Shown in pieces: positions 1-64,000 of a DNA stretch of 64,000 nucleotides. Each line of letters starts with the position of its first letter. Position 1 is the stretch's first letter. The position numbers and the translations under genes were made by a program. The notes beneath the pieces were generated by a model. That model had not been told where the DNA came from, searched no databases, and saw nothing but the letters and a program-made list of their open reading frames with translations. This stretch comes from Akkermansiaceae bacterium UBA2381 (GTDB taxonomy: Bacteria; Verrucomicrobiota; Verrucomicrobiia; Verrucomicrobiales; DEV007): NCBI GenBank assembly GCA_002344215.1, contig DDSV01000034.1:147164-211163 (forward strand), in the 5' to 3' direction.

Positions 1-1
1 G

Positions 2-2233
2 GCACTGGCCCGTCTTTCCCAACCCGAACCTGATTCTTCACGCGATTTCCTCGAGCCCGGGCAGGTGCGGGCACTTACTGAATTAGCAAAGCCCTCACTC
101 GTGACGGTAAGGCAGATGGGAAGGGACGGCGAAAAAAGCGGAACGGGGTCCGGTTTTATTGTCTCCGAGGACGGGCTTGTTGTAACCAACTTTCATGTCA
201 TCGGAGAGGGACGTTCCATCGAGGTCGAGCTTTCCAATGGCAAGGTATGTGAGGTCACGGAGGTATATGCTTCCGACCGCAATTATGATCTCGCCGTCGT
301 CCGGATCAATACCGGTGGGGAATTGTTGAAAGCACTTAAAGTGGGTGACTCCGATGCAATTCAACAGGGCGACCTCATTGTGGGTTTTGGGGCCCCCCAG
401 GGGCTTGCGTTCAGCGTGGTCCCGGGAGCCATCTCCGCGATTCGGAAACTGGAGCCGGGATTTGCCGGAGAAGGGGAAACGCCGGAGTTCCCGATGCTGC
501 AGTTGGCGATGCCGATTGAACAGGGCAATAGCGGTGGTCCGGTCATCAATCTGGAGGGTGAGGTCCTCGGAATTGTGACTCTTCGGCACCGCGTCACAGA
601 GAACCTTGGATTTGCTGTTCCGGGTAACGACCTGAAATCGCTCCTCGCCAAACCGAATCCGGTTCCGATCTCGCGTTGGAGGACCATTGGAACTCTCGAT
701 CCACGGCAGTGGACCCCGGTGATGGGGGCCGACTGGAGCCAGCGGGCCGGTGTGATCACCTCCCGCCGAATGGGCGAGGGTTTTGGCGGCAGAGCCTTAT
801 GTCTCTCTTCCTTGAAAGTTCCGGAAACCCCCTACGAGGTCGCTGTTTCCGTGAAACTGGACGACGAAGCTGGTGCGGCCGGGCTTGTCTTTTCCGCAGA
901 TGGAAAGGATTCCCATTACGGTTTTTACCCCAGTGACGGGAAAATGCGCCTTACCCGCTTTGAAGGGCCGGATGTCTACAGCTGGTCCATTCTTGAGCAA
1001 GTGGAAGCGCCATCCTACAAGCAGGGCGACTGGAACCGGCTCAGGGTGAGAGTCGAGGCCAGCAAAATTATCGCGTGGGTAAACGAAGAGAAGGTTTTTG
1101 AACTTGAAGACGATGTCCTTCGCGGAGGTGCGGCGGGGATCTGCAAATTCCGCCAAACCGAGGCGGAGTTTCGCGGGTTCAAGGTGGGGCCTGATCTTTC
1201 TGAAAAGGAAATGTCGACGCAGGACCGTGAGGTTCTCTCCGGGGTCCTCGATCGTTTTTCCACAGAAGGAACCTCTTCGGAGCTGCTTCTGGACCTCGGG
1301 CGCGACAGTGCCGGAAGTCAGCGCATGATCAAGGACCGGATTGGAGAACTTGAGAACATGGTGGCGGGATTGAAGAACCTCGAGACGGATCTTTACCTCA
1401 CCACCATCTCACGCGAGCTTCTCATGGCTCTGGACCGGCCTGAGACGGAGGTGGACCTCTTCGAAGTGGGGCTTCAGATCGCCCGGCTTGATGATCCTGA
1501 GCTGGACCTCGATCACTATCGCGCCGTCTTTTCCCAACTGGCGCGGGACGCAGAAGCCTTTGTTACCAAGGCGGCGCTCGAGGGGGACGCAAAGGAAAGG
1601 GCGGAGGCTCTCCGGGATTTCATGTTCAAGGAGAACGGATTTCACGGCAGTCGCAGCGATTATTATCACCATGCCAACAGCTACGTGAATCATGTCGTCG
1701 ATGACAGGGAAGGGCTTCCCATCACCCTAAGCGTGGTCTTTATCGAGTTGGCCCGGCGACTTGGCATTAATGATGTCTTTGGGGCGGCACTTCCCGGGAA
1801 ATTCATGGTCGGCTTGTCCTATGCGGTTGGAGACAAGGAGGAGAAGGTGTTTTTTGACGTGTTTGATGAAGGTAAAACCCTTTCCCGCGACGATGCGATC
1901 AAGGCAACTCTTGAACTCACCGGTGCGTCGCCGGAAGACGAGGCCTTTGAACCGTCGGGGGCCCGGGATATTGCCGTCAGGATGCTGCGCAATTTGGTTG
2001 ATATCGAGATCAACCGGAAGCGCACTCCCGAGCAGGCGGAAAACTACCTTGAACTCCTCCTCGCCATTCAGCCGGACTCAGCCTATGAACGGTTTCAACG
2101 TGCTATCCTGAGGGTTCAGGCGTCCCAACTCGACGGAGCAAGGGAGGATCTTGACTGGCTCCTCGAGAATCGGCCCCCCGGACTTGATTATTCCCGCCTT
2201 CAGCAATTTCGCGAATCGCTCCCTGAAGAGTAG
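2..2233 (+). CDS. Multidomain protein, 5'-truncated by window: trypsin-like (HtrA/Trypsin_2) serine protease + DUF1080-like beta-sandwich + SirB1/transglutaminase-like domain + TPR
   Basis: Frame open from nt 2. Triad motifs VTNFHV, YDLAVV and GNSGGP. Middle region resembles DUF1080 (WNRLRVRVEASKIIAWVN). SirB1-like signature SYVNHVVDDREGLPITLS...PGKF...FFDVFDEG followed by RMLRNL and TPR-like helices. Confidence 0.8.
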   Translation, partial: ALARLSQPEPDSSRDFLEPGQVRALTELAKPSLVTVRQMGRDGEKSGTGSGFIVSEDGLVVTNFHVIGEGRSIEVELSNGKVCEVTEVYASDRNYDLAVVRINTGGELLKALKVGDSDAIQQGDLIVGFGAPQGLAFSVVPGAISAIRKLEPGFAGEGETPEFPMLQLAMPIEQGNSGGPVINLEGEVLGIVTLRHRVTENLGFAVPGNDLKSLLAKPNPVPISRWRTIGTLDPRQWTPVMGADWSQRAGVITSRRMGEGFGGRALCLSSLKVPETPYEVAVSVKLDDEAGAAGLVFSADGKDSHYGFYPSDGKMRLTRFEGPDVYSWSILEQVEAPSYKQGDWNRLRVRVEASKIIAWVNEEKVFELEDDVLRGGAAGICKFRQTEAEFRGFKVGPDLSEKEMSTQDREVLSGVLDRFSTEGTSSELLLDLGRDSAGSQRMIKDRIGELENMVAGLKNLETDLYLTTISRELLMALDRPETEVDLFEVGLQIARLDDPELDLDHYRAVFSQLARDAEAFVTKAALEGDAKERAEALRDFMFKENGFHGSRSDYYHHANSYVNHVVDDREGLPITLSVVFIELARRLGINDVFGAALPGKFMVGLSYAVGDKEEKVFFDVFDEGKTLSRDDAIKATLELTGASPEDEAFEPSGARDIAVRMLRNLVDIEINRKRTPEQAENYLELLLAIQPDSAYERFQRAILRVQASQLDGAREDLDWLLENRPPGLDYSRLQQFRESLPEE

Positions 2234-2246
2234 CTGGGGGGGAAAT

Positions 2247-2280
2247 GAAAAAGCCGCCCCCGGAGAGGGAGCGGCTTTCT
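2247..2280. terminator. Probable bidirectional intrinsic terminator between convergent protease gene and rplQ
   Basis: AAAAAGCCGC...GCGGCTTT hairpin with A/T tracts on both sides. Confidence 0.65.
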
Positions 2281-2312
2281 CAGAAGTTTGTCGAACGGCG
2301 AGACGGGGTGTC

Positions 2313-2711
2313 TCAGGCTTCCGCAGAAGCATCCGTTTTGACGAGGGCATCGACCCACTCGATCATGGCCATTGGCGCAGAGTCCGAGCGGCGTTGACCG
2401 AGTTTGATGATGCGGCAATAACCTCCCTGGCGGGTGGCACTTGCGGGGGCGATTTCCTCGAAGAGGGTTTTCATGCTGCGCTGGGCCAGTTGGTTGCTAC
2501 CAAGCAGAGTGATGGCGCGGCGACGACTGTGGAGGTCGTTCCTTTTGCCAAGGGTTACCAGAGACTCAGCGAACGGACGCAGGGCCTTGGCCTTCGCGAG
2601 GGTCGTTGTGATCTGGCGATGCTCGATCAGGCTGGACGCGAGGTTGCGCATGAGCGAGTCGCGGTGCGACTTGTCGCGCTGGAGTTTGACGGTTTTACTT
2701 CTATGTCTCAT
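2313..2711 (-). CDS. rplQ: 50S ribosomal protein L17
   Basis: MRHR...HRDSLMRNL, ITTTLAKAKALRP, GGYCRIIKLGQRRSDSAPMA. Confidence 0.97.
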   Translation of the reverse strand: MRHRSKTVKLQRDKSHRDSLMRNLASSLIEHRQITTTLAKAKALRPFAESLVTLGKRNDLHSRRRAITLLGSNQLAQRSMKTLFEEIAPASATRQGGYCRIIKLGQRRSDSAPMAMIEWVDALVKTDASAEA

Positions 2712-2736
2712 CGGAAATCAGAGGTTGGAGAGGGGA

Positions 2737-3813
2737 TCAGTCGTGGATATTCTGGGCGATCAGAGCGGCAAGGCCCGGACCTTCGTGCGAGCGATCACCA
2801 CCAAGGAGAGAGGAGGTGAAGGACTGCTCGAGGAGGCTCGGATCGATCGACATTCCGAGTGAAAGACCGAGTTCGTGAAGCTTGTCCTTGATCTCGTTGA
2901 GAGACTTCTTGCCGAAGTTGCGATACTTGAGCATCTCCGCCTCGCTCTTCATGGCGAGTTGGCCGACGGTGGTGATGTTCGCGTTGTTGAGACAGTTGGC
3001 GGCACGGACGGAGAGCTCGATCTCGTTGACGCTCATGTTGAGCAGCTTTTTGAGCTCGGCGTTTTCCTCGCTCTGGGTCTCCGGACGATCTTCGATGAGG
3101 ATCGCGTTGTCGTCGTAGTTAACGAACACATCAAGGTGGTGACGGAGAATCGCAGATGCCTGAAGAAGGGCGTCGTGCGGCTCGATCCTGCCATCGGTCC
3201 AGATTTCGATGATCAGTTTGTCGTAATCGGTGCGCTGACCGACACGGGTGTTTTCGACAGCATACTTGACGCGTCGCACCGGGGAGAAGATCGAGTCGAT
3301 CGGGATCACGCCGATGGGCATGTCCTGGTGTTTGTTGTCCTCGGAGGTATTGAAACCGCGGCCGACGCGCACTTCCATCTCGAGGTTGAATTTGGTGGAA
3401 CGGTCAAGGGTGCAGATGTGCAGATCCTTGTTCACGATCTCGTACTGGGAGATTTCCTGAATGTCGCCGGCAGTGACTGCTCCGGCTTTGTCGACCGTGA
3501 GGGAAAGAGTGGCCGGGTCGCGATCATCAAAATGCTTGAAGCGGATTTGCTTCAGGTTCAGGATGATTTCGGTGACATCTTCCACGACTCCGGGAAGAGA
3601 AGCGAACTCATGCTGAGCACCGGCGATGCGGACCGAAGTGATTGAGGCTCCCTCGAGTGAGGAAAGGAGAACCCGGCGGAGGCTGTTGCCGATGGTGTGA
3701 CCGAAGCCCGCCTCGAAAGGCTCTGCCGTGAACTTGGCGTAGGTTTCGGTAGCGGTGGCTTCGTCTTTGATAAGACGATCAGGGATTTCGAACGGTGCGA
3801 GTGCTTTAGACAT
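2737..3813 (-). CDS. rpoA: DNA-directed RNA polymerase subunit alpha
   Basis: EPFEAGFGHTIGNSLRRVLLSSLEG, PGVVEDVTEIILNLK, alpha-CTD ELSVRAANCL...NFGKKSLNEI. Start set at ATG 3813 (MSKALAPFE). Confidence 0.97.
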   Translation of the reverse strand: MSKALAPFEIPDRLIKDEATATETYAKFTAEPFEAGFGHTIGNSLRRVLLSSLEGASITSVRIAGAQHEFASLPGVVEDVTEIILNLKQIRFKHFDDRDPATLSLTVDKAGAVTAGDIQEISQYEIVNKDLHICTLDRSTKFNLEMEVRVGRGFNTSEDNKHQDMPIGVIPIDSIFSPVRRVKYAVENTRVGQRTDYDKLIIEIWTDGRIEPHDALLQASAILRHHLDVFVNYDDNAILIEDRPETQSEENAELKKLLNMSVNEIELSVRAANCLNNANITTVGQLAMKSEAEMLKYRNFGKKSLNEIKDKLHELGLSLGMSIDPSLLEQSFTSSLLGGDRSHEGPGLAALIAQNIHD

Positions 3814-4012
3814 ATATGGTGTAGGTAGCCGGGTTTCCCAGAGGTAGAGCGATGACTTTTCACCAAACGTTGGCGAAATACCAAGGACCGACGGCAATTA
3901 ACGTGACGCCCAGGGCGCGGAATATGGTCGAATATGCCGGAAAGTAAACCGGATTTTTGAGTGGAATCCCCGTAACCAGGGCAAAAGAGCGTTCCCGGGA
4001 TGGAGTAAAACC

Positions 4013-4043
4013 AAAAACCCCCGCAGGGGTCTGCGGGGGTTTC
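4013..4043 (-). terminator. Intrinsic terminator after small secreted-protein gene, upstream of rpoA
   Basis: 12-bp stem AAACCCCCGCAG/CTGCGGGGGTTT, 4-nt loop, U-tract on minus strand. Confidence 0.8.
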
Positions 4044-4125
4044 GGTAACCCGGACTCTTCGGCGGTCTCGAACTGGTGTCAGGAGAGGAAGAGGGCTACT
4101 TCTCGGTCTGTCTGTCGGAAAAATC

Positions 4126-4389
4126 CTATTTTGCGGTGGTCCCCGTCTGCTTGCCTTTCTCACCCTTCACGGCAGGGGCCGCCGGCACCGTTTTCGCCTC
4201 GCTGGATGATGCAGGGGCTTGCGGGGCCTGAACCCGCCAGAATGAACTCGCGCTTCCGGGTTCCCATGCGTTGGCATCCCAGGGGCTGGTCATGGGGATC
4301 ACTCCGGGAGAGGGATCCTGATCATTTGCCTTGAGTGATCCGGATGAAGCCAGAGGCAAAAGGAGCGCAGAGAGTAGGAATCTGATCAT
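4126..4389 (-). CDS. Small secreted hypothetical protein (87 aa)
   Basis: Signal peptide MIRFLLSALLLPLASSGSLKA, Pro/Ala-rich tail, own promoter-like and terminator elements. Confidence 0.6.
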   Translation of the reverse strand: MIRFLLSALLLPLASSGSLKANDQDPSPGVIPMTSPWDANAWEPGSASSFWRVQAPQAPASSSEAKTVPAAPAVKGEKGKQTGTTAK

Positions 4390-4423
4390 AATTCATCGGC
4401 GAAGAATCGTGTATCTTCGACAA

Positions 4424-4455
4424 ATCAAAATTATCAAAATTATGGTAATTGTCAA
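4424..4455 (-). promoter_or_regulatory. Sigma70-like promoter (TTGACA-N16-TGn-extended TAATTT) overlapped by tandem 9-bp direct repeat ATCAAAATT x2
   Basis: Minus strand TTGACA at 4455-4450, TAATTT at 4433-4428 preceded by TGA. Repeat at 4424-4441 in an AT-rich patch. Confidence 0.55.
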
Positions 4456-4501
4456 TTCTATAAATCTGACTACGGCACTTTTCCCAAGAAAGTGCTCCTA
4501 A

Positions 4502-6196
4502 TTATACGCGGAAAAGCGCCCCCAACTTTTTTCCAAGAATAAGTCCTGCTCCGGTTATCGTGATGGCGAGGAAGACCATTGCCCAGACACCAAGCGCCGA
4601 AGCGAGATTCGGGCCAGTGCCGAGGGAGGAGATAAGAGCGTACATGGCCTTGGTAATGGGAAAATGCTGCTGCTGTTCCGCTAGAATGAGAGAATCGGAG
4701 ACCTCCAGCATGGCGAAGGAGAAGGCGAGCAGGCCGCCGGCGATGAGGTTCGCGGTGATGAGAGGTAGCGTGATCTTGCAAAGCGCGCGCAGGGGAGTGC
4801 TTCCCAGATTCTGGGCCGCTTCTTCGAGGCTGACGCTGGTCTGTTGGAATCCGGCTGCAGCCGAACGCACCACGTAAGGAAGACGACGGACGGCATAGGC
4901 GATGACGAGAATGAGGATGGGATCCTCCCCGAGAATGAGAAAATCAAAAGGTTTGCCCTCCCGGGTCATCGCGAGATAACCGAACGCAAGGACAAGTCCG
5001 GGTACGGCGAGCGGCAGCATTGCCATTGCATCGAGCAACTGTCGTCCCGGAAGCCGGGTGCGGACGACGACATAGGCGATTCCGATGCCGAGGAGAATGT
5101 CGAGACCGGTCGCAAGCGACGCGTACTTCAGAGAATTCGCGATCGAGTGGATGGTGAGCGGGTGCCCCAGGGCATCTTCGTAGTGCTGGCCGGTAAGGGC
5201 GGTCGGCAGAAGTGTGCCATACCAGTCATGGGAAAGGGACAGGAGAATTACCCCCAGGTGCGGCAGAATCGCGATGGCAGTGACGAGGCTGAAGGTGCCC
5301 GCGCAAAATGCTGAAGTCAGGGGTGAAGCGGGCCGGAGGGTTTTCCCGGTGGAGGCCCGCCCTGAACCCGAAAAATTATCCCGGCCGAAAAACCATTTCC
5401 CGGTGAGGTAGAAGAGCACCGTCGCGACCAGCATCACGACGACGAGGGCGTAGGGAAAAGGATTACCGCTGAGGTCCTTGAGCCCTTCGAAGATCTGAAC
5501 CGAGGTGACCCGGTCAAAATCAAACACAAGAGGGACGCCCAGTTCGGTGAACGCCCAGATGAATATGATCGTCGCTCCCGCGAAGAGGCCCGGCATGATG
5601 AGCGGAAAGGTCACCCGGAAGAGTCGCCGGATTCCGGTGCACCCGAGATTTTCAGCCGCCTCCTCCATTGCCGGGTCGAGATTCGCCAGAGCAGCCGAAA
5701 TGTTAAGATAGGCGATCGGGTAGAGATGAAGGGCGTTCATCAGGACGATGCCCGCGAGGCGTCCCTCCCCGAGCCAGTCGAAGGGGGCGGCGGCTTCCAT
5801 CAGGCCCAGATCAATCAGAAACGTATTCAGGACGCCCGATTGCCCGAGAAATTGCCTCACTCCGAGGGCCCCGACAAAGGGGGGTAGGATGAGCGGGACG
5901 AGGATGAGCGAGTTCAGGATCTCCTTTCCCCGAAATTGCCAGGTATTACTGATGAGGGCGAGGGGCAGGGCAATGAGCAGGGCGAGGACCGTGGTGAAAA
6001 GTCCCATGTAAAAGGAATTCACGAGTCCTTCCACGTAGATGGGATTGCGGAAGAGCTCGGCAAAATAGGCGAAGGTGACCGTCCCTTCGCTCGTGACAAA
6101 GGCCTCCTGCACGGTGTGCCAGATCGGGAAAACGAAGAAAAGCGCAAAGAACACCGCCGTGAATCCATAAATGGAGATGGAGAGTGATTTGTTCAT
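4502..6196 (-). CDS. ABC transporter permease, FbpB/AfuB (Fe3+/thiamine-like) family, two fused TM modules
   Basis: Two EAA loops (MEEAAENLGCT, LEEAAQNLGST), about 12 TM helices. Confidence 0.9.
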   Translation of the reverse strand: MNKSLSISIYGFTAVFFALFFVFPIWHTVQEAFVTSEGTVTFAYFAELFRNPIYVEGLVNSFYMGLFTTVLALLIALPLALISNTWQFRGKEILNSLILVPLILPPFVGALGVRQFLGQSGVLNTFLIDLGLMEAAAPFDWLGEGRLAGIVLMNALHLYPIAYLNISAALANLDPAMEEAAENLGCTGIRRLFRVTFPLIMPGLFAGATIIFIWAFTELGVPLVFDFDRVTSVQIFEGLKDLSGNPFPYALVVVMLVATVLFYLTGKWFFGRDNFSGSGRASTGKTLRPASPLTSAFCAGTFSLVTAIAILPHLGVILLSLSHDWYGTLLPTALTGQHYEDALGHPLTIHSIANSLKYASLATGLDILLGIGIAYVVVRTRLPGRQLLDAMAMLPLAVPGLVLAFGYLAMTREGKPFDFLILGEDPILILVIAYAVRRLPYVVRSAAAGFQQTSVSLEEAAQNLGSTPLRALCKITLPLITANLIAGGLLAFSFAMLEVSDSLILAEQQQHFPITKAMYALISSLGTGPNLASALGVWAMVFLAITITGAGLILGKKLGALFRV

Positions 6197-6212
6197 CCCA
6201 AGTGATTGAAAA

Positions 6213-7892
6213 TCAGTGTTTTGATCTCCATTTATCCGTAATTTGGCTATAGTGGGAACGGAAAGTTTCCGCCAGTTCCCGGGCCATTGTCACCTGTTTG
6301 ACTTTGTCGGCATTCTTCAGGCCGGGTGCGATTTCATTGACCACTCGCTCATAGGAGATCGCACTGATGTCTTCAAACTGCGCCACGCCCTCCTCCGGCA
6401 AACCTGCGGCAATCAGGGCCTCCCATGCCTCCAATTGCTCCTCATGCGGGTCCATGCAGGCTCCCCGGATCACAAATCGCAATGCTCCGAAGAGCGGTCC
6501 GGTCCATTCGGGATGGTAGGTGAACCCTGCGGAGAGTTCATACGGATTGACTTCCGGATCAGTCATCGAGGGAAGGTTCGATTCGACATAGAAGTCCTTT
6601 CGAATGGGCGGGCGGCGTAAGGCAAAACGACGGGGACCGCCCTCGCTTCCGGGACGGTAATTCCAGAGTTTCTGCCCTTCGGGAGACAGGACAAACTCAA
6701 TAAAACGGTGGGCGAGCTCCGGTTGCGGCGCTCCCCGGAGCATCCCGACAGGGTCAGCCCCGATCGATGTGCCTCCGCGGGGCATGACAAAGTGGATTCT
6801 AGACTCTCCTGTGTCAGGTGATCGGTAGAGTTCATTGAAGGTTCGCCCGTAAAAGTCGATGCACATGCCCGCTGCCGCATCGCCCATTGCGACATCACGG
6901 GGCACCTTGGCGGCTGAATCGGTGAAATAGCGGCTGTTGGCGCTGATTCGAAGGATGAGACGCATCGCATCGTCCCAGCCCGCCTTCAATGCATCACTCT
7001 CGGACAACTCCTTCTCGCGTTGGAAGGTCTGAATGCGCTCCTGAACGAGCATTTCGAACGCTTTTGTGGTCGAGCCGGACTTCGTGGGATCGGCGAGGGC
7101 AATCTGCCCGAAGAGACGGGGATCTTCGAGCGCCGACCAGGTTTCGGGAATTTCGGTGATTCCAAGGCGGGCAAGGACATCGCTGTTATAGCATATGCCA
7201 AAGGCGGAGAGGACCGTCCCGACCCAACGGAACTCCTTATCGCGAAAAGGCTCGCCGCTGACGGACTCTGGCATTACGGCTTCGCTGAACCACTCCGGTT
7301 TTTCTGCGGCAAGAGCGGCAGGACCAAAGTTCCCGCTAGGGTCCTTTGCCACAAGAAAGCCCGAAGAAGCCTGCCGCTCAAAATCAAAGGCTCCGCCTCC
7401 GAAGAAAAGATCGATTCCCACACCGAGATTCGACCCGAGGAAGAGGGCACGTGCAGTCGCCGCCTGCCCCTCCGGGGTTTCGGGGTTTAAGGGAGTTGAC
7501 TCTGAGATCTGACCCTCTTGAGTGGCGGGCGGATCTAGCCTGGAATTGGTAAAAGCATCGCGAATGGCGTAGGAGAACGGGAGGCCGGTTTTGGTTCTCC
7601 AGAGCGATTCGAACCGGGTCGAATACTCGGAACGGAGAAAACGGGCAATTTCGGTGGTCCCGCCGGGCTGGCGCCAGTCGACGAAAATCTCGCGCCCGTG
7701 CTCTTTCTTCATGTGAGCGGAAAAGGCGCGCCCGAATTCCGATTGAATGGACTCGTTGTGGGGCGTGATGATGACGATGCGGCCGGACTTGCTGCCATGG
7801 AGCTTTGGTTTCACTCCTTCGGGACGAAAAGCGAAGGGCGCCACGAGGATCGCGGCGAGGAGGAGTAGAACAATGGAGATGCGGAGAGCCAC
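6213..7892 (-). CDS. ABC transporter extracellular solute-binding protein (FbpA/AfuA-like)
   Basis: N-terminal hydrophobic anchor, IITPHNE, DLFFGGG, IALADPTKSGS, AHRFIEFVLSPEGQ. Lies between ATPase and permease. Confidence 0.85.
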   Translation of the reverse strand: MALRISIVLLLLAAILVAPFAFRPEGVKPKLHGSKSGRIVIITPHNESIQSEFGRAFSAHMKKEHGREIFVDWRQPGGTTEIARFLRSEYSTRFESLWRTKTGLPFSYAIRDAFTNSRLDPPATQEGQISESTPLNPETPEGQAATARALFLGSNLGVGIDLFFGGGAFDFERQASSGFLVAKDPSGNFGPAALAAEKPEWFSEAVMPESVSGEPFRDKEFRWVGTVLSAFGICYNSDVLARLGITEIPETWSALEDPRLFGQIALADPTKSGSTTKAFEMLVQERIQTFQREKELSESDALKAGWDDAMRLILRISANSRYFTDSAAKVPRDVAMGDAAAGMCIDFYGRTFNELYRSPDTGESRIHFVMPRGGTSIGADPVGMLRGAPQPELAHRFIEFVLSPEGQKLWNYRPGSEGGPRRFALRRPPIRKDFYVESNLPSMTDPEVNPYELSAGFTYHPEWTGPLFGALRFVIRGACMDPHEEQLEAWEALIAAGLPEEGVAQFEDISAISYERVVNEIAPGLKNADKVKQVTMARELAETFRSHYSQITDKWRSKH

Positions 7893-7912
7893 GGATGGGA
7901 GTGGGAAAAGGT

Positions 7913-8992
7913 TCAGGATCCGGGCAGGATGATAATATCCTCGGGCTTCGCCGACGCATAGAATCCTGCCCCCGTATCACGAATGACCCGGCGCGGATTC
8001 AGTTCAGAGATGTGCAGCGGGAGTTCGCGCCCTTCACAGAGAAGAGAATACTGGGCGGTCTCCCCGAGGTAGATGGACTCGGTGAGATTTCCCGCGATGG
8101 CATTCTGAACCGGTGGCGAGGAGTCCAATGAGAGGCACTCCGGGCGAATAGAGAGAGTGACCGGTTGACCCGGGGCCGGGCTCCATCCGGGCGAAACAAT
8201 TCGTCCGGCGAGTTCGCCGACGGCGGTGCGGACGTAGTGATTAACGCCTGAGACAAAAGCAAGAGTCCCGGGGATCAGATTGGTTTCCCCGACAAATCCT
8301 GCGACAAAGGCTGAATTCGGGGTCCGATATAGTTCTTCCGGCGTGCCGATTTGGGCGATGTTTCCGGCATCAAGAACGGCCATTCGATCCGCCATGGAAA
8401 GTGCCTCCTTCTGATCATGCGTCACATAGATGGCGGTGAGTCCGAATTCCTTGCAGATGCGCCGGATCTCACTTCGCATTTCAACCCGTAGCTTTGCATC
8501 CAGATTGGAAAGCGGTTCATCAAGGAGGAGACACCTTGGGCAGACCACGAGGGCCCGGGCAAGAGCAACGCGCTGCTGCTGGCCGCCGGAGAGCTGGTTG
8601 ATTTTGCGGGTGCCGAGGCCCTCCATTCTGACCATGGCGAGAGCCTCCTCGACACGGGATTTGATTTCAGTTTTTGAGACACGCCTCTCCTCGAGGCCGA
8701 AGGCGATATTCCGGAAGACATTCAAGTGCGGCCAGAGGGCGTAACTTTGGAACATCATGCCGGTCTCGCGCTTGTGCGGGGGCAGGCGGGTGACATCGTC
8801 CTGATCGAAATGGATCGTTCCTTCGTCCGGGAGGTTAAACCCGGCGATCGCCCTTAGGAGAGTCGTCTTCCCGCATCCCGACGGTCCAAGGAGGAAAAAC
8901 AATTCCCCCTTTTCAATATCGAGATCGAGACGGTTCAGGGCGACGAGATCGCCGAAGCGTTTGAGAAGACCGCGAATATGAAGGGAAACCAT
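7913..8992 (-). CDS. ABC transporter ATP-binding protein (FbpC/PotA family)
   Basis: Walker A GPSGCGKT, LSGGQQQR, LLLDEP, YVTHDQ, C-terminal TOBE-like domain. Confidence 0.95.
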   Translation of the reverse strand: MVSLHIRGLLKRFGDLVALNRLDLDIEKGELFFLLGPSGCGKTTLLRAIAGFNLPDEGTIHFDQDDVTRLPPHKRETGMMFQSYALWPHLNVFRNIAFGLEERRVSKTEIKSRVEEALAMVRMEGLGTRKINQLSGGQQQRVALARALVVCPRCLLLDEPLSNLDAKLRVEMRSEIRRICKEFGLTAIYVTHDQKEALSMADRMAVLDAGNIAQIGTPEELYRTPNSAFVAGFVGETNLIPGTLAFVSGVNHYVRTAVGELAGRIVSPGWSPAPGQPVTLSIRPECLSLDSSPPVQNAIAGNLTESIYLGETAQYSLLCEGRELPLHISELNPRRVIRDTGAGFYASAKPEDIIILPGS

Positions 8993-9121
8993 GGTTCAGG
9001 ATAACCACGGGTGTAGCTGATTCCAGACCAATGAACAAGCAAATATGGTTTGCCGAAAACTCCCCGCTTAAACGGGCTCGGCCCGGCCCGATGATTAGGC
9101 CATTTCCCGTGAGAATTACTT

Positions 9122-10717
9122 TCAGCGTAGGCCGAACTTCTGGAACATCGTCGCATCGTGCCCGTAGATGTCCTTGTCGAAGCGGACGCGACGATCACCC
9201 ATGATGGTACAAGTCCAGTAATTGAGGTAGACCGACATCGTTTTGGCGAGTTTTTCGCGGCGGTCGCTGAGAGAAGGGTCGTCCATTGTGGCTCGAATCG
9301 ACTGAAGGGTCCATCCGGGGTTGTGGCGGAGGAGGATCATGGCGAGCTCCTCCGGACGGGCGACACGGACGCAACCGGAGCTGTAATCGCGATCCGCACG
9401 ACCGAAGAGTTCAGGGTGGTTGGTGTCATGGAGATAAACCGCCGAGTCATTGGGGAAGATGAACTTGATCAGCCCAAGGGAGTTATCCGGGCCGCTTCCC
9501 TGACGCATGAGAAGACCTCCGGAGGCCACTTTGTTCAGGTTGTCGACCGTGTTGGGCAGAACCGTGGACGAGCCATAGGCCGAGACGATCTGATAGTTGT
9601 GAGCCCGCATGTATCCTTCCGGGCCTTCAGGAGCAGAGAGAGCAGAGGGAATGAGTTTCCGTTTGGCGATTGAGGTGGGTACGTTCCAGGTAGGGCGGAA
9701 ATAGATGTCCTGGACTTTTCCATGGAAGACCGGGGTTTCACTGATTCCCTTCACCCCGACAATGACTGGCATGACGGAGATCTCACGCTGGTTTTCGTAA
9801 ACCCGGAGGGCGTTTTCGGCGATGTTAACCTCGATGTGCTCCGGGTCCTCCCAACTGCGCGGCATCCAGCGAAGCCGGTCGATGTTGATGATGATCTGAT
9901 TCACCCGATAGGAGGTGTCCGTGTTGAGCTCATCCAGCGTTTCGGTCCCGATAAATCCGTCCGGTTCAATCCCGTGGCGGAACTGGAATGACTTGATCGC
10001 TTCTCCGGTGCGCTGATCGATCATTCCTTTTTTGCTGCGCGCGGTTCCTCCGGGAAGGTCACCTTCGGCCTGGAGCCGCGAGGTGAGCAGGGTGAGTTCG
10101 GGGTATTTTGTCCCCGGTCCGGCCGGTTGAGCGGTGGCGGGCAGGTCGCGCCATCCGCCAAGGGCGCTGATTTCGCGATAGCGTTTCAGGGTTTTCACCA
10201 ATTCGGCATAGCGGGAGTCTTGAGGTGGGGCCACTTCAAGCAGAAAGCTGGCGAATTGTGATGCGGGTCGTTGCAGTGCCTGGTCAAGAAACTGGTAGGA
10301 GGTGACTTGCCGTGGCATGTTGGACCACTTCGGGTGCACCTGAGCGGGATCAACAAAGCCATAAGCGACCGATTGGATTGCATAGAGGGCGAGCTGGGTG
10401 GTGCCGACTTCGACGGCGGCCCTGGCTGCCGGATCCGGGTTCGGAGACCTCCACTGGGCGTCCCAGGCGCTGAGTTGAAACAATTCGGCGGACAGGCCGT
10501 GGTTGTTCAATGCCTGAATAAACTGCGATAGTGCGCCTAGGTATTCACCACTCCAGACCGGCGCGTTGTTTCTGGCCGCGTACCAACCTGCAATCCCGCT
10601 GCCTGACTTTGCAGCCTGCGCGCGGATTGAGTTGGCATCCTGCGCGACTCCATTGCCTGAATGAGAGACAAGGAAAAAGAGGAATAGGGAAGCAAAAAGA
10701 TGACGCCGTGAAGACAT
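9122..10717 (-). CDS. Murein L,D-transpeptidase, YcbB/LdtD-like (scaffold + PG-binding + YkuD)
   Basis: Signal peptide from ATG 10717. PG-binding AIKSFQFRHGIEPDG. Catalytic VYLHDT...SSGCVRV intact. Confidence 0.9.
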   Translation of the reverse strand: MSSRRHLFASLFLFFLVSHSGNGVAQDANSIRAQAAKSGSGIAGWYAARNNAPVWSGEYLGALSQFIQALNNHGLSAELFQLSAWDAQWRSPNPDPAARAAVEVGTTQLALYAIQSVAYGFVDPAQVHPKWSNMPRQVTSYQFLDQALQRPASQFASFLLEVAPPQDSRYAELVKTLKRYREISALGGWRDLPATAQPAGPGTKYPELTLLTSRLQAEGDLPGGTARSKKGMIDQRTGEAIKSFQFRHGIEPDGFIGTETLDELNTDTSYRVNQIIINIDRLRWMPRSWEDPEHIEVNIAENALRVYENQREISVMPVIVGVKGISETPVFHGKVQDIYFRPTWNVPTSIAKRKLIPSALSAPEGPEGYMRAHNYQIVSAYGSSTVLPNTVDNLNKVASGGLLMRQGSGPDNSLGLIKFIFPNDSAVYLHDTNHPELFGRADRDYSSGCVRVARPEELAMILLRHNPGWTLQSIRATMDDPSLSDRREKLAKTMSVYLNYWTCTIMGDRRVRFDKDIYGHDATMFQKFGLR

Positions 10718-11002
10718 GAATCGAGTATTAATACTTCTTAAGTTTCCCCATAATTGGGTTTTGTTCAAATAATCAATGGATATTCGTTCCCATGAGACGG
10801 GAAGGGCATCGGGACCTGTCTTTCCATCAGACGAACCGACAAACCGGCTCATGACGTGTTTTCTTAAAAGACGGGATAGACAGAGCGGGCGGTTCGGGCA
10901 ATTCTCCTTGATGCGGCCGCTGGTGGTTTCTCCGGCAAGCTCCTTGTCGGGGATCATTGTTCCGGCAAGGTCCAAGTGTGACGAGGTATTGCGAAAAAGC
11001 TG

Positions 11003-11251
11003 ATGAGAGCGGGCCAGGACGATCTTTACGCTGAACTTGAGAGAGCGCCGGAGGACTGGTCCGTTCGGATCCGGCTGATCGAGGCGGCGGCAGCAGCAGG
11101 GGACCTGACTGAAGCGAAACGTCTCGTGCGAAGCTCCCCGGACGATGGGAGATATCTGCCGGCGGAGTTGCAGGATAGAATTCACAGTCTCATCCTTCAG
11201 GCCATGCAGAGTGGAAATCCCTTTTCCAATCTTCCGCAGGCGGAGCAGTAA
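11003..11251 (+). CDS. Small helical (TPR-like) hypothetical protein
   Basis: 82 aa, LERAPEDWSVRIRLIEAAAAAGDLTEAKRL resembles one TPR unit. Fills an otherwise empty gap. Confidence 0.45.
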   Translation: MRAGQDDLYAELERAPEDWSVRIRLIEAAAAAGDLTEAKRLVRSSPDDGRYLPAELQDRIHSLILQAMQSGNPFSNLPQAEQ

Positions 11252-11380
11252 CCGTTGGCTTTGGGCGCGGAGTCGGACTTCGAGACCTCTCTTGTATTTC
11301 GCCGGGATGGCGCTTTGATGCCGCATGATTCTTTTCCCACCTCCGCTTTTTCGGCGGGTTTCAAGCCTTGGTCCCTCGAA

Positions 11381-12574
11381 ATGAACGGCGCTCTCAAACC
11401 TGATCACACGGGAGAGCCCCAATTAAGGTGCTTCGCCGCCGCCCTGCTTGTCATACTGCTGATGCTGACTAGCTGTGCGCAAGTCACTCGGAATGATTCG
11501 CTTGCGAAGGCTGCCCCTCCAGGAGGCCTGCTTGGCGAGGTTCGGGAGATAACCCGCAATGAAGGTCTTACCGCCGCACGGGAACATCTTGTCGCCGGTT
11601 TGGAGAGACTGGATGCTTCCGGAGGAGAACTGGAGAAGCGGGTCGTGCGCACGACGCGTGATCCCGATCTGGTCTTGTCCGACGCCCTCGCGGCAATGCC
11701 GCTTTCCGCCCGGCGGCGAACCGCCATCGCCATTGTTCCCGGTACGAGAGCTGGATCCAAAGCCAAAGGGGATCGCACGGTTGAATGCCTGAAAGGGGCC
11801 GCCGAGATGAGCCGCGAGATGGGTTTTTCGACTTACTTTCTCGATACCGAAGCCCGGGGGACCGTTGAGGAAAACGCGGATCGCGTCGCTCTTCAGCTGA
11901 GTGAAGTTTTTGAAAAGTCAGACCGGGTCATTCTCCTGATGCTTTCGAAAGGGGCGCATGATGTGATTCGGTATCTACAAGAGGGGGGCTCTTCACTCCC
12001 GGCCGCCCACAGGGAAAAGCTAGCCGTGGTTCTCTCGCTTGCCGGCACTGTTCAGGGATCGGTCGTGGCGGAATGGATGGCCTATTCTTCGCGGCCTCTT
12101 GCCGTTACGACACGGGGGTTCCTTCGCCTTTCAGGGCAGGACGAGGCCATTGCCATGTTACGGTCAGTCGGCACGAATCCGTGGCATCCCGAGGATATGG
12201 CGGAGATGCCGGATCGATATCCCAATCTCACCTGGATCAGCATCGCGATGGTGCCGGATGGTCCGGATGGCCGCATCACTGAAAAGCTGTGGGCTCCCTA
12301 TATTCGAAAGAGGATTGAAAAGACCGCTCCCATTTACAGCCCCAATGACGGCCTCGTCGAAACCGCGGCATCGGTCTTGCCGGAGTCGGTCGCCCTTCGA
12401 CAGTGGGTCGTGCCCGGACTGGGGTCTCATGCGATGCCCAATGGAACCTACCGGAACGGTGTCAGAATTGCGCCCCGGACGACAGAGATCGGAGAGGAGG
12501 ACCTGAAGCCGGAGACGGGCGGCGAGGTCATTAGTGCCTATCTTCGCGCCATGCCGCGGACATTGATTGATTGA
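11381..12574 (+). CDS. Putative lipoprotein, alpha/beta-hydrolase-like
   Basis: Lipobox LTSC after hydrophobic stretch. Elbow-like LLMLSKGAHD, SLAGTVQGS, NDGLV, GSH. Confidence 0.65.
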   Translation: MNGALKPDHTGEPQLRCFAAALLVILLMLTSCAQVTRNDSLAKAAPPGGLLGEVREITRNEGLTAAREHLVAGLERLDASGGELEKRVVRTTRDPDLVLSDALAAMPLSARRRTAIAIVPGTRAGSKAKGDRTVECLKGAAEMSREMGFSTYFLDTEARGTVEENADRVALQLSEVFEKSDRVILLMLSKGAHDVIRYLQEGGSSLPAAHREKLAVVLSLAGTVQGSVVAEWMAYSSRPLAVTTRGFLRLSGQDEAIAMLRSVGTNPWHPEDMAEMPDRYPNLTWISIAMVPDGPDGRITEKLWAPYIRKRIEKTAPIYSPNDGLVETAASVLPESVALRQWVVPGLGSHAMPNGTYRNGVRIAPRTTEIGEEDLKPETGGEVISAYLRAMPRTLID

Positions 12575-12593
12575 GTCGGGGCCGCCACACAAC

Positions 12594-13136
12594 CTATTCT
12601 TGCAGACTCGGGACCGGCCGGGAAGGGAAGGGTTCAAAGTCCGAAGGAACCCCGGGAAAGTTTTCTTCGCGGAATTTGTCCCACACCTTCCGGGTATGCT
12701 CTGAGAGAATCTCCTGCATTGCCTCCATGCAATCGATACACATGAGGGCGCTGTCCATCATCCGGTCTCCCTGACAAACTCCCACAATTCCGAATTCATC
12801 ATCCCGGACTTCGCCTCTTGTCCGTACGCAAAGGGCGCACTCTTCAAATCCTGACACATTGCGGAAGTGTTTTGTCTGGAACTCCGCTAGCCGTTGTTTT
12901 GATTCCTCCGACGCCTCGTCGAGCATTCTAGTCAGGCAGGGCATACACAGGGCATACTCCATGACGACCTCTCCGCGTTTGAAGTTTTTCGAGATCCTGT
13001 AGCCTTCGGTAAAGTCAGCAAGAGACTCCCCGCAGCGGGTGCACGAGACGAAGGGTCTTTCTTCGTAGAAAGAATAAAGGACGTCGGGGATGGGGTCCCC
13101 TCCGGGAGCAGAGGGGTCTGGTCCGGGATTGCTCAT
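12594..13136 (-). CDS. Cys-rich hypothetical protein with four CxxC motifs (putative double Zn finger)
   Basis: CTRC, CMPC, CALC, CIDC. Confidence 0.75.
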   Translation of the reverse strand: MSNPGPDPSAPGGDPIPDVLYSFYEERPFVSCTRCGESLADFTEGYRISKNFKRGEVVMEYALCMPCLTRMLDEASEESKQRLAEFQTKHFRNVSGFEECALCVRTRGEVRDDEFGIVGVCQGDRMMDSALMCIDCMEAMQEILSEHTRKVWDKFREENFPGVPSDFEPFPSRPVPSLQE

Positions 13137-13162
13137 GTTGAACTTGCCCAAATTATCTGAAA

Positions 13163-14374
13163 TCAGGACGGTTTCGTCCAGCCTTCATTCCAGATAATAT
13201 GGGTGCCGCTCTTCCCGGGAACGGCGATATCGGGGAAGCCATTGCCGTCGAGATCGTTGACGCGGATCTGGAGACCAATGCCCGGACCCTCGCCCGTGGG
13301 AGTGTCGCTGATCAGCTCTTTGGTCCAGGAGAGTGTCTCCTTGTTCCAATCGTAATATTGCACCGTGATGGGGTCGTTCGCCCCGGGATCCTTGCCGGAG
13401 TGTGCATAGTAGCGTTTACCGGTGATCAACTCGGGTTGTCCGTCGCCGTCAATGTCCTCCCAGGCAAGGGCGTGCGCCTGCGAGAACTTGTCGTCGATGA
13501 GATGCTGGCGCCAGGTGGTGCTTCCATCGGATTGGGGTTCCAGCTGCTGCATCCAGTAGAGGCCGTAGTTGTGCCCATTGCCGTAGATGATGTCATTGCG
13601 TCCATCGCCATTGAGATCGAGGATGAGGGCGGGGCAGCTTGCATGCGGGAGGACGAAGTCGGCATGCAGTGTCCATGGGCCCGAGTAGGGGCCTTCTTTC
13701 GGGCATTCATACCAGCCGTTACCGAAGAGGATATCCGTCTTTCCGTCGCCGTTGATGTCACCAAAGCCCATGCCGTGGCCGTTGCCGCTCGCGGCGACAA
13801 TGTGCTTCTCGGCTTTTACCTTCTTATCTTCACCCCGGACCAGGCGGAAGATTGCCATCTCGTTCGTCGCCACCCAGGAGTTGGTGATCCATTCCGGTGT
13901 TCCGTCTCCGTCGATGTCATGCATGAAAGCGGCCTCGTTCGCCTTGATGGTGGTGTCGACGAGAACATGGTCTTTCCATCCATCGGGCCCGTAATTGCCA
14001 GCCCCGGGATTTTCATACCACATCAGGTTCGGCTCGGTAAACGCGATCGTGACGACATCAAGATCGCCGTCTCCGTCCATGTCATGCAGGTGCTCGGAGC
14101 TGTTTTGCATGTAATCGACTCCAAAAGGCGAAATCTTACGAAGCGGCTGCGGTTTGAAGTCGGGCGCGGCATACCAGAACTCGCCCGAGGTGATGTCGAC
14201 TTTGCTGTCGCCATTGATGTCTCCTGTGGCGAGGCCTTCGTTGTTGTCCTTGTGCAACTGTTGCACCCGCCATTTCAATTTAGGGCCGTCCTTTTTCTGC
14301 CCCTTTTGCTGGGCCGTTAAAGAGATGGCTGCGGCGGTCAGGACAAGGACGGGGAGGAGTCGGGGGAGTTTCAT
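13163..14374 (-). CDS. Secreted FG-GAP/VCBS repeat protein
   Basis: Signal peptide MKLPRLL... Repeated DxNGDGxxD motifs (DINGDSKVD, DMDGDGDLD, DIDGDGTPE, DINGDGKTD, DLNGDGRND, DIDGDGQPE, DLDGNGFPD). Confidence 0.88.
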   Translation of the reverse strand: MKLPRLLPVLVLTAAAISLTAQQKGQKKDGPKLKWRVQQLHKDNNEGLATGDINGDSKVDITSGEFWYAAPDFKPQPLRKISPFGVDYMQNSSEHLHDMDGDGDLDVVTIAFTEPNLMWYENPGAGNYGPDGWKDHVLVDTTIKANEAAFMHDIDGDGTPEWITNSWVATNEMAIFRLVRGEDKKVKAEKHIVAASGNGHGMGFGDINGDGKTDILFGNGWYECPKEGPYSGPWTLHADFVLPHASCPALILDLNGDGRNDIIYGNGHNYGLYWMQQLEPQSDGSTTWRQHLIDDKFSQAHALAWEDIDGDGQPELITGKRYYAHSGKDPGANDPITVQYYDWNKETLSWTKELISDTPTGEGPGIGLQIRVNDLDGNGFPDIAVPGKSGTHIIWNEGWTKPS

Positions 14375-14401
14375 AGAATGGGTAAAGTAAGTAGAGGAAC
14401 T

Positions 14402-14439
14402 GTAGGGCAAGCGGAAGGCCGCCCCGCGCCCCGCTTGCC
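14402..14439 (+). repeat. GTAG-type REP-like palindrome
   Basis: GTAG + GGCAAGCGG ...16 nt... CCGCTTGCC (perfect 9-bp stem), intergenic. Confidence 0.5.
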
Positions 14440-14471
14440 GCAGGCACAAAGGGTAGGCAGTGGATAGTAAA

Positions 14472-17400
14472 TCAGAAATCCTTCACTGTGAGAAGGGCCG
14501 CTTTCGCGGCGTCATCGAGGACTTCAACCTTTACCAGGTCCAGACCGAATCCCTTGAGGCCGGCGAGAGTGAGGAGCTGCTTTCCGGGCTCCTTCACTTC
14601 GAAGGTCACCTCAGCAGCGGAACCCTCGTCCGGCAGGGGGATTTCCTGATCGCCGTGGAAGAACTCGATGTCGGCGAGTTTGCCGGTGATCTTGAGCCTC
14701 ACGGGGCCGGTTGCTTTGACCTCAAGGAAGGTGCGGAAAACCCCGAGACGGTTTTTACCGCGTCCTTCGACCTCAGGAAGTTCTCCGATGGGGACACCGC
14801 CGGAGACCGTCGCATAGGCGGGAATCCAGACGTAGTCCGAGACCGCCTCGGTGAAGATCTTGGAACCGTAGTGGCCAATGCGGTCGCGTGTTGAAGGGTG
14901 CGGCATCAGCGCCTGCCAGTGACGGACAAAGCGATTGGAGGGAGTTTTGAAGGCTCCGTCCTTTCCGAGTTCGGAGAGAAAGCGCACAAGGTGGATGAAT
15001 TCATCCTCGCGCAGTTGCGCGGTGAGACCGGGAGGCATCAGAGAGACCGGGCTGATGTTATTGCTCGCGATATCCGTTTTAGGAATGCGGTTCTCCTTGC
15101 CGACGGCATCCCGGATGACCAACTCGTTCGTGTCCTCGCGGGCGATCGCTCCGGCAAAAGAGTCTCCATTCTTCAGCGTCACCAGGGTCGTGTGATACCC
15201 TTCCTTGATCTTCTTGCTTGGCTCAAGCAGTGACTCGATGAGGTAGTCGACCGGAGCACTTGCCCCGATGCTAACCATGTCCGGACCGATAACCCCGCCG
15301 GCTCCGCCGATGGCATGACAAACGGTGCACTGGAGGGCGGCGCGACGATAGATCGTCTCACCTGCCAGCGGGTCACCCTGGGTGGCGACCTGCTTCATCA
15401 TTGCTTCCATTTCCTCGGCGGTCAGGGCCATTTTCATTGGCTTGAGATTGCCCGCTTTTTGAAGGGCGGCGACAAGTGCCTCAGGTTTGGTGGCGGCGCT
15501 GCTCGCCTTTTGAACTCCTGCGAGAGCGATACTCTGGGGAAGGGTGGATTCGTTCAGCGCGGTTGCCAGCGCGACAGGTCCCTGCTTGTTAGCGAGGAAG
15601 GCGTCGTAGATGCCGTGAAGATCCTTCCCATCGGGGGCGTCGGTTAGGACCGCCACGGCGAGTTTGGCGCCTTCGTTCGGATTCATCTTTGTGCGTCCGA
15701 TCACGGCGAGGGAGCGGAGCAGGAAGGCTGCGTCCGCCTTTCGGGCGAGTTCATCGAAAAGAGTCGCAGTCGCGGGGCCTCCCAGTGAAACGAGACCGTC
15801 GAGGGCGGCGCGGCCTTTGGCTTCGTTGGCCGGTGAGTCCAGGAAGGCCACTTTGAGACCATCGCGGGCCGATTCCAGTTTCCACAATCCGGCGAGAGAG
15901 GCCGCGCTCGTAAAGGTTGCGAGATCTCCCGACTCAAGGAAACGGGATAGGCGGGCCGTATCGCCTGAGGGTTGCAGTTTTCGGAGGGTCCCGGAACTGG
16001 CGAGGGCCTGGAGGATCGTGGTCTGATGGGCGGGTTTTGCCCCTTCCGCCAGTGCGAACTCGAGGAGGGTATTGAGATTTTCCGCCGAGCCGACTTTGGA
16101 GATCCAGTCAGCGACTCCCGCGACCTGGGCATCACCGGAGAGCTCCCCGGATCCGAGTGCACTCAGAATCTGCGGCACGGCGACGGCTTCATTCAAAGCC
16201 CGGACGGCAAACAAAAGTTGCGTCGTATTGGCAAAGGGATTTCCTTTTTCAGTCTCCGGTGTCCATCGGCTCGCGTGCTCGCGACAAATCGACCAGAGCG
16301 CGAAGTCGAGGAAGTCGTCCATTTCGACTCCTTCGAGAGCGCGAAGGGCGATCTTCACCGTATCCGGTGAGGAGAGTTGGGCAAGAACACTGACTGCCCA
16401 GAGGCGAACCTGGGGGTGCGGGTCGGAGATTGCCTTTTCAGCAATGGCGAGGGCGTCCGGGTTGGTGGCGGCGCTGTAGTAGATCGCCCGCAGGGCACCG
16501 GCGCGGGCCTTGGGATTGGGGGAATCGAGGAGCGCCTTTGCTCCGGCGGCATCGAACTGGTTCATCGCCTGGGTCGCCCACACTTTGCGCAGGGCAAAGA
16601 GATCAGCGTCGACTCCTGCGGGTGCGGTCGCTCCTTTGATTGCCGTCATGACTGCCTCCGGTTGCCGTGAACGAAGTTCGACCATCGCAGCCTGACGGGT
16701 CCAGCCTTCGGGGGCATTGCTGTGCTCGATCAGCTCCGCTTCGCTCGCCTTTACGAGATCCGGAGGAGTGACAAGGTCTTTGCCTTCAAAAGTGATACGC
16801 CAGATGCGACCATGAGCGTGGTCCCGCCGGGGATCACGGAAATCGACTTCGCCATGCTGAATGATGGGATTGTACCAGTCGGCCACGTAAACGGCACCGT
16901 CGGGTCCCATCTTGATATCGATAGGGCGAAAGGCACCATGAGTCGACGAGACGAGGTCATCGATCTGAGTTGAAGTGTAAGCACTGCCCTTGTCGCTCAG
17001 TTTGAATAGATTGATCCGGTTTCCACGGAAATCAGGGGCACCGAGAACTCCCTGAAGATGATCGGGGATATGACGACCGGTCAACGCCTCGACCCCGCAA
17101 TGTTTCGGCTGGCCCGGATTGAGACCGGAGAGGATTCGCGAAGCTCCAGGAGAGGTGAGAAAGACGCTGCGCGGAAAAACAAAATTGATCCCCTGGCCAC
17201 CGGCACCATCAGTCATGAAGCTCTGGCCCCAGTCATCAAAGACATGCCCCCAGGGATTGACGAGCCCTTTCATGAACACCTCGGCACTCCGTGTCTCGGG
17301 ACGGTAATGCCACATGCCGCCGCCGAGGAGACGGCGCACTCCGTAGGGAGTCTCGAGGTGAGTGTGGATGTAGATGGACTGATTCATCCAGATCATGCCT

Positions 17401-17924
17401 TCGGGCCCCCAGCGGAAGGTGTGAAGCAGGTGGTGGGTGTCCTCGGTTCCGAAACCGGAGAGGACGACCTTGCGTTCGTCGGCGACATTGTCACCGTCCG
17501 TGTCCCGGAGAAAGAGAACTTCGACCGAGTTCGCCACGTAGACCCCACCGTCTCCGGGCAGCACTGCCGTCGGGATGTGGAGATTGGTCGCAAAGTCGGT
17601 GTGCTTGTCCGCGACCCCGTCCCCGTCGGTGTCTTCGAGGATGACAAGTTTGTCCTGCTCCTCCTGCCCCGGTTGGATGTGGGGATAAAGCGGACTGCTC
17701 ACCACCCAGAGACGACCCTGCTGATCCCAGTTCATGTGGGTGGGGCTGGGCACCGCCGGCTCGTTCGCAAAGAGGTTGATCTTAGCTCCCTTAATCAGTT
17801 TGAAGGCCTTGAGTTGCGCCTCAACCGCCGTGTCCGGAATATCGCGCAGACCATTCTGCGCAGCGAGAGGCAAAAGACCGCCCAGAACAAGGGCGAAGAT
17901 AATGAGGGGAAGTTTCAGAGTCAT
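14472..17924 (-). CDS. PVC-type heme-binding CxxCH protein (membrane-bound dehydrogenase-like beta-propeller + HEAT repeats + cytochrome c)
   Basis: Signal peptide, WDQQGRLWV, DTDGDGVAD, GFGTEDTHH, FRPIDIKMGPDGAVYVADWY, HEAT-like repeats, CTVCH heme motif, GPDM...YLIESLLEPS. Confidence 0.92.
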   Translation of the reverse strand: MTLKLPLIIFALVLGGLLPLAAQNGLRDIPDTAVEAQLKAFKLIKGAKINLFANEPAVPSPTHMNWDQQGRLWVVSSPLYPHIQPGQEEQDKLVILEDTDGDGVADKHTDFATNLHIPTAVLPGDGGVYVANSVEVLFLRDTDGDNVADERKVVLSGFGTEDTHHLLHTFRWGPEGMIWMNQSIYIHTHLETPYGVRRLLGGGMWHYRPETRSAEVFMKGLVNPWGHVFDDWGQSFMTDGAGGQGINFVFPRSVFLTSPGASRILSGLNPGQPKHCGVEALTGRHIPDHLQGVLGAPDFRGNRINLFKLSDKGSAYTSTQIDDLVSSTHGAFRPIDIKMGPDGAVYVADWYNPIIQHGEVDFRDPRRDHAHGRIWRITFEGKDLVTPPDLVKASEAELIEHSNAPEGWTRQAAMVELRSRQPEAVMTAIKGATAPAGVDADLFALRKVWATQAMNQFDAAGAKALLDSPNPKARAGALRAIYYSAATNPDALAIAEKAISDPHPQVRLWAVSVLAQLSSPDTVKIALRALEGVEMDDFLDFALWSICREHASRWTPETEKGNPFANTTQLLFAVRALNEAVAVPQILSALGSGELSGDAQVAGVADWISKVGSAENLNTLLEFALAEGAKPAHQTTILQALASSGTLRKLQPSGDTARLSRFLESGDLATFTSAASLAGLWKLESARDGLKVAFLDSPANEAKGRAALDGLVSLGGPATATLFDELARKADAAFLLRSLAVIGRTKMNPNEGAKLAVAVLTDAPDGKDLHGIYDAFLANKQGPVALATALNESTLPQSIALAGVQKASSAATKPEALVAALQKAGNLKPMKMALTAEEMEAMMKQVATQGDPLAGETIYRRAALQCTVCHAIGGAGGVIGPDMVSIGASAPVDYLIESLLEPSKKIKEGYHTTLVTLKNGDSFAGAIAREDTNELVIRDAVGKENRIPKTDIASNNISPVSLMPPGLTAQLREDEFIHLVRFLSELGKDGAFKTPSNRFVRHWQALMPHPSTRDRIGHYGSKIFTEAVSDYVWIPAYATVSGGVPIGELPEVEGRGKNRLGVFRTFLEVKATGPVRLKITGKLADIEFFHGDQEIPLPDEGSAAEVTFEVKEPGKQLLTLAGLKGFGLDLVKVEVLDDAAKAALLTVKDF

Positions 17925-17944
17925 GAAAGAAATGAGTGGGCGAC

Positions 17945-17986
17945 AGTAAACAAAGAACGAAGCACGAAGAACCAGGAACGAAGAAC
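17945..17986. repeat. Degenerate heptamer tandem repeat, six units (consensus GAAGAAC)
   Basis: AGTAAAC AAAGAAC GAAGCAC GAAGAAC CAGGAAC GAAGAAC, intergenic. Confidence 0.65.
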
Positions 17987-17992
17987 AAAACC

Positions 17993-19012
17993 TCAGTTTT
18001 TTGGCAGGCCCGCAAGAACCCGTCCTCGCGCGTCCTCGACCTTCTTTTCCTGTGCGGAGATGAGCGGGTCGAACATGGGGATCTCTTTGGCGTTTTGTCC
18101 CTGTTCGTGTTTGCGGAAAAGGAAGAGGTAAGTCTCATTCGCGGGACGCCAGCGATGAAAAAAGAGCCGGTCTTTTTCAATGATGGCCGCCCGCAGTTCG
18201 GCGAAGGCGGGATTGTTCTGATCGACCAGCGCTCCTTCGGAATAGCCGAGCCCCTTGGCCAGTTCACGGGCCACCACGGCATGACCGGCCTCGCTGTAGT
18301 TGACTCCATCGTTCGTCAGGGGTGGATTGGCGGGTTCGCCCTTGAAGTTGTCACCACCGAGCGCGGCAAAGAGATCGACAAAACGCAGGCGGTTCGTTTT
18401 TGCCAGATCACGAATGCCGTCTCGGAAGCTCGCGAGATTTCGGTTGTTGGCAGTTTGGTCAGGGAGGGGGGCTCCGAGGTTCTCCAGCGGTGGAGGGGAG
18501 ATCAGGACAATCTCGCGCAGTCCTTCGCCCGAGGCCGAGCGAACCCGATCGATGAGTCCCTGATAGCCGTCGAGGAAGACTTTCCGGCTTGCCTCCAGTC
18601 CGGCAGCGGAGGTCGCTGCGTGGGCCGCTTCATTCGTCCATCCCTGATCCACCGACATGGCGGCTTCAGATCCGTAGCAAAGGAGCGCCGCCGTGGGTTT
18701 CACTTCCGTTAGGTTGCGGGTGAGACGGTCGCGACCTTCGGCGGGTGGGCCGAAATAGGAGCGGGCGTCGCCGAAGACCGTGTCACCGCTCCAGCCGAGA
18801 TTGCGAAGCGTGACTCCTGAGACACCGGAACCCGCAGCGATCTGCAGGGTCGTTTCGAGATGACCGTAGAGCCGCGCCCGTTCAAAGAGCGTGGTGCCGA
18901 CCAGGGCGATGCGGTCGCCAGATTTCAGGAGCGGTCCGCTTTCCTGGGCGAAAAGGGAACCGGGGATGAGGAGCGATCCGGCAAGAAGTCCGGAGAGGAG
19001 AGGGGATTTCAT
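17993..19012 (-). CDS. Secreted SGNH/GDSL hydrolase family protein
   Basis: Signal peptide MKSPLL..., GDRIALVGTT, RNLGWSGDT, TNDGVNYSEAGH. Catalytic Ser and His positions look substituted (T, N). Confidence 0.8.
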   Translation of the reverse strand: MKSPLLSGLLAGSLLIPGSLFAQESGPLLKSGDRIALVGTTLFERARLYGHLETTLQIAAGSGVSGVTLRNLGWSGDTVFGDARSYFGPPAEGRDRLTRNLTEVKPTAALLCYGSEAAMSVDQGWTNEAAHAATSAAGLEASRKVFLDGYQGLIDRVRSASGEGLREIVLISPPPLENLGAPLPDQTANNRNLASFRDGIRDLAKTNRLRFVDLFAALGGDNFKGEPANPPLTNDGVNYSEAGHAVVARELAKGLGYSEGALVDQNNPAFAELRAAIIEKDRLFFHRWRPANETYLFLFRKHEQGQNAKEIPMFDPLISAQEKKVEDARGRVLAGLPKN

Positions 19013-19163
19013 AGGGGCAAAGGCGGGCAACCGACAGGGAAATGGACACGGTTTCCAGCACAGGGGCCAGTCCCCGTACACGCTAATCGTGTGTCACGCG
19101 GGGTCGTATCTGTACCGTTTTTGAAAGGGGCAATCCAGTAAAATGAGAGGAAAATAATGCCCT

Positions 19164-19194
19164 GACAGGGTTGATCGGAGGTCTCGACCCTGTC
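19164..19194. repeat. 11-bp-stem intergenic hairpin (REP-like or terminator)
   Basis: GACAGGGTTGA tcggaggtc TCGACCCTGTC, just downstream of the 19216 stop. Confidence 0.5.
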
Positions 19195-19215
19195 TGGTCT
19201 GGCGTCTATTCTCGA

Positions 19216-19770
19216 TTATTGCCCGTCGTCAGAAAGGCTCACCTTCTGGGCACCCCATCTGACCGAGACGGATTCCCGACGCATCTCCAGGCGCAACTGA
19301 AAGGAGGCATTCTTTGCGATTCCATCAACCAGGAGGTTGATCTCGTCTTCCGGACCATCTGAAGGATCCTCGCCATTCAGGGCGATCGGCAAGGTGGCGG
19401 ACACCTTCAAGTCCGTCGCCTGTTCACTGAGGATGGCAAGCGCCTCCAGGAAGTTCCGGTGTCCATCCTCGTAGTTCTTCGTGATAACCTCGAATCCGTG
19501 AGACACCAGAATTCCCTGATGAAAGTTGAACTCTCCTTTCGCGTCGAGTCCGAATAACTTCGTTTTGACCAGGATCTCTGTGTTGTCATCACCGGCGTCA
19601 GCGGTGGGCGGCGGGCAGTCGGGTATGAGCCTCTTCAGATCGCCGGGTGACTCGACAAACTGGAGGCTGGAGAGAAGGCCAAGGTATTTGGATTCTTCGC
19701 TGAGATCCTCTGAGATTGCATGGGTCGCGCAGCAGGAAAGCCACAGTATGGTGATGATCAGGGGTTTCAT
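19216..19770 (-). CDS. Hypothetical exported protein
   Basis: 184 aa ORF with N-terminal signal MKPLIITILWLSCCATHA. No recognisable domain. Confidence 0.65.
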   Translation of the reverse strand: MKPLIITILWLSCCATHAISEDLSEESKYLGLLSSLQFVESPGDLKRLIPDCPPPTADAGDDNTEILVKTKLFGLDAKGEFNFHQGILVSHGFEVITKNYEDGHRNFLEALAILSEQATDLKVSATLPIALNGEDPSDGPEDEINLLVDGIAKNASFQLRLEMRRESVSVRWGAQKVSLSDDGQ

Positions 19771-20003
19771 ATTGAACTATTTCAACTAGTAAAATCTCCT
19801 ATCGTCCCGCTCGCGGCTCACCAGTCCGGACTGGCCGATTCGGAAAAATGGGAGCGGGGAATCCCGGTGGACGAAGGTCGATTTTAGCGAGAGCGGAAAA
19901 GGGCCGCCAACCCGAATATGGTTCGATTCGTAGCACAAGTGCACTTGCAAAGCCACCGATAAGGACGGGGGGCCAGATCAAAAAATCTGAACGACTTCGT
20001 GTC

Positions 20004-20022
20004 TTTGTGGCTTCGTGTGCCA
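20004..20022 (+). repeat. 19-bp direct repeat, copy 1 (TTTGTGGCTTCGTGTGCCA)
   Basis: 18/19 identical to 20818-20836. Part of octamer run CTTCGTGT CTTTGTGG CTTCGTGT. Confidence 0.75.
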
Positions 20023-20049
20023 TCCCATACGATCGAGAATCCACCCCTA

Positions 20050-20652
20050 TCAAAACAACTCCATCTGAGCCGGTGGTTCTTTCGGTTTCACCAGCGGATT
20101 GGCCGACTCCTCGACCTGAATGTTCTCCGGGAGCGGAGCAAAGGTCTCGATCTCTCCGGCGAAGTAAGGAGTAATCTGATCCTCCTGCAGGATCGCCGGC
20201 ATCCGATTATGAATGGGAGCCATCACGCTGTTCGCACGGGTGGTAATCATGGAAAAGCAGGGCCCAAATTCGGGGGACAGCTCCCAGAGTCCGGCGATCC
20301 AGAACCAGCCCTGATCGGTTCGGGTAAAGCAATGGGTCTGTTTTCGGCCTTTGGGTCCGGACCATTCATAGAAGGCGCTCACGGGGATAACACAGCGACG
20401 CTCGCGAAAGGGGGTGGACCACATTGGGCCTGAAAGTTTGTCCTCACGGGCATTGTTGATCGTGCCGAGCCGGGGGCGCTCGAATCCCCACCGCATCGAC
20501 ACCTGTTCGAAGGCGGCGGTGATGATGGGCGCGGCATCGGTGCGGCGAATAAGACGGGGGGCCGAACCGCTGACAAGAGGCCCGGTGATCACCTGAAGAC
20601 TGTCTTCCGGCAATCGCTTCACCTGGCGACCGATGTCATAGGCGTTGCACAT
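20050..20652 (-). CDS. SOS response-associated peptidase (SRAP/YedK/HMCES family), abasic-site DNA-protein crosslinker
   Basis: N-terminal MCNAY (Cys2), MRWG, NNAR.., RRCVIPVSAFYEW, AGLWE, ITTRAN..MAPIHNRMPAIL. Confidence 0.92.
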   Translation of the reverse strand: MCNAYDIGRQVKRLPEDSLQVITGPLVSGSAPRLIRRTDAAPIITAAFEQVSMRWGFERPRLGTINNAREDKLSGPMWSTPFRERRCVIPVSAFYEWSGPKGRKQTHCFTRTDQGWFWIAGLWELSPEFGPCFSMITTRANSVMAPIHNRMPAILQEDQITPYFAGEIETFAPLPENIQVEESANPLVKPKEPPAQMELF

Positions 20653-20817
20653 CGGAAGAGGATAAGGGTTTGGGAGCAAAGGGCAAGGGGCTCATGCCTG
20701 GCCGGGCGGAGAGGGTGACCGTCTGTGTCAACGTGAGCAAGGCTCACACAAAGTGCTGTGCACCCCAACAGCAAAGTCACGATGAAGGTTGGGAAATAGA
20801 GAAAAAAGCTGAATGGA

Positions 20818-20836
20818 TTTGTGTCTTCGTGTGCCA
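20818..20836 (+). repeat. 19-bp direct repeat, copy 2 (TTTGTGTCTTCGTGTGCCA)
   Basis: 18/19 identical to 20004-20022. Confidence 0.75.
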
Positions 20837-21139
20837 CCTTAAAGCCCCTTCATTCGGAATGCGGTTGACCGCGAATGGACACGATTCCTGACGGTGATTC
20901 GGGGACTCCGCAGATTCATCCCCGACCGCACGACAGAAGTGTCGTGCCTCCTTTTCGCAGGCGGGGCATCCTCGAACTTGACCGGTCTCACCTCAGTGCC
21001 ATTCCTGTTTCAGGGTTGCGGTTGGAATCGGATTCCCGCTCGCGGCTTGTGTCACTGCTCTTACGCGGCTAGGATAACGCTCTGAGCCGCCTTGATTCTC
21101 TCCGATCAAACTCACTCCTCCCTCCACCAAATCCTCCCC

Positions 21140-21424
21140 ATGACCGCCTTCGACTTCCTTCTTCTTCTTTTCATCGCCGGGATCTGCGGATCGCTGGGGC
21201 AGGCTCTTGGCGGGTTCAGCCGCGGAGGCTGTCTAGTTTCAATTGCTCTCGGGTTCATCGGAGCCCTTCTGGGGATGTGGCTCGCGGAAAAATTGGGACT
21301 GCCGGAGGTTTTTGTGGTGAACATCGGCGGCAAAAACTTCCCCATCATCTGGTCCATCGTCGGGGCGACCCTCTTTGTGGCGGTTCTCGGTCTCATTACG
21401 AGGGCGGGACGGGGAAGGAGGTAG
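21140..21424 (+). CDS. GlsB/YeaQ/YmgE family (transglycosylase-associated) membrane protein
   Basis: IAGICGSLGQAL.G...GCLVSIALGFIGALLG...WSIVGATLFV. Confidence 0.85.
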   Translation: MTAFDFLLLLFIAGICGSLGQALGGFSRGGCLVSIALGFIGALLGMWLAEKLGLPEVFVVNIGGKNFPIIWSIVGATLFVAVLGLITRAGRGRR

Positions 21425-21476
21425 GTCCCCACTTGCGGCTTGGCTGGCTCTGGATTAGTGGGAGAATTTTCCTGGT

Positions 21477-21977
21477 ATGAAATCTCTCGAACTTAGATGG
21501 GGCCTCATTATCGGCCTGGCGAATATGGGCTGGCTCTACGCCTCCTACTTTTTCGGGATGCACAACAGCGGCATCGGGCTGATGCAGGTGATGGTGGCGA
21601 TGAGCTTTTTTATCTCCCTGGCGGGCTACGCGCTCGCTTTGCGTGCGATCACCCGGGCGGAGCCGGAAACCAACTTCCTCGAGGGGATGCGCTCCGGAGT
21701 GATCATTGCCGGGATCGCCGCTGCTCTCGCGATGATCAGTCAGCTCATCTATTTCCACTGGATCAATCCGGGATGGACGGCCTACATGGTCGCCGAAACC
21801 CGCAGGCATTTCAGTGCGATGGGGCTGGAGGCCCCACAGATCGAAGAAATGGCGATTCAGGCCGAAAAGAGCTTCGGTCTAACTTCGTACGTGTTTCAGG
21901 CGGGCCTCGGTGCGCTGATCAGCGGAATCATATTCAGCGCTCTAGCGATGGGCGTGATCCGCTTGCGGGCGAGGTGA
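21477..21977 (+). CDS. DUF4199-like membrane protein
   Basis: ELRWGLIIG, four TM helices, F.EGMRSG, YFHWINP. Confidence 0.75.
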   Translation: MKSLELRWGLIIGLANMGWLYASYFFGMHNSGIGLMQVMVAMSFFISLAGYALALRAITRAEPETNFLEGMRSGVIIAGIAAALAMISQLIYFHWINPGWTAYMVAETRRHFSAMGLEAPQIEEMAIQAEKSFGLTSYVFQAGLGALISGIIFSALAMGVIRLRAR

Positions 21978-22056
21978 TGCCTATTCCCGGTTGCGATGAA
22001 ATCAATACCGATGCATTGATCGATATCGATTTCGATGATGCCGGGAAAACAAGGTT

Positions 22057-23511
22057 TCAGTAGGGCAGCTCGCGGATGTAGAGGTTTTTGAAGAAGAGCT
22101 CGCTGCCGTGGTGTTGGAGTTCGATCTGATCCGCCCGGACGAGGGGGACAAGCCCGGTCTTGTCCCAATAGTTCTCAAGCTCGGTGCGGTCGACGACGAG
22201 TTTTCCGTTCAGCCAGATCGTAACCTTTTTCCCGACCATGCGGATGAGGAAGCTGTTCCATTCACCAGCAGGTTTGTCAGCAAGGACGAGGGGGGCATTC
22301 CGGGCGCGTTTGTTGTTCCAAAGCCCGCCCGAACCGAGGTTGACCCCGGTCTTGTAAAGTTCGACCCATTCCTGAGGGGTGGAGGGAGTGGTTTCCTCCT
22401 TTTTCTGGGGCTTCCAGGGGTCCCAAATCTGGATTTGGGGAGTGCCGCGCAGGTAGATTCCGCTGTCGGCTCCGGCAGGGATCTTCCAGTCGCAGTAGAA
22501 TTCGAAGTCTCCGTAGTCCTTCGCAGTGCAAAGGCTGTCCCCCAGACCGTCATAGGTGAGAACCCCATCCTGGGCGCGCCAGTGGGCGTTCATGGATTCG
22601 TCGGCCTTGGTTTGGGCTTCTTTGAGGGCGTCGCCGGCAAGAGCACGGCGCTCGACCGCGTTCTTGTGGGCGAGACCTTTCCAACCAGTGAGATCCTTGC
22701 CGGTGAACAGGGCGTCAAATCCGGCGGGAGGGGTGTTGTCAGTGCCTCCTTCGATAAGTGCGGGCGAGGGGGTAAATTCGGCCACTTTGAGATTACGGAA
22801 CTCCACGTAATCGCTGTGGCCTGAGAGAGTAATGTGCCCGCTGCGGCGGTCCTTTCCACTGAAGGCTTCCTCCATCGGCGTGAGGTCGTCGAGGAAGGCA
22901 TCGACGATGACGGCTCCATTCAGGATAACCATGATGTGGTCCTCGATGGCGACGATGGTCTGGGTATTCCACTCGCCGACCGGCTTTAGGTAGCCCTTCT
23001 TCGCAGGGTAGATTCCGTAAATGGAACCGTGGACCTGCCATGGCTTCAGCCAGGAGAGCATACGGGGTTTGCCATCGATCTGTGCCTCAGCGGAGTATTT
23101 CGCTCCATCGTGGTCGAGGATCTGGATTTCCATTCCGTCGTGGGCGGCGTGGCCTCCTTTGGGAACGCGGATACCGATGCCGTGATTGCCGCTCGCTTCG
23201 AGTTTGAAATCAAAAGTGAACGCGAAATCAGAGTATTCTTTCTCGGTTTCAAGGTTTTTGGCGCCCTTTTGGCATACAAGAATTCCATCCTTCACGATGT
23301 AGCCAGTGGTATCGCCCTGCCATCCGGTGAGGTCCTTGCCATCAAAGAGATCCTTCCATGAGGCGGACTCAAGAATCGAGAGAGGTCGTTTGGCCGCTTC
23401 GAGGTTCGGATCGGGCTTGGCTACTTTCTCCTGGGCGGAAAGGGATGAGCAGGTGAGGGTTAGGGCAAAGCCGAAGGCCTGTGCCGCTCTGATACAAGTG
23501 CGGTTCGTCAT
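22057..23511 (-). CDS. Secreted tandem DUF1080 (3-keto-disaccharide hydrolase-like) protein
   Basis: Two copies of LF.GKDLTGW...NxGI..R...EIQI...GEWN...G.I.LQ.HG...F.NL. Signal peptide from ATG 23511. Confidence 0.88.
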   Translation of the reverse strand: MTNRTCIRAAQAFGFALTLTCSSLSAQEKVAKPDPNLEAAKRPLSILESASWKDLFDGKDLTGWQGDTTGYIVKDGILVCQKGAKNLETEKEYSDFAFTFDFKLEASGNHGIGIRVPKGGHAAHDGMEIQILDHDGAKYSAEAQIDGKPRMLSWLKPWQVHGSIYGIYPAKKGYLKPVGEWNTQTIVAIEDHIMVILNGAVIVDAFLDDLTPMEEAFSGKDRRSGHITLSGHSDYVEFRNLKVAEFTPSPALIEGGTDNTPPAGFDALFTGKDLTGWKGLAHKNAVERRALAGDALKEAQTKADESMNAHWRAQDGVLTYDGLGDSLCTAKDYGDFEFYCDWKIPAGADSGIYLRGTPQIQIWDPWKPQKKEETTPSTPQEWVELYKTGVNLGSGGLWNNKRARNAPLVLADKPAGEWNSFLIRMVGKKVTIWLNGKLVVDRTELENYWDKTGLVPLVRADQIELQHHGSELFFKNLYIRELPY

Positions 23512-23573
23512 GGGCGTATCAGACCATGCGGCACGTGTCGCGACAATGACGTGGTTGCGGTGAATTCCTGATT

Positions 23574-24608
23574 TCAACCGAGGGGATCGGTGTGCTCTTC
23601 GAGGATCTCATCACTGCGCTGGATGTGCGCTTCGGCATCTTGAGGATCCGGCGTGGTTGCTATATGGAAAAGAGCATCTCCCTCGTCGGCATGGCCTTCT
23701 CTGGTGATTCCGATTATGATGCCTTCGTATTCGCTATGGATGACGGTCTCGTGGCGACCGAAAGGGTCGGCGATTATCCCGAGTTTTGTTCCCGGGACGA
23801 TGGCCTTGCCCAAATCGATGAGCGGTATCATCAACCCTCCCTGCGGAGCGCGTACCCAGGTTGTTGACTTGGCAAAGACCGTGCGGGTGGCGGGTTCGAT
23901 GACTTTTCTTTGTTTTGGCAGCATCCCGAGGTGCCGCATCACCGAGAAGACTCCCCGGAGACCGTAGCGAACTGAGTCGGACGTGATGCGCAGGGCTTCA
24001 CCACCCTCGAAAAGAATCGCGGGGATGTCCCGATTGCGGAGTTGGTGGCGCAATGAACCCTCACGGAGCCCGGTCTGGATAACGACAGGAGGTTTGAAGG
24101 CCATCGCCATCGCGGCAGCCTCCGCGTCGTTGGGAGAAATGCGAATCTGGGGAAGATTCGGTCTTCCAATCGCGCCGCCGTGAAAGTCAATTGAGTGAGT
24201 ACATCGAGCGACAACTTCCTGCAGGAAGGTATGGGCCAGTCGGGATCCTAGCGAGCCGTCGGGATGCCCCGGGAAGAGCCGGTTCAAATCCCGCCGGTCC
24301 GGGAGATAACGATTCCGGTTCAGAAAGGCCGGCATGCACACCACGGGAACAATGATGAGATCACCTCTGAGATTCTGAAAACCTCTTGATTGAAGAATCC
24401 GGCGAAGAATCTCCACTCCGATCAATTCATCTCCGTGGATCCCTGCAGTGAGAAGTAACACGGGGCCGGGTCTTTTCCCTCGCCGAATGTGAATGTTGAT
24501 GGTAACCGGCTGATAGCCAGTGAGGGAACCGATCGGCAATTCGACGACCCCCATTTCACCCGAGTGAAAGGCTGCGGTTCCGATGATCAGCGGTTTCGGC
24601 TCGTTCAT
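23574..24608 (-). CDS. Succinylglutamate desuccinylase/aspartoacylase family (M14) protein
   Basis: AGIHGDELIG, RRDLNRLFPG, IDFHGG, FEGGE, C-terminal biotinyl-like hybrid domain. Confidence 0.92.
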   Translation of the reverse strand: MNEPKPLIIGTAAFHSGEMGVVELPIGSLTGYQPVTINIHIRRGKRPGPVLLLTAGIHGDELIGVEILRRILQSRGFQNLRGDLIIVPVVCMPAFLNRNRYLPDRRDLNRLFPGHPDGSLGSRLAHTFLQEVVARCTHSIDFHGGAIGRPNLPQIRISPNDAEAAAMAMAFKPPVVIQTGLREGSLRHQLRNRDIPAILFEGGEALRITSDSVRYGLRGVFSVMRHLGMLPKQRKVIEPATRTVFAKSTTWVRAPQGGLMIPLIDLGKAIVPGTKLGIIADPFGRHETVIHSEYEGIIIGITREGHADEGDALFHIATTPDPQDAEAHIQRSDEILEEHTDPLG

Positions 24609-24666
24609 GGTTCCGGTTGAGGGGGATTGGCGGAAATGAACAGGGCAACCGTAGGGCGCATTTTGC

Positions 24667-25575
24667 CTAACCCTTCCCTTTAGTGCGGGTGCCCTTCTTC
24701 TCTTTGCCCGATTTTTCGATGAATTCGATGATCATTTTGGCGATGTCTTTCCCGGTGGCCGTTTCGATGCCTTCCAGTCCGGGGGAGGAATTCACCTCCA
24801 TGACGACAGGGCCGTGATTTGATCGCAGGAGATCCACACCGGCCACGTTCAATCCAAGGATATTGGCCGCCCGGGTCGCGGTGGACCGTTCCTCGGGAGT
24901 GATTTTGACCACGGATGCCGTTCCTCCGCGATGCAAATTGGAGCGAAATTCACCTTCCTTGCTCTGGCGTTTCATCGCAGCGACGACCTTGCCGCCGACG
25001 ACGAGGCAGCGAATGTCCGCCCCTCCCGCTTCCTTGATGTATTCCTGGGCGAGGATGTTTGCATTCAGCCCGCGGAACGCTTCGATTACCGATTCCGCCG
25101 CCTGTCGGGTTTCGGCGAGGACAACGCCAACACCCTGGGTTCCTTCAAGGAGCTTGATCACAAGCGGGGCGCCGCCGACCTGATCGATGAGGGCATCCGT
25201 GGTGCGGGGATCATGGGCAAAACCGGTCACGGGAAGTCCAATGCCCTTTCTCGCGAGCAGTTGCAGGCTGCGCAGTTTGTCGCGTGAACGCGAAATGGCC
25301 ACCGACTCGTTGACACTGGAGACACCCATCATCTCGAACTGTCGCACCACGGCGCAGCCGAAATGAGTGTAGGTTGCGCCAATCCTGGGGATCACCGCAT
25401 CAAAGCCGTCAAGTTTCTCACTGCCAAGATAGATGGAGGGACGCATCGAGGTGATCTCCATGTGGCAGCGCACATAGTCGATCACACGCATGTCGTGCCC
25501 GCGTTTGAGGCCTGCCTCGTAGAGGGCGTTGGTGGAGTAAAGCTTCTTATTACGCGACAAAATGGCTATCTTCAT
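24667..25575 (-). CDS. rimK: RimK alpha-L-glutamate ligase (ATP-grasp)
   Basis: [61 protein letters not shown]. Confidence 0.95.
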
Positions 25576-25611
25576 GATTCAAGAAAAGGGGATTTGTGAC
25601 ACCGGCGCGGG

Positions 25612-26085
25612 TCACAGTTGAGGGTTCCGGACGCGGCGAATGGGCTTGCCGAGCTGGTAGGAAAGACCCGGGTTTACGAAGAAGCGATCCTTCATCGCGG
25701 TTCTGCCTAAAAGCATGCGAAATTTCATGTTGTCTCGATTCGTCAGGCTGAACTCCACCTTCCATGAATACGGGCCGAGGGTCACGGGAACAAGAATAAA
25801 CGGGCGAATCTCCTCATGTCCACCCGAGTCCTTTACCTGACGCTGATTGACGAGTGGGCAGTCGCACTCCACCGAGTAATCTGGCTTTCGCTGGAGGGGG
25901 TGAACCGTAAAACGGACCCGCTCCCTGCCGGAATTGTCCTCGTAAATCTCAAGGCCGCAGGTATGTAGGCACGAGGTGCGGGCGCCCGTATCAATTTTGG
26001 CTTTGATCCGGGGAATGCCGAGTTCGGGAATGGAAAGCCACTCGCGCCATCCGATGGTGTCGAGTGAATTACTGGTCGGGTTCAC
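25612..26085 (-). CDS. RimK-associated retropepsin-like protease (Zn_protease/RimB family)
   Basis: IGWREW, IKAKIDTGARTS.LH, VKDSGG..E.RP, LTNR..M.FRMLLGR. Confidence 0.92.
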   Translation of the reverse strand: MNPTSNSLDTIGWREWLSIPELGIPRIKAKIDTGARTSCLHTCGLEIYEDNSGRERVRFTVHPLQRKPDYSVECDCPLVNQRQVKDSGGHEEIRPFILVPVTLGPYSWKVEFSLTNRDNMKFRMLLGRTAMKDRFFVNPGLSYQLGKPIRRVRNPQL

Positions 26086-26167
26086 ACCGTCATGATACTT
26101 CCACCTGCGACGATCCCAAACGGATTATCGGCAAAATGGCAGTTTTGGCACGGAAGGGTCGCGTGTG

Positions 26168-26209
26168 GTAGAGTGCGCCGCGTTGGACTCCTGCGCGGAC
26201 CGGTGTGCT
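26168..26209 (+). repeat. Possible GTAG-type REP-like palindrome
   Basis: GTAG followed by CCGCG...CGCGG inner stem and G-U-rich outer stem, intergenic. Confidence 0.3.
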
Positions 26210-26649
26210 TAATCCAAACCGTACTTTGCTTTCCAGCTATCCGGAATGGCCAGTTTAAGGCCGTAGAGATACCGGATCAACTGGCCGTGGTGAGCGGCTT
26301 CATGTTCCAGAAGATCGATGATGAGACGATTCTGGACATCAGTATAGGAGTCGAGGGATGTCAAAACTTCCGAAACGGAATCAGCGGAGCGACGAAGCGC
26401 CTCACTCACCGGCGCGATGATTGAGGCAGTTTCAAGCGAACAGGAGAAACCCGACCATTGATTGGCTTTGATTGCCCGGCTGAAGCTCTCCCTGGCCCCG
26501 ACGACACACCAGAGCTGAAGGCCCGGGGTGTTCGAGGGGAGTTGAGGCAGCTTCGAATTTAGAGTTGCCTCGTCGAGAGAATCAATGAGGTCGGAATACA
26601 ATTTGAAGGACCGCTCAAAGCTCTCTTCAATGATGTTTCCCAGGGACAT
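26209..26649 (-). CDS. DinB/YfiT-like four-helix protein
   Basis: LWCVVGARES, C-terminal LLEHEAAHHGQL His cluster. Confidence 0.7.
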   Translation of the reverse strand: MSLGNIIEESFERSFKLYSDLIDSLDEATLNSKLPQLPSNTPGLQLWCVVGARESFSRAIKANQWSGFSCSLETASIIAPVSEALRRSADSVSEVLTSLDSYTDVQNRLIIDLLEHEAAHHGQLIRYLYGLKLAIPDSWKAKYGLD

Positions 26650-26727
26650 AATCTAGTTAGTGTTTCATTCGAAGGGGCGATGACCGGAGAGGGTTGTCCA
26701 CCCCATTCGACACTATCGACTCCGGAT

Positions 26728-27072
26728 TTAACCAGGAGGCCACCCGAGATCGCGACCGGAAAGGAGATGCACATGGAGATGCGGCACCGCCTCTCCGCCC
26801 ATACGGCCGTTGTTAATGATCAACCGAAAGCCTTTCCCGGTTTCATTGAAACCCATGTCGGTAGCGATCCTGCCGGCCACGATGAGAAGGTGACCGAGCA
26901 AAGACGCATCCTCTTCCTGCGCTTCGCCAACCCGCGGAATCGGCTTTCGGGGGATGATGAGAATGTGGGTCGGTGCCTGTGGCGAAATGTCGTGAAAAGC
27001 GACCGCCAATTCATCCTGATAAACGAATTGCGCAGGAATCTCACCGGCAATGATTTTCTCAAAGAGCGTCAT
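26728..27072 (-). CDS. hinT: Histidine triad nucleotide-binding protein (HinT-like). Alternative GTG start at 27090.
   Basis: TLFEKIIAGEIPA, AFHDISPQAPTHILIIP, GFRLIINNG..GGEAVPHLHVHLLSGR. Confidence 0.93.
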   Translation of the reverse strand: MTLFEKIIAGEIPAQFVYQDELAVAFHDISPQAPTHILIIPRKPIPRVGEAQEEDASLLGHLLIVAGRIATDMGFNETGKGFRLIINNGRMGGEAVPHLHVHLLSGRDLGWPPG

Positions 27073-27086
27073 CGGGGGAGGTTGGA

Positions 27087-27650
27087 TCACGAGGCGATCA
27101 TGAGAGTCAACTCAGGTCTGGCCCGCGTCACTTCATTCCGCACTCGATCGACAAACTCGGTGATTTCGCCCTTGAGAAGTTCGCAGCGTCCGGTCCATTT
27201 TTTGGTGGAAACGAGACGGCGCACTCCGTTACGCAGGCCATGGCACTCGACCATGGTGGCTCCCCCGAAGGCGGCGGACTTGAGTTGCTCTTCGAGGAGG
27301 CGGAAGAAGGCCAGTTCGTAGCCGCTTCCGGCGCGTCGGGCGAGTTCGCTCAAGGAGATCCTCACCGGAGGGAGGGTCTTGTCGATTTTGGCTGCGACAT
27401 GATTGAGGCCCAGCGAGGCGAGAGTTTTCTCGATGCGGGCGAAGAGATCCTCGGAATCAATGACCGTGCCTTTGTAGTGTTTGATCAGGAAACTCTCCAC
27501 GCCGCGGGAGATATCCTGTGCCATCCAAACGGGGACGTCGGTCCCGCGCGCCGCATTGGTCAGAGTTTCGGTCAACCAGTCTGACTCACAGAGAGCGAGG
27601 CTGGCAGAGCCAATGCGGATGTAGGGCAGGGAATGGGGCAGAGCGATCAT
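27087..27650 (-). CDS. Conserved hypothetical protein, N-terminal half resembles a degenerate ATP-cone
   Basis: Between nrdR and hinT, same strand. Helical pattern AQDISRGVESFL...VIDSEDLFARIEKTLASLG. Confidence 0.8.
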   Translation of the reverse strand: MIALPHSLPYIRIGSASLALCESDWLTETLTNAARGTDVPVWMAQDISRGVESFLIKHYKGTVIDSEDLFARIEKTLASLGLNHVAAKIDKTLPPVRISLSELARRAGSGYELAFFRLLEEQLKSAAFGGATMVECHGLRNGVRRLVSTKKWTGRCELLKGEITEFVDRVRNEVTRARPELTLMIAS

Positions 27651-27724
27651 GGTTAACAATCGGTAGGTGGAACGGGTGGCTGCTGTTTGTGTGTGTTGGT
27701 GCGGGTGAATCTCTTTGAATTCCG

Positions 27725-28222
27725 CTAAGTGCGGGATTCAAAAAGATCCGGTTGGAGAAGATGGTCGATCGGGGCGCTCTCGAGAGATTCAATCACCTCG
27801 CTGAATTCGCCCACATCCTGAAACTGGCGATAGACCGACGCGTATCGGACAAAGGCGACGGGGTCGATCTGCTGCAAATGAGCCATCACCTTCGGTCCGA
27901 TGATGCGGGTGGGCACTTCCCGGAGATTGTCGGCGGCAAGTTCGTTAACGATCTCTTCCACGGCATTCTCAAGCTCGTCGAGGGAGACTCGCCGCTTTTC
28001 GCAGGCTTTGATAAGTCCACCGAGGAGCTTTTCGCGTTTGAAGGGTTCCCGGGTGCCGTCGCGCTTTACGACAAGAATGTCACGCCTCTCAACCTGCTCA
28101 TAGGTCGTGAAGCGATGGGCGCAATTTAAACATTCCCGGCGACGACGAATGGAAAACCCATCCTTCGAGATACGGGAGTCGATGACTTTGTCATCAAGAC
28201 TGTTACATTTGACGCAGCGCAT
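27725..28222 (-). CDS. nrdR: Transcriptional repressor NrdR
   Basis: MRCVKC...VIDSR...IRRRRECLNC..RFTTYE, ATP-cone VVKRDGTREPF.REK, AFVRYASVYRQF. Confidence 0.97.
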   Translation of the reverse strand: MRCVKCNSLDDKVIDSRISKDGFSIRRRRECLNCAHRFTTYEQVERRDILVVKRDGTREPFKREKLLGGLIKACEKRRVSLDELENAVEEIVNELAADNLREVPTRIIGPKVMAHLQQIDPVAFVRYASVYRQFQDVGEFSEVIESLESAPIDHLLQPDLFESRT

Positions 28223-28275
28223 AGGTGGGAGCGGTCCGGAAAGAAGCTACAATTGCGACTCTTTTATCAGAGTTG

Positions 28276-28291
28276 CAACAAGATGTTGTGG
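28276..28291. promoter_or_regulatory. NrdR box 1 (CAACAAGATGTTGTGG)
   Basis: 12/16 match to acaCwAtATaTwGtgt. Abuts minus-strand TTGACA at 28297-28292. Confidence 0.75.
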
Positions 28292-28308
28292 TGTCAATTC
28301 GAAAACGA

Positions 28309-28324
28309 CCACAAGATGTGGTTA
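28309..28324. promoter_or_regulatory. NrdR box 2 (CCACAAGATGTGGTTA)
   Basis: Core ACAAGATGTGGT is 11/12 identical to box 1 core, 33 bp apart. Confidence 0.7.
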
Positions 28325-28463
28325 TTTCCATTTTAGCCCTTCAAATTGAGGCAGACTCAGTCCGGGTGGAGAAATTCTGATAAGTCTGGAAAATGTGAAC
28401 CCACAGAGAGTGGCGACGTGGATGCCTGGTTTTGTCGATCAGAGACCCGCTGGACACGCCTGC

Positions 28464-29675
28464 TTAGGCCGGATTCCTTCGAAATGACCGTGCCGCAAGC
28501 ATCGCGGCCATCACGGCCAATCCTGAACTGAAGAAAAATGCAGCCCCCGGGATAATGAGAGGTGCTTTCGCACTGATAAAATAGCCGAAGATTCCCGTCG
28601 CAAACAAAGGCCCGATCGCTCCGGCGACACTTTGAAGGCTCGTTAGTGATCCTTGAATGCCGCCCTGCTCGTTGTCACCCACGGTGCGGGATATCATTCC
28701 CTGGATCGCGGGAACGGCGATTCCTGAAAGTGAGCCGAAAACAATAATCCCATAGATCATCCACCCTTGCGGGGCGAGTCCGTAGCCCGTCAAAGCAATC
28801 GCCATGATGATGAGTCCACCTACCGCCGCCCGCCGCTCCCCGATTTTTGGAATGATCTTGCGGGTCAATCCGCCCTGAACGATGGCAGCCATTAACCCGA
28901 CCAGAGCGAGGGAGAGTCCGGTCTGCTTGGTTCCCCAGCCGTAGCGATAGCTCGTGTATAGCACCCAGATGCTCGGGTAAACCTGATGGGCGATGCTGCT
29001 GATAAAATAACTGATGGAGAGACCAAGCACGAGCCGCTGCTTCTTCAATTCGAGGAGCGCCCCGATGGGATTGGAGCGTCTCAGGCTGAAGGCACGCCTG
29101 TTTTCCGGTTTGAGAGACTCGGGAAGGATCAGGTAACCGTAGAGCCAGTTGATTAATGTCAGGGTGCCGGCGGCGTAGAACGGAACCCGTAACCCGAAAT
29201 GGCCGAGCCAGCCTCCCATGGCCGGACCGAAGATGAATCCAAGACCGAACGCTGCGCCAATAATCCCGAAGCTGGCTGCGCGTTTCTCCGGCGGGCTCAC
29301 GTCGGCGATGTAGGCAGCGGCGGCGGAGTAGTTGGCCCCGCTGATCCCGGAAATGAGGCGACCGAGAAAAAACCAGGGCAGGGTGGGGGCCCAGGCGAGG
29401 AGGAAATAATCCAGTCCGGAGCCGAAGAGGGAGAGCAGGATCACCGGGCGCCGCCCGAAACGGTCGGAGAGACTTCCGATGACCGGGGCAAAGAGAAACT
29501 GCATCAGAGCATAGAGACCGACCATCCAGCCGAAGATGAAGGAGGCGGAGTCAACTCCTCCGCCGGATAGCTTCTCAACGAGCTTGGGAAGAATGGGGAC
29601 GACCAGCCCGATTCCCAGCACGTCCAGAAATAGCGTGATGAAAACGAAAACCAGCGCCGGTTTGCGGGGAGTCAT
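28464..29675 (-). CDS. TCR/Tet family MFS transporter
   Basis: FITLFLDVLGIGLVVPILP, motif A GSLSDRFGRRPV, GRLISGISGA, AFGLGFIFGPAMGG, 12 TM. Confidence 0.92.
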   Translation of the reverse strand: MTPRKPALVFVFITLFLDVLGIGLVVPILPKLVEKLSGGGVDSASFIFGWMVGLYALMQFLFAPVIGSLSDRFGRRPVILLSLFGSGLDYFLLAWAPTLPWFFLGRLISGISGANYSAAAAYIADVSPPEKRAASFGIIGAAFGLGFIFGPAMGGWLGHFGLRVPFYAAGTLTLINWLYGYLILPESLKPENRRAFSLRRSNPIGALLELKKQRLVLGLSISYFISSIAHQVYPSIWVLYTSYRYGWGTKQTGLSLALVGLMAAIVQGGLTRKIIPKIGERRAAVGGLIIMAIALTGYGLAPQGWMIYGIIVFGSLSGIAVPAIQGMISRTVGDNEQGGIQGSLTSLQSVAGAIGPLFATGIFGYFISAKAPLIIPGAAFFFSSGLAVMAAMLAARSFRRNPA

Positions 29676-29755
29676 GCTGAGGCGGGCGGAAAACGGGAGA
29701 ATGGTCGAGGATCACCTGCTTCGCGCCCCCGTAAACGCGTCCTGACCACCTCGGG

Positions 29756-31057
29756 TTATTCGCCTTCGAGCGGATGAAGCCGGTTCACGAGAGGGAAGTA
29801 GGCCCGTTTCAAGGTCGCTCCGGCCTGCCAGACTCCGTGGATCATCTCCAGCGATTTCATGGATCGGTGCCCCGAACTTTTCGGTTCCCTGTCCTCCTCA
29901 ATAGCGGCGAGCCAGTCCTTAACAATAAGCCGGTTCGACGCAGCGGTGCCGGTGAGTCCTTCAACAGGGGTGTGGTAGGGGTCCGCTTTTACCGGCCAGC
30001 GTTCCCAGTGGGCGGTGCGTTGAGGTGAGGCAGGGTCGTCTTCGATAAGCAGGGAAAGGCTTGGTGGCATCCCGGCGAAAAGACGGGCCTTGCCCCGGGT
30101 TCCTATAAACTCAATCCCCCAGGGACCGTGGAGGAGATGGAGGCGCCTGTCGGAGACATAGGAAACGTGGACCCCTGACTCCATCGCAAATTCCGCATGG
30201 ATTGAGTCTCCGAGAAGTGGACCGAGGTTTTCCTTGGCTGACTGATGGGCGTCTTCAGCAATCACCGGCTCTCCGTCTTTGGAGATCTGGGCGGTGCAGT
30301 AACTTGCCTCCCCGGCAAACCAGCGGACAAGATCAAAGAGATGCGTCCCAAGAACGAGGAGGTCCTCACCACCCGCCCGATCATCCATCATGCCGAAGAC
30401 CTTCATTTCGAGAAGGTCGCCGATCAATTCCGCGCGTTTCTCATGAAAAAGTTCGACGTGCGGGTCGCAGCGCATTTGGTGCACGACCGCGATCTTCAGG
30501 TTTTTTTCCGCCGCCAGAGCGAGCAACTCATCCGCCTCCTTGAGCGTACGGGTGAGGGGACGTTCGCAGCAGACGTGGGCTCCGGCCTCGAGGGCTGCTT
30601 TCACCATCTCGTAATGTTGGTCCGTCCATCGGGGGCCGACGCTGACGAGGTGCGGCTTTTCAGCCGTGAGCATCTCCCGGTAATTATCGTAGGCCCTTAG
30701 GGCTCCGCTGCGTTTCCATGTGGCTTCAAGCGCGTCGCCATTGGCGTCGGCAACGGCGACCATTTGCACGCCGGCCAGCTCCTGGAAAATGAGATCAAGT
30801 CCGTGCCCGAAATTGCCTGCTCCGGTGTGGCCGATCGCGACGGCGCGCAGTCCATCATAGGCGGCAGGAGGGGTCGCCGGTTTCGGGGGCAAAGCGGGCA
30901 CCTCCTCAGTGGAGGGGCCTTTCGACTTCTCCGGAAGAGTCGTCGGTGCAGTCTTCGCGCTCTTGGCTTTGGCCTTGCCTCGACGGATCATGCCGGCAGC
31001 GGCCATACCGGCGCTCCCGTAGATCGCGTGCTCTTTTTTTGAATCGTCTTCGGCCAT
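29756..31057 (-). CDS. Gfo/Idh/MocA family oxidoreductase
   Basis: AVAIGHTG Rossmann, HVCCERP (EKP variant), VLGTHLFD. Confidence 0.88.
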   Translation of the reverse strand: MAEDDSKKEHAIYGSAGMAAAGMIRRGKAKAKSAKTAPTTLPEKSKGPSTEEVPALPPKPATPPAAYDGLRAVAIGHTGAGNFGHGLDLIFQELAGVQMVAVADANGDALEATWKRSGALRAYDNYREMLTAEKPHLVSVGPRWTDQHYEMVKAALEAGAHVCCERPLTRTLKEADELLALAAEKNLKIAVVHQMRCDPHVELFHEKRAELIGDLLEMKVFGMMDDRAGGEDLLVLGTHLFDLVRWFAGEASYCTAQISKDGEPVIAEDAHQSAKENLGPLLGDSIHAEFAMESGVHVSYVSDRRLHLLHGPWGIEFIGTRGKARLFAGMPPSLSLLIEDDPASPQRTAHWERWPVKADPYHTPVEGLTGTAASNRLIVKDWLAAIEEDREPKSSGHRSMKSLEMIHGVWQAGATLKRAYFPLVNRLHPLEGE

Positions 31058-31201
31058 GGTGGGCGCGAGAGTAAACCTTGCGGAACTTTCAGGCAATGCA
31101 CAAATTTAAGGATCTCAGACTCGAAAATTTCCCCGGAAGCTCCCGCAATCCGGTAACTTTAGGGCTTTTCAGCACCATTGCCTCAGGCTAATCATATCGC
31201 C

Positions 31202-31942
31202 ATGTGGTGCCCTCACTCGATACGTTCCCTATTCATTGTCCTCTCCGGAGTCGTGGCGGCGGGCCAGTTTGCCGTGGGAGAAGAGGGCCATTATACGGCA
31301 AAAGAACCCTCCCGCGATGGCACCGGGAAAGTCTATATGGGACGGGAGATTTCGCAGGTTGTCGGTTCACACGCCATCACCTGGCTGGAACGGCGCGACC
31401 GCGAGGGCGAAGAAAAGCCGTCTCTGGTGATGGAGAATCTCGAACTTAAGCCAACCGATGTCGTGGCCGACATCGGGGCAGGGTCAGGCTATTTCTCATT
31501 CCTTCTCGCCCCGCTTGTGCCTCAGGGCAAGGTGCTCGCCGTCGATATTCAGCAGGAGATGCTCGACTTTGTCGAGGGGCAGAAAAAGCTTAAAAAGATT
31601 GCGAATGTGGAGACGCTCCTCGGAACGATTGAGGATACCCGACTTCCGGAGTCCGGTGTTGATCTGGTCATCATGGTCGATGCCTATCACGAATTTTCGC
31701 ATCCTCGCGAGATGATGGAGTCCATCGTCAAAGGTCTCGTGCCGGGCGGCCGGGTCGTCTTTCTTGAATACCGGGGGGAGGATCCTAACGTTCCCATTAA
31801 ACCGCTTCACAAGATGACCGTGAAGCAGGTTACCCGGGAGATGGAGGCGGTTGGTCTTGAATTCGTCGAACTCAGGGATTTTCTTCCGATTCAGCATTTT
31901 ATCGTTTTCAGAAAACCCGATAACATCGCAACAACCCAATGA
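31202..31942 (+). CDS. Class I SAM-dependent methyltransferase with N-terminal signal-like peptide
   Basis: VVADIGAGSGYF, VLAVDIQ, DLVIMVDAYHEF, LVPGGRVVFLEY. Confidence 0.9.
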   Translation: MWCPHSIRSLFIVLSGVVAAGQFAVGEEGHYTAKEPSRDGTGKVYMGREISQVVGSHAITWLERRDREGEEKPSLVMENLELKPTDVVADIGAGSGYFSFLLAPLVPQGKVLAVDIQQEMLDFVEGQKKLKKIANVETLLGTIEDTRLPESGVDLVIMVDAYHEFSHPREMMESIVKGLVPGGRVVFLEYRGEDPNVPIKPLHKMTVKQVTREMEAVGLEFVELRDFLPIQHFIVFRKPDNIATTQ

Positions 31943-33174
31943 TGGCCCGTCTCTCCATACCGCTCTTCTCTCTCATCCTCGTTTCCGCACAAGCGGCGGA
32001 TGAAAACTGGACTCAGTTCAGGGGGCCAACGGTTCGTGGCCATCTCGATAGGGCGGAGCTCCCGACCGCGTGGAGCGAAACGTCGATCAAATGGAAGGTC
32101 TCTCTAAAGGGAACCGGGCAGTCATCGCCGGTCAACTGGGGCGACAAACTGTTCCTCACAAGCGCGTCGGCTGACGGGCGCGAGCGTTATGTGACCTGTC
32201 TTTCCGCCGCGGATGGTTCCCTCGTTTGGGAGGATACCATCCCATGTGAGAAGCCCGAGGAGATTCACGCGATGAACAGCCATGCAACCCCGAGCTGCGC
32301 GACGGATGGAAAATTCGTCGTTGCCTTCTTCGGCCCGGCTGGCCTTCATGCCTATGACCTTGCGGGAAAGAAACAGTGGTCGCTCGATCTCGGCGATTTT
32401 CCCGGCACCTGGGGTATTGCCGCGTCGCCCATCATCATGGATGGTAAAGTGATTCAGAACTGCGATACCGAAGGTCCCTCCCGTCTCGTTGCCGTTGATC
32501 TTGCCACCGGGAAGATCGCATGGGAGACCGCCCGGGAAACAAAGCCGAAAGGCGGATGGAGTACTCCCACCCTGATCGAAGTCGACGGCCGGCGGGAACT
32601 CGTCCTGAATGGCGAGTTCGGAGTCCAGGGCTACGATCCCGAGACGGGCAAGGAACTGTGGTTCTGTGAGGCCTTCACCGGACGTGGCGAACCCGTTCCT
32701 GAATTTGCCCATGGCAAACTCTATGTCGTTAATGGCAAGCCGGGCGATGCCTATTGTGTGAAACCGGGAGGAAGTGGCAATGTTACCGCTACCAACCGGC
32801 TTTGGAACGCCCCCCGCAAGGGTGGCCGGGATCTTCCTTCGCCTGCCGTCGTCGGAGATTTTCTCGTCATTTCCAGTATGAGCGGGATCCTTACCTCCTA
32901 CGATGCCGGGACAGGGGCGGTCCATTTTACCGAGCGACTCGGTGAGTCCATGGAGATTGCGGCGGCGCCGCTGGTGGCAAACGGGTTGATTTATTTCCAG
33001 ACGGTAAAGGGTGGGGATGTCGTCGTCGTTCGTCCGGGAAAAACGCTGGATATAGTCTCGGTCAATTCGCTCGGCGAGGCGGCAAAGGATGAGAATTTTC
33101 GTTCCGTCCCCGTGCCCTATGCCGACCGTATTCTTCTGAGGTCGGGAAGCACGCTGTATTGTGTGGGCAAGTGA
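31939..33174 (+). CDS. Secreted PQQ-binding-like beta-propeller protein
   Basis: Signal peptide, NWTQFRGP, SSPVNWGD, ATPSCATDG, ASPII, WSTP, G..LW repeats. Confidence 0.9.
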   Translation: MMARLSIPLFSLILVSAQAADENWTQFRGPTVRGHLDRAELPTAWSETSIKWKVSLKGTGQSSPVNWGDKLFLTSASADGRERYVTCLSAADGSLVWEDTIPCEKPEEIHAMNSHATPSCATDGKFVVAFFGPAGLHAYDLAGKKQWSLDLGDFPGTWGIAASPIIMDGKVIQNCDTEGPSRLVAVDLATGKIAWETARETKPKGGWSTPTLIEVDGRRELVLNGEFGVQGYDPETGKELWFCEAFTGRGEPVPEFAHGKLYVVNGKPGDAYCVKPGGSGNVTATNRLWNAPRKGGRDLPSPAVVGDFLVISSMSGILTSYDAGTGAVHFTERLGESMEIAAAPLVANGLIYFQTVKGGDVVVVRPGKTLDIVSVNSLGEAAKDENFRSVPVPYADRILLRSGSTLYCVGK

Positions 33175-33301
33175 GGGGATTGTTCTCCGGCTCGTCCGCT
33201 TCATTGTCCGGGCTTTCGGTTACGTGAGGACCGAAAAAGTCTGGACTTTGCCTCATAGTCTGTTCTAGGGTCTCACTCCGAATTAAAGAGATCCTGCAGA
33301 A

Positions 33302-33901
33302 ATGAAAAAGCCGATTATCACCTTCCTCGCCACGTGCCTGTTCGTCTATCCCGCAGTCGCGCAAAAGGGTGGCGTAGCCATTCTCGACATCGATGCGGTC
33401 GCGAAACAACTCGGAGTGGAGGAAAAGGTCCGCGTGGACCTGTTGAACATTCAAAACAATCTTAACGCCGAGCTGCAAAAGGCCCAGACCACCATGCAGA
33501 CTCAGATGAACGGCGTGGAGAAGGCCGCCGGGGAGAAACCGACGGACGAGCAACGCAAACAAATCGTCGCCACAAATCAGCAGCTAAATGACGAGTTCAA
33601 TCGGATGAAGTCGCAGGCGCAGCAGAATCTGGCCCAGGAGCGCGTCCGCATGATCAGCGAATTTCGCACCCGTCTTGAGCCCATCGCACTGAAAGCGGCG
33701 AAGGCGATTGGTCTTGAGGTGGTGGTGATGAAGAATGCTCCAGTCTTTGCCTTTGATGCGAGCGTTGACATCACTCAGGAAACCACCCGCCTTGCCCTGG
33801 AAGCGGGAATGCAGGTGCAACCCTCTGCTGTGACCCCTACGGTCCCGACGCCGGCGAATCCGGAGAACGATACGACCGGAACCGCCAAACCGAAGGAGTA
33901 G
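33302..33901 (+). CDS. OmpH/Skp family outer-membrane chaperone
   Basis: Signal peptide, VAILDIDAV, long coiled coil, A.A.GL.VV, VDITQE. Confidence 0.8.
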   Translation: MKKPIITFLATCLFVYPAVAQKGGVAILDIDAVAKQLGVEEKVRVDLLNIQNNLNAELQKAQTTMQTQMNGVEKAAGEKPTDEQRKQIVATNQQLNDEFNRMKSQAQQNLAQERVRMISEFRTRLEPIALKAAKAIGLEVVVMKNAPVFAFDASVDITQETTRLALEAGMQVQPSAVTPTVPTPANPENDTTGTAKPKE

Positions 33902-33938
33902 TGTTTCGAAAGGGGGACGCGTTAATCGAGGAAGAATT

Positions 33939-35015
33939 ATGGCTACAAAAATTGGAGTGATCGGAGCAGGCGGAATGGCCCGCTACCATATTGACGGATT
34001 CAGGAAAGCCGGGGCCGAAGTGGTCGCAATGGCGGATGTGAATGTGGAGGCAGCCAGGGCATCGGCGGAAGCCAACGGAATCGCCAAAGTCTATGCCGAT
34101 GTCGCTGAGATGCTGGCGAGTGACATTGACGCGGTCTCCATCATCGTCCCGAACAAATTTCACGGACCTCTTGCCATCCAGGCGCTCGAAGCCGGCAAAC
34201 ACGTCTTCTGTGAGAAACCTCCCGCAATGAATGCCGCCGAGGTCAGGGATATGATCGTTGCCCGCGACAAGGCCGGCAAACATCTCATGTTCAACTTCAA
34301 CAACCGCGCGCGTCCCGAGTCGCGTGAGATGAAGAAGCTCATCGACGGAGGCACGGTCGGTCGCATCAATTCAGCGCAGGCCAAGTGGATTCGCCGCGCC
34401 GGTATTCCCGGGTTTGGCGGCTGGTTCACGACCAAGGCCCTCTCCGGCGGCGGTCCCGTCATCGATTTGCTCCACATGCTCGATCTTGCGATGTATTTCA
34501 TGGGCAATCCCAAGCCGACCTATGTCACGGGACAAATTTTCGACGACCATATCAACAACAAGGATTTCAAGGGTCCCTGGGGTATCCCAGACCGAGAGGG
34601 CGGCGTCACCGATGTGGAGTCCGCTGCCCACGGATTCGTAACTTTCGAGACCGGTCAGGTCCTCAGCTTTCAGATGTCCTGGGCCGAGATGATCAAACGC
34701 GAAGAGGTTTCCGTTGTTTTCCAGGGTGTCAAAGCAGGAGGTAAAGTCGAGCGCCTTTTCGGCACCGACGGTATGGACGATACCGCGATCGACACGTGCG
34801 AACTCTATACTCAGGAGGCAGGAAAGCGCATCGATCAGACCATCGAGGTGGAGGAGTGCCAGGACATGGGGCGCATCAATTCCGCCGCAAACTTCGTTGA
34901 AGCGATCGAGGGCAAGGCCGCCCCGCTGAACAATGCCGAGCAGGGCCTGCAATTGATGCAGATCATTGATGCAGTCTATGCCTCGGCGGCGAGCGGGAAA
35001 CCGGTGGCGATCTGA
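33939..35015 (+). CDS. Gfo/Idh/MocA family oxidoreductase
   Basis: KIGVIGAGGMA, HVFCEKPPA, GGGPVIDLLHMLD. Confidence 0.93.
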   Translation: MATKIGVIGAGGMARYHIDGFRKAGAEVVAMADVNVEAARASAEANGIAKVYADVAEMLASDIDAVSIIVPNKFHGPLAIQALEAGKHVFCEKPPAMNAAEVRDMIVARDKAGKHLMFNFNNRARPESREMKKLIDGGTVGRINSAQAKWIRRAGIPGFGGWFTTKALSGGGPVIDLLHMLDLAMYFMGNPKPTYVTGQIFDDHINNKDFKGPWGIPDREGGVTDVESAAHGFVTFETGQVLSFQMSWAEMIKREEVSVVFQGVKAGGKVERLFGTDGMDDTAIDTCELYTQEAGKRIDQTIEVEECQDMGRINSAANFVEAIEGKAAPLNNAEQGLQLMQIIDAVYASAASGKPVAI

Positions 35016-35039
35016 GGGCGGATCTAACTGATTTTAGGG

Positions 35040-35070
35040 AAGGGCGGGGGAGTAGTCCTTCGCCCTTTTT
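35040..35070 (+). terminator. Intrinsic terminator
   Basis: AAGGGCGGGG/CCTTCGCCCTT stem followed by T-run. Confidence 0.7.
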
Positions 35071-35277
35071 CTTGAATCGTCCGGCCCCTTCTTGAGCGTG
35101 ATAGAGTTCCCGGGTGTGGTGAGATTGAACCCCGATTCAAGAGTAAATTGATCATGTGCAGCAGGTTCCCCGCGGACGGAGCGGGTTTAGCCTGATGGTA
35201 TAGGGCAAAAATAGCGTGATTCCTCCATGTCACTTATCAAAATCCAGATATAGTAAGCGCCTTTCGCTTTCAGATTC

Positions 35278-36366
35278 ATGGCCCTTCTTTTCACCTACGT
35301 TCTCATTGCTCTCTTTATTTCGTTTGTCTGTTCGCTTCTGGAGGCATGTCTTCTCACGATCACTCCATCTGCAATCAACAGTGGCGAGCAACGGGGTGCC
35401 CGATGGGCCGCTCGAATGAAAGCTTACAAGGCGGACATTGACCGCCCGCTTTCCGCGATTTTGACTCTTAACACGGTAGCTCACACCATGGGTGCCGCAG
35501 GGGCGGGTGCCCAGTATGCCAGAATATTCGGGACAACCGGTGAAGCCATCTTCGCAGGCGGCCTCACCCTGGCAATTCTTGTGCTAACTGAAATTATTCC
35601 GAAGACACTTGGCTCCCGCTACGCGGTCGCCCTTGCCGGTGTCGCCTCCACGATTCTGCCTCTGATGATCACCGGGCTTGCCCCGCTGGTGTGGTTCTCG
35701 CGCCAGATCACGAAGTTGATCACCCCGCGTGGCCATGTCGTGCCCGAGATGCATCGTGAGGAATTGCTCGCCATGACACGTCTCGGGGCCGAGTCGGGCC
35801 AGATCGATGATCAGGAGAGCCAGTTTGTACAGAACCTGATCCAGCTCCACTCGATGAAGACCTGGGACATCATGACCCCGCGTCCGGTCATCTTTGCCCT
35901 GCCCGAAACGATGCCGCTGACCGATTTCGTCAAAGCGGTCGAGGACAAGCCATTCAGCCGGATTCCAATCTACAAATCTAATCGCGATGAGATTTCGGGT
36001 TTTGTCCTGCGCGGTGATGTGCTCGTCGCCCACCTCAAGGACGACGAGGACAAGCTCACCCTCTCGGAGGTGGCCCGGCCCATCGCGGTTGCGGCGGACA
36101 TCACGCCGGTGGACGCCCTCTTCCGTCGTTTCATCTCCGAGCGTCACCAGATCATGCTGATCGTCGATGAGTTTGGCTCCACCGTCGGACTCGTTACCTT
36201 CGAGGATGTCATCGAGACAATCTTCGGGTTTGAAATTGTTGATGAGAAGGACAAGGTCGCCGATCTTCAGCTCCATGCCCGCAATCTCTGGAAAGAGAGG
36301 GCCCGCCGGATGGGAATTGAACTGGACGAGGACGGGCAACTCCCGCCGCCCTCGATGCAGCCATGA
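35278..36366 (+). CDS. CNNM/DUF21-CBS (CorC/HlyC, hemolysin-family) protein
   Basis: SFVCSLLEA, LSAILTLNT, EIIPKTLG, IMTPR, FSRIPIY, VDEFG..GLVT.EDVIE. Confidence 0.92.
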   Translation: MALLFTYVLIALFISFVCSLLEACLLTITPSAINSGEQRGARWAARMKAYKADIDRPLSAILTLNTVAHTMGAAGAGAQYARIFGTTGEAIFAGGLTLAILVLTEIIPKTLGSRYAVALAGVASTILPLMITGLAPLVWFSRQITKLITPRGHVVPEMHREELLAMTRLGAESGQIDDQESQFVQNLIQLHSMKTWDIMTPRPVIFALPETMPLTDFVKAVEDKPFSRIPIYKSNRDEISGFVLRGDVLVAHLKDDEDKLTLSEVARPIAVAADITPVDALFRRFISERHQIMLIVDEFGSTVGLVTFEDVIETIFGFEIVDEKDKVADLQLHARNLWKERARRMGIELDEDGQLPPPSMQP

Positions 36367-36382
36367 GCCAGGGCCTGCGCTG

Positions 36383-36415
36383 GTAGGGTTGCAATTTTCA
36401 TCGTCTTTGCTACCC
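36383..36415 (+). repeat. Possible GTAG-type REP-like palindrome
   Basis: GTAG + GGTTGCAA ...12 nt... TTGCTACC (7/8 stem), intergenic. Confidence 0.35.
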
Positions 36416-36456
36416 TCGAAGACCCGTATATCCGGCAACCTCAAAACCCACCTTTT

Positions 36457-37620
36457 ATGAATCGAAAACTACGCATGGGAATGGTCGGCGGCGGCCGTGG
36501 AGCATTCATCGGACAGGTCCACCGCATGGCGGCAAATCTGGACGGAAAGATCGAACTGGTCGCGGGATGTTTCTCATCAGACCCGGAGAAGTCCAGGCTT
36601 TCCGGCCAGGATTTTTTCCTCGATCCCGAGCGGGTTTACTCGACCTACAAGGAGATGGCGGAGAAGGAAGCGGCCCGTCCGGACAAGATCGATTTTGTTT
36701 CCATCGTGGTGCAAAACCATCTCCACTTTGAAGTCGCGAAAACGTTTATCGAGGCAGGCTTTAATGTCATCTGTGACAAGCCGATGACCCACTGCTATGA
36801 ACAGGCTCTCGAACTTCGTGAGATCGTAAGGAAGAGTGATCGGGTCTTCGCCCTGACTCACAACTACACCGGTTACCCCATGGTGAAGGAAGCGCGCCGC
36901 ATGGTCCGCGATGGTGAACTCGGACGTATCCTCAAGATTGTCGCTGAATACCCTCAGGGATATGCCGTCGGTGATGTCGAGGGTGACGGACAGGGCAAGA
37001 TCAACAACTGGCGCTCCGATCCAAAGATCGCCGGCATTTCGAACTGCATGGGCGACATCGGAACCCACGCGCACAACCTGATCCGCTACATCACTGGGCT
37101 GGAGATCACCGAGATCTGTTCCGAGCTGACTGCGTTTATCCCCGGTCGCACTCTCGATGACGATGGGAATAACCTCGTTCGTTTTGAAGGGGGAGCGAAG
37201 GGTATCATTCACGCCTCGCAAATCTCGAATGGAGATGAGAATGCGCTCAACATTCGTGTCTACGGCACCAAGGCCTCGATCGAGTGGCATCAGGAGGATC
37301 CGAATGAACTTATCGTGAAGTACGCCAACGCCCCGCGAAAAATTTATCGTCGCGGAAATGATTACATCAGCGAGGCGGCCTCCGGTCACGGGTATACCCG
37401 AACCCCCTTTGCGCATCCCGAGGGATTTATCGAAGCATTTGCCAACATCTATCTCGCGGCCGCAAGGGCGATCGCGGATCAGATTGACGGCAACCCTGCG
37501 CCCGAGGGCGGATATGATTTTCCCACGGTCGATGACGGAGTTGCCGGCGTCGCTTTCATCAAGGCGACGGTCGAGAGCTCCGCATCGGATCAGAAGTGGA
37601 TCAAATTCCCGGCGGTGTGA
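36457..37620 (+). CDS. Gfo/Idh/MocA family oxidoreductase
   Basis: LRMGMVGGG.GAFIG.VHR, VICDKPM, HNYTGYPMV, GDIGTHA, HPEGFIEAFANIY. Confidence 0.94.
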   Translation: MNRKLRMGMVGGGRGAFIGQVHRMAANLDGKIELVAGCFSSDPEKSRLSGQDFFLDPERVYSTYKEMAEKEAARPDKIDFVSIVVQNHLHFEVAKTFIEAGFNVICDKPMTHCYEQALELREIVRKSDRVFALTHNYTGYPMVKEARRMVRDGELGRILKIVAEYPQGYAVGDVEGDGQGKINNWRSDPKIAGISNCMGDIGTHAHNLIRYITGLEITEICSELTAFIPGRTLDDDGNNLVRFEGGAKGIIHASQISNGDENALNIRVYGTKASIEWHQEDPNELIVKYANAPRKIYRRGNDYISEAASGHGYTRTPFAHPEGFIEAFANIYLAAARAIADQIDGNPAPEGGYDFPTVDDGVAGVAFIKATVESSASDQKWIKFPAV

Positions 37621-37701
37621 GTTCCGGGGGAGGGCCGCCCCCAGCGGGCGTTCGTCCCGGACTTGTGTGGACGGTTTGCCAAACCGTCCCTAACCTTAAT
37701 C

Positions 37702-38886
37702 ATGGCCAAATCCCCTCCGCGCTATGTGACCAAAGCGGGTGACTCACCCCTGTGGGCCTCGGAACCCTTTCGCGTCTTTTTTCCGCTTGGAATCGCCGCG
37801 GCCTTGTTCGGTCTTCTGCTCTGGCCATTGCACTACGCGGGCTGGTGGGAACTGTATCCGGCGCTGCAGCATCCCCGTATCCTCATTTTTGGATTCGGTG
37901 CGGCTTTCGTATTCGGATTCCTCGGAACGGCCTGGCCCCGCTTCCTGGAAGCGGAGGCCCTGCGTGTTTGGGAGGTCGGAACTCTGATCGCCGGATGGAT
38001 CGTCGCTCAACTCGCCTATGCCCGGGGTTCCATTGCCGTCGGTGATTTGCTTGGAGGCATTACCTGTCTCGTCTTTCTCTTCGTTCTCGGCCGGCGTCTT
38101 TTCGGTGAGAAGCGCGAAATCCCTCCTCCGGGTTTTGCGTTGGCGTTTTTTTCCGTCGCTCTCGCCTCCGCGACTTTGTTTGCGTGGTCAGCGGGTTTGG
38201 GGGAATACTCGGTCCAGGTCAGCCTTCTTCTTCGTCTTTTCGCTTATCAGGGCTTTCTGCTTCTTCCTATTCTCGGGGTGGGCTCGTATCTCTTTGCCCG
38301 GTTTTTCCAGGTGGCGGGTGCGCCTCCCGCGTTCGGGAAAGGGCGCCATCGGGGCCTGTTCGTGTGGGGCGCTGCCGGACTCATTCTTGTGTCGTTTTTT
38401 ATTGAAGCCTATATCTCAGCCCGATGGGGCAATATGACTCGCTTCGGGGCGATGGTGCTCTGGGCGTGGGGCGCTCTTCCGGGAATCTGGGCCGTGAAGG
38501 CTCCGGGGACGCGGGCATGGGCATTGAGATTCGGATTGATCCTGCTTGCCCTCGCCTTCCTCTGTCGCGTGATCTGGCCTTCGCCTCTCTTTGCCTTTCA
38601 GCATCTCCTTTTTCTGGGAGGGTTTTGTCAGGTCATCCTGCTGACAGCCGATCGGGTCATTCTGGGACATTGTGATGATCTTGCGGGAGTACTGCCAAAG
38701 AGCCGAGCGTGGCAGTGGATGGTCTGGCTCATGGTGCTGACCGCGGCAACCCGTGCAACGGCGGATCTGGTTCCTTCGACTCGGGTTTCGCATCACATCT
38801 ATGCGGCTCTCATGCTGGTCACGATTTTGATGATCTGGATGGGACTTCATCTAAAGCGGCTACGCCGAATCCCGCCCGGCGAATGA
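37702..38886 (+). CDS. nnrS: NnrS family membrane protein
   Basis: EPFRVFFPLG, conserved His (QHPRILIFGF), HLLFLGG, multi-TM. Confidence 0.75.
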   Translation: MAKSPPRYVTKAGDSPLWASEPFRVFFPLGIAAALFGLLLWPLHYAGWWELYPALQHPRILIFGFGAAFVFGFLGTAWPRFLEAEALRVWEVGTLIAGWIVAQLAYARGSIAVGDLLGGITCLVFLFVLGRRLFGEKREIPPPGFALAFFSVALASATLFAWSAGLGEYSVQVSLLLRLFAYQGFLLLPILGVGSYLFARFFQVAGAPPAFGKGRHRGLFVWGAAGLILVSFFIEAYISARWGNMTRFGAMVLWAWGALPGIWAVKAPGTRAWALRFGLILLALAFLCRVIWPSPLFAFQHLLFLGGFCQVILLTADRVILGHCDDLAGVLPKSRAWQWMVWLMVLTAATRATADLVPSTRVSHHIYAALMLVTILMIWMGLHLKRLRRIPPGE

Positions 38887-41642
38887 GTTCCGCATCCGGC
38901 ATTCTCAGTTATCTCGCGGAATGTTACCGTGAGAACGGAAGTCGAGTCGGGATCACCAGTCTTGGGAACGCCCGGGTGAGGGAGTCGCTAATCGTCGAGG
39001 GCGAAGATGTGGTAGTCTCGAAGTCATACTTTGATGGGATCCTCTATCTCCCCGGGAAAAAAGCAGCGACGCTCGCGACCCGGACGAGGCTTTACGAAAA
39101 GGAGTGTGAACTGTTTTACGGATCGGTCTTCCTCTGCGGAAATCTGGAGACCGGGGAGACGCTTAAGCGGCCCGCTCTCGCCCCGCTCATATTGTATTCC
39201 GCAACGGTGGAGCAGATCAGCAACGATTCCGGCGCGGAATTTTTAATTAACACAAATCGCCGTCTCCTTAACTATGCGCTCCTCGAGAATTTCGGTGACG
39301 ACCGTTTCATCGCCCGATTCGAGCAATGTATCGACGAGTCGTCCCATACCGAGGGCTGTGTGGGAGAGATCAGGAGCTTGTTTGAGGAATTGTTTCCCGA
39401 TTCAGATACCAGCAGGCTCCTTAGCTACCCCCACCTTATCAGTGCAGGGGAGCTGGGGGACGCCGCCCTGACACCTTCCTCACCGGAAAACGCGGCAGGG
39501 AGGTCGATCCGTCTGCTTCCGGCCGCAGCCCTTTTTCTCGCGGATCGTTCCACCGAAATGCGCGGAGTCCTCAACGACTTGAAGGGAATGGCCGACGTCC
39601 CCCACGAGCTTTCCGATCCCGTTCGGGTCCTCATGGGTGAGCCTCCGATCGGGACCCCGGGGCTCAATCAGCGGCGTGGAGAAATTCCCGCTATCCTTAG
39701 CGCCGCTCAGGAAATGATCGCCGCCTCGGCCCGAACTCATTTTCTCACACTCGCTGTCGGACCGCCTGGCACAGGGAAGTCCTTCACTATTGCCGCCCTG
39801 GCGATGGAGGCAATGAGCCGCGGTGAGTCCGTTCTTATCGCTTCGAAGATGGATCATGCCGTGGATGTCGTGGCCGACAAGATCGAACTAGCGCTGGGAC
39901 TCCCCGGCATCTGCGTCCGGGCAGGGCGAAAGAGTTACCTAAAGGATTTGAAAAAATTTCTCGAAGATCTTCTCGCGGGGTTACTCACCAACGACCTTGT
40001 TACCTGCGCCACGGTCAAGCTCGCAAGAAAACATCTCAGTCAGGGAAGGCGAGCGATTGAGCGGGCCGGGTGGATTTTTGAAAGGAAGGGGCGGAGGGAG
40101 GAAAAACGCGGCGTTCTCCTCAATCGGGTAAACCCCGGGCTTATCGCCCGCTGGCGAATCTCGAGGCTTAAGCGAGCCGCCTCCGAACAGGGCAATCTCA
40201 ATCGTTTCGCCGGAGAACTCTCGAATCAATTGAATCGTCAGATCACGGAAACAGTCGGATTCCTGAAACTGAACCGCCGCTTTCTTCTTCAGAAGGCCCT
40301 GCGCCGTCACCGGACGACCTTCCAGGCTTTCTCAAAGGGGGTGCGCGCCCGTACCTCTCAGCGTCAGGAAACTTATTTCGAAGACGTGCGGTGGGATGCG
40401 TTGCTCGAAGCGCTTCCGGTCTGGCTCGTTAATCTGAGCGATCTTCACCGCATTATCCCGCTTGAAAGGGGGCTTTTCGACCTCGTCATCATCGACGAAG
40501 CGTCCCAGTGTGACATTGCCTCGGCGATGCCGGCGCTGCAGCGGGGAAAACGGGCGGTGATCACCGGTGATCCAAAGCAGTTACGCCATCTCTCCTTTCT
40601 TCAGGCCGCACGGCAGGAGGAGTTTGCCTCTCGTTTCGGGATGAGCGATGAGGAGAGCGAGAGATTTCATTTTCGTAATGTCAGTCTCGTAGATCTCGTT
40701 TCCGGGGCGATTCAAAGTCAGGAATCAGTCATCTTTCTGAACGAACACTTCCGCAGTCGTCCCTCCATCATCGAGTTCAGCAACCGGGAATTTTATGCGG
40801 GGAAACTCGCGATCATGACAGGTCACCGGGAGGCTGATCATCGGAGCGAAGCTCCGCTCTCGTTGATAAGCACCCGGGGCAAGCGAGCGGAGAACGGAGT
40901 AAACGCGAGTGAACTCGACGGGGTCATGACCCATTTGAAGACCCTGACTTCTCCGGGAGCACCACCGCTGAGTATCGGGATACTTTCCCCATTCCGGGCT
41001 CAGGTTGACGCGATTTTGAAAGCAGTGGAGAAGATGCCGGACCTGACCGGTATTCTCAACCGTCACGATCTCCTCGTGGGAACCGCACATTCGTTTCAAG
41101 GAGAAGAGCGTGACATTGTGCTCTTGTCCCTCGCTCTGGACGATGACAGTCCCGCGGCTAGTTTTCGATTTCTGGAGAAGGAGGACCTTTTTAATGTCTC
41201 CATTACCCGAGCCCGGCTCGAGTACCGGATTTTTGTCTCCTTCGATCCCATGCGAGCACCACTGAGTCTAGCCGGGCGTTACCTCGACTACGTGAGCCAA
41301 CCGGATAAAGTGAATCAGGCTGGCCCGATCGGGGAATCCCTGTTCACCGAACCCTTTAGGGTTGATGTAAGGACTGCGCTGGTGGAACGCGGGATGGAGG
41401 TGATAGAGCATTTTGTGCTTGGAGGTTACAGTGTTGATCTCCTCTGTTGTGGAAAGGGTAGAAGTCTCGGAATTGATCTGATAGGTTTTCCAGGGCCCCA
41501 CTCTGAGGCGATGAGTATCGAACGTCATCTCCTGATGCAACGGGCTGGAATACGATTGTTTCCCATTTGCCTCCTTGAGTGGCAGAGCAAACGCGATCTT
41601 GTTCTGCAGGATCTGGAGGAGTGGCTCGCGCGCCCCTCATAG
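38883..41642 (+). CDS. Upf1/DNA2-like SF1 helicase (AAA_11/AAA_12) with C-terminal restriction-endonuclease-like (DUF559/MTES_1575-type) domain
   Basis: GPPGTGKS, DLVIIDEASQ, ITGDPKQL, LNEHFRS, GILSPFRAQV, TAHSFQGEERD, NVSITRAR. C-term F..DV..AL..RG.......GGYSVDL...GIDLIG. ATGA overlap with nnrS stop. Confidence 0.88.
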   Translation: MSSASGILSYLAECYRENGSRVGITSLGNARVRESLIVEGEDVVVSKSYFDGILYLPGKKAATLATRTRLYEKECELFYGSVFLCGNLETGETLKRPALAPLILYSATVEQISNDSGAEFLINTNRRLLNYALLENFGDDRFIARFEQCIDESSHTEGCVGEIRSLFEELFPDSDTSRLLSYPHLISAGELGDAALTPSSPENAAGRSIRLLPAAALFLADRSTEMRGVLNDLKGMADVPHELSDPVRVLMGEPPIGTPGLNQRRGEIPAILSAAQEMIAASARTHFLTLAVGPPGTGKSFTIAALAMEAMSRGESVLIASKMDHAVDVVADKIELALGLPGICVRAGRKSYLKDLKKFLEDLLAGLLTNDLVTCATVKLARKHLSQGRRAIERAGWIFERKGRREEKRGVLLNRVNPGLIARWRISRLKRAASEQGNLNRFAGELSNQLNRQITETVGFLKLNRRFLLQKALRRHRTTFQAFSKGVRARTSQRQETYFEDVRWDALLEALPVWLVNLSDLHRIIPLERGLFDLVIIDEASQCDIASAMPALQRGKRAVITGDPKQLRHLSFLQAARQEEFASRFGMSDEESERFHFRNVSLVDLVSGAIQSQESVIFLNEHFRSRPSIIEFSNREFYAGKLAIMTGHREADHRSEAPLSLISTRGKRAENGVNASELDGVMTHLKTLTSPGAPPLSIGILSPFRAQVDAILKAVEKMPDLTGILNRHDLLVGTAHSFQGEERDIVLLSLALDDDSPAASFRFLEKEDLFNVSITRARLEYRIFVSFDPMRAPLSLAGRYLDYVSQPDKVNQAGPIGESLFTEPFRVDVRTALVERGMEVIEHFVLGGYSVDLLCCGKGRSLGIDLIGFPGPHSEAMSIERHLLMQRAGIRLFPICLLEWQSKRDLVLQDLEEWLARPS

Positions 41643-41714
41643 AAGTGGTCTCCACGCGACACGCCCGTGAACGCGGACCTTCCCGTTCGCGGGTTGATCC
41701 GGAAAGATAATGAG

Positions 41715-43037
41715 ATGATTCCGCGTCTCCTCATGGTTCTGCTCCTCTTGTCTATGACGGCAGGCAATTCTCGCGCCGATGATCCGGCTGCCCGTCCGAA
41801 TATCATTTTCATCCTCGCCGACGACCTTGGCTGGGCGGACGTTGGATACCATGGATCGGAAATCAAAACCCCGAATCTCGACCGGCTCGCGGCAGAAGGG
41901 ACTCGGCTGAATCAGCAATACGCCTACCCGACCTGCTCACCAACCCGGGTAGCTTTGCTCTCCGGACGTTACCCCAGCCGCTTCGGGGTTTTTGCGCCGC
42001 TTGGGGAAACCACAAAAATGACTGGAACGGATTCCCGTCTGCCTCACGAACTGAAGCGTCTCGGTTATCGCACTCATTTGTCGGGTAAGTGGCATATCGG
42101 TGAAACGCCCGAACACAGGCCCCGTAATTACGGATTCGACACCACCTACGGCTATCTGCGCGGGCAGATTGATCCTTACACCCACCGCTACAAGACCGGC
42201 GATCATGTCACCTGGCATCGCAATGATGAGTTTTTCGAGGAGGAGGGACATGTCACTGATCTTATCACCAACGAGGCGATTCGGGTCGTGAAGGAGTCAG
42301 GTGATGATCCTTTTTTCCTCTATGTTGCCCACCATTCACCGCACTATCCCCTGAATGAACCGCCGAAATGGATTGCTCCCTACGAGAAGACAATCTCCGA
42401 CCCGGCGAGACGCCACTTTGCGGCGGCGGTCAGCCATCTCGACGACGGGATAGGAAGACTGATCACAGCGCTGGATGAGTCGGGGAAAGGTGAGAACACC
42501 CTGGTCATTTTCTCATCCGACAATGGCGGGCAGCAAAACGCCCTTGAGTCCGGGAAGGTCTACGACGGCCGTTATGCGCCGCTTCCTCATCTCGGCAAGA
42601 ACCACCCCTTGCGCGGTTGGAAAGGGGATCTTTACGAAGGTGGCATTCGGGTCCCTGCCTTTGTCCGCTGGACCGGAGTCATCGAATCAGGGGGAGTAAT
42701 CGAATCGCCAACTCACATTTGTGACTGGGTGCCCACCTTGATCGGACTCGCCGGAGGTGCGACTGATTCAGCCTGGAAACTCGACGGTCTGAGTATTCTC
42801 TCACTTCTGAAAGGCGAGGGGGTGGAAACTGGAGCGCGAACGCTCTACTGGCGAACCAATCAGGGAGTTGCGATTCGCGAGGGGGATTGGAAGCTGATCG
42901 TCAGCGGAAAGGGAGGAGCGATGGAGTTGTTCGATCTGGCCTCCGACCCCAATGAGACCAATGACCTTGCGACTTCCCGGTCGCAGAAAGTCGCGCTGCT
43001 TCGTGGGAAACTCGACTCTATCAGGGCAGGAGATTAG
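41715..43037 (+). CDS. Secreted arylsulfatase (formylglycine-dependent)
   Basis: RPNIIFILADDLG, CSPTR (CxPxR), GKWHIG, SSDNGG, KGDLYEGGIRVP. Confidence 0.95.
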   Translation: MIPRLLMVLLLLSMTAGNSRADDPAARPNIIFILADDLGWADVGYHGSEIKTPNLDRLAAEGTRLNQQYAYPTCSPTRVALLSGRYPSRFGVFAPLGETTKMTGTDSRLPHELKRLGYRTHLSGKWHIGETPEHRPRNYGFDTTYGYLRGQIDPYTHRYKTGDHVTWHRNDEFFEEEGHVTDLITNEAIRVVKESGDDPFFLYVAHHSPHYPLNEPPKWIAPYEKTISDPARRHFAAAVSHLDDGIGRLITALDESGKGENTLVIFSSDNGGQQNALESGKVYDGRYAPLPHLGKNHPLRGWKGDLYEGGIRVPAFVRWTGVIESGGVIESPTHICDWVPTLIGLAGGATDSAWKLDGLSILSLLKGEGVETGARTLYWRTNQGVAIREGDWKLIVSGKGGAMELFDLASDPNETNDLATSRSQKVALLRGKLDSIRAGD

Positions 43038-43074
43038 CCTGAATAGCGGGGATAGTTCCACCCGGGATGAGGTC

Positions 43075-44427
43075 TCAAAGCATCGCTCCAAAACCCGTCA
43101 GTCGCTTCACTACCTCCTCTTTCCCTAACAGGACCAGAACGGGGGCCAGATCAGCTCCGGTCGTGCTGCCCATGACGGCGACGCGGCAGGGAAGCATGAG
43201 AGCTCCCATCTTGAGCCCGATTTTTCCGGCAGCTTCGTTAATTGCTGACTTGATGCCGTCGACGGTCCAGTCACTCGTTCCCGCGATACCATCAGCGAGA
43301 GCGGAGATTACCTGGGGGAGTTCCGCCTTTTCGCGCACCTTGGCGATGGAAGCGTCGTCGTAAGTCACCGTGTCGGAAAAGATCGTGGCAATGACGCCGG
43401 GGATCTCACTGAGGAGCTGGGCACGGTCACGGGCCAGTTCGAGCGCGGCCGGGACCCGGGCATCGGTCGGATCAATACCCGCGCGGCTGAGAAAAGGGGC
43501 CGCGTTTGTGAGCAGGTCAGCCGCGGAGAGATGCTTGAGATGCTCGCTGTTGACCCAGCGGCATTTGTCGTAGTCGAATTTCGAATTCGAACTGTTTACC
43601 CCGGGAAGATCAAAGCGGGCTTTGAGTTCCTCGATGGAGAAGATCTCCTGATCATCTTTTGCCGACCATCCTAGAAGGGCCATATAGTTGTTCACCGCAG
43701 CGGGCAGGAATCCGTTTTCCTGATACTCGTGAATGAGCGCTCCCTGGTCGCGTTTGCTCATCTTCGTGCCGCTCGGGTTGAGGTTGAGCGGAATGTGGGC
43801 AAAGACCGGAGGCGTCGCGCCGAAGGCTTCAAACAGGGCAAGGTGCTTCGGTGTGTTGGAGAGGTGATCCTCCCCGCGAATGACGTGGGTGATCGCCATC
43901 TCAATGTCATCGACCACATTCACAAAGTGAAAAATGTAGCCGCCGTTCGGACGTTTAATGACGATGTCGGGATTCGCCTCGACTTCCTGTTTCGTTTCCG
44001 CGTCGTAGCGCCGCGATCCCTGCTCTTTGAGGTTGGTCGAGACTTCTCCGCAGATGGCGTCTGACACAGTGATCAGTTTGTCCGGAACGCGGAAGCGGAT
44101 CGCGCCGTCGTCTTCGTAGACGTGACCGGAGGCTTCGAGCCTGGCGAGGTAGCGATCATAAACATCATTGCGTTCGCTTTGAAAGTAAGGGCCGTATTCT
44201 CCGCCGACGCCCGGACCCTCGTCCCACTCGAGTCCCAGCCACTTGAGGCCGTCGAGGATAATCTGCATGGACTCCGTTGTGCTGCGGTCGGCGTCGGTGT
44301 CCTCGACCCGCAGGATGAAGGTGCCGCCGTGGTGACGGGCGTAGAGCCAGTTATAGAGCGCAGTGCGGGCACCTCCGATGTGGAGGAAGCCGGTAGGTGA
44401 GGGGGCAAAACGGGTGCGGACGGTCAT
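43075..44427 (-). CDS. gltX: Glutamate--tRNA ligase
   Basis: VRTRFAPSPTGFLHIGG, RVEDTD, VIRGEDHLSNT, KMSKR. Confidence 0.97.
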   Translation of the reverse strand: MTVRTRFAPSPTGFLHIGGARTALYNWLYARHHGGTFILRVEDTDADRSTTESMQIILDGLKWLGLEWDEGPGVGGEYGPYFQSERNDVYDRYLARLEASGHVYEDDGAIRFRVPDKLITVSDAICGEVSTNLKEQGSRRYDAETKQEVEANPDIVIKRPNGGYIFHFVNVVDDIEMAITHVIRGEDHLSNTPKHLALFEAFGATPPVFAHIPLNLNPSGTKMSKRDQGALIHEYQENGFLPAAVNNYMALLGWSAKDDQEIFSIEELKARFDLPGVNSSNSKFDYDKCRWVNSEHLKHLSAADLLTNAAPFLSRAGIDPTDARVPAALELARDRAQLLSEIPGVIATIFSDTVTYDDASIAKVREKAELPQVISALADGIAGTSDWTVDGIKSAINEAAGKIGLKMGALMLPCRVAVMGSTTGADLAPVLVLLGKEEVVKRLTGFGAML

Positions 44428-44516
44428 CGCGGTGAAGGTGCCGCAATGTGAGCGATGGTCAAGGTTGGATGGGTTGAGGGGAGTTCTTCGTTCTTCGTTC
44501 ACAGCTTTTGTTCTGG

Positions 44517-46631
44517 CTACTCCTTCCCCTCGGGCTTCCGAATCTGCAGCTGCTTCTCGGGCCATTCCATCTTCTTCGCAAACTCAGCCAGATAACTCCA
44601 TTTTTCGGCATCTCCGGTGTAGAGCCTAAGCTGGCTCCTTTCCCCGGCGATCGCGGCGATTTGAGGAAGGTCGGTGAAGCGCAGCACGTTCAGAATCTCC
44701 GGCCCCTCCTGATGGGTGAGGGGCAGGTCGTGAAGGTCGAGCCGATGAATGTCCTTTTCATAGAGTGAGGCGTAGAGCGCGTTGCCCGCCATGACTCCGT
44801 TGGCCTGGATCCAGAGTTTAGGCTGATCGGCTCCCTCAATGCTGCGCAACGCCTGGATTCCCCGACGAATGTCCCAGATTCGCATCGTGTCCAGCGTCTG
44901 CCCAAGCAAGGCGAACCGTCGGCGGATGTGGATGCGCTCCTTCTCGTCTGACGTCCACGCGGTCGGCCCCACCCCACGAACGGGCAGGTAGAGCATTCCC
45001 CACTTCTGCGAGGCATGGAGACCCTTCTCAGCCTCATAGGCTTCGGCGTTCGTTTCGGGAAGGGTAAGACCGGGGAAGGCGGCGGAGAATCCTGCTCCGA
45101 AAGTGCTGAGGAATTCCAACCAGCCTTTCTCATCGAGTGCATTGACGACGCAGAGATCTAGCGCTCCGGTCTCGCTTCCCGCGGGCTGGACCAGGTAAAA
45201 GGGGAGACGGACGCCCGCCTGGCTGTCAAAACTCCAACGGCTGAAGGTCATCCCGTCCTTTTCCCCGCGGAAGTCTTCGGAGAGGTTGAGGTCTTCACCG
45301 GCTGCGGGCCAGCCGCGGAAACAACGATTTTGAAGGCGATTCAGAGTGAGTGCCTTCTCTGCCGCCCAATCTGACGGAGACTCAGGCACGGAGAGATCTT
45401 CGGGGACCCGCTTAGTGAAATATTCGTCGATAAAGGTGTTCCTTTCGTTCTCCGGAAGTTTGGTGAAGACCTTGAGTTCGGTCGGTTCAAAAATCTTCGG
45501 AGCCGAGGCATCCGTCAGTTCATCCCCGATTTCCCTGCCCTTGAGATGGCGTTCGAACCAGTGAAAGGCGGAAACTCGCAGGGGCTGGGTGTCCTTGTGG
45601 GGACCTTCATAGAAGGCTAGGCCGATCTTATCAACCGCGTTCATGGCTTCGTAAACTTTCCGTGTCTTCTGATAGACATCGACGACCCCGTCGAGCGGAA
45701 AAATAGTGTCCTTATCCGTATTCAGGATCATCAGCGGACGCGGGGCGATTAATGCTGTTAATAGCGGAAAATCCCAGCGGTAAGTGTTGACCATGAACAT
45801 GCAATCGCAATGCCCTTCAATGCAGCCGTCCACGACATGGTTCTGCATCGAGGTGATACCCGCGACAGGTGCGGCGACTTTGATGCGATCATCGAGCGCG
45901 GCGATCCAGAGTGTGTAGGCTCCGCCTCCGGAGCGACCCGTGACACCGAATTTCTCCTTATCGACCTCGGGACGGGTCTCGAGATAGTCCAAAGCCCGGA
46001 TCGAGTTCCAGGCCTCTACTCCGGCCGGGGTGTAACCGCGCGAGTTCCACCACCATCGCCCGAGGTTGTGAGTGCCGTGGTGTTTGCCCTCGATCTCCCC
46101 GAGTTGGAGGGTATCGATGGTCAGGCAGGTGTATCCGTTTTTAGCGAACCAGGTGCCATGATGCTGATACGAGGTCTTGTTGCCGTAGCTGACTCCGTCA
46201 ATACTCACCTTACCGTGACCGCAGACGTAGAGGATGGTCGGAAGCGGACCGTCCTGTTTCGCGGGTCGGTAGAAGTTCGCCGTCACGTAGAGACCGGGCC
46301 GCGACTGGAAGGTCAGATTCTCGACGATCACTCCGTCCCGTTCTGTTGTCCCTGTGATCGTGGCCTTCAGATCTGACCTCGCCGGCAGGGGCTGGAGCCC
46401 GAGCATTTCAAAGAGCTGACGTCTCAGGTCGGCCTGGGCGGCGGGCCAATCGGTGTTGTTTTCGATGAAGGCGGCATTGCGGGCGGTGAGACGCCGAGTC
46501 TCCTTCTCAAAATAGGCGGCGAGCATAGCATCACCTTCCGTGGGATCAGTCGGGATGTCGCGATAGTCGGCGGAATGCAGTGCCGAAGCGGCGCAGAGAG
46601 CGAGGGAGAGCCAGGTCAGTCGGGGGATCAT
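44517..46631 (-). CDS. Secreted double alpha/beta hydrolase (acetyl-xylan esterase/prolyl oligopeptidase-like)
   Basis: Signal peptide, FQSRPGLYVTANFY, LYVCGH, RALDYL..RPEVD, nucleophile GRSGGG, second degenerate hydrolase half. Confidence 0.87.
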   Translation of the reverse strand: MIPRLTWLSLALCAASALHSADYRDIPTDPTEGDAMLAAYFEKETRRLTARNAAFIENNTDWPAAQADLRRQLFEMLGLQPLPARSDLKATITGTTERDGVIVENLTFQSRPGLYVTANFYRPAKQDGPLPTILYVCGHGKVSIDGVSYGNKTSYQHHGTWFAKNGYTCLTIDTLQLGEIEGKHHGTHNLGRWWWNSRGYTPAGVEAWNSIRALDYLETRPEVDKEKFGVTGRSGGGAYTLWIAALDDRIKVAAPVAGITSMQNHVVDGCIEGHCDCMFMVNTYRWDFPLLTALIAPRPLMILNTDKDTIFPLDGVVDVYQKTRKVYEAMNAVDKIGLAFYEGPHKDTQPLRVSAFHWFERHLKGREIGDELTDASAPKIFEPTELKVFTKLPENERNTFIDEYFTKRVPEDLSVPESPSDWAAEKALTLNRLQNRCFRGWPAAGEDLNLSEDFRGEKDGMTFSRWSFDSQAGVRLPFYLVQPAGSETGALDLCVVNALDEKGWLEFLSTFGAGFSAAFPGLTLPETNAEAYEAEKGLHASQKWGMLYLPVRGVGPTAWTSDEKERIHIRRRFALLGQTLDTMRIWDIRRGIQALRSIEGADQPKLWIQANGVMAGNALYASLYEKDIHRLDLHDLPLTHQEGPEILNVLRFTDLPQIAAIAGERSQLRLYTGDAEKWSYLAEFAKKMEWPEKQLQIRKPEGKE

Positions 46632-46762
46632 GGCAAGAGAATACCGGAACATCGGACCCTGTCACAAGTTGAAAACCTCCCGTCATTCCGGAATGAGGCG
46701 GCCCTTAACGGGTTTTGGGGAATGAAACGCGGGCACTTCTGCTCGATGACTGGCGCTGGACG

Positions 46763-46786
46763 AAAAAAGCGGGCAGGAGTGCCCGC
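46763..46786 (-). terminator. Hairpin plus U-tract in the 5' region of the hydrolase gene (attenuator or REP-like)
   Basis: Minus strand GCGGGCA CTCC TGCCCGC TTTTTT. Confidence 0.5.
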
Positions 46787-46902
46787 GCTCGTTTCAATAA
46801 AAAATGCTTCCGACTTACCTCCTGCGCCCGGCATTATGACAAACTGCGCTCTCGACTAGGGAGGTCTCCATATGCAGGATAGTCCTGCTCAGTCGCCCCA
46901 CT

Positions 46903-47925
46903 ATGAAAGCCCTCGTCAAACGTCATGATGCTCCCGGACTCTGGCTCGAAGACGTCCCCGAGCCGACCATCGGAATCAATGATGTTTTGATCAAGGTCGA
47001 CCGCACTGGAATCTGCGGAACGGATGTCCATATCCACAACTGGGATGCCTGGGCACGCAAGACGGTGCCGGTGCCCATGGTGGTGGGGCACGAATTTGTC
47101 GGAGAGATCGTCGAGGTGGGTTCGAATGTCTCTGACTTCCGCCCCGGCGAGGTCGTGAGCGGCGAGGGACATGTCGTCTGTGGTCGATGCCGCAACTGCA
47201 TGGCGGGGCGCCGTCATCTCTGCAAGGACACCAAGGGCATCGGAGTGAATCGTCCCGGTGCCTTCGCTGAGTATATTTCCCTGCCCATGGCCAACGTCTG
47301 GCACCATGCCGATAACATCGACCGTGATCTCGCTTCGATTTTTGATCCCTTCGGCAATGCGGTCCACACCGCCCTGACCTTCGAGATCCTCGGCGAAGAT
47401 GTCCTGATCACCGGAGCGGGTCCCATCGGATGTATGGCCGCCGCAATCTGCCAGTATGCCGGGGCCCGCTACGTTGTTGTGACCGATGTGAATCCCTGGC
47501 GCCTCGATCTCGCGAAGAAAATGGGGGCGACACGCGTCGTGGATGTGCGGACGGAACGCATCGCCGATGTGCAAAAAGAACTCGGCATGACCGAGGGCTT
47601 TGATGTCGGTCTCGAGATGTCAGGCAATGCGAACGCTTTTCGCGAGATGATCGACAACATGTGTCACGGGGGGAAGATCGCCATGCTCGGAATCCCGTCG
47701 GAGGACATCGCGATTGACTGGAACAAGGTCGTCTTCAACATGCTCACCATCTCCGGCATCTACGGGCGCCGTATGTATGAGACCTGGTACAAGATGACCG
47801 TCATGCTTCAGGGTGGACTCGACATCAGCCCGGTGATCACTCATCATTTTGATTACACGGAGTTTGAACAGGGCTTCGAGGTCATGAAGAGCGGCCAGTC
47901 CGGAAAAGTGATCTTAAACTGGTGA
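46903..47925 (+). CDS. tdh: L-threonine 3-dehydrogenase
   Basis: [58 protein letters not shown]. Confidence 0.97.
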
Positions 47926-47934
47926 ACCCTTAGC

Positions 47935-49140
47935 ATGAATTCCCCCTTCCATTCTTACCTCGACGAAACTCTCACTTCCCTGAAGTCTGCCGGACTCTAT
48001 AAATCCGAGAGGGTCATCACGACGCCGCAGTCTCATCAGATTGAGGTAAATGGCGGCCCCGCCGGGAGCGCCGGTGCGAAGCTCATCAATCTCTGCGCCA
48101 ACAACTACCTCGGTCTTTCCAGTCATCCGGAGATCAAAGTCGCCGCTATCGAGGCAATTGAGCGCTGGGGTTTCGGACTTTCCTCGGTGCGTTTCATTTG
48201 CGGGACCCAAAGCATCCACAAGGAGCTCGAGGCCCGGCTGAGTGAGTTTCTCGGGACCGACGACACGATCCTTTATTCCTCCTGCTTCGATGCGAACGGA
48301 GGACTCTTTGAAACACTTCTCGGGGCGGAAGATGCCATCATCTCCGACTCGCTCAACCATGCCTCCATCATCGACGGCGTTCGTCTCTGCAAGGCACAGC
48401 GTTTTCGTTATCAGAACGGTGACATGGACGAGCTCGAGACGCGGCTGCAGGAGTCACAGTCCGCCCGTTTTCGTCTCATCGCGACCGACGGGGTCTTTTC
48501 CATGGACGGCTCCATCGCCGATCTCAAGACGATCTGCGATGTAGCGGAGAAGTACGATGCCCTCGTCATGGTGGATGATTCACATGGCGTCGGTGTCATT
48601 GGCGAGACGGGGCGGGGGACCCACGAATATCATGATGTCATGGGCCGTGTCGACATCATCACCGGCACTCTGGGTAAAGCCCTCGGTGGAGCCAGTGGCG
48701 GATACACGAGCGGGCGGCAGCCCATCATCGACCTGCTGCGCCAGCGGTCGCGGCCCTACCTCTTTTCGAACTCACTCGCCCCGGCCATTGCCGCCGCGTC
48801 GATCAAAGCGCTCGACTTGCTCACGGAGTCCGATGTCCTGCTCCACCGGCTTCGCTCCAATACTGTGTTTTTCCGGGCGGAAATGGCCAAGACAGGTCTG
48901 GTGCTCCTCCCCGGAGTGCATCCTATCGTCCCGGTAATGCTGGGAGATGCTGCTCTCGCCGCGACGATGGCGGAACGGCTTCTCGAACGGGGCATTTACG
49001 TGATCGGCTTTTTCTTTCCCGTTGTTCCCGAGGGCAAAGCAAGGATACGAACTCAGGTCTCGGCCGCTCATACTCACGGGGATCTTTCGAGTGCGGCTGC
49101 GGCGTTCGGGGAAGTGTGGGCGGAGGTAAGGAAAGGGTAG
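47935..49140 (+). CDS. kbl: Glycine C-acetyltransferase (2-amino-3-ketobutyrate CoA ligase)
   Basis: [34 protein letters not shown] Lys in [20 protein letters not shown]. Confidence 0.96.
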
Positions 49141-49160
49141 GGGTGACCTCCAGGTCGCCC
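49137..49160 (+). repeat. GTAG-type REP-like palindrome overlapping the kbl stop
   Basis: GTAG GGGTGACC TCCA GGTCGCCC. Confidence 0.55.
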
Positions 49161-49428
49161 ACTATCGGGAATGTAAGAAGCACGGCGAATCCGGGGTCAC
49201 AGACCCAATTACATTCATTCCCTGTAGACAAGCTGGCCTCTGTTAGGCCGGGTTCGACGGGCAAAGTCTCCGCGATCAAAGGATGCCGTCTCCGACCCTT
49301 CAGGATCTCTCACCCAACAGGGTATAATGTACCACTTGACCCTCTTGGGTGCGAGCGAAGCGAGGGAGTTCTTGGCGGGCGAAGACTCGTGAGGGGACCG
49401 AGTTCGAGCTTTTCAAAAGGAATGATGC

Positions 49429-49458
49429 TTGACGCATTTTGCGGGCGGTCGGTAGAAT
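49429..49458 (+). promoter_or_regulatory. Sigma70-like promoter
   Basis: TTGACG-N18-TAGAAT about 110 nt upstream of the 49571 ORF. Confidence 0.6.
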
Positions 49459-49570
49459 CGTCTCCAATCCACCTGAAAACCCGCACCCACGTTGCACTAA
49501 ACCGGTCAAGCCGGTCTTTAAACAGCGGGCGGGAGGATAGGAAAGTGGGCGTGTGACGTTCGCTTAAAAA

Positions 49571-52500
49571 ATGACTGAGCACTCGACACCGCAACCCGGC
49601 GACAAGGTTGTCGCGCTATCTAGCCTGGAACGCTCCGTCGGTATAGCGTGCAGCCGGATTGAATTGAACAAGCGCATCCGTTCCGTGGTCGTCTGCTCCC
49701 AGTCAGGCCGCATTTGGAAGTGGATGGGCGCGTTCGTATTTGCCAGTCTCGCCGCCCTCAGTCTTTCGAGCGTGCCCGCCCGGGCGCAAACACCGCCGCC
49801 AAGCCCCGCGGTATCGGCGGCCCCTGCCCAATTGCCTGCATCTCCCAGACCATCTGCACCCAAGACCACCTCCCTCGATGTTCTCGTGGTGGACAATGAA
49901 AACCAGCCTGTGCCCCATTCCAAAGTGTTCATTCAGTCAGCCGAGCACAACCCCGAGCATGTGCGCTTTGCCAAGACAGGCGAGGACGGTAAGGTTCTCA
50001 TCAAGGAACTTCCGCCCGACGTGACCGTCTATGTCTATGCGAACGAGGGCGAACGATCCAGCGCGGAATCTCCCCGGATCACCCTCGGCAAGGTGACCAG
50101 CGTCACCGTGAAACTCGGCAGCGCATATACCATTATGGTGCACGCGTTCGCCAGCGGCAACAAGGAGGCGGTGCCTAAGCCTTCCATTTTCATGGGAACT
50201 TCCCATCCGCAGGGCATGCTTCGATGGAACCGGGCAGGGACTTCCAAGGAACTGGGTGACGGGAGGATTGAGGTCACTGTTTCAGCGCTCTACTTCAAAA
50301 ACAGCACCCCGCGCCTTCGTGTTGACTCAAAAGGATATGCCCAGTGGATCAGCGAACCGCTCGTTCCCGTCGATGGCCGCGCCACGGTGGAGGCCGCGCT
50401 CGAACCTGAGGCGGGTTTGAAGGGCATTGTGATTGATGCGAGCGGCGCGCCTGTCTCCGGCGCTCTGGTTTGGGTAGAGGACAGCACCACTCGGGCGCCG
50501 GAAAAGGTCACTTCCCAGTGGATTGAGGAAATCGTGCAGGGAGAGTCAGCGAGGAATGCTGTTCCGGAAAACCATGCCGTCAGCGACGCGGATGGTGTTT
50601 TCGTACTCAAACAGGTCCATCCGCTGCTCAGCCGGTCGACCGGCCTCTATGCCTTGCATCCGGGTGGGCTTTCCCGCACCCGAATCTCGGACTTCAAAGG
50701 CGGCGACAAACTCACCCTTTCACGCCTGTGCACGGTGCGGGGCAAATTCACCCGAGATGGCAAACCCGTTGCGGAACAGAAGCTGACCCTCAGCGTCACT
50801 TGCGGTGTCCACACGGAGGTGAACTTTTTCACCACCCTGTGCCAGTATCTGGAAGTGACGACGGATAAAGATGGCCGCTTTGAGTTTCGCGATGTCTTCC
50901 CCGAGTCCGAGGTGGAGGTGCGCATCGATGGTGTGACCCCGGCGCTGAAGAAATTCGACCTCGGCTCTGGTTTGACGATGCAGCAGGATATTGATTTAAA
51001 ACCGGATGCTGCCGCGCAGAAAATACCCCGCACCCTTGTCGGTGCAGTCAAACTTCCCAACGGCGTCACGGCGGACCTGAGAAAAATCTTTGTGCGGGTC
51101 GAGCCGTTTGGCGCTGACCGGGGCACGACCGACGACGCCGAAGTCGCAGCCGATGGCAGCTTTGTTGTGTCCAATCTCACGCCGGGCTTTTACTCTGTTT
51201 CCGCCTTTCTGCACCTGCCCAATCCCAACTCCAGCTCCGGCGGCAAGATATACTACGACGGCTCCATTGATCTTCAGTTGAAAGAGGATGCCGGCAATGA
51301 TTTCAATCTGGGCACGCTTGTTCTGGGGGAAGTAGGGGCTTCTTCTCCGGATGCGGTGGCTCCGCCAGCTTCCCCCAACCCGAAGGTCCAAGTCAAGGCG
51401 CTGGATGAGGCCGGCAAGCCTGTCGCCGGCGCTACCGTGCAGGCGAGCATCCTGCGTTTCGCCTCCGCGCCCGCCCGCGGCATTCCGCTCACTCGTGTCC
51501 TCGACTATGGCATCAGCCCCACGCCGGTGCCGGATGTGCTCACGGATGGTAATGGTTTCGCCACCGTTTCTTTCCCGCGCGAGGTGCCCTATCATCCGCC
51601 CATCGGCTTGATTGGCGTCCGCGTCAGCAAGCCGGGCTTCGTCTCGAAAACGATCGACTATCTCGAGGAAAACGTCGAGCCGACGGTAATCTTGAAGCGT
51701 TCCACCGCTCTGCGGATTCGCGCCACACACAACGGCAAGGTTGTCCCGCCGGAGAAACTCACAGCCAACGCTGCCTTTGATGTCACCCTGCCGATGAAAG
51801 CGGAAGGCGAGTGGCTGGTGGGCGAGGACTTGCCGGACTACGAACGCACCGTGCTGGTGACTGCGCGCATGGCCGATGACGATTGGCTCTTCTCCGATCA
51901 ACTTGACCTCAAACTCGAACCCGGCAAGACCAGCGAGATCACCTGCGAACTCAAGCCCGCGGTGAAACTCCATGGACTCATCCAACAAGCGGGTGGCAAG
52001 GCCGTTGGCGAAGGCTGGGTCATTGCCTATGTCGATGTGTGGCTGCCATTCGTCGACAACCTCCGTCGCAAAAGCGTAGTGAACTGGACGGCCTGGACGC
52101 AGGTGAAGCCTGATGGCACCTATTCATTTGCCGGACTTCCTCCGGGCCATCTCAAACTCGTCGCCAACGGTCCTGATTGGATCAGCTTTCAGTCTGGCAA
52201 TGGCGGCTTGATTCGTGAGGCTTGGATTGGCCGCAAGCAGCCTGATCAGCAATGGGATCTTTTGGCAGTTCCCACCCGGCAGCAAAAAATTCGCATTGTT
52301 GCTGATGATGGATCGCCGGTGGTAGGCGCGCGGGTGATCGCGAGTGGAATGGGCCGTCCGTCATGCTGGTTCCTGTGGGATCGCAAGGAGGAGGATCGTC
52401 ACGTGCGCGATTCAGAACGTGCCATTTGGCAGCAGCACATTGCGAAGCCGCTGCCCGGTCTCGAAGCCAGCACCAATGCCGAAGGCGACGCCGAGCTCTC

Positions 52501-52663
52501 GAACCTTCCTGCCGGCGAAGCCGAGTTGATCATCGAATGGAGCCACCCCGCGACCGGGACACGCCACTCCCGGGTGCAGCGCATCACGGTCGATCCGATA
52601 CATAACGCTCCAGTCGAAATCCACCTTCCTGCGGAAACGGCTTCGCCGTCGTCTGGCCTCTAA
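49571..52663 (+). CDS. Large secreted protein with repeated carboxypeptidase-regulatory-like (Cna-B/Ig-like) domains. True start may be downstream (e.g. 49724).
   Basis: About seven D..G.PV.GA-type repeats (DASGAPVSGA, DEAGKPVAGA, DDGSPVVGA, TDKDGRFEF), signal-like FASLAALSLSSVPARA. Confidence 0.8.
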   Translation: MTEHSTPQPGDKVVALSSLERSVGIACSRIELNKRIRSVVVCSQSGRIWKWMGAFVFASLAALSLSSVPARAQTPPPSPAVSAAPAQLPASPRPSAPKTTSLDVLVVDNENQPVPHSKVFIQSAEHNPEHVRFAKTGEDGKVLIKELPPDVTVYVYANEGERSSAESPRITLGKVTSVTVKLGSAYTIMVHAFASGNKEAVPKPSIFMGTSHPQGMLRWNRAGTSKELGDGRIEVTVSALYFKNSTPRLRVDSKGYAQWISEPLVPVDGRATVEAALEPEAGLKGIVIDASGAPVSGALVWVEDSTTRAPEKVTSQWIEEIVQGESARNAVPENHAVSDADGVFVLKQVHPLLSRSTGLYALHPGGLSRTRISDFKGGDKLTLSRLCTVRGKFTRDGKPVAEQKLTLSVTCGVHTEVNFFTTLCQYLEVTTDKDGRFEFRDVFPESEVEVRIDGVTPALKKFDLGSGLTMQQDIDLKPDAAAQKIPRTLVGAVKLPNGVTADLRKIFVRVEPFGADRGTTDDAEVAADGSFVVSNLTPGFYSVSAFLHLPNPNSSSGGKIYYDGSIDLQLKEDAGNDFNLGTLVLGEVGASSPDAVAPPASPNPKVQVKALDEAGKPVAGATVQASILRFASAPARGIPLTRVLDYGISPTPVPDVLTDGNGFATVSFPREVPYHPPIGLIGVRVSKPGFVSKTIDYLEENVEPTVILKRSTALRIRATHNGKVVPPEKLTANAAFDVTLPMKAEGEWLVGEDLPDYERTVLVTARMADDDWLFSDQLDLKLEPGKTSEITCELKPAVKLHGLIQQAGGKAVGEGWVIAYVDVWLPFVDNLRRKSVVNWTAWTQVKPDGTYSFAGLPPGHLKLVANGPDWISFQSGNGGLIREAWIGRKQPDQQWDLLAVPTRQQKIRIVADDGSPVVGARVIASGMGRPSCWFLWDRKEEDRHVRDSERAIWQQHIAKPLPGLEASTNAEGDAELSNLPAGEAELIIEWSHPATGTRHSRVQRITVDPIHNAPVEIHLPAETASPSSGL

Positions 52664-52698
52664 GGTCACTCATCGTTCTCCCGACACCACCCTCCCCC

Positions 52699-54720
52699 TT
52701 ACCAGACCGTTCCCACATTCCACTCCTCCATCAGATGCGTAGGAATCTCATCGAGAAACCGTGAGGGACGCTGCAACACCTCACCACTGAAGGACCCGTA
52801 CCAGAGGAGGGGATAGGTGAGGTAAAGTTCGTCTTTGGCCCGGGTCACGGCGACGTAGAAAAGGCGCCTTTCCTCTTCGAGACCGCTCTGGTCTTCGTTA
52901 TCCTCATCAATCACCCGATTGTTCGGAAACATGCCGTCGGCGAGCCAGACACAGAAGACGACTTTCCACTCAAGGCCCTTGGCCTGATGCACGGAACTGA
53001 GACAGACGGACTCCTTGTCGGATTCGGCTTCGGTTGCGGCGACGGAATCCTGTCCGGCGAGGAGGCTGAGCTGGCTGAGGAACTCTTGGAGATCCTCGAA
53101 CTTCTCGGCGTACTTTTCGAGCTGGAGGAGATCCTGTTTGCGGTTCTCGAAGTTGGTGAACTTGCTTCGCATGTATTCCTCGTAGACCCCGCCGAGGATG
53201 GAGGGCATCATGGGAGCGGGAGGCTTTGGTTTGCCTCCGGCGTCGACGAGTTCATCGAGGGTGTAAGCGAGTTGCTCCCAGCCGGTTTTTGCTTTGGCTC
53301 CGACCTTGAATTTGAGGAGATAGGTCGAAAAAGAGGTCACGGTACTGAGAGCGGAGCCTTCGCAGTGGGTCCATTCACCCCAGAGGTTGTCGGCCCCTTT
53401 GTCGCCGATCCCGGGCAGCATTTTGACGAGACGTTTAAAGGCCACCTCGTCGCGCCGGTTACAGACGAACTTCATGAAGGCGGCGGCGTCCTTGATGTGA
53501 GCCTGCTCGAAGAAGCGGAGACCGCTCGTGATGACAAAGGGAATGCCCCGATTGGTCAGCTCGAGCTGGATTTCCATCGCGTGAAAGTGGGCCCGGTAGA
53601 GGACGGCGATTTCGTTCAGTTCGACTCCCTCGTCCCGCAGTTCGAGAATACGCTGGGCGACGAAGGCGGCTTGAGTATTGGGGTCCTGCAACTGGGCGAG
53701 AGCGGGGAGGGTCTCGCGATCCGGTCGCCAGGGAGTCAGGTCTTTGCGGAATTGCTTGGTGTTCGGAGCAATCGCGGCATTGGCAAGACTGAGGATCTCG
53801 GGGACGGAGCGGTAATTCGTCTCGATGACATACTTGGCGGCACCGGGATATTTTTCGGGAAAGTCGAGGATGTTGCGGAAATCGGCCCCACGCCACGAGT
53901 AGATGGACTGCGCGTCGTCGCCGACGACCATGAGATTGTTCTGGGGCGCGGCGAGCAGATCGATGAATCCGGCCTGGAGGGTGTTGGTGTCCTGATACTC
54001 GTCGACGAGGATCCATTCGAATTGGCGCTGATACTGCTCGCGGATCGCGGGATAATCGAGGAGAAGCCGGAGCGGTTTCTCGAGAAGATCGTCGAAGTCC
54101 ATTGAGTTGGTGGCCTTCTTTTTCGCTTCGTAACGCTCCTTCAATTCCTCGATCGAGTCGGCGAGGTGGTTGAAATAGGGATAACGGCGGTGAAGCAGGT
54201 CGGGAATGCCGACGCTGGTGTTGGTTGCGAGGCTGAAGATATCGGCGAGCACTTCGGGTTTGGGGAAGCGCATCGCCTTGGTATCGATCTGACTCTCGCC
54301 GATGACCGCGTTCATGATCTCCTTTTGATCTTCCCGGTCCATGATGGAAAAGCTGCGGTCCCATCCCAGCAACTCCGCATGGCGGCGGAGGATGCGATTG
54401 CCGACCGAATGGAAGGTGCCGCCCCAAAGGTCACGGGTGTCGTAGGGAACGAGTTCCTCAACCCGGTTCAGCATTTCCTTCGCCGCCTTGTTGGTGAAGG
54501 TGAGCAGGAGAATGCTGCCCGCCTTGATGCCATTATCCAGAAGGTAGGCGACCCGGTAGGTGAGGGTGCGGGTTTTGCCGCTTCCGGCCCCGGCGATAAC
54601 AAGGGACGGTCCCGGAGGAGCGGTCACGGCGGCGAACTGCTTTTCGTTCAGTTCAGCGGCGTAATCGATCTGCGACTTCGCGTTTTTCGGGACACGCTTG
54701 ACGGTATACTCACGGGCCAT
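52699..54720 (-). CDS. UvrD/PcrA/Rep family ATP-dependent DNA helicase
   Basis: AGAGSGKT, LTFTNKAA, VDEYQD, VGDDAQSIY.WRGA, NYRS, SVHQAKGLEW, EERRLFYVAVTRAK. Confidence 0.95.
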   Translation of the reverse strand: MAREYTVKRVPKNAKSQIDYAAELNEKQFAAVTAPPGPSLVIAGAGSGKTRTLTYRVAYLLDNGIKAGSILLLTFTNKAAKEMLNRVEELVPYDTRDLWGGTFHSVGNRILRRHAELLGWDRSFSIMDREDQKEIMNAVIGESQIDTKAMRFPKPEVLADIFSLATNTSVGIPDLLHRRYPYFNHLADSIEELKERYEAKKKATNSMDFDDLLEKPLRLLLDYPAIREQYQRQFEWILVDEYQDTNTLQAGFIDLLAAPQNNLMVVGDDAQSIYSWRGADFRNILDFPEKYPGAAKYVIETNYRSVPEILSLANAAIAPNTKQFRKDLTPWRPDRETLPALAQLQDPNTQAAFVAQRILELRDEGVELNEIAVLYRAHFHAMEIQLELTNRGIPFVITSGLRFFEQAHIKDAAAFMKFVCNRRDEVAFKRLVKMLPGIGDKGADNLWGEWTHCEGSALSTVTSFSTYLLKFKVGAKAKTGWEQLAYTLDELVDAGGKPKPPAPMMPSILGGVYEEYMRSKFTNFENRKQDLLQLEKYAEKFEDLQEFLSQLSLLAGQDSVAATEAESDKESVCLSSVHQAKGLEWKVVFCVWLADGMFPNNRVIDEDNEDQSGLEEERRLFYVAVTRAKDELYLTYPLLWYGSFSGEVLQRPSRFLDEIPTHLMEEWNVGTVW

Positions 54721-54785
54721 CTTCGCCGGAGTTTAGCCCGCGAACACCGCTTTTGCGCAAATAAAACGCCGAGCTTCCGTCCGAT

Positions 54786-56351
54786 TTACATTTTCCTCGC
54801 GGCAGCTTCCGCCAACTGACTGCGCTCGCCGCGTTCCAGGGTAACGTGCGAACTGCAGGACTCGTCGCGGAGACGGTCGCGAGTGTAAACAAGACCATTA
54901 CTAAGTCTATCCACATAAGGATTGTCGATTTGGGCGGGGTCGCCCACGAGGACCAACTTGGACCCCTTTGCCATCCGTGTCACGATGGTTTTTGCCTCAA
55001 GCGGGGTAAGTTGCTGGGCCTCATCAAGAATAAAGAAGCGGTTGGGGATGGATCGCCCGCGGATGTAGCAAAGCGCTTCGATCTCGATCAGTCCCGATTC
55101 TAAAAAGGGATCGTAGCTGCGTTTGCCTCCCGATGAGGGGAAGTTATCGCCGGATCCTTTGCGCGGACGGACCTGCTGCTTGCGCTTTGCTGCCGTTCCC
55201 TGTTCCGGCGTCAGGAGGAACTCAAGAGCGTCGTAGACCGGTTTCAGCCAGGGATCGAGCTTCTCCTCGAGAGAACCGGGAAGGAATCCAAGGGTGTCGC
55301 CCATCGGGATGACAGGGCGGCTCACGGTGACTCCGTTGTATTCTCCGTTGAAAGTGAGATGAAGGGCGGAAGCGACGGCGAGGAGGGTCTTACCGGTACC
55401 GGCCTGACCGTAGCAGGTGACGAGGGTAACCTCGGGATTGAGCAGGGCATCAAGGAAGCACTGCTGTCCGAGATTGAGCGGTCGCAACGGGGCTCCGCGC
55501 TGGATTCGGATCTGATCAGGGATCTGCAGTTTGTGGAAAGCCCCATCGGTTCCCATACGGGCGGGCATGGTGCGCTTTTCACCCGCCTTGAGCAGGACGT
55601 ATTCGTTCGGGCTCACCCGTCGGACGTGACTGGGCAGATCGAGGGAACCGGCGCTGGCAAAGCGCTGGAGATCGTTGGGCTTCAAATCGACCACCAACTG
55701 TCCGGCCCCGACCTGGGCACTGTCGACCTTGTCGTTCTGATAATCCTCACACGGGATTCCGATGGCGTGTGCCTTGAGCTGAAGATTGAGATCCTTGGTG
55801 ACGAGAATCGTCGGAGAGCTGTTCTTTTCAGCGATCAGTTGGGAACAAATGAGGATGCGGTTGTCATTCGACTCCTGCCCCCGGAAGACGGCGAGAAGTT
55901 CTTCGACCACCACGCTGCGGCCTCCTGCCTCGGGCTGTGCGGGTACGAGACGGACGGAGCCTCCCTCGCGGTTGGGAATACCGGTCGTGGCATTCTGAGG
56001 ATGTTTTGAAAACAGGGCGGCGAGTTTACGATGGACGGACCTGGCGCTGGCACCGCGCTCGGTCTGCTCGTTCTTGAACTTATCGAGTTCACACAATACT
56101 TCGAGAGGGATACAAACGTGATTGTCCCCGAAACGATCAAGGCAGTCGGGATCGTGCAGCAGCACATTGGTATCGAGGACGAAATTTTTCCCGATGGAGG
56201 AGGGGGCCTTGAGACCATTTCCGTAGACTGGCCGCTTCTTGATCTTCTCCTCCTTTCCCCGTTTGACCGTTCCGCTAATTCCGAACATCTCGGCCTGGAG
56301 GGTTCCGTTTAGAGTTCCGCCGGCACCCGCATCAGATTGTAAGTCAGTCAT
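54786..56351 (-). CDS. PhoH family protein with N-terminal PIN domain (PhoH2-type)
   Basis: PIN: FVLDTNVLLHD, DNRIL, LVTKD.NL..KA. ATPase: GQAGTGKT, GFLPG..EEK, RGRS, DEAQ, GDPAQID. Confidence 0.93.
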   Translation of the reverse strand: MTDLQSDAGAGGTLNGTLQAEMFGISGTVKRGKEEKIKKRPVYGNGLKAPSSIGKNFVLDTNVLLHDPDCLDRFGDNHVCIPLEVLCELDKFKNEQTERGASARSVHRKLAALFSKHPQNATTGIPNREGGSVRLVPAQPEAGGRSVVVEELLAVFRGQESNDNRILICSQLIAEKNSSPTILVTKDLNLQLKAHAIGIPCEDYQNDKVDSAQVGAGQLVVDLKPNDLQRFASAGSLDLPSHVRRVSPNEYVLLKAGEKRTMPARMGTDGAFHKLQIPDQIRIQRGAPLRPLNLGQQCFLDALLNPEVTLVTCYGQAGTGKTLLAVASALHLTFNGEYNGVTVSRPVIPMGDTLGFLPGSLEEKLDPWLKPVYDALEFLLTPEQGTAAKRKQQVRPRKGSGDNFPSSGGKRSYDPFLESGLIEIEALCYIRGRSIPNRFFILDEAQQLTPLEAKTIVTRMAKGSKLVLVGDPAQIDNPYVDRLSNGLVYTRDRLRDESCSSHVTLERGERSQLAEAAARKM

Positions 56352-56402
56352 AGAGTCAGATTGAATCGGTCCAGAAGAACCATGACAAATGAGGATAGCG
56401 AG

Positions 56403-56431
56403 ATTCTGGCCAATTTGTTTAGGAATGTCAA
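56403..56431 (-). promoter_or_regulatory. Sigma70-like promoter for PhoH2 gene
   Basis: TTGACA (56431-56426)-N17-CAGAAT (56408-56403), AT-rich UP-like tract upstream. Confidence 0.65.
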
Positions 56432-56444
56432 AATATATAGAGGG

Positions 56445-56921
56445 TTAAAATTCTACCGCGAGATTTTTTGAGGCCCTGAGGGCATGTCCCGAAAGCAGAT
56501 GCTGAATGAGCGTTTCCACCTCGGCTTCAATGATGGGGAGGACGTGGCAGGGGGAGTCCCGGTCGATATCATGGATGTTCCAGTATCGAATCCGGTCGGC
56601 CCAGCGGGGAAACTGCTCCTGCATCATGGGGCGGTGCTCCTCTTCGAGCATGGCGATCACGAGCGAGGCTTCAATCAGATCCATTTCCTCAAGCCTGGCC
56701 GGGAAGCGGCTCGTCAGGTCTGCCGGGACGGAGCAAGCGGACAGGCGTCCTAAAGCGTGGTGGGAGAGCGTTTCCGTCGCGAGGTGAGGGCGAAATCCTC
56801 GTGATTCCGCCCGCCAGCCCAGACCGGAGCGCGGGGAGTGAAAGTTGAACCAGGCTTCCGCGTAGCGGCTCCGGTAGAAATTCCCGGTGCAGAGGAAAAG
56901 GACAGTTTGAAGTTCTTTCAC
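56445..56921 (-). CDS. Low-molecular-weight protein tyrosine phosphatase family protein
   Basis: P-loop VLFLCTGNFYRSR (CX5R), W.I.D acid loop. GTG start at 56921 inferred. Confidence 0.85.
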   Translation of the reverse strand: MKELQTVLFLCTGNFYRSRYAEAWFNFHSPRSGLGWRAESRGFRPHLATETLSHHALGRLSACSVPADLTSRFPARLEEMDLIEASLVIAMLEEEHRPMMQEQFPRWADRIRYWNIHDIDRDSPCHVLPIIEAEVETLIQHLLSGHALRASKNLAVEF

Positions 56922-57012
56922 AACGCGATCAGTGGACTGAAAAACCCCACGAAACCACTTCGGAAATGTTAATTGTTCGACACGAAAGCGAGATTTCAGT
57001 GTCCGATAAGAT

Positions 57013-57393
57013 TCATTCCATGGGAACAATCTCCTCCAGAACACGGAGGAGAAGCGAGAGGTTAACCGGTTTGGGAAGTACCAACTGATTGCCTGCCTGA
57101 GCCACGGCTCCTTCAGACAGCTCCGTCGAATCAACCAAAGCCGTCAACATCACGACGGGAATTTTTGCGAGTGAGGGAATGGTCTGTAGCTGGGCCTGAA
57201 CATCGCCACCGTCCATTCCGGGCATGACCACGTCCAGGACGATCGCATCGGGCATAAAAGAACGGGCCGCCGCGACGGCCTGCATCGAATCATTTTCGAT
57301 TTTCACCTCGTAACCGCCGGACTTCTCCAGGTTCATTTTGAGCAGTTGCGTAAAGCCTGCTTCGTCATCAACCAGTAGGATTTTTCGAGCCAT
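57013..57393 (-). CDS. Single-domain response regulator (receiver only)
   Basis: ILLVDDE, phospho-acceptor LDVVMPGMDG, MLTA, PKP. Confidence 0.92.
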   Translation of the reverse strand: MARKILLVDDEAGFTQLLKMNLEKSGGYEVKIENDSMQAVAAARSFMPDAIVLDVVMPGMDGGDVQAQLQTIPSLAKIPVVMLTALVDSTELSEGAVAQAGNQLVLPKPVNLSLLLRVLEEIVPME

Positions 57394-57493
57394 GGATTTT
57401 TCCGGGTTTCGCGTTGGAGTGGCCTCAGGATGAGAGATTACCCTATCGATTGTCAGGCTCACGGAGCCTCATGGTTTAAGATTCCAACACAGT

Positions 57494-58762
57494 TCAGGGT
57501 GACAGTTTTTCCTTCGGAATGTCAATTTCTTTCGAGGAATTTATGGGGGGAGTCACCTTCCCGGTCTCGAGTTTTGTCGGGAGGATTAGTCGAGCGATCG
57601 CACCCCGGTTCAAACTGCGATTCCTGAGGGTAAGTTCGCCGCCATGGAGTTCAACAATGCGTCGTGCGACCGAAAGCCCCAGTCCTGTTCCGAGGCCGGT
57701 GGCTTTCGTTGTGAAAAAAGGATCAAAGAGCCGCCCCGCGTCACCCGCGGCGATCCCGCATCCGTTGTCGATGATTTCAAGAATAACCACCTGATCGCCG
57801 GTTCGGAAGACTTCGCGCTTGCGCGCTCCCTCGTTTTTGATCACCTCGTCGAGAGATTCGGAGCGCGCCTTGATCTTGATGCGGCGGTTCTCAACCTTGG
57901 ACATGGCATGAACCGCATTGATGATGAGGTTGATGAGGACCTGTTCGAATTTCGACATGTCGAGATAGACGAAAGGCAGATCCTTTTCAATTTCGACAGT
58001 GACCTGGGTGTTGGATCGGGTGAGTTCATGCTTCACAAGGAGGAGCACCTCCTCAATGATCAGGCTGAGCCGGGTCGCTTCGCGTGAGAGAGAACGCTGC
58101 GACGAGAAATCGACCAGTCCTCTCACGATCCGGTCGGCGCGATCAACCGCATCGCGCATCTGTTTCAAGATGGTCGCGATATTGGGGTCATCGGGATCAA
58201 TGCCCTCGGAGAGGTAATCCACGCCAAGAAGAAGAAGGGCGAGGGGATTTTTCACCTCGTGGGCCACACCCGCGGCGAGACGACCGATGGACTCCAGCTT
58301 TTCCGCCTGAATCAGCTGCATCTGGGTCTCCTGCAACTCCTTATTGGTGGCGACCAGATGACGATTCAAGCGTTCCAGTTGCTCGAGGGATTTTACCTGT
58401 TCAGTGATGTCCTCGCTGATCCCAACGACCAGGAGGCGACCGGTTTCCTTGTCGTGAACGGGAATCTTGACGGTCCGGAGATGAACTTCGCGACCGTTCT
58501 TGGTCTCGATGATCTCCTCGGGAACCTTCATCAACTTCCCCCGTTTGATGACCGCTTCGTCGACACTGCGGAAGTAGTCGGCCGAATCCTGGGAAAACAG
58601 GTCGTGGTCGGCTTTTCCGAGCGCCTTTGAGGCACGTATTGTCGTTACTTCCTCCTGCTTTTTGTTCCACAAAATGAACCGGAACCCGTCGGTGGCATCC
58701 TTGGCGAAAACCGCCACGGGCAGGTTATCGAGAACCGATTCGACGATGCTGTGCTCCTCCAT
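57494..58762 (-). CDS. Cytoplasmic PAS-domain sensor histidine kinase
   Basis: PAS (VFAKDA..F..WNK), H-box [11 protein letters not shown] box [27 protein letters not shown]. Confidence 0.94.
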
Positions 58763-58858
58763 AACTCGCAGAGGAAGCTATAAGTATCAGGTTACGGACC
58801 GATTGAGAAGAAAAACGATGAGTGAATCTTCTTTAGGAGAGGGGCGCAGGCGAACAAT

Positions 58859-59050
58859 TCAGCGCACCCAATCGCGATACTGGCTCCGCATGGACTCAGT
58901 CTGATCGACTGCTGAACCGGATTGCGGTGCCTGGTATCCATCGGACAGCGCAGCCCCGGTCGAAGCACCGCTCGGGGTGCAGCCCGTGCTGAAGAGGGCG
59001 GAAGTAGACCCAATGATCAGGAGGATAAGAAAGCGAAGAGCCTTGCACAT
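58859..59050 (-). CDS. Putative small lipoprotein
   Basis: MCKALRFLILLIIGSTSALFSTGC, relaxed lipobox, 63 aa. Confidence 0.45.
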   Translation of the reverse strand: MCKALRFLILLIIGSTSALFSTGCTPSGASTGAALSDGYQAPQSGSAVDQTESMRSQYRDWVR

Positions 59051-59151
59051 GGGCAGACTATGTGCAAAAACCGGGAAATGTTCAAACTCAAAGTCGCTCT
59101 GGAATCCGGCAGCAGCAGGGTAAAGAACAAAAAAGAACGCTAAAAAAAGCG

Positions 59152-59180
59152 TTGCCAAACTTCTTAACCACCGGTAATAA
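59152..59180 (+). promoter_or_regulatory. Possible acpP promoter
   Basis: TTGCCA-N17-TAATAA with upstream A-tracts. The -10 is imperfect. Confidence 0.35.
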
Positions 59181-59213
59181 ACCAAACATTCCAAATTATT
59201 CCCCACCTTCCAA

Positions 59214-59459
59214 ATGGCTGACGCATCTATCGAAGAAAAAGTAAAAAACATCATCGTTGAACAACTGGGTGTGAGCGAAGATCAGGTAAAGCCAGAGGCC
59301 AAGTTTATCGAAGATCTGGGTGCAGACTCCCTCGATACGGTCGAACTCGTGATGGCTTTCGAAGAAGAATTCGATATCACCGTGCCCGATGAGGCCGCTG
59401 AGAAGCTTACCAGTGTGGGTGAAGTCTTCGCTTACATTGAAGAGCAGCAGTCCAAGTAA
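59214..59459 (+). CDS. acpP: Acyl carrier protein
   Basis: [20 protein letters not shown] phosphopantetheine motif. Confidence 0.97.
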
Positions 59460-59489
59460 GGTCGGCCTTCGTTCAAGACAATTTCTAGG

Positions 59490-59517
59490 ATGCGCCTCCC
59501 TTGGGGGCGCATTTTTT
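59490..59517 (+). terminator. Intrinsic terminator after acpP
   Basis: ATGCGCCTCC/GGGGGCGCAT stem + TTTTT. Confidence 0.8.
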
Positions 59518-59617
59518 GTTTCCGGGACAGTCCCGCATCCCGCTCTGCCCGGGAGAGAATCGTTTATGCGTTGGATTTCCCGCCGATCATCAGCTAGCTT
59601 GGCTGACAGGAGACGTA

Positions 59618-60145
59618 ATGGCTTCCCTATCATTTGATGACATAGCGTATGCGATGGAGAACACGGTCGTCGTGCACGAGCCGGATCGACTCATTGATAC
59701 CTTCGGAACCACGAATTTTGAGTTTCACCTGCTGACTGAACCCATGGACTCTGTCGGCAGGGTCCGGGTGAGGGAGGGACGGATGGAGGCTGAACGGCCG
59801 AGAATTCTCCGGCCTGAGGGGTATTCCGATTTACTCTTCGAGGGATTCGGCGAGCAGGCTGCGGTTTTCGCCGACTGGTTCAAGCAGAATGGAAATCTGA
59901 ACTTCTTCAAATACGGATTCAATTTCGCCAAACGCAGTTTTACCGAGGAGATCGTGAACGAATCCCCTGAGGCAGTGAGGGATCGGATCATGGAGGATAT
60001 CCGCTCCAGCGGAAGCCCCTCAAGAGCTCTCATTTGCGGTGTCGATGACTCCTGGGAGGTATCCCTGATCAAATTCACGATGGAGATGGTCGGACGATCG
60101 CTCCAACTTAACGCGTTCGATTTCAAGCGCCGCGGACTACTCTGA
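59618..60145 (+). CDS. Conserved hypothetical protein
   Basis: SD CAGGAG before ATG 59618, 175 aa, typical codon pattern, no recognisable domain. Confidence 0.8.
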   Translation: MASLSFDDIAYAMENTVVVHEPDRLIDTFGTTNFEFHLLTEPMDSVGRVRVREGRMEAERPRILRPEGYSDLLFEGFGEQAAVFADWFKQNGNLNFFKYGFNFAKRSFTEEIVNESPEAVRDRIMEDIRSSGSPSRALICGVDDSWEVSLIKFTMEMVGRSLQLNAFDFKRRGLL

Positions 60146-60165
60146 CCTGCCGCCCCTTTCCCGCG

Positions 60166-61017
60166 ATGGCTCGATTCAAGTTCCTCCTGGCCTTTTTTGC
60201 GATGTTGATCTGCGCAGGCGGGGTCGCCGGTGCCTATTTTTACTGGAAAAAGTTTGCCCAGCCGGAGATTATTGTGACCCGACATATCCAGGGGAAAGAC
60301 GGGGCCTCGCTCGGACGACCGGATCTGGGAAAGCGTCATTTCGATGCGGCGATGGGCCTCCTCAAGGAAGGTGAACTGGTCTCTGCCCGGGACCGGCTCC
60401 TTTACCTCATGAAGTACTTCCCGGAATCAGCCACCTACGGGGACGCCAGGCGAATCGTAGGGGAGTTGAATATGGATCTTCTTGTCTCCAAAATCCCGCT
60501 TCCGGGGAAAGCCGAGCATACCGTGGCACGCGGCGAGGCGCTCGTCACGATTGCCCGGAGGAACGATACGACGATTGATTACATCATGCGGGCCAATGGA
60601 AAGGCGTCGGAATTCATTTTTCCGAATGAGGTGATCACGGTCTATCCCCTGAATTTTCGGGTTGAGATCAATCTTAAGGAGAAGCGGGTGACCGTTCTCG
60701 ACGGTGATATCCTCTTCAAGGAGTATTCCATTTTGGACACTCACCTGCCTGCGGACCTCAAAGCACCGGTCTCGACCACGGTGAGTGAGAAAGTGGCGTG
60801 GTATGACAATCAGCCCATTAATTTTACCGACCTGAATTACATGAACTGCAGCAAGTGGATTCGGACAGGAAAAATCGGGCTGTTTATCCGGCAACTCGAA
60901 TCCGGCGGATCTGGCGGCTCCGAATCGCGTCCCTACGGGGTCATGCTCGAAAACGGGGACGTCGAAGAGCTTTTCACAATTCTACGAATTGGATCAAAAG
61001 TTGACCTCACGAAGTAG
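60166..61017 (+). CDS. Membrane-anchored LysM + YkuD-like protein lacking catalytic His/Cys
   Basis: N-terminal TM, LysM HTVARGEALVTIARRNDTTIDYIMRAN, YkuD-like tail ..LFIR..PYGVMLENGDVEELF..G..V. Confidence 0.8.
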   Translation: MARFKFLLAFFAMLICAGGVAGAYFYWKKFAQPEIIVTRHIQGKDGASLGRPDLGKRHFDAAMGLLKEGELVSARDRLLYLMKYFPESATYGDARRIVGELNMDLLVSKIPLPGKAEHTVARGEALVTIARRNDTTIDYIMRANGKASEFIFPNEVITVYPLNFRVEINLKEKRVTVLDGDILFKEYSILDTHLPADLKAPVSTTVSEKVAWYDNQPINFTDLNYMNCSKWIRTGKIGLFIRQLESGGSGGSESRPYGVMLENGDVEELFTILRIGSKVDLTK

Positions 61018-61050
61018 CATTGCAGCCAAAAAGCGTTACCATTTGCCCCT

Positions 61051-62028
61051 ATGATGATGATCACGGAACCCCTCGAATTTGAGAAGCCCATCGTGAACCT
61101 TGAGCGCCAGCTTGCCGAACTGCGCGACCGCGCGGCCGACAGCGATATCGACATGTCGAGCGAGATGAAGCGGATCGAGGACAAGCTGACCAAGACGAAA
61201 ACCGAGATTTACCGGAATCTTTCGCCATGGCAGCGCGTCATGATCGCCCGGCATACCCAGCGGCCGTTCATGCTTGACTATATCGAGCACTCCTTTGATG
61301 ACTTTGTTGAGCTCCACGGTGACCGGCACATCGGGGAAGACGAGGCCATGCCCGGCGGATTTGCCCGTATCGAGGGTCGTCGTGTGGTGGTAATCGGGCA
61401 CCAGAAGGGCCGTGACACCAAGGAAAACCTGCGCCGCAACTTCGGAAGCGCCAATCCCGAGGGATACCGCAAGGCTCTTCGCCTCATGAAAATGGCGGAA
61501 AAGTTCCGAATCCCGGTCGTGACTTTGATCGACACTCCCGGAGCCTACCCGGGGATTGGTTCCGAAGAGCGTAATATTGCCGAGGCGATCGCCTTCAATC
61601 TTCGGGAGATGATGACTCTGTCGGTTCCAATTGTGGCGGTTGTGATCGGGGAAGGTGGATCAGGGGGAGCACTCGGGATCGGAGTCGCAGACCGTGTTTT
61701 GATGATGGAAAACGCCTATTATTCGGTGATCAGCCCGGAGGGTTGTGCCGCCATCCTCTGGAAAGATCGCAAATATGCCACTGAGGCGGCCCAGGCGCTC
61801 AAGCTCAGCGCGGCGGACCTGATGGACCTCGGGATTATTGATGAGGTGATTCCGGAACCCATGGGGGGAGCCCACCACGATCATGTCGGATCGGCCAACA
61901 ATCTCAAAAAACATGTTAACCGGCACCTTTCCGAGCTCGATGCCATTGATCGTGATACCCTGCTTGAGCAGCGGTATCAGAAGTTCAGGAGCTTCGGCGA
62001 GTATCGTGAACGCGGACGCAAAGTCTGA
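61051..62028 (+). CDS. accA: Acetyl-CoA carboxylase carboxyltransferase subunit alpha
   Basis: LEFEKPI, ARH..RP, ELHGDR, GHQKGRDTKE, PEGYRKA.R, IDTPGAYPG, GEGGSGGA, SVISPEGCA. Confidence 0.97.
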   Translation: MMMITEPLEFEKPIVNLERQLAELRDRAADSDIDMSSEMKRIEDKLTKTKTEIYRNLSPWQRVMIARHTQRPFMLDYIEHSFDDFVELHGDRHIGEDEAMPGGFARIEGRRVVVIGHQKGRDTKENLRRNFGSANPEGYRKALRLMKMAEKFRIPVVTLIDTPGAYPGIGSEERNIAEAIAFNLREMMTLSVPIVAVVIGEGGSGGALGIGVADRVLMMENAYYSVISPEGCAAILWKDRKYATEAAQALKLSAADLMDLGIIDEVIPEPMGGAHHDHVGSANNLKKHVNRHLSELDAIDRDTLLEQRYQKFRSFGEYRERGRKV

Positions 62029-62094
62029 CCCTCGCCCTTCCTGCAGCGACCACATTCAACTTGATTCCACGTTAACCTGAATCATTCTTTACCA

Positions 62095-62439
62095 ATGAAC
62101 TCTCTCTCCCACGGCTTTCTCTTCATTATCGGTCTCACCTGGCTTCTTTGCGAAGTCTGTCTGAGTGCAAGTGGTGGGGATTGGACCCCTCTCTGGATCT
62201 ATCTGGCCGGATTTGTTGTCATGTTCGCAGTCCTCGGTTGTCTCCCTCTTTCAACGCGCGCCATCGAAGCTGCCGGTCCCATTTTTGCTTTGATCATTGG
62301 AGCCGGGCTCCTGATCTACGGATTTAATGCCTTTGGCGCGAGCATGGTGGGCGGTATCCTCCGCACGATCGGCGGACTTGCCATGGTTGCCCTCGGCGGT
62401 CTCAGCTTCATCGGCCGCAAGTCTTCAGCGGCGCATTGA
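62095..62439 (+). CDS. Small four-TM membrane protein, hypothetical
   Basis: 114 aa, four hydrophobic segments, followed by hairpin. Confidence 0.75.
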   Translation: MNSLSHGFLFIIGLTWLLCEVCLSASGGDWTPLWIYLAGFVVMFAVLGCLPLSTRAIEAAGPIFALIIGAGLLIYGFNAFGASMVGGILRTIGGLAMVALGGLSFIGRKSSAAH

Positions 62440-62440
62440 G

Positions 62441-62469
62441 GAAAGCGGCCCGCGACAGGCGGCGCTTTC
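62441..62469. terminator. Hairpin between convergent genes (probable bidirectional terminator)
   Basis: GAAAGCG...CGCTTTC stem with inner GCC/GGC. Confidence 0.5.
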
Positions 62470-62479
62470 CACTTTACAG

Positions 62480-63559
62480 CTAGGCCCACGCCTTCCGCAC
62501 CACGCGCAAAAAGTTGCCGTGGAAGATCGCGGTGATGTCATCTTCATCGTAACCGCGGCCCTTTAAGATCCCCTCGATGCTTTGCAGATCGGCAATGGTA
62601 TCCAGGTCGATCGGGCTTTGCTCCCTCCCGAAACCTCCGTCCAGATCACTGCCGATACCCACGTGCCACGTGTTCCCGGAGAGTTGGCAGATATGATCAA
62701 TATGATCTGCGATATGGGCGATCGTTACTCCGGTTGATTCCGGGGTCGAAGTGCCACGAATCCACCCCGGAACCATCATCCAGGCGTCAAAGACGGCTCC
62801 GAGGACGGCGTCCCGCTCAATCAGGAGCTTGATCTGTTCGTCACTGAACTGCCGGGGGTCGTTTACGAGGGCTCGACAATTGGAGTGACTGGCCCAAACC
62901 GATCCTGAGAAGAGATCCAACGCTTCAAAAAAGCAGGCGTCGCTGAGATGGGTGACGTCGAGGATCATACCGAGTTCATCCATTTTTCGGATCAAGGCCT
63001 CGCCTCCCTGCGGCAGTCCACCGACCTGATCATGTCCAAGGGCGTATCGACCTTTTCCGTAGTGGGCCGGCCCCATGGCCCGAAGTCCATAGGCGTAGGC
63101 CGTTTCCAGATAGTCGATCGTAATGATGGAGTCCGCACCTTCCAGGCTCAAGACATAGCCGATGGGGGCCTTGGCGGCGGCAGCGGCGACCGGGTCTGAC
63201 CACAACGCGAGATGGGCGTCGAGTTGAGCGAGATTGGTAATCAGACTCATCTCACCGAGATCGCAAAGGGCTTCGTAGTAGGCTCGCTGCCCCTGGGTCA
63301 TGCCCCAGGCCTGACTGGGGGATTCCCAGCAGGCGACCGGTCCTCTCGGCTTCATGCAGCCGCCGATCTGGGTGGCGACGCACAGGCCAATGCCGCCTCG
63401 CCGCATTTCATCCAGACAGACTGTGTTCAGGCCGCGGCCTTTCATATCGGTCCTGCCCGATTCAATGGCACGAATTTCACTGATCGGGAGGGTCAGATCA
63501 CGGTTCCATTCGATCGCATTCAGGCTAAGATCCAGGTGGACATCGAAAATCAAGTTCAT
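62480..63559 (-). CDS. Membrane dipeptidase (peptidase M19) family protein
   Basis: IFDVHLD, LSLEGAD, ILDVTHLSD, ASHSNCRAL, HVGIGSDLDG. Confidence 0.93.
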   Translation of the reverse strand: MNLIFDVHLDLSLNAIEWNRDLTLPISEIRAIESGRTDMKGRGLNTVCLDEMRRGGIGLCVATQIGGCMKPRGPVACWESPSQAWGMTQGQRAYYEALCDLGEMSLITNLAQLDAHLALWSDPVAAAAAKAPIGYVLSLEGADSIITIDYLETAYAYGLRAMGPAHYGKGRYALGHDQVGGLPQGGEALIRKMDELGMILDVTHLSDACFFEALDLFSGSVWASHSNCRALVNDPRQFSDEQIKLLIERDAVLGAVFDAWMMVPGWIRGTSTPESTGVTIAHIADHIDHICQLSGNTWHVGIGSDLDGGFGREQSPIDLDTIADLQSIEGILKGRGYDEDDITAIFHGNFLRVVRKAWA

Positions 63560-63620
63560 AGCTGTAGGCTGGAAATCAGGGTGAAACGGGATCAGAATCT
63601 TGGTGAAAGGGAAAACTAAA

Positions 63621-64000
63621 ATGGAAAGAAAACTTCTTCTATCATTGCAACTATCACTTTTTCTCACGCTTGGCAACGCACAGGAAGACGCCCTCCCCGT
63701 GTCCACGGTCTATGCTACTCAGGGAAATGTGGCGAGGAGACAATCGCTGGAAGAGGCGGAAATGCAGGCCGCGGTTCTGGCGGCAAGGCAGGACAAGGCG
63801 TTAAAGGCTGCAATGGCGACCTATTCACAGCCGCAGCAGGTGATCACCACTCCGGCGCAGTTTCTCGCGGCGAATCCTCCCCGGGTTCCTGTTGCTGCCG
63901 GCGGGGAGGGAGATTTGTCAGGATTTATCGTCAAGAAAAACGACGAGGTGCCCGAGTTCGACCCGGTTTCCGGTGCAAATGATACGGCAGTCCCCCCTCT
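63621..64000 (+). CDS. Secreted hypothetical protein, 3'-truncated by window end
   Basis: ATG 63621, signal peptide MERKLLLSLQLSLFLTLGNA-QED, frame open to window end (absent from ORF track because no stop). Confidence 0.7.
   Translation, partial: MERKLLLSLQLSLFLTLGNAQEDALPVSTVYATQGNVARRQSLEEAEMQAAVLAARQDKALKAAMATYSQPQQVITTPAQFLAANPPRVPVAAGGEGDLSGFIVKKNDEVPEFDPVSGANDTAVPP

What the first reader, a model, noticed from the sequence alone, without database searches (positions are those of the whole stretch)
37702..41642. Upf1-like helicase with nuclease-like tail translationally coupled to nnrS: candidate defence or nitrosative-stress effector
Seen: all SF1 motifs are intact, there is an uncharacterised ~290-aa N-terminal region, and the C-terminal domain resembles DUF559/MTES_1575 nucleases with the usual AIE.DG written as GIDLIG. 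The start codon overlaps the nnrS stop (ATGA). Known: SF1B helicase + Vsr/REase-like fusions recur among anti-phage proteins (e.g. Hhe-type), and NnrS is linked to NO stress. Inference: either a stand-alone defence gene inserted into the nnrS transcript or a real stress-coupled nucleic-acid processing unit. The nuclease site may be altered or inactive.
Basis: partly seen in the sequence, partly recalled or inferred. Interest (0 to 1): 0.62.

Follow-up and report, generated by a model that had tools for sequence, protein, structure and literature searches.

The report
Compact Hhe-like helicase behind nnrS
The interval holds two overlapping genes, a membrane NnrS protein and a 919-residue helicase that is a short, uncharacterised cousin of the anti-phage protein Hhe; the pairing occurs only in this one bacterial genus, so it is probably local gene wiring and not a new stress system.

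Summary
Coordinates 37702-41642 cover two genes. One is nnrS (37702-38886, 394 aa). The other is an SF1B Upf1-like helicase (38883-41642, 919 aa) whose ATG overlaps the nnrS TGA.

The helicase has three parts:
- an N-domain of about 270 aa, remotely homologous to DUF4011;
- a complete helicase core;
- a Vsr/MTES_1575-fold tail. In this tail the canonical IE.DG..H motif reads ID[LV][IV]G..G in the whole family.

It is a compact relative of Hhe, not a member. It lacks DUF3320, the full catalytic motif and the model scores. The ~900-aa family is found in many phyla (at least 591 loci). It is patchy within genera: 8/25, 14/81 and 11/81 species. It has no recurrent partner gene, shows no defence-island enrichment, and was not found on phages.

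The nnrS adjacency, with the ATGA overlap, is conserved only inside this Verrucomicrobiales genus. It sits in a variable slot between a core GFO-type oxidoreductase gene and gltX. There, either gene is found lost or decayed without the other.

My reading is a stand-alone accessory helicase that happens to be wired behind nnrS in this genus. A defence role is plausible but unproven. This scan has already met the family on other DNA. Interest is modest.

The parts
37669..37689 (+). 9-bp-stem hairpin/palindrome (GGACGGTTTGCCAAACCGTCC) between the GFO-family oxidoreductase gene and nnrS, 13 nt before the nnrS ATG
   Evidence: Orthologous spacers in relatives carry strong terminator-like hairpins with a U-run at the same place (z -5.5 and -4.0). 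The window copy has no U-run.
37702..38886 (+). nnrS, a 394-aa polytopic membrane protein; a genus-specific paralogue
   Evidence: Pfam NnrS 4e-21, 76 bits, covering 3-367 of 371 profile positions. Orthologues at 48-69% identity sit next to the same GFO gene in the genus. A second paralogue at 35% identity lies elsewhere in this genome.
38883..38886 (+). ATGA: the helicase start codon overlaps the nnrS stop codon
   Evidence: The same ATGA is at the helicase start in 8 of 9 genus loci that hold both genes. That its TGA is the nnrS stop was read directly only in the window; in three other loci the tblastn nnrS end coincides with the helicase start.
38883..41642 (+). 919-aa compact Hhe-like SF1B helicase (whole gene, including the stop codon)
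38883..39692 (+). N-terminal domain (residues 1-270), remotely DUF4011-like
   Evidence: AF2 pLDDT 88.9, pTM 0.82. No PDB match: Foldseek gave none, VIA best Z 4.5. hhalign against the DUF4011 region of giant Hhe-like proteins: probability 91.6%, E 8e-7 over 160 columns. The domain occurs almost only in this ~900-aa architecture. The Atlas feature neighbours are DUF4011 clusters (a lead only).
39693..41240 (+). Upf1-like SF1B helicase core (AAA_11 and AAA_12), with an insert of about 170 aa rich in charged residues between motifs Ia and II
   Evidence: Pfam AAA_11 281-568 and AAA_12 611-780. The profile hits Sen1, Upf1, IGHMBP2 and DNA2 in the PDB.
41241..41639 (+). C-terminal Vsr/MTES_1575-type restriction-endonuclease fold. 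D852, R887 and W900 are invariant in the family and D865 is nearly so. The canonical second Asp and the His are replaced.
   Evidence: AF2 pLDDT 85.6. VIA Z 11.9 to 3hrl, 10.3 to I-Bth0305I, 8.2 to Vsr. hhalign to MTES_1575 of Hhe-like proteins: 96.9%, E 1.5e-10.

Best explanation
The helicase is a stand-alone, chromosomally encoded accessory protein. It belongs to an uncharacterised ~900-aa family that is a compact relative of Hhe: a DUF4011-like N-domain, a Upf1-type SF1B motor, and a Vsr/MTES_1575-fold tail.

Inferred mechanism: the motor hydrolyses ATP to move 5'->3' along single-stranded nucleic acid. The N-domain selects or senses the substrate. The tail either cuts with a reduced two-carboxylate site (D852, D865, plus R887) or only grips nucleic acid.

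By analogy with Hhe, the most likely role is action on foreign or aberrant nucleic acid. This part is inferred, not shown.

In this Verrucomicrobiales genus the gene was fixed once, directly behind a genus-specific nnrS paralogue with a 4-nt overlap. It is therefore probably co-transcribed and translationally coupled with nnrS. That wiring is lineage-specific and not required by either protein.
For: Architecture and homology.

The family is one fixed architecture. 210 representatives of 50%-identity clusters share the N-domain, and nearly all are about 900 aa. There are at least 591 loci across Verrucomicrobiota, Planctomycetota, Bacteroidota, Acidobacteriota, Gammaproteobacteria, Myxococcota and other phyla.

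The gene is accessory. Full-length copies occur in 7 of the 25 genus genomes including this one, with a remnant in an eighth. It was found in 14 of 81 species of the genus holding the Shewanella locus L102 and in 11 of 81 of the genus holding the Pseudoalteromonas locus L074.

No partner gene. No neighbour cluster recurs beyond close relatives, and nnrS lies within 10 kb only in same-genus loci.

Slot states between the GFO-type gene and gltX in the genus:
- empty (G013, G018);
- nnrS only (G008, G017, G019, G023);
- both genes (9 genomes);
- helicase without nnrS (G022);
- helicase with nnrS cut down to about 110 aa (L031);
- an 83-aa helicase remnant (G001).

The ATGA junction is kept in 8 of 9 pairs. 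Pairwise identities of nnrS and helicase co-vary (r 0.79), which fits inheritance as a unit.

In E. coli hhe, a point mutant in the Vsr domain (E1731A) abolishes defence (bioRxiv 10.1101/2022.06.16.496414).
Against: No experiment exists for this family. Scores are far below the cutoffs of every defence model: Hhe 80.9 against 2000 bits, ProA 143.5 against 1500. PADLOC matches cover only the generic helicase core.

At most about 3% of 268 neighbours at positions +-1 and +-2 hit PADLOC models at E <= 1e-10. Most neighbours are metabolic or housekeeping genes.

No copy was found in 50,697 phage records, and none covering at least 80% of the protein in 72,556 plasmid records.

The second Asp and the His of the Vsr-type motif are missing in the whole family, so nuclease activity is doubtful. 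A DUF4011 gene is core in P. aeruginosa, so DUF4011 helicases need not be defence genes (10.1101/2022.11.11.516204).

The long-kept 4-nt overlap could reflect a real functional tie to NnrS in this genus.
Confidence: 0.55

Rival explanations
1. This is a non-defence accessory helicase for nucleic-acid maintenance, such as RNA surveillance or DNA repair. Its REase-fold tail has lost catalysis and serves as a binding module, as RAP domains do in organellar RNA-binding proteins.
For: The catalytic D and H of the Vsr-type motif are replaced family-wide. The tail model also matches the RAP module of FASTKD4 and mitoribosomal proteins at Z 7.9-9.4. Neighbours are mostly housekeeping genes, and synteny is conserved within lineages such as the two Shewanella loci, three Colwellia-group loci and three Planctomycetota loci. 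The family was not found on phages, and no copy covering 80% or more of the protein was found on plasmids. Earlier scan note e1-4002405 read a cousin as a native gene.
Against: The gene is present in only 14-32% of species in three genera, and it decays in place. This is unusual for a maintenance function. Two acidic residues at the canonical beta2 and beta3 positions (one invariant, one nearly so) and an invariant Arg remain, which suits a working metal site. The closest characterised relative, Hhe, is a defence protein.
Confidence: 0.28
2. NnrS and the helicase form a real functional unit in this genus. Under this reading, nitrosative or oxidative stress sensed or handled at the membrane by NnrS is coupled, through obligatory co-expression, to processing of damaged nucleic acid by the helicase.
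For: The ATGA junction is kept in 8 of 9 species although the proteins have diverged to 49-63% identity, apart from one close pair at 92%. Both genes evolve at a similar fast rate, with mean identities of 59% and 57% against 76% for GltX and 91% for GFO, and their distances correlate at r 0.79.
Against: The adjacency is confined to one genus and one chromosomal slot, so it counts as a single evolutionary event. The helicase stays intact without nnrS in G022 and L031. nnrS stays intact without the helicase in G008, G017, G019 and G023. No NO-metabolism or regulator genes lie nearby. The two papers in the library that mention both nnrS and helicase appear, from title and abstract only, to be unrelated genome surveys; they were not read.
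Confidence: 0.12
3. The gene is a decaying relic that no longer does anything.
For: Remnants and deletions occur in sister genomes such as G001 and G007. The nuclease motif is weak.
Against: The 919-codon frame is intact. Every residue that is invariant across 25 to 67 homologues from many phyla is kept in this copy. The altered motif is a feature of the whole family, not a lesion in this copy.
Confidence: 0.05

Closest known systems
Hhe (HheA): single-gene anti-phage helicase with a Vsr-type nuclease. Models: NCBIfam NF042953 and PADLOC Hhe. Reference as I recall it, not read here: Gao et al. 2020.
   Same: The domain order is the same: a DUF4011-type N-domain, a Upf1-like AAA_11/AAA_12 motor, and an MTES_1575/Vsr-fold domain. 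Profile-profile homology was shown here for both flanking domains against giant Hhe-like proteins of the same bacterial order.
   Different: It is half the size: 919 aa against 1,800-2,050 aa. It lacks the extra N-terminal extension of 300-400 aa, the ~600-aa insert in the motor, and a DUF3320 or WGR tail. IE.DG..H is replaced by ID.[IV]G..G. It scores 80.9 bits against a cutoff of 2000. Anti-phage activity is untested.
ProA (NCBIfam NF058533), MkoA/MkoC of Mokosh, and PDC-S37 (PADLOC)
   Same: They share the Upf1-like motor, especially the second RecA domain.
   Different: Matches cover only residues ~273-853 of the query and a fraction of each profile. ProA scores 143.5 bits against a cutoff of 1500. 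There is no PLD nuclease gene in the window. A PLDc_2 gene lies just upstream in only a few distant family loci.
Eukaryotic Upf1, Sen1, IGHMBP2 and DNA2 (SF1B helicases)
   Same: These are the best solved-structure matches to the motor, with E 1e-31 to 1e-17. The motif set is the same.
   Different: The accessory domains differ completely. Only the motor aligns.
NnrS (Pfam PF05940), for the upstream gene
   Same: Full-length match at 76 bits against a cutoff of 28.
   Different: It is a fast-evolving paralogue limited to this genus. It shares 35% identity with the genome's other nnrS.

Membership tests
Hhe (NF042953 / PADLOC Hhe) | Whole-protein score above the curated cutoff | tested here: not met
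   80.9 bits against a cutoff of 2000. The match covers only 532-750. PADLOC Hhe E 4e-18, helicase core only.
Hhe (NF042953 / PADLOC Hhe) | DUF4011 N-terminal domain | tested here: inconclusive
   No Pfam hit in this protein; 1 of 25 homologues hits DUF4011 at E 5e-4. hhalign against the DUF4011 region of Hhe-like proteins: 91.6%, E 8e-7 over 160 columns. This is remote homology, not family-level membership.
Hhe (NF042953 / PADLOC Hhe) | Upf1-like AAA_11 + AAA_12 motor with intact motifs | tested here: met
Hhe (NF042953 / PADLOC Hhe) | MTES_1575/Vsr nuclease domain with the catalytic D...E.D..H motif | tested here: not met
   The fold and the homology are met: Z 11.9 to 3hrl, hhalign 96.9%. 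But the second Asp is I/V and the His is G in all 67 aligned members. Pfam gives 23.7 bits against a cutoff of 38.2.
Hhe (NF042953 / PADLOC Hhe) | C-terminal DUF3320 after the nuclease domain | tested here: not met
   The protein ends 6 residues after the REase-fold domain, and there is no DUF3320 hit. The giant relatives carry DUF3320 or WGR.
Hhe (NF042953 / PADLOC Hhe) | Protects against phage when expressed alone | not testable with these tools
   Needs a phage-challenge experiment.
ProA (NF058533) | Whole-protein score above the curated cutoff | tested here: not met
   143.5 bits against a cutoff of 1500.
Mokosh (MkoA+MkoB / MkoC) | Helicase paired or fused with a PLD nuclease | tested here: not met
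   No PLD domain in the protein or in the window's neighbours. Only the core matches MkoA/MkoC.
SF1B Upf1-like helicases | Motifs I, Ia, II, III, V and VI, and profile similarity to Upf1/Sen1/IGHMBP2 | tested here: met
NnrS (PF05940), upstream gene | Score above the gathering threshold over the full profile | tested here: met
   76.2 bits against 28, profile positions 3-367 of 371.
Defence-island gene (operational criterion) | Known defence genes enriched among close neighbours | tested here: not met
   About 2-5 of 137 neighbours at +-1 and about 5 of 131 at +-2 hit PADLOC models at E <= 1e-10. No matched control set was run.

The most novel reading that the evidence does not exclude
The compact family has turned the Vsr-type nuclease fold into a non-cutting nucleic-acid clamp. 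In this genus it has also been recruited into a membrane-stress regulon, so that NnrS expression under nitrosative stress obligatorily brings up a helicase that clears damaged or stalled RNA or DNA. That would be a stress-coupled surveillance unit and not a defence gene.
Probability: 0.1. Interest if true: 0.6.

Novelty: new variant of a known kind. Interest (0 to 1): 0.3.

Why it matters
A ~900-aa helicase family found in many phyla has no assigned function. It shares both flanking domains with the validated anti-phage protein Hhe, yet it has lost two of the residues expected in a Vsr-type active site. Knowing whether it still cuts, and what it acts on, would show how far the DUF4011-helicase-Vsr design can be cut down. 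It would also show whether such proteins are always defence genes. The nnrS wiring matters only locally: it offers a natural case in which expression of such a helicase is tied to a membrane stress gene.

Tried and rejected
- One 1313-codon ORF over 37702-41642: rejected. It is two frames overlapping by 4 nt.
I used the search for related loci on genome contigs instead.
- Fold match for the N-domain: Foldseek on the PDB gave nothing with E <= 0.001, and VIA-wide gave a best Z of 4.5. This does not show that the fold is new.
- Conserved partner gene: all-against-all clustering of 429 neighbours found only clusters specific to single lineages.
- nnrS near distant family members: tblastn found none outside the genus, and NnrS was absent from the 25 most frequent Pfam families among the immediate neighbours.
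- Promoter and terminator consensus scan of 35000-44800: no more sites than in shuffled sequence.
- Phage or plasmid carriage: none on phages. On plasmids there were only partial core matches, plus one 69% match on an 859-kb replicon.
- Whether hhe E1731 is the Glu that aligns with D865: not checked, because I had no E. coli hhe sequence by reference.
Full report
**What is there**

The interval 37702-41642 is not one ORF. It holds two genes in different frames.
- nnrS runs from 37702 to 38886 (394 aa). It matches Pfam NnrS at 76 bits against a cutoff of 28, over nearly the whole profile.
- The helicase runs from 38883 to 41642 (919 aa).
- The helicase ATG and the nnrS TGA share the four bases ATGA at 38883-38886.

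- Every SF1 motif is present and lies in a column that is invariant across 25 diverse homologues.
- Walker A begins at residue 293, after an N-terminal region with no Pfam hit.
- The last ~95 residues match MTES_1575 weakly: E 5e-5, 23.7 bits against a cutoff of 38.2.

**Anatomy of the helicase**

The motor is Upf1-like SF1B. A family profile finds Sen1, Upf1, IGHMBP2 and DNA2 among solved structures.

The N-domain (residues 1-270):
- It models with confidence (pLDDT 88.9, pTM 0.82).
- It found no convincing PDB match. Foldseek gave none, and VIA-wide gave a best Z of 4.5.
- A full HMMER scan of 1.8 billion cluster representatives found it in 210 of them, and nearly all full-length ones are about 900 aa. 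It is therefore a family-specific domain in one fixed architecture.
- Genomes of the same bacterial order carry canonical giant Hhe-type proteins of 1,800-2,050 aa, with DUF4011, AAA_11/12, MTES_1575 and DUF3320 or WGR.
- A profile-profile comparison with the DUF4011 region of those giants gives 91.6% probability, E 8e-7, over 160 columns, including the shared APL(I/L)LYP(A/V) motif.
- Language-model neighbours of the N-domain are also DUF4011 clusters, which is only a lead.

The C-domain:
- It models as an alpha-beta-beta-beta-alpha-beta restriction-endonuclease fold (pLDDT 85.6).
- Its best structural matches are the DUF559-type protein NGO0050 (3hrl, Z 11.9, rmsd 2.0 Å over 89 residues), the I-Bth0305I catalytic domain (Z 10.3) and Vsr (Z 8.2).
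- hhalign against the MTES_1575 domains of the giants gives 96.9%, E 1.5e-10.
- In that alignment, family GIDLIGYPG lies on canonical GIECDGAxYH.
- The first Asp (D852) is invariant. The Glu position is an almost invariant Asp (D865). The second Asp is I or V, and the His is G, in all 67 aligned members. R887 and W900 are also invariant.

**Family range**

- Near-full-length homologues (31-82% identity, most with 97-100% coverage) occur in Verrucomicrobiota, Planctomycetota, Bacteroidota, Acidobacteriota, Chlorobiota/Kapabacteria, Myxococcota, Spirochaetota and marine Gammaproteobacteria. There are at least 591 confirmed loci in one-genome-per-species contigs.
- Source names of the closest homologues place the window's organism in the Verrucomicrobiales.
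- The gene is accessory wherever I sampled. Full-length copies are in 7 of the 25 genomes of its own genus (this one included), with a remnant in an eighth. It was found in 14 of 81 species of the genus holding the Shewanella locus L102, and in 11 of 81 of the genus holding the Pseudoalteromonas locus L074.
- It was not found in 50,697 phage records. No copy covering 80% or more of the protein was found in 72,556 plasmid records.

**The nnrS link**

Within the genus there is a syntenic backbone: a GFO/IDH/MocA oxidoreductase gene (87-94% identical, present in 21 of 24 genomes), then a variable slot, then convergent gltX.

The slot is found in these states:
- empty (G013, G018);
- nnrS alone (G008, G017, G019, G023);
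- nnrS plus helicase (the window, G003, G006, G009, G015, G020, L032, L033, L034);
- helicase without nnrS (G022);
- intact helicase behind an nnrS cut down to about 110 aa (L031);
- nnrS with an internal deletion followed by an 83-aa helicase fragment (G001);
- nnrS fragments only (G007).

Where both genes are present, ATGA sits at the helicase start in 8 of 9 loci. Pairwise identities of the two proteins co-vary at r 0.79, although one very close pair weighs heavily on that figure. Both genes evolve faster than their flanks: mean identities are 59% and 57%, against 76% for GltX and 91% for GFO.

This fits a pair that formed once, was inherited vertically, and then lost either member independently.

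Outside the genus, none of 74 loci with up to 10 kb of flank on each side contains an nnrS homologue. NnrS also does not appear among the frequent Pfam families of the immediate neighbours.

**Context**

- Clustering 429 neighbours found no partner that recurs beyond close relatives.
- Immediate neighbours are mostly metabolic or housekeeping genes: SurE, MFS transporters, GMP synthase, S20, hydrolases.
- A few neighbours are conflict-type genes: PLDc_2 three times, AriA-like ATPases twice, HipA twice.
- At E <= 1e-10, at most about 3% of the 268 neighbours at +-1 and +-2 hit PADLOC models. I ran no matched control, but this is not the picture of a defence island.
- The window's own neighbours are oxidoreductases, a methyltransferase, BamB-like and Skp-like proteins, a CNNM/CBS protein, a sulfatase, gltX, an esterase, a dehydrogenase and an aminotransferase.
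- Composition is flat across the region.

**Mechanism**

Shown:
- the architecture;
- homology of all three parts to Hhe-type proteins;
- conservation of the motor motifs and of D852, D865, R887 and W900;
- the gene's accessory status;
- its independence from nnrS.

Inferred:
- an ATP-driven 5'->3' translocase on single-stranded nucleic acid;
- an N-domain that selects the substrate;
- a tail that either cuts with a reduced carboxylate site or only binds.

In E. coli hhe, a Vsr-domain mutant (E1731A) abolishes the weak anti-T7 activity (bioRxiv 10.1101/2022.06.16.496414). I could not check whether that Glu is the one aligned with D865. A DUF4011 gene is core in P. aeruginosa (10.1101/2022.11.11.516204). 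DUF4011 helicases are therefore not always defence genes.

**Verdict**

This is a real, intact gene of an uncharacterised compact Hhe-like family. It is not a member of Hhe, ProA or Mokosh by their own models.

The nnrS coupling is real but confined to one genus, and either gene can do without the other. A defence role is plausible but unproven, and a non-defence role with a non-catalytic tail is a serious rival.

This scan met the same family before on other DNA (e1-1509148 and e1-4002405, with similar readings). My tests here were made independently of those notes.

Noticed in passing
window 37621-37701; L033:2169-2239; L021:4735-4802; also L014, L018, L024: In several genus relatives the spacer between the GFO gene and nnrS holds a strong GC-rich hairpin plus a U-run that ends only about 5-10 nt before the nnrS ATG (z -5.5 and -4.0). 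The window has a 9-bp hairpin at the same place but no U-run. nnrS may therefore depend on terminator read-through or on an unusual promoter arrangement.
   Followed up: partly
L076:358-1035, L085:8941-9627, L104:9253-9939, L097:4301-5026: A ~226-aa protein sits on the same strand just upstream of the family helicase in four distant loci (Cryomorpha, Motilimonas, Schleiferiaceae, Flavobacteriales); in L076 the gap is 2 nt. The two copies scanned (L076, L085) are PLDc_2 proteins. The pairing recalls Mokosh, which combines a helicase with a PLD nuclease.
   Followed up: partly
window 41667-43037: A sulfatase gene lies 25 nt downstream of the helicase. It is present in the slot only in G000, G022 and G001, so the slot between the GFO gene and gltX also varies in this third gene.
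   Followed up: partly
L015:6013-7423 and L032:6790-8823: In G009 and in strain BCK34, an extra 1.4-2.0 kb lies between the GFO gene and nnrS. I did not annotate it.
   Followed up: no
L117:3724-8757 (G009:C67): A same-genus genome that has the compact helicase also encodes a 1678-aa Upf1-like helicase with a canonical MTES_1575/DUF559 domain and a C-terminal GreA/GreB-type domain. That is an unusual fusion.
   Followed up: no
G000:C11:34900-36012: This genome has a second nnrS paralogue, 35% identical, elsewhere. The copy next to the helicase belongs to a genus-specific, fast-evolving branch.
   Followed up: no
G086:C1:4114738-4117386 and G086:C1:3208126-3210363: One genome of the genus that holds the Shewanella locus L102 carries two matches to the family helicase: a full-length copy and a second match covering residues 135-878 of the 878-aa query.
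   Followed up: no
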